From Candidatus Velthaea sp. (GTDB taxonomy: Bacteria; Vulcanimicrobiota; Vulcanimicrobiia; Vulcanimicrobiales; Vulcanimicrobiaceae): DNA of 20,067 bases. The stretch covers positions 1 through 20,067 of the forward strand of contig JBEKHC010000092.1 in the NCBI GenBank assembly GCA_050012475.1, written 5' to 3'. The notes beneath the pieces are model-generated. The model was given only the letters and a program-made list of their open reading frames with translations. It was not told the DNA's origin and made no database searches. Shown piece by piece: positions 1 through 20,067 of the stretch (positions within the stretch are counted from its first letter, which is position 1; each line of letters opens with the position of its first letter). The position numbers were made by a program, and so were the translations under genes.

Positions 1-1779
1 GCACAAACACAAACGAGCAACGCGCCGCCCCCGAGTGCGCCAAATGCGGGAAATACGTCAAATTGGGGGAGCGCGCTGCTCTGGAATGGTCTGCAATCGT
101 ACGTGAGATGCGACGGTTCGCAGGAGTCTCCCGGGCTTTATACATGGTACGTCAAGGTTGTGAACCAGACGACGAACTCCGTTCCGTTCGAGTGGTCGAT
201 GAGTGTGCTCGGCTCGGCGAACTATGCGACGGCAGGCCAGGGGAGCACCGGATGGAGTTCTGCGCTTACTCTCGCTGGCGCGGGCACGTATTATGGATCG
301 GGCGCGATTTCGACCGTTTGCTCGAATGGGGCCGGCGTCCAAGTTGGCCTACAGGCTCCACCCGCGGCTATCGCAGCGCCCCCGACTCGCGTTCCGCCGG
401 TCGTAATCGTGACACCCCCGCCACCCCTCACGCCAACGCCCGTGCCGGCTGCCAATAACGATAAACTCATCATCCTAAGCGCGGCCGAGCGAGCATTGCA
501 ATACTGGCGCCCGCGCATTGCGAACCTAACTGATTTAACGCAACGTGCTAACGTGCTCATGCAACAATCTCCCACGTTTCCGGATAACCGGTACGGCGCC
601 GGGTGGGCGGTTGTCGATTATTTCGCGTGTTTTCAAGACGCACTTGTTAAGTACCGCCAGTTACAAAGTCTTATGCAGCAGACGTCAAACGCCTCGCCAG
701 AGACGATCGCTCAAATCGCCTCGGTGACCAATGACCTGAATGCCGACGCGAAGCAGGTCGCTGCCGCCGTCGATAATCTCAAGACACCTGCTGACGGCTT
801 TGGCCCACAATGTGTTAACCCGCTCGATAGCAGGGGCATTCAGGAGCCATCGCCGTCGGTGTCGCCGATGTGCGGGACCGTTCTCGGCTCAATTCCCGTT
901 CAAACGGATCCTGACGACGACAACTCAAATTTGCCCGTGCAGATGAGACTAGCTGCAGAAAATCATCAGTTGGGATCTGCCGAGCGACGATTCTCGGACG
1001 CCGTTGCGGCAATTGCGTCGCAGCCAACGCAATTTGCCCCAGGTTCGCTTGCCGATGCAGTTGATCGCGTGCTGCAAGAGATTCTGGCCGCGCAACAATA
1101 TAATTTTCAGATCCAAATGAGCATCTTGAACATCAAGCGAAACTACAACGAATTACAGCTTTTGAATGGCTTCCAGGCGGCACTCAACCGGGAGCGGGCC
1201 GCCGACTCATCGCTTGTGGCGATGCCGGCTTACAAGGCAGCTGTTGTTTTATACCGCGCAACCGCGATCCAGTCGTCGCCCCGATGGTCACGGCAAAGAG
1301 CGACCCAGTCCACAACCGTGCGCTCACCATTTACGCCGACTACGTCGACGTCAACAAAGTCGGCAATTGCACCCGCACCGCTTCACACGACATCTGGTCG
1401 AAAGCTCGTGTCGGATCCGCAAAGCCCTTCACTAGCGCACGCCACCGTCGCCCCGACACCCGTTCCCGGCTCCCCGGTGCATCCGCCGATACCGCAAGCG
1501 ACGCGCGTTGAGCGGTCGACTCCGGAACCGCAACCGACGCGCGTTGAGCGGTCGACCCCAGAGCCGCAAGCGACGCGCGTTGAGCGGGCAACTCCGGAAC
1601 CGCAGCCGACGCGCGTTGAGCAGTCGAGCCCGGAACCGCAATCAACGCCCGTGGAGCGGTCGACTCCGGAACCGCAAGCGACGCGCGTTGAGCGATCGAC
1701 CCCGGAACCGCAATCAACGCCCGTGGAGCGGTCGACTCCCGTCGAATGGCCGGCGCCGCGAGCGACACGTACCCCGTAA
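1..1779 (+). CDS. Hypothetical, probably secreted or surface multidomain protein (5'-truncated), Pro/Thr/Gln-rich with C-terminal 12-aa repeats
   Basis: Frame is open from base 1 (AQTQTSNAPPPSAPNAGNTSNWGSALLW...) to TAA at 1777-1779, so the true start lies left of the window. Trp/Tyr/Thr-rich N-region, poly-Pro linker, Gln/Ala helical region, then Pro/Thr tail and repeats. Confidence 0.8.
   Translation, partial: AQTQTSNAPPPSAPNAGNTSNWGSALLWNGLQSYVRCDGSQESPGLYTWYVKVVNQTTNSVPFEWSMSVLGSANYATAGQGSTGWSSALTLAGAGTYYGSGAISTVCSNGAGVQVGLQAPPAAIAAPPTRVPPVVIVTPPPPLTPTPVPAANNDKLIILSAAERALQYWRPRIANLTDLTQRANVLMQQSPTFPDNRYGAGWAVVDYFACFQDALVKYRQLQSLMQQTSNASPETIAQIASVTNDLNADAKQVAAAVDNLKTPADGFGPQCVNPLDSRGIQEPSPSVSPMCGTVLGSIPVQTDPDDDNSNLPVQMRLAAENHQLGSAERRFSDAVAAIASQPTQFAPGSLADAVDRVLQEILAAQQYNFQIQMSILNIKRNYNELQLLNGFQAALNRERAADSSLVAMPAYKAAVVLYRATAIQSSPRWSRQRATQSTTVRSPFTPTTSTSTKSAIAPAPLHTTSGRKLVSDPQSPSLAHATVAPTPVPGSPVHPPIPQATRVERSTPEPQPTRVERSTPEPQATRVERATPEPQPTRVEQSSPEPQSTPVERSTPEPQATRVERSTPEPQSTPVERSTPVEWPAPRATRTP
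1492..1743 (+). repeat. In-frame tandem repeat, 7 x 36 bp, encoding PQ(A/P/S)T(R/P)VE(R/Q)(S/A)(T/S)PE
   Basis: Units start at 1492, 1528, 1564, 1600, 1636, 1672 and 1708. They are contiguous with no spacers, and the last unit diverges at its end. Confidence 0.95.
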
Positions 1780-2119
1780 CTCGTTTTGGGTTAGTGTACA
1801 TGTGGCGCTTTTCGTAGCAAACGGATGGGCGTAGATACCCGTTTCTGCCGCCGAAGATTTCGCCTTCGAGAAGACGGACGGCTCGGAGGCCGTGATCGAT
1901 GCCTCCCGCGCGCGCGCTCTCATCGTGGAACCGAAAGACCGCACGACGAGGCGATGTGGGGTGCGCGATCTGATTTGACGAGCCTCCGATTCTGATTTGG
2001 CCCCTAAGCAAGAGAAGGTCGGGTTCAGGCTGATCGAGCGATCGCTCGGAAGCGGTCACACAATTGTGCCGTATATAGAAGTGGGGGGACTCGGCATGCC
2101 AGCAAACCAAATCGCCCTC

Positions 2120-2147
2120 GCAGATCTCTCTTTGCAGATCTCTCTTT
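2120..2147. repeat. Perfect 14-bp tandem duplication GCAGATCTCTCTTT
   Basis: Copies at 2120-2133 and 2134-2147, just upstream of GGAGG at 2151-2155. Confidence 0.9.
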
Positions 2148-2157
2148 AGTGGAGGGG

Positions 2158-4812
2158 GTGAAGGCGGTGAAGGCGCGTCTCGTGTTTCCGATCCTTGGCG
2201 CGATCTTGGGCGTGTTGAGCGTTTGCGCGGCGGGTGCCGTCGAGCCGCCGTTCTCGTTCGCAACCGCTGCGGGCAATCTGCCCAAGACGGTGCGTCCGCT
2301 CGGCTACCGGATAGCTCTCGTTCCAGATCCCAAGCACCTCACGCTCAGCGGTCGAGAAACGGTCACGTTCGACGTGCTGGCACCGACGAATAGGCTCGTT
2401 TTCAACGCCGTCAACATGCGCTACACGTTTGCAACGATCGACGGCCATGATGCGGTCTCGATCGCACCCGACGACACCGTGCAGCGCACGACTTTGAAGA
2501 CGCGCACGATATTGCATCGCGGGCGCCACACGCTCGCGCTGGCGTTCACCGGGAAGATGGAGACGACCGGACAAGGCCTCTTCTTGCAGCCGTACAAAAC
2601 GCCCGAGGGCGGTAAGGGCGCGCTGATCTCGACCCAATTCGAGTCGGCCGACGCGCGCCGGATGTTCCCGTGCTGGGACGAGCCTGCGTTCAAGGCGACC
2701 TTCGTACTGACCATGACCGTGCCGGCGAGTTGGCGCGCCGTCGGCAACATGCCCATTGTGCATCGCGTGGTCAACGGTTCGATGCAGACGCTGACCTTCG
2801 GACGTACGCCGGTCATGTCGTCATATCTCGTCGAGTTGACGGCCGGTGATCTCGGGCACATCGACGGGATCGACGCGAACGGAACCAAGCACGAGGTCTG
2901 GGCGGTGCGCGGTCAGCAAACGCAGGGGGCCTATGCGCTCGCGAATTCGCAGCGCATCCTTGAAGCCTATAATACCTACTTCGGCATTCCGTTTCCGCTG
3001 CCGCGCATGGCCTCGATCGCGATTCCCGGCGGTTTTGGCGGCGCGATGGAAAATTGGGGCGCGATTACGTACAACGACAGCATCTTGCTCGTGCCGCCCG
3101 GTTCGCCCGACAGTCAAAAGCAAGGCATCTACAGCGTACAGGCGCACGAGATGGCCCATCAGTGGTTCGGTGATTTGGTGACGATGGGCTGGTGGGATGA
3201 TATCTGGCTCAACGAAAGCTTTGCCTCGTGGATGTCGGCGCGTCAGACCGATGTTGCGAATCCGTCGTGGCAATGGTGGCAGCACGAGGATGCCGAGAAA
3301 GAGTACGCGATGAACGCCGATGCTCAGCTCACGTCGCATCCGATCTTCCAACCCGTCACAAACGAACTCGAATCGGAAGCCTCGATGGATCCCGCAATCA
3401 CATACGACAAGGGTCAAGCCTTCTTGCGCATGACCGAGCAGTACCTGGGTGCCAAAACGTTCCGCACCGGAATCCAGGCGTACATGCGGGCGCACAAATA
3501 CTCGAACACGACGAGCACCGACTTGTGGCGAGCACTCGGGCGGGCCAGCGGGAAAGATATCGCGACCTACGCGGATAGCTGGATCTATCAGCCCGGCTTT
3601 CCGCTCGCGACCGTCAACGCCGCGTGCGATGCGACCGGCAAACGCACGCTAAGCGTCGCGCAGTCGCGCTTTCTCTTCACCGGTACGCACCCCCAGCTGC
3701 AGCGCTGGCAGATTCCGCTGGGCATCGCGTCGGGTGCGCACGCTGCGCCAGCGTATACGCTGCTGACCCGTGCAGCCCAGTCCGGCGTTACCGCCGGTCG
3801 CTGCGGCGACCCGCTGCTGGTGAACTCCGGCGCCCGCGGACTGTACCGGGTGCAGTACGATGCAGCGACACTGGCGGCGAACACGGCGAATTTTGCGGCC
3901 TTCTCGAGCGACGATCGCATCGCACTGCTCGACGATCAGTGGGCCTTGACCAAAGCCGGGAAAGACAATCTGGCGGATTTCTTGGCACTCGTTGCCGAAA
4001 TGGGAAGCGACCGCGACGCGCGCGAATGGTCAATCGTCGCGGAAGCGTTCACGACGATCGAACGCGACGAGCGCGGGACACTGGGTCACGACGCGTTCAA
4101 CGCGTATGCGCGGCGCGTCTTCGCTCCGATCGCGGCAAAATTAGGCTGGGATGCCAAGCCCGACGACACCGAACCGACCGTCGAGTTGCGCCAAACGGTG
4201 CTCGCAGCGCTCGGTCAGTTCGCCGATCCGGACACCATCGCTGTGGCGCGCGCGCGTTTTGCCGCGTTTCTCAAAGATCCTAAATCGTTGAGCCCGAACG
4301 CACAGTCGACCGTCTTCACCATCGTGGGCACGTATGCAGACCGCGCGACGTTCGATCAGCTGCATGCCGTCGCGAAGAGCGCCGGCAATACCGGCGCGTT
4401 CTATCGGACCTACGGTGCGTTGGCTGCGGTGATCGATCCGGCGTTGGCTCGGGACGTGCTCGCGATTGTTGCTTCGAGCGAAATCCCGCCGCAAGCCAAT
4501 TGGCTGCGCTTGGAGATGGTTAGGACCGTAGCGGAGCGGCATCCCAAGCCGGCATTCGAATTTTTTATCAACAATACGGCGATCATCTTCTCGACGCTCA
4601 CCCCGCTAGGCTGGGTGTTCGGCGCGCAGTCGCTGCCGTCGAGCTTTCGCGATGCCGCTCCCCTCGGCGAGGTGGCGGCCACGATCAAACGTCGTGCGCC
4701 CAAGGGCTCCGACATCTTCATTCAGCGGGGCGTAGCACGCGCGCAATTCGAGTTGATGCTTCAGGCCCGGCTCGACGAAGAAGCCAAGACCGCGATCGCT
4801 AAGGCGCGTTAG
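2158..4812 (+). CDS. pepN: M1 family Zn aminopeptidase (PepN/ERAP1-like) with N-terminal signal peptide
   Basis: GAMEN motif (GGAMENWG), HEMAH-x18-E zinc motif and YDKG catalytic Tyr. The N-terminus is basic then hydrophobic and ends in AAGA. The start is uncertain among GTG 2149, 2158 and 2167; GGAGG lies at 2151-2155. Confidence 0.93.
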   Translation: MKAVKARLVFPILGAILGVLSVCAAGAVEPPFSFATAAGNLPKTVRPLGYRIALVPDPKHLTLSGRETVTFDVLAPTNRLVFNAVNMRYTFATIDGHDAVSIAPDDTVQRTTLKTRTILHRGRHTLALAFTGKMETTGQGLFLQPYKTPEGGKGALISTQFESADARRMFPCWDEPAFKATFVLTMTVPASWRAVGNMPIVHRVVNGSMQTLTFGRTPVMSSYLVELTAGDLGHIDGIDANGTKHEVWAVRGQQTQGAYALANSQRILEAYNTYFGIPFPLPRMASIAIPGGFGGAMENWGAITYNDSILLVPPGSPDSQKQGIYSVQAHEMAHQWFGDLVTMGWWDDIWLNESFASWMSARQTDVANPSWQWWQHEDAEKEYAMNADAQLTSHPIFQPVTNELESEASMDPAITYDKGQAFLRMTEQYLGAKTFRTGIQAYMRAHKYSNTTSTDLWRALGRASGKDIATYADSWIYQPGFPLATVNAACDATGKRTLSVAQSRFLFTGTHPQLQRWQIPLGIASGAHAAPAYTLLTRAAQSGVTAGRCGDPLLVNSGARGLYRVQYDAATLAANTANFAAFSSDDRIALLDDQWALTKAGKDNLADFLALVAEMGSDRDAREWSIVAEAFTTIERDERGTLGHDAFNAYARRVFAPIAAKLGWDAKPDDTEPTVELRQTVLAALGQFADPDTIAVARARFAAFLKDPKSLSPNAQSTVFTIVGTYADRATFDQLHAVAKSAGNTGAFYRTYGALAAVIDPALARDVLAIVASSEIPPQANWLRLEMVRTVAERHPKPAFEFFINNTAIIFSTLTPLGWVFGAQSLPSSFRDAAPLGEVAATIKRRAPKGSDIFIQRGVARAQFELMLQARLDEEAKTAIAKAR

Positions 4813-4956
4813 TCTGCCCGATCGTCAATCGAGCTGACTTGGAGCCGTACATAACCGGCGAGCCATGGACCGCGAAGCATCGTTGCCGGCTTGGCTCGCG
4901 AAGCGAACAGGTGATCCGGACGTGGCGGCTTCGGTAGCCTTTGCGAAACGCTCACC

Positions 4957-5097
4957 GTGAACGAACTCAAGGATTTGTATGTCGCGAGCGTCGGCGCGGC
5001 TGCGGCGCTGCTGTTCCTTGCCGTTACCTTCGCGCGGACCTGCGCAGCGCTTCCCCGGATCAGCTGGCGACGGAGAACGCGGAGTCGGTCACCATAA
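4957..5097 (+). pseudogene. Possible N-terminal remnant of a small membrane protein
   Basis: Reads VNELKDLYVASVGAAAALLFLAVTFA..., a single hydrophobic helix, then runs into the convergent SDR stop. Confidence 0.3.
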
Positions 5098-5856
5098 GCT
5101 GTAGCCTCCATCGACTACGATCACCGCACCGGTCATGAAGCTGGAGGCTTCCGATGCGAGATAGACGACCGTCGGGCCAAGTTCTTCGGGCCGGCCGGGA
5201 CGCAGCATGGGCGTGTCTTCGATCCAATAGCGATGGAACTTCGGGTCGTCGACGGGTGACATGGCGGTCGCGATGTAGCCGGGTGCGATCGCGTTGACGC
5301 GAACGTTGTACGGCGCCCACTCCGCCGCCAGCGAGCGCGTCAGATGGTGAACGGCAGCCTTCGAGGCATTGTATGCGGGCTGGAACTGCGGCCGATTGAC
5401 GATCGCTGCCGACATCGAGCCGATATTGATGATAACACCTGCTCGGCGCTCGACCATCGTGCGTCCGATGATCTGCGAGCAGTACCACAGCCCATGGACG
5501 TTGACGTCGAACACACTGTGCCATTCCTCGTCGGGTACGTCGATGGCCGGGCGATGGTAACACACCCCCGCGTTGTTGACCAAGATGTCGATCGGGCCGA
5601 GTTGCGCGCCGACGTCCTTCACGAGGGCTTCAATCTGGTCGCGATCGGTAACGTCGAGCGGAACGGCGATCGCGCTGCCACCGCTTGCCACGATCTCAGC
5701 AGCAGCCGCGCGGCAGCCGTCGATATCGCGCGCACCGATGACGACGTGCGCGCCGGCCTCGGCCAGCGCGCGCGCGAGGCTGACGCCGATTCCGGTGCGG
5801 CCACCGGTGACCAGCGCGACTTTGCCCGTGACTTTGAAGCTGTCGAAGAGCGCCAT
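5089..5856 (-). CDS. SDR family polyol dehydrogenase, galactitol 2-dehydrogenase/ketose reductase-like
   Basis: TGGRTGIG, NNAG and YNASK motifs. GSMSAAIVNRPQF and the DGGYSLW C-terminus match my recollection of Rhodobacter galactitol dehydrogenase. ATG at 5856 has GAGG upstream. Confidence 0.9.
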   Translation of the reverse strand: MALFDSFKVTGKVALVTGGRTGIGVSLARALAEAGAHVVIGARDIDGCRAAAAEIVASGGSAIAVPLDVTDRDQIEALVKDVGAQLGPIDILVNNAGVCYHRPAIDVPDEEWHSVFDVNVHGLWYCSQIIGRTMVERRAGVIINIGSMSAAIVNRPQFQPAYNASKAAVHHLTRSLAAEWAPYNVRVNAIAPGYIATAMSPVDDPKFHRYWIEDTPMLRPGRPEELGPTVVYLASEASSFMTGAVIVVDGGYSLW

Positions 5857-5875
5857 TGTACCCTCATGCCCCGCG

Positions 5876-5905
5876 ATCGGGTGCAACCCAAAGGCGGCAC
5901 CCGAT
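5876..5905. other. Intercistronic stem-loop (9-bp stem)
   Basis: ATCGGGTGC at 5876-5884 pairs with GCACCCGAT at 5897-5905, between the two dehydrogenase genes. Confidence 0.55.
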
Positions 5906-5923
5906 TCCAAATGAATTTCGCAA

Positions 5924-6946
5924 CTACGCCCCAACCGGATGTTGCTGTGGGTGAATGATCGCCTTTACCGAGTCGGTGACGCGTTCGCCGATTGTAAGCG
6001 CTTCGGCCGTTTGGTCGAGCGTGAAGCGGTGCGTGATCAACGGCATGACGTCAACGCGGCCCGAAGCGACGAGTTCGATCGCGATCGGCCAGGTGTTGTT
6101 GTAGCGGTTGACCGTCCCGATGGTGAGCTCGTTGGGGTTGAGCTGCGCGAGCGGCAGCCCGATGAGATCCTCTTTCGACATGCCGACCATGGCGGCGCGT
6201 CCGGCCGGCCGCAGCCGGCGCATCCCCGCCGCGAGCACCCCCGGCGCGCCCGAGCACTCGATGAGCACATCAAAGTCGTTTTCTGACGGCGCGTCGCTGC
6301 GCTCGGTCTTGAAGCCCATGGACTCGGCCAGTCCGAGCCGAAAGTCCGAAACGTCGGTAATCGTCACGGTCCGCGCGCCGAAAGCTCGAGCCGCCGAAGC
6401 CGACACGAGGCCGATTGGGCCGGCGCCCGTCACGAGAACGTCGTCTCCGGGCATCAGGCCCGCGCGCTTGCAGGCCCAGATCCCCACCGACAGCGGTTCG
6501 AGCAGCGCAGCTTGTTCGAACGTCATGGAATTGGGAATCGGAAAGAGATTGCGCGAGTCGATGAGCATGTGCTCGAGCAGCGCGCCGTCGTACGGCGGGG
6601 TTGCGAGGAACACCAGATCCGGACACAGATGATAGCGCCCGGCGCGGCACTCGCGGCAGTTGCGGCACGGCGTTCCCGGCTCGATGGCGACGCGATCTCC
6701 CGGCGCGACGTTGCTGACCTCGCTGCCCACCGTCTCGACAACGCCGGACGTTTCGTGGCCGAGGATGATCGGTCCATTCACGATGTAGTCGCCGATCCGG
6801 CCGCGGACGAAGTAGGAATGGTCGGATCCGCAAACACCGACCGCCTCGATTCTGACGACGGCGTCATGCGGACCGGGTTCGGGTATTGCGCGATCCTCAA
6901 TCCGGATCTCGTTGAGGGCGGTCATCACTGCGGCACGGTTCGGCAT
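5924..6946 (-). CDS. Zn-dependent NAD polyol dehydrogenase (sorbitol/xylitol dehydrogenase family, MDR)
   Basis: CGSD, GHE-x2-G, structural Zn motif CxxCxxCx7C, LxEPLSVG and GAGPIG. ATG at 6946 has AGGAG upstream. Confidence 0.93.
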   Translation of the reverse strand: MPNRAAVMTALNEIRIEDRAIPEPGPHDAVVRIEAVGVCGSDHSYFVRGRIGDYIVNGPIILGHETSGVVETVGSEVSNVAPGDRVAIEPGTPCRNCRECRAGRYHLCPDLVFLATPPYDGALLEHMLIDSRNLFPIPNSMTFEQAALLEPLSVGIWACKRAGLMPGDDVLVTGAGPIGLVSASAARAFGARTVTITDVSDFRLGLAESMGFKTERSDAPSENDFDVLIECSGAPGVLAAGMRRLRPAGRAAMVGMSKEDLIGLPLAQLNPNELTIGTVNRYNNTWPIAIELVASGRVDVMPLITHRFTLDQTAEALTIGERVTDSVKAIIHPQQHPVGA

Positions 6947-6980
6947 GACATTTTTCTCCTCAGAGGTGGTAGTTCGGAGT

Positions 6981-8237
6981 CTAGGCGCGTCCATGAGACG
7001 CGCGGGATCTGCGCGCGAGAGAGTCGACGATGACGGCAATCGCAAGCACCGCACCGGTGATCATGTAGCGCAGGGAAGACGAGAGATCGAGCAGCGTCAG
7101 CCCGCTGGCGATCGATTGGATGACGATGATGCCGAGCAGCGCGGAATAGGCGCTTCCCCGTCCGCCGAACAGGCTCGTTCCGCCAATTACCGCCGCTGAA
7201 ATGGCATTGAGATTGACGTCGCCGGTGCCGGCTTGCTGACTGGCCGAAGCGAGCCGCACAGCGCTGAGCACGCCGCCGAGCGCCGCAAACGCCGAGCAAA
7301 GGACGAACGCGCTGGCGTAGATGAGTCCGACATTGATGCCGGCGCGACGCGCCGCCTCGCGGTTGCCGCCGACAGCTGCCATCGATCGGCCCCATTGCGT
7401 GCGGGTCAGTGCGTAGTTCATCACGAGCACGAGGCCGCCGAAGAGACCGAACATCCATGGCACGCCGCGGTCGCGGTTAAGATACGCAACGATCAGTTCG
7501 AGCACCACCAAAATAGCAGCCGCGCGGACGAGCAGCTGCGGCAATGTGCTCGAAGACAACCCGGCGGCGCGGCGGCGGGCTGCATTGTTGAACCCCGATC
7601 CGAACAGGCCGAGCGCGGCAAGCGCTGCGATGACGTACGCGACGGCGTGCGGCATGCAATACAACTGGCCGAAATTGACCAAGGCGGAGCCATACGGCAG
7701 ATTGATCGATCCGCCCTGACCCAGCAAATACAGCTGCAATCCAAGCACCGCGAGCAGGCCGGCCAAAGTCGCGATGAAACTCGGCATGCCAAATCGGTTA
7801 AACAACAGTGCGTACACCGCGCCGATCGCTCCGCCGGCCGTAAGCGCGGCGAGTATGGCGAGAAGCACCGGCCAATTCGCGTTTACCCACAGCACGCCGA
7901 GCACCGCGGAGGCAAGGCCGCTCACCGAGCCCACGGACAGGTCGATCTCGCCGACCATTAAGACGCAAACGATGCCCAGTGAGATGACGCCGACGGTGGA
8001 GCAATCAAAGAGCAGATTGACGAGGTTGTTGCTCGAGAGAAAAATCGGATTGAGGCTCTGGAAGACCGTCCAGATGATGACCAGGCCGACAACGACCGGC
8101 AATTGGCCGAGATCGCCCGAGCGAACGCGGTCCCAAAAGGCGCGAACGGTCCCGCCGACTCCGGCCTCGTGGTGAACGCGTTCGTCGCCGCGGTCGAGGA
8201 GCGGAGGCGCCGGCACCTCGCCCTTGCCGACGCTCAC
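6981..8237 (-). CDS. Sugar ABC transporter permease (XylH-like, CUT2)
   Basis: Multiple TM segments with GEIDLSVGS, PSFIATLAG, GGNREAARRAGI and AAVIGGTSLFGG. GTG start overlaps the ATPase stop. Confidence 0.95.
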   Translation of the reverse strand: MSVGKGEVPAPPLLDRGDERVHHEAGVGGTVRAFWDRVRSGDLGQLPVVVGLVIIWTVFQSLNPIFLSSNNLVNLLFDCSTVGVISLGIVCVLMVGEIDLSVGSVSGLASAVLGVLWVNANWPVLLAILAALTAGGAIGAVYALLFNRFGMPSFIATLAGLLAVLGLQLYLLGQGGSINLPYGSALVNFGQLYCMPHAVAYVIAALAALGLFGSGFNNAARRRAAGLSSSTLPQLLVRAAAILVVLELIVAYLNRDRGVPWMFGLFGGLVLVMNYALTRTQWGRSMAAVGGNREAARRAGINVGLIYASAFVLCSAFAALGGVLSAVRLASASQQAGTGDVNLNAISAAVIGGTSLFGGRGSAYSALLGIIVIQSIASGLTLLDLSSSLRYMITGAVLAIAVIVDSLARRSRASHGRA

Positions 8238-9055
8238 GTTTGATCGCCCAGCGAAGCTTCTGCGTGCGCCTGACGCCGGTTGGACCGGCGGGAGACGGAA
8301 TTGTCCGAAGCCCCGGTAATCGCGCTCACGAGCTCTTCGTTCGACGTGTCCGGATAGAAGATACCGTTATTTCGTCCGAGGCGCAGCACGACGATTCGAT
8401 CGGCCACCGCCCGGACGTCTTCCATGTTATGGCTGATCATGACGACGCCCAAGCCGCGGTCGCGAACGCGCTCGATCAGGTTCAGCACCTCAGCGGTCTG
8501 CGCGACGCCGAGTGCTGCCGTCGGCTCGTCGAGGATGATGATCTTTGGGTTGAGCAGCAATGACCGGGCAATTGCGACGGTCTGGCGCTGACCGCCCGAG
8601 AGCGACGCGACCGGGATGCGGACGCTGGGGATGCGGGCCGATAGCTCGCGTAACAACGTCCACGCCCGCGTTTCCATGGCGACCTCGTCCATGCGCATCG
8701 GGATGAGTTCCTGGCCCAGGAAGATATTCGCGACGACATCCAAATTCTCGCATAGCGCAAGATCTTGAAACACGGTGGCAATGCCGAGCGTCAGCGACGC
8801 GCTCGGATCGGTAACGGTCACCGGTCGGCCCGCGAACGTCATCGTACCGGCGTCGGGAGGATGCACGCCGGCGAGAACCTTTACCAAGGTCGACTTGCCG
8901 GCACCGTTGTCGCCGACGAGCGCGACGACTTCACCGGCCCGGACGTCGAGATCGATGTTGGTCAGCGCGGATACGGCGCCAAAGCTCTTGGAGATGCCGC
9001 GCAGACTGAGCACCACCTCGCCCGCAGGCGCCGGTCGCTGCAGTGCATCCGTCAT
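8234..9055 (-). CDS. Sugar ABC transporter ATP-binding protein (single NBD)
   Basis: Walker A GDNGAGKST, signature LSGGQ, Walker B IILDEPT and ISH switch. Confidence 0.95.
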   Translation of the reverse strand: MTDALQRPAPAGEVVLSLRGISKSFGAVSALTNIDLDVRAGEVVALVGDNGAGKSTLVKVLAGVHPPDAGTMTFAGRPVTVTDPSASLTLGIATVFQDLALCENLDVVANIFLGQELIPMRMDEVAMETRAWTLLRELSARIPSVRIPVASLSGGQRQTVAIARSLLLNPKIIILDEPTAALGVAQTAEVLNLIERVRDRGLGVVMISHNMEDVRAVADRIVVLRLGRNNGIFYPDTSNEELVSAITGASDNSVSRRSNRRQAHAEASLGDQT

Positions 9056-9118
9056 GCGTCGTCGTGCAACGTGTCGATCATATGGTTCCCATGATGCGCC
9101 TATACATCCGTGAACGGA

Positions 9119-9162
9119 AAGCGTCCGGCAACAGTATTCGCGAGCGCCGTTGCCGGACGCTT
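9119..9162 (-). terminator. Intercistronic hairpin after the binding-protein gene (partial terminator or mRNA stabiliser)
   Basis: Perfect 14-bp inverted repeat, AAGCGTCCGGCAAC at 9119-9132 and GTTGCCGGACGCTT at 9149-9162, starting 4 nt after the SBP stop. Only a short U-run follows. Confidence 0.7.
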
Positions 9163-9166
9163 GGGA

Positions 9167-10249
9167 TCAGGAGCCGATTCCGAGCTTGGAGCAACCGGCG
9201 GCGTAGCGCCCGGTGCACAGTTGAGCGGGTGTCTGAATCGGCATACCGTTTACGCGCTTGTCGATGATCTCCGCCTTGAGGTTGCCGGCAGTAACGATGG
9301 CCGGGGTGAAAAGCTTGGTTGGCGTGCCGAATAGCGTCGTGTCGGCCTTCACCGGCTCGCCCTTGAGCAGGCTGACCGCGACATCCGCTGCGGCCCCACC
9401 GACGATTTCGCTCGGTTTGGAAATCGTGTTGTATTGGTCGCCGGCGATGATAAGCTGCAAACCCGCGATCGTCGCGTCGTTGCCGGTGACCGGCGGGACG
9501 GGGTCGACGCCGGCCGCCTTCAGGGCTGCGATCGCGGCGCCGCCGGTGCCGTCGTTGGCGGCCACGACCCCGACAATCTTCTTGCCGAAGCGTGAAACTT
9601 GGCCGCCGACCCATTGCTGCGCTTTGGACGGATCCCAGTTCGGTGTATCGTATTCGGCCAGGGTCGCAAAGCCGCTGCCGGCGAGACCTTCATGGACGCC
9701 CTTCTTGATGAGGCCGGCCGCTGCGTCGGTCGGCGAACCGTTGACCTCGAGCAGGCCGCCGGCGCTCGGCGACACACCCGCCGCTTTCAGGTGCTGCACG
9801 AGCGATTGCGCGATCGCCTTCCCAATTTCTTCGTTGTTGAATGAAACGTAGTAGTCCAGCTTGACCGAGGGTATGGGGCGGTCGTAGGCGATGACTTTGA
9901 CGCCCTGACTTTGCGCCTGCTTCACGAGCGATGCCGCCGCCGTCGAGTCGACGGGGTCGATCACGATCGCCTTCGCGCCCTGAGAGATAACCGAGTTGAA
10001 CTGCTGCTGCTGCTTTGAGGCATCCGCGTCAGCGTTTTGATACAGGACCGTGCAGCCGGCACACAGCTTTTTCAACTCAGCGACAAAGCCCGGACGGTCG
10101 TGCTGTTCGTAGCGAGTCGAACCCTCATCCGGCATGAGAAAGGCGATTTTCGCATCCGACACATCGGCGGCGAGCGCGGTCGTTTCGCCGAGAATGATCG
10201 TAGCGAGGGCCGCTGTACCGATCGCCTTCCATACGGCTGCCTTAGTCAC
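9167..10249 (-). CDS. Sugar ABC transporter substrate-binding protein (XylF-like)
   Basis: Signal peptide ending ALA, plus STRYEQHDRPGF, IAYDR, AANDG and VTGND. GTG at 10249 is preceded by GGAGAG. Confidence 0.95.
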   Translation of the reverse strand: MTKAAVWKAIGTAALATIILGETTALAADVSDAKIAFLMPDEGSTRYEQHDRPGFVAELKKLCAGCTVLYQNADADASKQQQQFNSVISQGAKAIVIDPVDSTAAASLVKQAQSQGVKVIAYDRPIPSVKLDYYVSFNNEEIGKAIAQSLVQHLKAAGVSPSAGGLLEVNGSPTDAAAGLIKKGVHEGLAGSGFATLAEYDTPNWDPSKAQQWVGGQVSRFGKKIVGVVAANDGTGGAAIAALKAAGVDPVPPVTGNDATIAGLQLIIAGDQYNTISKPSEIVGGAAADVAVSLLKGEPVKADTTLFGTPTKLFTPAIVTAGNLKAEIIDKRVNGMPIQTPAQLCTGRYAAGCSKLGIGS

Positions 10250-10362
10250 GGGACTCTCCATTCTTGGCAGTCGTCGGTGACGACCGCGGCTTGGGTGTGC
10301 ATCGCTCGTCGGGCTTGGCCGAAAACCGCGCGAATCGAAGGGAAGTTAGCGGGATCAAGCGT

Positions 10363-10373
10363 TCGATGGTGCA
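10363..10373. promoter_or_regulatory. Secondary LacI-type operator half-site
   Basis: TCGATGGTGCA is the exact reverse complement of 10458-10468. Confidence 0.5.
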
Positions 10374-10458
10374 GCGGCGCAAATGGTTAGAACCGCGAAA
10401 TTCTATCGGCGAGGCGTCGCAACGCGAGTCCGTCTCGTACTCGCGATCGTGCAACTTT

Positions 10459-10474
10459 GCACCATCGATTGTGC
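10459..10474. promoter_or_regulatory. LacI-type operator palindrome GCACCATCGATTGTGC overlapping a probable promoter
   Basis: 14/16 palindromic with a central CG, between the divergent SBP and LacI genes. It overlaps TTGCAC (10457-10462), which is followed 17 nt later by TAATAT (10480-10485). Confidence 0.7.
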
Positions 10475-10696
10475 GAGCATAATATCTCAAACCCGCGGAC
10501 TCGTCAATGCCTCTTTGCCAACCCAGCCGAAGGGTCGATGCCCCGCGATTTCCGGCGCACGCTCGGTGCCGGTTCATTGGCGCGCGTTCGCGGGAAAATG
10601 GTCGGCGGTGCATAACGTCCCGGTTCTCACTACCGGAACGGAGTCAATTACTTCGCCGACGCGCCCCGCGGAAAAACAACGGCAGGTAAAGCGCTA

Positions 10697-11809
10697 ATGC
10701 CAAACGGCAAGAAGACGACCATTTACGATATCGCTAAGGAAGCGCGATCGTCGGCCTCGACGGTCGCGTCGGTGTTGAACGGAACCTGGCAAAAAAGACG
10801 CATCAAGAAGAGCACGGCCGAAGCGATCCAGAAAATTGCCGTCAAGAGAGCCTACAGCCCGAACCTTCAGGCGCGCGGCCTGCGAAAGTCGCGCTCGGGC
10901 CTGGTCGGCATGATCATTCCGCTTTTGGAATACCGTTTTTTTAGTTCGCTGGCTGAGGCATTCGAAAGGGCAGCGCGTGCCGAACAGCTTTATCCAGTCG
11001 TCGTAAGCACGCTTCGTGATCCCGCCAACGAGCAAGCCACGGTCCGCGCGCTCATTTCCCATAACGTCGAGGCGCTGTTTCTGGCAGGCGCCACTGATCC
11101 TGACACGCTGTCGGAAATATGTCGCAGGGCGCGCGTCAAGCACGTAAACGTCGACCTCCCCGGCTCGAAGGCACCCTCCGTAATCAGCGATAATTTTCAA
11201 GGCGCCGTACGCCTTACGGGCGCAATCGTTAACCGAATGCGATCGCTCGATCCAGCGTCGAGCCGGCAAAGCATCTCTTTCATCGGCGGTGCGCCGGACT
11301 ACAACACGCAGCAGCGCTTGGCAGGCTTTCGGAGCTGTCTGGATGAGGCTGGTTTTCAGGTCGACCCGTCCTGGCTTCAGGTCAGCGGCTACGAGTCATA
11401 TCTTGCAGAAGCTGCGCTCCGCGGGGTCTATGCGCAACTTGGCAAGCTGCCGGACGGGCTTTTCGTCAATTCAACGACCGCATTCGAAGGTGTTGCCCGC
11501 TTTCTTCAAACCTTGCCGCTCGACGAGGTTCGTGCTTGCGCCATCGGTTGCTTTGACTGGGACCTCTATATCGAATTTCTGAATTTTCCGGTGATCATGG
11601 TTCGCCAGAACGTGCACGGGATGATCGCAGAAGCGTATCGCATTTTGAAGGGGCCGAGAGTCCCTGGTGCACCGATTATCTTGGTTCCTACCGAAATGAT
11701 TGCCACCGGCAAGCAGTCTTCTGATGAAGACCACATTGGGCATGTCGCAGAACAGCGAGCCTCCAGCATCGGCGCGGCCAGAACCACGAAGCCGCGCCGG
11801 TCGGTTTGA
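10697..11809 (+). CDS. LacI family transcriptional regulator
   Basis: HTH TIYDIAKEARSSASTVASVLNG, hinge YSPNLQARGLR and a periplasmic-binding-type effector domain. Confidence 0.95.
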   Translation: MPNGKKTTIYDIAKEARSSASTVASVLNGTWQKRRIKKSTAEAIQKIAVKRAYSPNLQARGLRKSRSGLVGMIIPLLEYRFFSSLAEAFERAARAEQLYPVVVSTLRDPANEQATVRALISHNVEALFLAGATDPDTLSEICRRARVKHVNVDLPGSKAPSVISDNFQGAVRLTGAIVNRMRSLDPASSRQSISFIGGAPDYNTQQRLAGFRSCLDEAGFQVDPSWLQVSGYESYLAEAALRGVYAQLGKLPDGLFVNSTTAFEGVARFLQTLPLDEVRACAIGCFDWDLYIEFLNFPVIMVRQNVHGMIAEAYRILKGPRVPGAPIILVPTEMIATGKQSSDEDHIGHVAEQRASSIGAARTTKPRRSV

Positions 11810-11963
11810 ACCGGTCGAACCACCTTTGGCGGCTCACTTCCCGGACCGCGCAGCACGACAACGGTGAGTTCGTGTTCACCGAGATGCTCATGCCTGCGTT
11901 TACATGAGCTGGCGGAAACCATGGTTCCGCCTCACAGCCAACGCGATCGCGAATCCCGACGAG

Positions 11964-12006
11964 CAGCACATTCGACGACCGTCGGCCGTCGATTGTGCTG
12001 ATTTTT
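11964..12006 (+). terminator. Probable intrinsic terminator between convergent lacI and ethD-like genes
   Basis: CAGCACATTCGACG at 11964-11977 pairs 13/14 with CGTCGATTGTGCTG at 11987-12000 and is followed by ATTTTT. Confidence 0.65.
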
Positions 12007-12310
12007 ACTCGATGTCGCTGAAGAGGAACTTTACGCCTCCGGTGCCGAGTTGCAGCGCGTCGCGCGCGTACGCCTGGCCTTCCGGCGTCGCGACTGCGGC
12101 GCTGGCAGCCGTATAGTCGTCGAAGTACAGATCCTCGGTCCGGTATGCGGGCGTCGGCGAACCATCTTCCTTAGGAAATACCTTCCCGAGTTCCACACGT
12201 TTGACGTTCGGGATCTGCTTCGCAAGTGACTTGTGCCGTTCGGCATAGTGCTTTTCGAAAGTTGCAGGATCGGCTGGATTATCGAAGATCACGGTAATTT
12301 TAACGCTCAT
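12005..12310 (-). CDS. EthD family protein (dimeric alpha-beta barrel)
   Basis: 101 aa with P-x-DPATFEKHYAERH-x2-LA-x2-IP and L-YFDD patterns. AGGA SD upstream. Confidence 0.85.
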   Translation of the reverse strand: MSVKITVIFDNPADPATFEKHYAERHKSLAKQIPNVKRVELGKVFPKEDGSPTPAYRTEDLYFDDYTAASAAVATPEGQAYARDALQLGTGGVKFLFSDIE

Positions 12311-12514
12311 GGTGTGTCCTATCTGAAGATGAGTTTGGATTTCCGAAGCGCGCTAACCATACCGAGCTCGTGTGCTCGCGCAGGCAAGGTAAGACGGAGT
12401 ACCGCGCAATCGAGGGAGAAGGAGGGCACGGTTCTGGCACGGTTCTATGCGGGGTTCCGTCACAGAACGTTCACGGACATCTGGAGTCCTATCAATCGTG
12501 TTGGATGGAAGGGG

Positions 12515-13273
12515 TTACTGGGCCGACGCCTTCGCCGCCCGTTCGATCAAACGCGCCACTTCATTTGGCCTGGAAACGTAGACCGCGTGGCTGGCCGAAA
12601 CCTCGATTGTTTTGCTGCCGGCCCGCTTGGCCATGCTGCGCTCGAGATCGGGATTGATGTTGTGGTCGCGAGTCGCGATCAGCGCCCAGCTCTTCTTCTG
12701 GTGCCAGGCCGCCACCGTCACTGGCGCGCCCCCGGCGGCCTTGGCCAACATCGGCTGGGAACGGGCCATGAAGTTCGCCTGGGCGGGCAGGACGTCGGCA
12801 GCGAAATCGGCGGGGAAGGCGGCCGGCTCAAGGTACAAAAAATCGTCCTTCGTGGCGCGCATGTCCTTGTTGGCGGCGGGGGCACGCGAGAGCAGCCCGA
12901 CTGCGCTTTCGCCTCGGTCGGGGATGAAGGCGGCGATGTAGACGAGGCCGACAACATTGGGTGCATTGCCCGCTTCGGTGATGACCACCCCGCCGTAGCT
13001 GTGACCGACCAGAAGGGTGGGGCCCTGCTGCAGATCCAGTACCCTTTTGGTCGCCGCGACGTCGGCGGCGAGTGATGTCAGCGGCTCCTGCACCACGCTG
13101 ACCGTAAAGCCATCTTTAGCGAGAATGTCGGCGACATTCCGCCATCCCGAACCGTCGGCAAACGCCCCGTGGACGAGGACGACGTTCTTGACCGGTTCGG
13201 CCCGCGCCGGGGCGACGGCTGCTGACAGAAGTGCGACCGTCGTGGCCGCAGCGGCAACGAGTTTATGTAGCAT
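12515..13273 (-). CDS. Secreted alpha/beta hydrolase
   Basis: Signal peptide ending ARA, oxyanion HGAFADGSGW, nucleophile GHSYGG, acid D (RDHNI) and His (ASHAVY). ATG 13273 has an AGAGAG SD; 13288 is an alternative start. Confidence 0.92.
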   Translation of the reverse strand: MLHKLVAAAATTVALLSAAVAPARAEPVKNVVLVHGAFADGSGWRNVADILAKDGFTVSVVQEPLTSLAADVAATKRVLDLQQGPTLLVGHSYGGVVITEAGNAPNVVGLVYIAAFIPDRGESAVGLLSRAPAANKDMRATKDDFLYLEPAAFPADFAADVLPAQANFMARSQPMLAKAAGGAPVTVAAWHQKKSWALIATRDHNINPDLERSMAKRAGSKTIEVSASHAVYVSRPNEVARLIERAAKASAQ

Positions 13274-13318
13274 CGAACTCTCTTTCATCCATCATCAAAA
13301 CGGTCATCATCAAAAAAG

Positions 13319-13336
13319 TTCAACCGATAGGTTGAA
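13319..13336. promoter_or_regulatory. Operator palindrome TTCAACC-N4-GGTTGAA (probable ArsR site 1)
   Basis: Perfect 7-bp arms in the divergent intergenic region. Confidence 0.8.
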
Positions 13337-13348
13337 TAAAGCATCGAC

Positions 13349-13377
13349 TTGCAGAATTGTCAACCTTTGGGTAGAAT
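13349..13377 (+). promoter_or_regulatory. Sigma70-like promoter for arsR overlapping operator site 2 (GTCAACC-N4-GGTAGAA, 13359-13376)
   Basis: TTGCAG at 13349-13354, a 17-nt spacer and TAGAAT at 13372-13377. The degenerate second palindrome lies 40 bp from the first. Confidence 0.7.
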
Positions 13378-13400
13378 ATTTTTAGAATTTGGAATCGCGA

Positions 13401-13826
13401 ATGGAGAATCGAGCGGGCAAGCAGATCGCCATCACTGAGATCGAAGCCCGGAAGGAAGCCGCTTCGCGCACCGCGCGGCTCGACGCGGTGTTCGCCGCGT
13501 TAGCCGATCCGACGCGACGGGCGATTATCGAACGGCTCTCACGCAGCGAGGCGCGCGTTACCGAGGTCGCCGAACCTTTCCCCATGTCTTTGAACGCGGT
13601 GTCGAAACACATCCGCGTGCTGGAAGCAAGCGGCGTGGTCGAGCGGCACAAGAAGGGGCGCGACCACATTCTCTCCATCAATACCCGTTCGCTGGACGAG
13701 GTCGATGGCTGGATAGAACGGACGCGCCGCTATTGGGAGGAGCAGCTAGACGCCATGGAGAGCCTGCTGCGCGAACTCAAGAAGGGCCGCAAGCTGGGGC
13801 CGAAGGATCGCAAGCATGGGCGGTGA
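13401..13826 (+). CDS. ArsR/SmtB family transcriptional regulator (SRPBCC-associated type)
   Basis: LDAVFAALADPTRRAII, AVSKHIRVLEASGVV and W-x6-W-x3-LD. No metal-binding cysteines. Confidence 0.93.
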   Translation: MENRAGKQIAITEIEARKEAASRTARLDAVFAALADPTRRAIIERLSRSEARVTEVAEPFPMSLNAVSKHIRVLEASGVVERHKKGRDHILSINTRSLDEVDGWIERTRRYWEEQLDAMESLLRELKKGRKLGPKDRKHGR

Positions 13827-14262
13827 CACGACGGGCGCGATCGTGCAGGTCCGGCGGCGCGTGAGGGCCCGGGCGGAGCAGATCTTCGACTTGTGGACCA
13901 AACCCGATTTGATGGCTCGGTGGATGAGCCCCTATCCGGGCGCGGTCGATTGCAAGGCGAGCTGTGATCTTCGTCTTGGCGGAGCGTTCAGCCTTGTCAT
14001 GTCATCGGCGGAGTCAAACCGCGAAGTATCCGGCACCTATGTGCAAATCGACCGGCCGCGCAAGCTTGTGTTCACGTGGATTGGCCCGCTGACGAACAAT
14101 GTGAATACGCTGGTAACCGTCGAACTCAATCCGCGCGGCGATGAAACCGACCTCGTGCTAACCCACGAGCGTCTACCGACGCCGCCGATTCGAGAAGGCC
14201 ATACACTGGGCTGGGGAAATATTTTGGATCACCTGGCGGACGCGGTTTCGACAAACTTTTAG
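13816..14262 (+). CDS. SRPBCC/AHSA1-like (Bet v1 fold) ligand-binding protein
   Basis: WTKPDLMARW, DLRLGG, PRKLVFTW, TDLVLTHERL and GW-x3-LD-x-L. Overlaps the arsR end. Confidence 0.92.
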   Translation: MGGDTTGAIVQVRRRVRARAEQIFDLWTKPDLMARWMSPYPGAVDCKASCDLRLGGAFSLVMSSAESNREVSGTYVQIDRPRKLVFTWIGPLTNNVNTLVTVELNPRGDETDLVLTHERLPTPPIREGHTLGWGNILDHLADAVSTNF

Positions 14263-14419
14263 CTCGAAATTTAACCCATCCGAGGAACGCTTGAACTTAG
14301 CCGTCCCGCGCTCGCGACCCGGGTACCAACGGTGAAGCGTAGGAAGCGCCGAGTGGTGTAAAGTTGGTAACCGGCCGAACCGGTGCGACTCGTGCTCCGC
14401 GCGGCGCCGCCCACGATGT

Positions 14420-14561
14420 TCAGAATTCGATGAACGCCAAGAGATTGGCGTTGATGATCTCGGCGTATGTTGTCGGCATACCGTGAGGAAGGCCAGGATA
14501 CGCCTTGAGCGGTCCCATGCGCGAGGGGTTTTACCGCCAACGCACCGGTCGCTGCAAGCGG
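14420..14561 (-). pseudogene. C-terminal remnant of a non-heme haloperoxidase/perhydrolase (Cpo-like alpha/beta hydrolase), frameshifted
   Basis: Minus strand reads PLAATGALAVKPLAHGT, then a frameshift, then LKAYPGLPHGMPTTYAEIINANLLAFIEF-stop. This matches the family ending LKxYPGxPHG...INxDLLAF. Confidence 0.8.
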
Positions 14562-14652
14562 TTCCTCTGCGACGCCGACTCCAACTCTTAGCGTCACAGC
14601 GTCCAACCTCGCGTCGATGACGTTGAGGCGATCTTCAGCGTTTGTCGTTGCG

Positions 14653-14678
14653 TCGGGAGCTCGTAAACGAGCTCCCGA
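14653..14678. repeat. Perfect inverted repeat TCGGGAGCTCG-TAAA-CGAGCTCCCGA
   Basis: 11-bp stem with a 4-nt loop in intergenic DNA. Confidence 0.85.
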
Positions 14679-14814
14679 TCGCGAGTCAAAGCGTCCACCC
14701 CGCGGCCGCGGCGGCGCGCTTGCAGAAAGTTCGGCTCTAGCCGACAGGGCGTCAAGAAGCGGTAATACCGCGAGTTTCCTGCCGCGAACGGGTGGGGGTT
14801 GACGCTGGCGGTAT

Positions 14815-14841
14815 GATATACATGCGTAGGAAGTGTGTATC
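14815..14841. promoter_or_regulatory. Probable TA autoregulatory operator (GATATACA-N11-TGTGTATC)
   Basis: 7/8 inverted repeat just upstream of the antitoxin SD, with TATGAT at 14812-14817. Confidence 0.5.
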
Positions 14842-14855
14842 TTCATAGGGGAATC

Positions 14856-15086
14856 ATGCAGGTAGCCAAATGGGGGAACAGTCTTGCTGTTCGATTGCCG
14901 CAAGCGATAGTCGATGCGCTGAAGTTACAGGAAGGTGACGAGGTGCAAATCGAGGTCGTCGGCTCTCGAGCGTTCGAGGTAGAGCGTAAGCCTGCGCCGC
15001 GGGAACTGCTTGCGCGCCTCCGTAAGTATCGTGGTCGCCTTCCGGCAACGTTTGTATTCGATCGGCTGGAAGCGAATGAACGCTAG
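14856..15086 (+). CDS. vapB: AbrB/MazE/SpoVT family antitoxin (VapB-type)
   Basis: MQVAKWGNSLAVRLP...L-x-EGDEV. AGGGGA SD. Overlaps the PIN gene. Confidence 0.92.
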   Translation: MQVAKWGNSLAVRLPQAIVDALKLQEGDEVQIEVVGSRAFEVERKPAPRELLARLRKYRGRLPATFVFDRLEANER

Positions 15087-15477
15087 TCGCTTTTTCGATA
15101 CCAATGTCTTGCTCTATCTGCTATCTGGCGATCAGGCAAAGGCTAATGCCGCGGAGACGCTTGTCGCGTCGGGTGGAATCGTAAGCGTACAAGTGCTAAA
15201 TGAGTTCGCATCAGTAGCGACGCGGAAACTGCATATGCTCATACCCGAGGTTCGCGAGATACTCGCGACGGTTCGTCGCCTTTGCACTGTTCATTCGCTC
15301 TCGGTCGAGTCGCATGACGAGGGACTCGAAGTGGCCGACCGCTATCAACTATCCGTCTACGATGCGATGATCGTGGCATCCGCGCACCAGGCTGGCTGTA
15401 AGTCTCTCTATACTGAGGATCTGCAAGATGGGATGGCAATCCTCGGCCTCACGATTCGCAACCCGTTCAACGCATAG
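15076..15477 (+). CDS. vapC: PIN domain ribonuclease toxin (VapC-type)
   Basis: FFDTNVLLY, SVQVLNEF, YDAMIVASA, LYTEDLQDG and NPF, with the acidic PIN residues present. ATG at 15076. Confidence 0.93.
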   Translation: MNASRFFDTNVLLYLLSGDQAKANAAETLVASGGIVSVQVLNEFASVATRKLHMLIPEVREILATVRRLCTVHSLSVESHDEGLEVADRYQLSVYDAMIVASAHQAGCKSLYTEDLQDGMAILGLTIRNPFNA

Positions 15478-15682
15478 GCGCACGCGAGTTCCGGCCGCCA
15501 AGCCGCATTGAAAACAACCTTGAAAGAAACGAATGTCGAACTCGCTGCATAGCTGCGCTGATCACGATGTGAGTCGGGGTATTGCCCCGGCCGTCAGCGT
15601 TTCGAGCGCGCGTCAGCATTTGGAGCAGCCGCGAAAAGACGCTCGTGAACATCGTTCAAGCGACGGCTTTTGCGAGTAAACG

Positions 15683-16450
15683 ATGGACCACGAACCGGTT
15701 CGACCGCACCGTGGCGCTCTTATCGTCACCGGTGCTGGTCACGGAATCGGCGCTGCGACGGCGTTGCTCGCCGCGGCTTTGGGATACGTTGTAGCAGTCA
15801 ATTACGCGCACGACCGGGATGGCGCCGAGGGTGTCGCCCAGGCGATCGCCGCAGGCGGTGGGAAGGCTATCGTTATTGGTGGAGACGTCGCGAATGAAGC
15901 CGACGTCGCGCAGATGTTCGCCTGCGCGGAACGCGAACTAGGATCCATCACCGGGCTCGTGAACAACGCTGGAATTACCGGCGGCTCGTCGCGGGTCGCC
16001 GACGTTTCGCGCGATGTCCTTGAACGTACGCTCGCCGTCAACGTGATTGGCACCTTCCTCTGCGCGAGGGAAGCCGTACGCCGCATGGCCCACTCGCGCG
16101 GCGGCGCCGGCGGGGCTATCGTGAACGTGTCGTCGCGCGCTTCGATCATCGGTGGCGCCGGCGAGTGGGTGCATTACGCGGCAAGCAAGGGTGCCATCGA
16201 CACATTCACCCGAGGTTTGGCACTTGAAGTTGCGAGCGAGGGGATTCGTGTGAACGCTGTTTCGCCGGGCCTCATCGATACAGCAATTCACATGAGCGGC
16301 CGTCCCGGGCGGCTCGCGGCTTTGGTGCCATCGGTTCCGCTCGGCCGTGCGGGCACCGTCGAAGAGGTCGCCGAGGCGATTCTTTGGCTACTCTCGCCCG
16401 GCGCTTCGTACGTGACCGGAACGATCGTCGACGTCGCCGGCGGGCGCTAA
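15683..16450 (+). CDS. SDR family oxidoreductase
   Basis: TGAGHGIG, NNAG, YAASK, IRVNAVSPG and a DVAGGR C-terminus. Confidence 0.93.
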   Translation: MDHEPVRPHRGALIVTGAGHGIGAATALLAAALGYVVAVNYAHDRDGAEGVAQAIAAGGGKAIVIGGDVANEADVAQMFACAERELGSITGLVNNAGITGGSSRVADVSRDVLERTLAVNVIGTFLCAREAVRRMAHSRGGAGGAIVNVSSRASIIGGAGEWVHYAASKGAIDTFTRGLALEVASEGIRVNAVSPGLIDTAIHMSGRPGRLAALVPSVPLGRAGTVEEVAEAILWLLSPGASYVTGTIVDVAGGR

Positions 16451-16763
16451 GCGTTGCGTTCCGCCTCTTTCGCGCGCGTAGGCAAGTCGGTCGCACGCCC
16501 TTGTTGGCCTCACCGGATTCGTCGGCATGGGCGTGATGATATCGTTCAACTTCGTATCGCTTTGTGTTTGCTTTTCCGTCGCAGGGCGCTTCACGCATGT
16601 GGGCCGCCGCAACAATCGGTTGCGGTAACGATGCTAACGAGCACTTGACAAGGCGGTTTTGACGATACATTCGGCGGCTCTCTCATCCCGAAAGGCTCCA
16701 CGCGCCGCTGCGGAATAAGGCTGGCGCTAACGTCTCGATCAGCTTTACTTAAGGGAGTTACGG

Positions 16764-17639
16764 ATGACGCGATCCCGGCATCAAGCAGATGCGGATCCCG
16801 ACGATAGGACCACTCGGCCGTGCAGATCATCCGTGAAGTTCTTCGTGTTAACGTTCGCTCTCGCAATCCCATTCGTCGTCTATGGCGCGTGGACGCGGCT
16901 TCTGCTGTTGCCGGGCCTTCCCGTCGCCGCGTTGATGTTCGTTTGCCCCGGGATGGCAGCGCTCATTTTAACGTACCGCGATCGTGGGACTGCAGGTGCG
17001 AAAGAGCTGCTAAGCAGAGCGCTCGACTACAAGCGGATAAGTCCGAAAGTCTGGTACGCACCAATCTTCCTTATTGCACCCTCCGTGGCAGCGTTGTCCT
17101 ATGGCGTAATTCGATTAACTGGAGCACGAGTTCCGGCCCCCCAAATCGCCCTTCTGCCCACGATTCTCTTGGGCGTCACCTTCCTCGTCGGCGCTTTGGG
17201 TGAGGAATTGGGTTGGTCCGGATACGCCACCGACCCATTGCAGAATCGATGGGGCGCAGTCAAAGCCGGTCTCCTGTTGGGGTCGATCTGGGCGGCCTTC
17301 CACTACGCGGCTTTGTTGGAAGCTAACCGATCTATTTCGTGGATCGCCTGGTGGTCAGTCGGCACCGTCGCGACGAGAGTCATCATGGTCTGGCTTTACA
17401 ACAACGCGGGTAAAAGTGTCGTCGGCGCAGCCCTCTTTCACATGACAGGCAATCTTGCTTGGCAGCTGTTCCCGATACGCGGTTCATATTTCGATCCACG
17501 GATCAACGGCTTGATCACGGCCATCGTTGCTGCCGTTGTCATAGTGCGGATGCGCCCGCGCGCCGCCACCGCGAGTACGCTTGTGCCCTTACGTTCCGAT
17601 CGAGTCTTTGATCCGCGACAGCCGTCGGATGGAGATTAG
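16764..17639 (+). CDS. CPBP family (CAAX/Abi) intramembrane glutamic endopeptidase
   Basis: Multi-TM protein with GEELGWSGY, WAAFH and FHMTGN. The Arg usually found after EExxW is Ser here. AAGGGAG SD. Confidence 0.9.
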   Translation: MTRSRHQADADPDDRTTRPCRSSVKFFVLTFALAIPFVVYGAWTRLLLLPGLPVAALMFVCPGMAALILTYRDRGTAGAKELLSRALDYKRISPKVWYAPIFLIAPSVAALSYGVIRLTGARVPAPQIALLPTILLGVTFLVGALGEELGWSGYATDPLQNRWGAVKAGLLLGSIWAAFHYAALLEANRSISWIAWWSVGTVATRVIMVWLYNNAGKSVVGAALFHMTGNLAWQLFPIRGSYFDPRINGLITAIVAAVVIVRMRPRAATASTLVPLRSDRVFDPRQPSDGD

Positions 17640-17838
17640 ATTGAAGTCGATCGGAGCATCGAACACGTTTGATGGAAACGAATGAAGTCATCATCGACGT
17701 CGTATCCGGACTGCCGGCATGAAGGTGAACGCTTTCACAGATATTTCGCGTGACAATACGAGTACGTCCGCTGCCCGGTCGGTTGCGCCGTAGGTCAGGG
17801 TTGGTGGACTCCTCCACAACGGCAGGCCGTGCTGGGCC

Positions 17839-18483
17839 TTAGCGTCGCGTAAAGGGCGCCGCGCTGCACTGAAGCATCGTGTCGACGGCGAATTCGCGGA
17901 GGTTTTTCGGAGTGATCGTCACCGCTCCGCACCAGTCGGTCCGGAAGATCGCGATACGTGCGCGCTGCAACGTGTCGATCGTCGCCGGTGTCGGATGGCC
18001 GAAAAGATTGTGACGGCCGACGGAAATCGCCGCGAAGCGTGGCAGTACGGCACTGATGAAAGATGAAAGCGGGCGTCGAAGCGTACCTCGACCCGTGGTG
18101 ACCGACTTTGAGGAAATCCGCGCGCAGGTCGATGTGATGATCGATCAGCTCGGATTCGCGTGCCATCCCCGCATCGCCCATGAAGAGCGCGGTGAACGGC
18201 TTTCCTTCCCGCGCGTACGTCAAGCGCGCAACGATGCTGTTCTCATTGACGTCGTCGCCCGTGTCGACGAGCGGCACATCCGTCGGCGCGAGAATGTCGA
18301 GCGAAACGCCGTCGTCGGTCGTCCAGTGCCCGCCCCGATGCACGACTCGAATGGGCACGTGCCGTCCCGCAGCGGCGCGCTTGCAGTCGATGTAGGCACG
18401 CCCTCCATAGGACTGGCCCGAGTCGAAGATTTCTCCGACCGTAAATTGCGTGACAACACCCAAGCAGCCGCCGACATGATCGC
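17839..18483 (-). pseudogene. comEC: comEC 3' fragment copy C (MBL domain), 5'-truncated and frameshifted
   Basis: Begins at DHVGG and contains DVNENS, LFMGDAG and LKVGHHGS. After removing the 7-bp duplication (18055-18068) it continues SVGRHNLFGHP...RTDWCGAVTI...TMLQC to TAA at 17839-17841. Confidence 0.9.
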
Positions 18484-18528
18484 ATAAGGGAGTTCATGCA
18501 CAGGAAGGGGGTGGCCGATGTCGATGAC

Positions 18529-18568
18529 TTGACGCGATTTAAGAGCCCGTGTATACTTGCGTATATAC
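18529..18568 (+). promoter_or_regulatory. mazEF promoter with overlapping operator palindrome
   Basis: TTGACG at 18529-18534, a 17-nt spacer and TATACT at 18552-18557. GTGTATAC-N4-GTATATAC at 18549-18568 is a 7/8 inverted repeat. No SD before ATG 18569. Confidence 0.75.
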
Positions 18569-18808
18569 ATGGAATCAGAAACAAAAGTCGCGCGCTACGG
18601 GAATAGCCTATCGGTACGCCTTCCTGTCGGCATAACACGTGAACTTGATCTTCGGGAGGGCGACCGCGTCGTACTTCGCACCGTTGATGCGGGATTGCTG
18701 ATCGAATGTCCCAAGCGTGGTCGTCTCGCGGCGCGGCTGAGCACGGTCCGAGAGCGAGAATCCGAGATCGGTGCCGGTCTTGCCGTCGGTGCCGAGATCG
18801 CCAAGTGA
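18569..18808 (+). CDS. mazE: MazE/AbrB family antitoxin
   Basis: KVARYGNSLSVRLP...L-x-EGD-x-V and an E-x3-G-x-AVGAE C-terminus. GTGA overlap with the toxin. Confidence 0.92.
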   Translation: MESETKVARYGNSLSVRLPVGITRELDLREGDRVVLRTVDAGLLIECPKRGRLAARLSTVRERESEIGAGLAVGAEIAK

Positions 18809-19137
18809 AGGTTCCTGAACGCGGAGATCTCGTCGTTTTGGACTTCGACCCGCAAGCGGGACACGAGCAAATGAAGCGTCGGCCGGCGCTCGTACTCTCG
18901 CCTGCAGCTTTCAATGATGCTTTCGGTCTGGCTTTTGTGGCGCCCATAACGACAAAGCCTAAGGGCCATGCCTTTGAAATTCCGCTTCCCGGCGACTCGC
19001 GTGTCAAGGGTGTCGTCATGGTTCACCAGCTTAAGTCTTTCGATTGGCGCGCGCGTCGCGCCCGGCTGGCGGGGAAGGTGCCGGAAGCCGTCCTTGCGGC
19101 TGCTGTGGAGATCATAAGAGATATCATCGAAGGTTAA
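18805..19137 (+). CDS. mazF: MazF/PemK family endoribonuclease toxin
   Basis: PERGDLVVLDFDPQAGHEQMKRRPALVLSP, PITT and QLKSFDWRAR. Confidence 0.95.
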   Translation: MKVPERGDLVVLDFDPQAGHEQMKRRPALVLSPAAFNDAFGLAFVAPITTKPKGHAFEIPLPGDSRVKGVVMVHQLKSFDWRARRARLAGKVPEAVLAAAVEIIRDIIEG

Positions 19138-19254
19138 CTCACGAGATCGGCAACTCAACTAGCTTTGACAATCATCGCTCAAGAAGGTTCTTAGGTAAGT
19201 CCAAGCACTTAGCCATGGCAGGGCGTACGAATGATCTAACATCCCGAGCCTTGG

Positions 19255-19413
19255 TTATGGGAAGTCCGACAAAAGGCTCGGCTGACCCGATGCGCGCCGC
19301 GAAACTGAAGCACACGGCAGCGCGGTTTCCATCGTCAATTTGTCGGCGCCCTCAGATGCAATCGTTACTGCGCCACACTGATCTGTCCGAACAAGTGAGG
19401 CACCCGGCGCCCT
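19255..19413 (-). pseudogene. comEC: comEC extreme 3' fragment copy B (~50 codons)
   Basis: Minus strand reads RAPGASLVRTDQCGAVTIASEGADKLTMETALPC...stop. It aligns ungapped to copies A and C with the same C-x20-C spacing. Confidence 0.8.
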
Positions 19414-19637
19414 CGGCGGTATACCGCGCGCGGTTTACGCCAAATGCTTGAGTCAGGAGACCACATCGCCCGCCGTCGATCGTGCATCGTTATAATAGAT
19501 GTATATACGCGTGCGGATCAGGCGGCAGCCTTCTCAGCCGCGCGTAGGATGCGCCACCGGTGCCGTAAACGGAATCGCTTGCACTTGACCATGCGGAACG
19601 TTTGAAGTCACTTTGTGTCCCACTACCCTCGGCACAA

Positions 19638-20066
19638 TCATTCGCCGGGCTCGTGTGTACCCGGTAGCAAAGTACAAGATAGCATCGTGTTAACGGACGA
19701 TCTTGAGGCAACCCCAGCCATAATCGCGACTGCTCCGCATCGATCCGTGCGGAAGATCGAAGCATCTGCGTGGCGCAATGTTTTCAGCGTAGCGGCCGCC
19801 GGGTGGCCGAATAGGTTGTGGCGACCGACGGACACGATCGCAAAGCGCGGATGGACGGCCTCAATGAATGCAGCACTCGACGAATACGCTGAACCGTGAT
19901 GCCCGACTTTGAGGATATCGGCGCGAAGATCGACGCCCTGTGCCAACAGGCGTTCTTCGGATTGAAATCCGGCGTCACCCATGAACAGCGCGCGCAATGT
20001 CCCGTACTGCACGAGTACGACAAGCGAGTTCTCGTTGACGTCGTTGGTACCGTCCCGAAACGGAGC
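19638..20066 (-). CDS. comEC: ComEC/Rec2 DNA uptake protein, C-terminal MBL domain (copy A; 5' part outside window)
   Basis: Frame is open from the window edge: DVNENSLV, LFMGDAG, LKVGHHGS, SVGRHNLFGHP and RTDRCGAV, ending at TGA 19638-19640. Whether it is full-length cannot be seen. Confidence 0.9.
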   Translation of the reverse strand, partial: APFRDGTNDVNENSLVVLVQYGTLRALFMGDAGFQSEERLLAQGVDLRADILKVGHHGSAYSSSAAFIEAVHPRFAIVSVGRHNLFGHPAAATLKTLRHADASIFRTDRCGAVAIMAGVASRSSVNTMLSCTLLPGTHEPGE

Positions 20067-20067
20067 C

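What the first reader, a model, noticed from the sequence alone, without database searches (positions are those of the whole stretch)
17839..20067. Array of three diverged comEC 3' ends interleaved with cargo: candidate comEC-anchored gene-capture or C-terminal swapping system
Seen: same-strand copies A (19638 to beyond 20067), B (19255-19413) and C (17839-18483) share RTDxCGAVxI followed by TxLxC with identical C-x20-C spacing. A and C are only about 60% identical by hand alignment (69/111 aa) with a 4-aa indel, so this is not a recent tandem duplication. MazEF sits between B and C. Established: elements that integrate within genes can carry a replacement 3' end and leave the old one behind (e14 and icd/icdC), and Rhs/CdiA loci accumulate orphan C-terminal modules. 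Inference: foreign DNA carrying a comEC tail plus cargo recombined in repeatedly, restoring comEC and pushing older tails downstream. B and C have different 5' limits, which favours homology-driven over single-att integration. The DNA uptake gene would thus anchor its own acquisition hotspot. No recombinase is seen in this window.
Basis: partly seen in the sequence, partly recalled or inferred. Interest (0 to 1): 0.88.

Follow-up and report, generated by a model that had tools for sequence, protein, structure and literature searches.

The report
Integrase-free gene cassettes stacked in comEC
Behind the DNA-uptake gene comEC of this uncultured soil bacterium lie worn-out spare copies of the gene's end, left by small mobile gene cassettes that dock at one exact spot inside the gene and each bring a fresh gene end plus passenger genes, moved by an enzyme that is still unknown.

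Summary
On the minus strand lie comEC tail A (19638-20067), remnant B (~19312-19431), mazEF, and 5'-truncated tail C (17839-18481, frameshifted). A joins a full-length comEC on contig C26.

The array is not homology-driven. In 46 distinct displaced tails from about 20 Eremiobacterota genomes and 11 metagenome contigs, the fragment starts at the same codon. This is the D of the HxHxDH motif. Each fragment is preceded by a related 22-25-nt non-comEC motif (window 18482-18504).

One 3.5-kb unit (tail + cargo + motif) is 93-100% identical in two genomes whose comEC 5' parts are 66% identical. Identity starts at that codon and stops at the next motif. The unit is fused to comEC in one genome and lies second in the other.

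These are therefore discrete cassettes. Each inserts site-specifically, restores comEC and pushes the old tail downstream to decay. No tyrosine or serine recombinase lies in any array. One complete genome with a three-tail array has only a Xer-type recombinase. The enzyme is unknown.

This scan noted the same system before in another Eremiobacterota genome (e1-8136816). I found no paper describing it.

The parts
19638..20067 (-). Tail A: last 142 codons of the intact comEC (metallo-beta-lactamase half). The gene continues on contig C26.
   Evidence: Open frame and Lactamase_B match. Join to C26. 79-86% aa identity to tails of same-genus genomes.
19432..19637 (-). Spacer behind the comEC stop codon. 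It is what is left of the first cassette's cargo. Its end motif and the first ~160 codons of the next tail are missing, which I read as a deletion.
   Evidence: No motif and no tail homology here. The deletion is inference.
19312..19431 (-). Remnant B: last ~40 codons of a displaced comEC tail (..RAPGASLVRTDQCGAVTIASEGADKLTMETALPC).
   Evidence: tblastn 44% over 34 aa to A. Translation.
18557..18808 (+). mazE-type antitoxin gene, cargo of the cassette that ends at the motif.
   Evidence: PF04014, E 4e-7.
18805..19137 (+). mazF/PemK-type toxin gene (start GTG at 18805, overlapping the mazE stop), cargo.
   Evidence: PF02452, E 1e-24. NCBIfam MazF, E 4e-30, below the curated cut-off. Start codon.
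18482..18504 (-). Cassette end motif CCTGTGCATGAACTCCCTTATGC, directly 5' of tail C. It is the element-side half of the attachment site.
   Evidence: Only match in the 5.36-Mb genome. 92-95% identical to the motifs before both displaced tails of G003. Same family of motif before 45 other displaced tails.
17839..18481 (-). Tail C: displaced comEC tail from the D of HxHxDH to the stop codon. It is a pseudogene, with a 7-nt tandem duplication within 18049-18070. Two other metagenomes carry a further 8-nt insertion behind 18111.
   Evidence: Closest to tails of other genera (62% and 59% aa).

Best explanation
The end of the window holds the relics of a stack of small mobile gene cassettes that dock inside comEC.

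A cassette has three parts. First comes a replacement comEC tail of about 200 codons, running from the D of the HxHxDH motif of the metallo-beta-lactamase domain to the stop. Then come one to a few unrelated cargo genes in either orientation. Last is a 22-25-nt end motif.

The cassette recombines site-specifically with the chromosomal comEC at the codons GAYCAYGT (D-H-V). Its own tail becomes fused in frame to the resident 5' part, so comEC stays whole. The former tail, with everything behind it, is pushed downstream and now sits behind the incoming motif. There it is no longer translated and decays.

In this window A is the tail in use. B is the stump of an older tail. mazEF plus the motif are the rest of B's cassette. 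C is a still older tail, now frameshifted.

The cassettes carry no recombinase, so the enzyme must act in trans. It could be the host's Xer-type recombinase or an enzyme on an element not seen here.

Shown: the fixed junction, the motif, the exact ends of one shared cassette, the discordance between the 5' part and the tails, the lack of a recombinase in cis, and the decay of displaced tails.

Inferred: the circular intermediate, insertion at the comEC-proximal site as the usual direction, and the enzyme.
For: 1. Fixed junction. Displaced tails begin at the D codon of HPHG|DH in G000, G003 (two), G008, G010 (two) and G017. The same holds in further genomes and contigs. One search lists 48 rows, two of which repeat one site, giving 46 distinct. 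By contrast, 64 intact genes read HxHx before the same codon.

2. Motif. An alignment of 31 junctions shows a shared non-comEC sequence (consensus ..GTGTGAGTnnAnGACTTTATGA|GAYCAYGT), with invariant and near-invariant columns. It comes in genus-linked variants. It occurs only at the arrays: G000 has one site, PWM score 34.7 against 12.6 for the next best. G222, G217, G294 and G319 have 7 sites in all, G164 has none, and the reversed control pattern gives 0.

3. Discrete unit. The second tail of G222 is 99% identical in DNA to the first tail of G326, while their 5' parts are 66% identical. The 93-100% identity runs from the D-H codons (L111 ~10793) to the motif before the next tail (L111 ~7314), about 3.5 kb. 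It then falls to 67-80%. In G326 this unit is fused to comEC. In G222 another cassette stands before it.

4. Discordance. The 5' parts of G222 and G294 are 88% identical but their tails 75%. For G190 and G389 the figures are 87% and 76%.

5. No recombinase in cis. Among 396 ORFs scanned in and around arrays there is no Phage_integrase, Resolvase or Recombinase match. The smallest spacing between two motifs is 1.26 kb.

6. G222, a single-contig genome with three tails of which both displaced ones are intact, has one PF00589 match, 1.3 Mb away, and no PF00239 match. That one match is Xer-type by NCBIfam.

7. Decay. Of the 46 distinct displaced tails, 18 are intact, 27 broken and 1 cut by a contig end.
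Against: - No enzyme is identified.
- No circular form or empty/filled polymorphism was seen. Logan contigs of four runs show no excision joint, but contigs drop rare forms.
- Only one pair of near-identical cassettes in different genomes was found among the loci held, so the exact ends rest on one pair.
- The window's own mazEF cassette was not found elsewhere among 348 family genomes.
- In G000 the tail in use (A) resembles the tails of its own genus, while the most distal tail (C) resembles other genera. The simple 'oldest is native' order therefore needs a later return of a genus-type tail, or transfer of the whole array.
- In G008 the tail in use and the displaced one share the same frame-breaking changes. 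That needs gene conversion or duplication on top of the cassette model.
- ORFs were picked by my own longest-ORF script (70-80 aa or more), so a small or unusual recombinase could be missed.
Confidence: 0.72

Rival explanations
1. Homology-driven capture. Incoming DNA recombines through RecA with comEC tail sequence, by homologous or homology-facilitated illegitimate recombination. This leaves old tails behind at variable break points.
For: B has a different 5' limit from C. Tails within one genome can be 70-96% identical and show a gradient (G017) or shared lesions (G008) that suggest gene conversion. Homologous exchange between tails probably does reshape arrays once they exist.
Against: All 46 distinct full-start fragments begin at one codon (two within one base) behind a conserved foreign motif. 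The shared cassette has exact ends. Tails of about 75% DNA identity are poor substrates for RecA.
Confidence: 0.07
2. Scars of ordinary integrative elements (prophages or islands with their own integrase) that target comEC and carry a replacement end, as e14 does at icd. On this reading the integrase and most genes were later lost.
For: A known kind of element. Replacement of a target gene's end and tandem accretion are established for such elements.
Against: No integrase in any array or contig examined. Units are as small as 1.26 kb. A 3.5-kb integrase-less unit is itself shared nearly unchanged between distant genomes with exact ends, so the small unit is what moves. IMG/VR holds no truncated comEC tail of this kind; 41 of 41 loci are whole stand-alone MBL genes.
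Confidence: 0.12
3. A tail-switching system kept for the cell's benefit. On this reading the spare tails are a reservoir for changing the C-terminal half of ComEC's nuclease domain, as silent pilS copies serve pilE, and the cargo is incidental.
For: Tails form a pool of old alleles at about 75% DNA identity that are reassorted against the 5' part. A tail type that is displaced in three genomes is the one in use in others. 18 of 46 displaced tails are intact.
Against: 27 of 46 are broken. C carries further frame-breaking insertions in other populations. Every unit carries unrelated cargo. No sign of selection on displaced copies was tested or seen.
Confidence: 0.08
4. Assembly or binning artefact. 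On this reading pieces of different strains' comEC genes were joined in one contig.
For: The genome is a 204-contig metagenome bin with 5.3% contamination. The contig breaks inside comEC.
Against: The same layout is covered at 99% or more by contigs of four runs from four studies, one of which bridges the contig break. The same architecture occurs in single-contig genomes (G222).
Confidence: 0.01

Closest known systems
Integrons (IntI, attI, attC cassette arrays)
   Same: Small units of one to a few genes without their own recombinase. Each is closed by a recombination site at its 3' end. They are stacked head to tail at one fixed chromosomal site, and the same cassette is found at different array positions in different genomes.
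   Different: No IntI next to the array. The end motif is a conserved sequence, not a folded imperfect palindrome; no consensus structure was found. The docking site lies inside a gene, and every cassette carries about 200 codons that rebuild that gene. Cargo lies in both orientations.
Integrative elements that rebuild their target gene (e14 and phage 21 at icd; dusA-targeting islands, PMC8409611, abstract seen; the e14/icd details are recalled)
   Same: Insertion within a conserved gene at a conserved coding stretch. The element supplies a diverged replacement for the cut-off part, and the old part stays behind as a pseudo-fragment.
   Different: Those elements encode their integrase. Here none is present, the units are far smaller, they stack in arrays of up to four, and the replaced part is half of a catalytic domain (about 620 bp).
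SCC / SCCmec composite islands at rlmH (orfX), including ccr-less SCC-like units (recalled, not read here)
   Same: Tandem accretion at the end of one conserved gene. Units are separated by repeats of the attachment site, and some units lack a recombinase and depend on one in trans.
   Different: The SCC site covers only the last few codons of rlmH. Ccr serine recombinases are known and often present. No serine recombinase at all was found in G222.
Xer-dependent elements (IMEX phages; dif modules of Acinetobacter plasmids; recalled)
   Same: Mobile units with no recombinase of their own that use a host tyrosine recombinase. In G222 a Xer-type enzyme is the only tyrosine recombinase found.
   Different: Those integrate at or between dif-like sites. 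Here the site is in comEC, and no second motif-like site (a candidate dif) exists in G000. My attempts to find the host dif failed.
Mobile elements that disrupt comEC or other competence genes (mefA cassette in pneumococcal comEC, PMC4774983 passage; a CRISPR-guided transposon targeting comEC, PMC9881144 passage; transposable elements in Piscirickettsia comEC, PMC12955456 abstract)
   Same: comEC as a repeated target of mobile DNA.
   Different: Those insertions inactivate the gene. These cassettes keep it whole. The 27-38-kb islands noted in passing in G012 and G041 are of the disrupting kind.

Membership tests
Integron | IntI-type tyrosine recombinase gene next to the array | tested here: not met
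   No PF00589 match in any array. The only PF00589 match in G222 lies 1.3 Mb away and scores as Xer, far below the integron-integrase cut-offs.
Integron | attC sites: imperfect inverted repeats conserved in fold rather than in sequence | tested here: not met
   RNAalifold on 31 junctions gives no consensus pair. The motif is conserved in sequence.
Integron | Cassettes inserted at one site, giving arrays whose members occur in other arrays at other positions | tested here: met
   The G222 second cassette equals the G326 first cassette. The G041 first cassette partly equals the G326 third.
Integrase-bearing integrative element that rebuilds its target gene (e14/icd type) | Element-borne replacement of the target gene's end, with the old end left as a fragment | tested here: met
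   Tails fused in frame; displaced tails lie downstream.
Integrase-bearing integrative element that rebuilds its target gene (e14/icd type) | Own integrase gene beside an att site | tested here: not met
   none among 396 ORFs.
Xer-dependent mobile element (IMEX / dif module) | No recombinase of its own; host Xer present | tested here: met
Xer-dependent mobile element (IMEX / dif module) | Attachment site resembles the host dif site and integration is at dif | tested here: inconclusive
   Integration is in comEC, not at dif. The host dif was not found: hits of a palindrome pattern were rRNA or coding sequence, and a scan with recalled E. coli dif arms gave nothing. No second motif-like site exists in G000.
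Rhs/CdiA orphan C-terminal arrays | Polymorphic toxin tips each paired with an immunity gene, displaced by homologous recombination | tested here: not met
   The gene is comEC. The cargo is unrelated regulators, enzymes and toxin-antitoxin pairs. The junction is fixed with a foreign motif.
ComEC/Rec2 (for tail A) | Competence domain followed by a metallo-beta-lactamase domain in one frame | tested here: met
   PF03772 and Lactamase_B on the C26 part. Lactamase_B end on A. Join.

The most novel reading that the evidence does not exclude
An integron-like gene-capture platform that needs no dedicated integrase. A universally conserved catalytic-motif codon block inside comEC serves as the docking site, and each cassette pays its way by carrying a working half of the nuclease domain. 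The cassettes are moved either by the host's single Xer recombinase or by an enzyme class not yet recognised. They may enter as transforming DNA through the very channel that comEC encodes.
Probability: 0.3. Interest if true: 0.9.

Novelty: new variant of a known kind. Interest (0 to 1): 0.74.

Why it matters
It shows how a phylum known only from metagenomes (Eremiobacterota, formerly WPS-2) collects and exchanges accessory genes. Recombinase-less cassettes use a catalytic-motif codon block of a conserved gene as a safe landing site across genera whose comEC 5' parts are only 60-66% identical.

It also gives a natural case of repeated in-frame swapping of half an enzyme domain. That bears on how modular the metallo-beta-lactamase fold is.

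It contrasts with the known habit of mobile elements of destroying competence genes.

Finally, it defines a short DNA site and a clean assay (attB against cassette site) with which an unknown recombination activity could be hunted.

Tried and rejected
- Conserved hairpin at the junction: RNAalifold on 31 junctions found no pair.
- Host dif. A scan of G000 with recalled E. coli dif arms gave no convincing site (best 16 of 22). A palindrome pattern taken from the G008 motif, run on five genomes, gave hits that proved to be 23S rRNA or coding sequence. A PWM of the junction found no second site in G000.
- Helper phage. IMG/VR gave 41 loci with relatives of the tail. All have the whole HxHxD motif and only the MBL domain, so they are stand-alone MBL genes and not attP-type truncated tails.
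- Metagenome contigs with the type I motif: 11 contigs, no tyrosine or serine recombinase among 62 ORFs, one IS3-type transposase.
- The window's mazEF cassette elsewhere: only 65-75% identical mazEF homologues at other places in 26 of 347 family genomes.
- The G222 cassette cargo elsewhere: 96% only in G326; the next best is 77%.
- Synteny downstream of comEC within the genus: none, except a vapBC pair shared with G003.
- A step in identity at the D-H codons between G000 and its genus relatives. Tails are 73-90% identical against 59-82% for the 5' part. Tails are more conserved anyway, so for G000 itself this is only suggestive.
- Excision joints in public runs: none in contigs of four runs. 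One weak joint (18507 to 18654, one contig, 32 letters on the short side) is not interpretable.
- The search of earlier findings by place and by sequence returned nothing.
- Literature. Four full-text searches found elements that disrupt comEC, but no description of cassettes that restore it.
Full report
**What is in the window**

The window is the whole of contig C92 of a 204-contig bin (5.36 Mb, 93.8% complete, 5.3% contamination). All comEC pieces lie on the minus strand.

- Tail A (19638-20066) is an open 142-codon frame cut by the contig end.
- Contig C26 ends in a 634-codon open ComEC frame with the Competence domain.
- The last 8 bases of C26 equal the first 8 of the reverse complement of C92, and the frame continues.
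- ComEC genes of the same genus align across the junction without a missing residue.
- In an independent run, a 1616-nt Logan contig covers 19255-20065 and runs on for 805 nt. By eye, 28 of its first 30 further letters match the reverse complement of the C26 end.

So A is the end of a full-length comEC of about 771 codons.

Behind its stop codon, in order, come:
- a 206-nt spacer;
- remnant B (about 19312-19431, the last ~40 codons of a tail);
- mazE and mazF on the opposite strand;
- a 23-nt motif (18482-18504);
- tail C (18481-17839).

C runs from the D of HxHxDH to a stop codon. It is about 52% identical to A in protein and is broken by a 7-nt tandem duplication within 18049-18070.

Contigs of four runs from four studies cover the stretch at 99% or more. 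Two of them carry a further 8-nt insertion in C behind 18111. C is therefore a decaying pseudogene in a real population, not an assembly product.

**The same thing in relatives, with a fixed junction**

Record titles of related loci name Candidatus Eremiobacterota / Vulcanimicrobiota, several as Baltobacteraceae. Two of those loci lie in genomes of the window's family f1.

A tail query gave these counts over 401 genomes of the phylum:
- 322 genomes have a match.
- By my hand count of the table, 64 of the 268 matching genomes of family f1 have two or more matches. This is an upper bound, because a frameshifted single gene also counts twice.
- In family f2, 0 of 5 have two or more. In f3, 1 of 27 does (G352, flagged unpublished).

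Arrays reach four tails in G222, G374, G326 and G217.

Wherever a displaced tail keeps its start, it begins at the same codon, the D of HPHG|DH.
- One search lists 48 such junctions. Two repeat a site of L119, which leaves 46 distinct.
- Two of the 46 are off by one base.
- Of the 35 rows that classed as fragments, six were false: two misregistered intact genes, one spurious hit, and three intact genes of other phyla with HPD variants.
- The 64 intact genes in the same call read HxHx before the codon.

Directly 5' of every displaced tail lies a sequence that is not comEC but is alike from genome to genome.
- An alignment of 31 junctions gives the consensus ..GTGTGAGTnnAnGACTTTATGA|GAYCAYGTCGGCGG, with invariant and near-invariant columns.
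- Genus-linked variants exist. The window's form (CCTGTGCATGAACTCCCTTATGC) recurs in G003 and G374.
- The motif occurs only at arrays. G000 has one site. G222, G217, G294 and G319 have seven together, the single-tail genome G164 has none, and the reversed control pattern gives none.

**A discrete mobile unit**

In genus g45 the DNA identities are discordant.
- The 5' parts of G222 and G294 are 88% identical but their tails in use are 75%.
- For G190 and G389 the figures are 87% and 76%.
- Most tails differ from each other by about 25%, whatever the relatedness of the 5' parts.

The exception is decisive. The second tail of G222 is 99% identical to the first tail of G326, while the 5' parts of these two genomes are 66% identical. 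A window-by-window profile shows 93-100% identity from the D-H codons of that tail, through its cargo (EVE, MarR, TetR and SDR genes), to the motif before the next tail. That is about 3.5 kb. Identity then drops to 67-80%.

In G326 the unit is fused to comEC. In G222 it stands second, behind another unit.

The letters differ within the first nine bases (GAYCAYGTN) and at the last base of the motif, but not beyond. This places the exchange between -1 and +9. That rests on one pair only.

Part of the first unit of G041 recurs as the third unit of G326. A tail type that is displaced in G222, G294 and G319 (..DHVGGCRPVLD..) is the one in use in G164, G326 and G041.

**No recombinase in cis**

I scanned 396 ORFs from the arrays and their surroundings against Pfam.
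- None matched Phage_integrase, Resolvase or Recombinase.
- The only mobility genes were DDE or IS3-type transposases, in two large islands and one contig.
- The ORFs came from my own longest-ORF script (70-80 aa or more), so a small or unusual enzyme could be missed.

Two motifs can lie only 1.26 kb apart.

G222 is a single-contig genome whose two displaced tails are intact. It has one PF00589 match in the whole genome, 1.3 Mb from the array, and no PF00239 match. NCBIfam places that protein with XerC/XerD/XerA.

**What the cargo is**

The cargo is varied:
- toxin-antitoxin pairs (mazEF here, Phd/PIN, AbiE, Fic);
- an Uma2 nuclease and UvrA-like and STAND ATPases;
- many regulators and small enzymes (TetR with SDR, MarR, PadR, ECF sigma, glyoxalase, hydrolases);
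- a PDZ/GAF protein gene that often follows a tail.

This is an accessory-gene mix, not purely defence.

**Reading**

These features fit site-specific insertion of circular cassettes at GAYCAYGT inside comEC. The cassette's tail takes over, and the old tail is left behind the cassette's motif.

Displaced tails decay: 27 of 46 are broken, 18 intact and 1 cut by a contig end.

In the window, B lacks the motif and its first ~160 codons. I read this as a later deletion that also removed most of the first cassette's cargo.

Two points need additions to the simple model.
- A resembles its own genus (79-86% aa), while C resembles other genera (62% and 59%). Either a genus-type tail came back later or the array was transferred as a block.
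- In G008 the tail in use and the displaced tail share the same lesions, which calls for gene conversion.

**Enzyme**

The enzyme is unknown.
- The Xer idea rests on elimination in G222.
- It also rests on a loose 11-6-11 dyad in some motif variants. In G008 the inner six bases of the two arms are a perfect inverted repeat.
- I could not find the host dif.
- No second motif-like site exists in G000.
- The junction has no conserved fold.
- IMG/VR holds no truncated tail of this kind.

**Known context**

- I read passages in PMC4774983 (a mefA cassette inserted into pneumococcal comEC) and PMC9881144 (a CRISPR-guided transposon targeting comEC).
- I read passages in bioRxiv 10.1101/2024.08.13.607808 (prophages at competence genes).
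- I saw the abstracts of PMC12955456 and PMC8409611 in search listings.
- All of these concern disruption of competence genes or integrase-borne islands.
- Four full-text searches gave no description of cassettes that rebuild comEC.
- Details of e14/icd, SCCmec, IMEX and pilS are recalled, not read here.

**Earlier notes of this scan**

I read these after my own analysis.
- e1-8136816 reports the same system in another Eremiobacterota genome: recombinase-free cassettes at one spot in comEC, a 22-base tag, enzyme unknown. My results agree and add the exact-ended shared cassette.
- e1-1500202 and e1-4462731 report comEC-tail arrays in other bacteria. I did not check them.

**Unpublished genomes**

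The tallies include genomes flagged unpublished (G011, G022, G036, G199, G232, G250, G262, G278, G290, G337, G352, G397). The only specific statement resting on one of them is the f3 count (G352).

Noticed in passing
L025:~9414-9545 with L018:~9434-9670 (G012); L108:~4140 with L109:~10988 (G041): A second hotspot about 118 codons into the tail, at ADV|LKVGHHG. In two genera comEC is truly interrupted there by islands of 38 kb and 27 kb. Each is flanked by a 9-bp direct repeat (C[CG]GACGTGC). The G041 island ends in 10-bp inverted repeats (CTGGGTTATT / AATAACCCAG). The islands carry SWIM plus DDE transposase genes, MarR-like genes, restriction-modification and other defence-like genes, and no tyrosine or serine recombinase. 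This looks like a site-specific transposon that inactivates comEC.
   Followed up: partly
L016:~12720; L112:~10558; L116:~4841; L117:~10346 region; L193:~1517: Several tails, displaced and in one case in use (G174), change frame at the same place, the KVGHHG codons (tail residues about 116-122). This is the same spot as the island insertions above. It may be a footprint or a mutational hotspot.
   Followed up: no
window 14734-15485: A vapBC-type pair (MazE-fold antitoxin plus PIN toxin) is 85% identical in DNA to a pair 2.9 kb behind a displaced tail on G003 contig C13. Nothing else downstream of comEC is shared within the genus.
   Followed up: partly
window 18111: Contigs of two other metagenomes (X1, X4) carry an 8-nt tandem insertion (GGAAATCC on the plus strand) inside pseudogene C. 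This is a further frame break that G000 lacks.
   Followed up: no
L126 end (G183 contig C1, last base): A 3.4-Mb contig ends one base before the GAYCAY junction of a tail, and the next displaced tail starts with almost the same 33 bases. Assemblies tend to break at these repeats, as in G000, where the break lies 69 codons further on.
   Followed up: no
L015:8308-10038 and 10569-12344; L114:14288-16003; L119:5374-7104: A gene for a PDZ/GAF protein of about 570-590 aa follows a comEC tail directly in several genera, twice in G010. It may be the ancestral downstream neighbour, carried along when cassettes formed.
   Followed up: no
L143-L183 (IMG/VR contigs): 41 viral contigs encode stand-alone metallo-beta-lactamase proteins 28-41% identical to the ComEC tail, with the whole HxHxD motif and no channel domain.
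   Followed up: partly
window 16764-17639, 15683-16450: A CPBP/Rce1-type membrane protease gene and an SDR gene lie between tail C and the vapBC pair. Whether they are the native flank or cargo of an older cassette is open.
   Followed up: no
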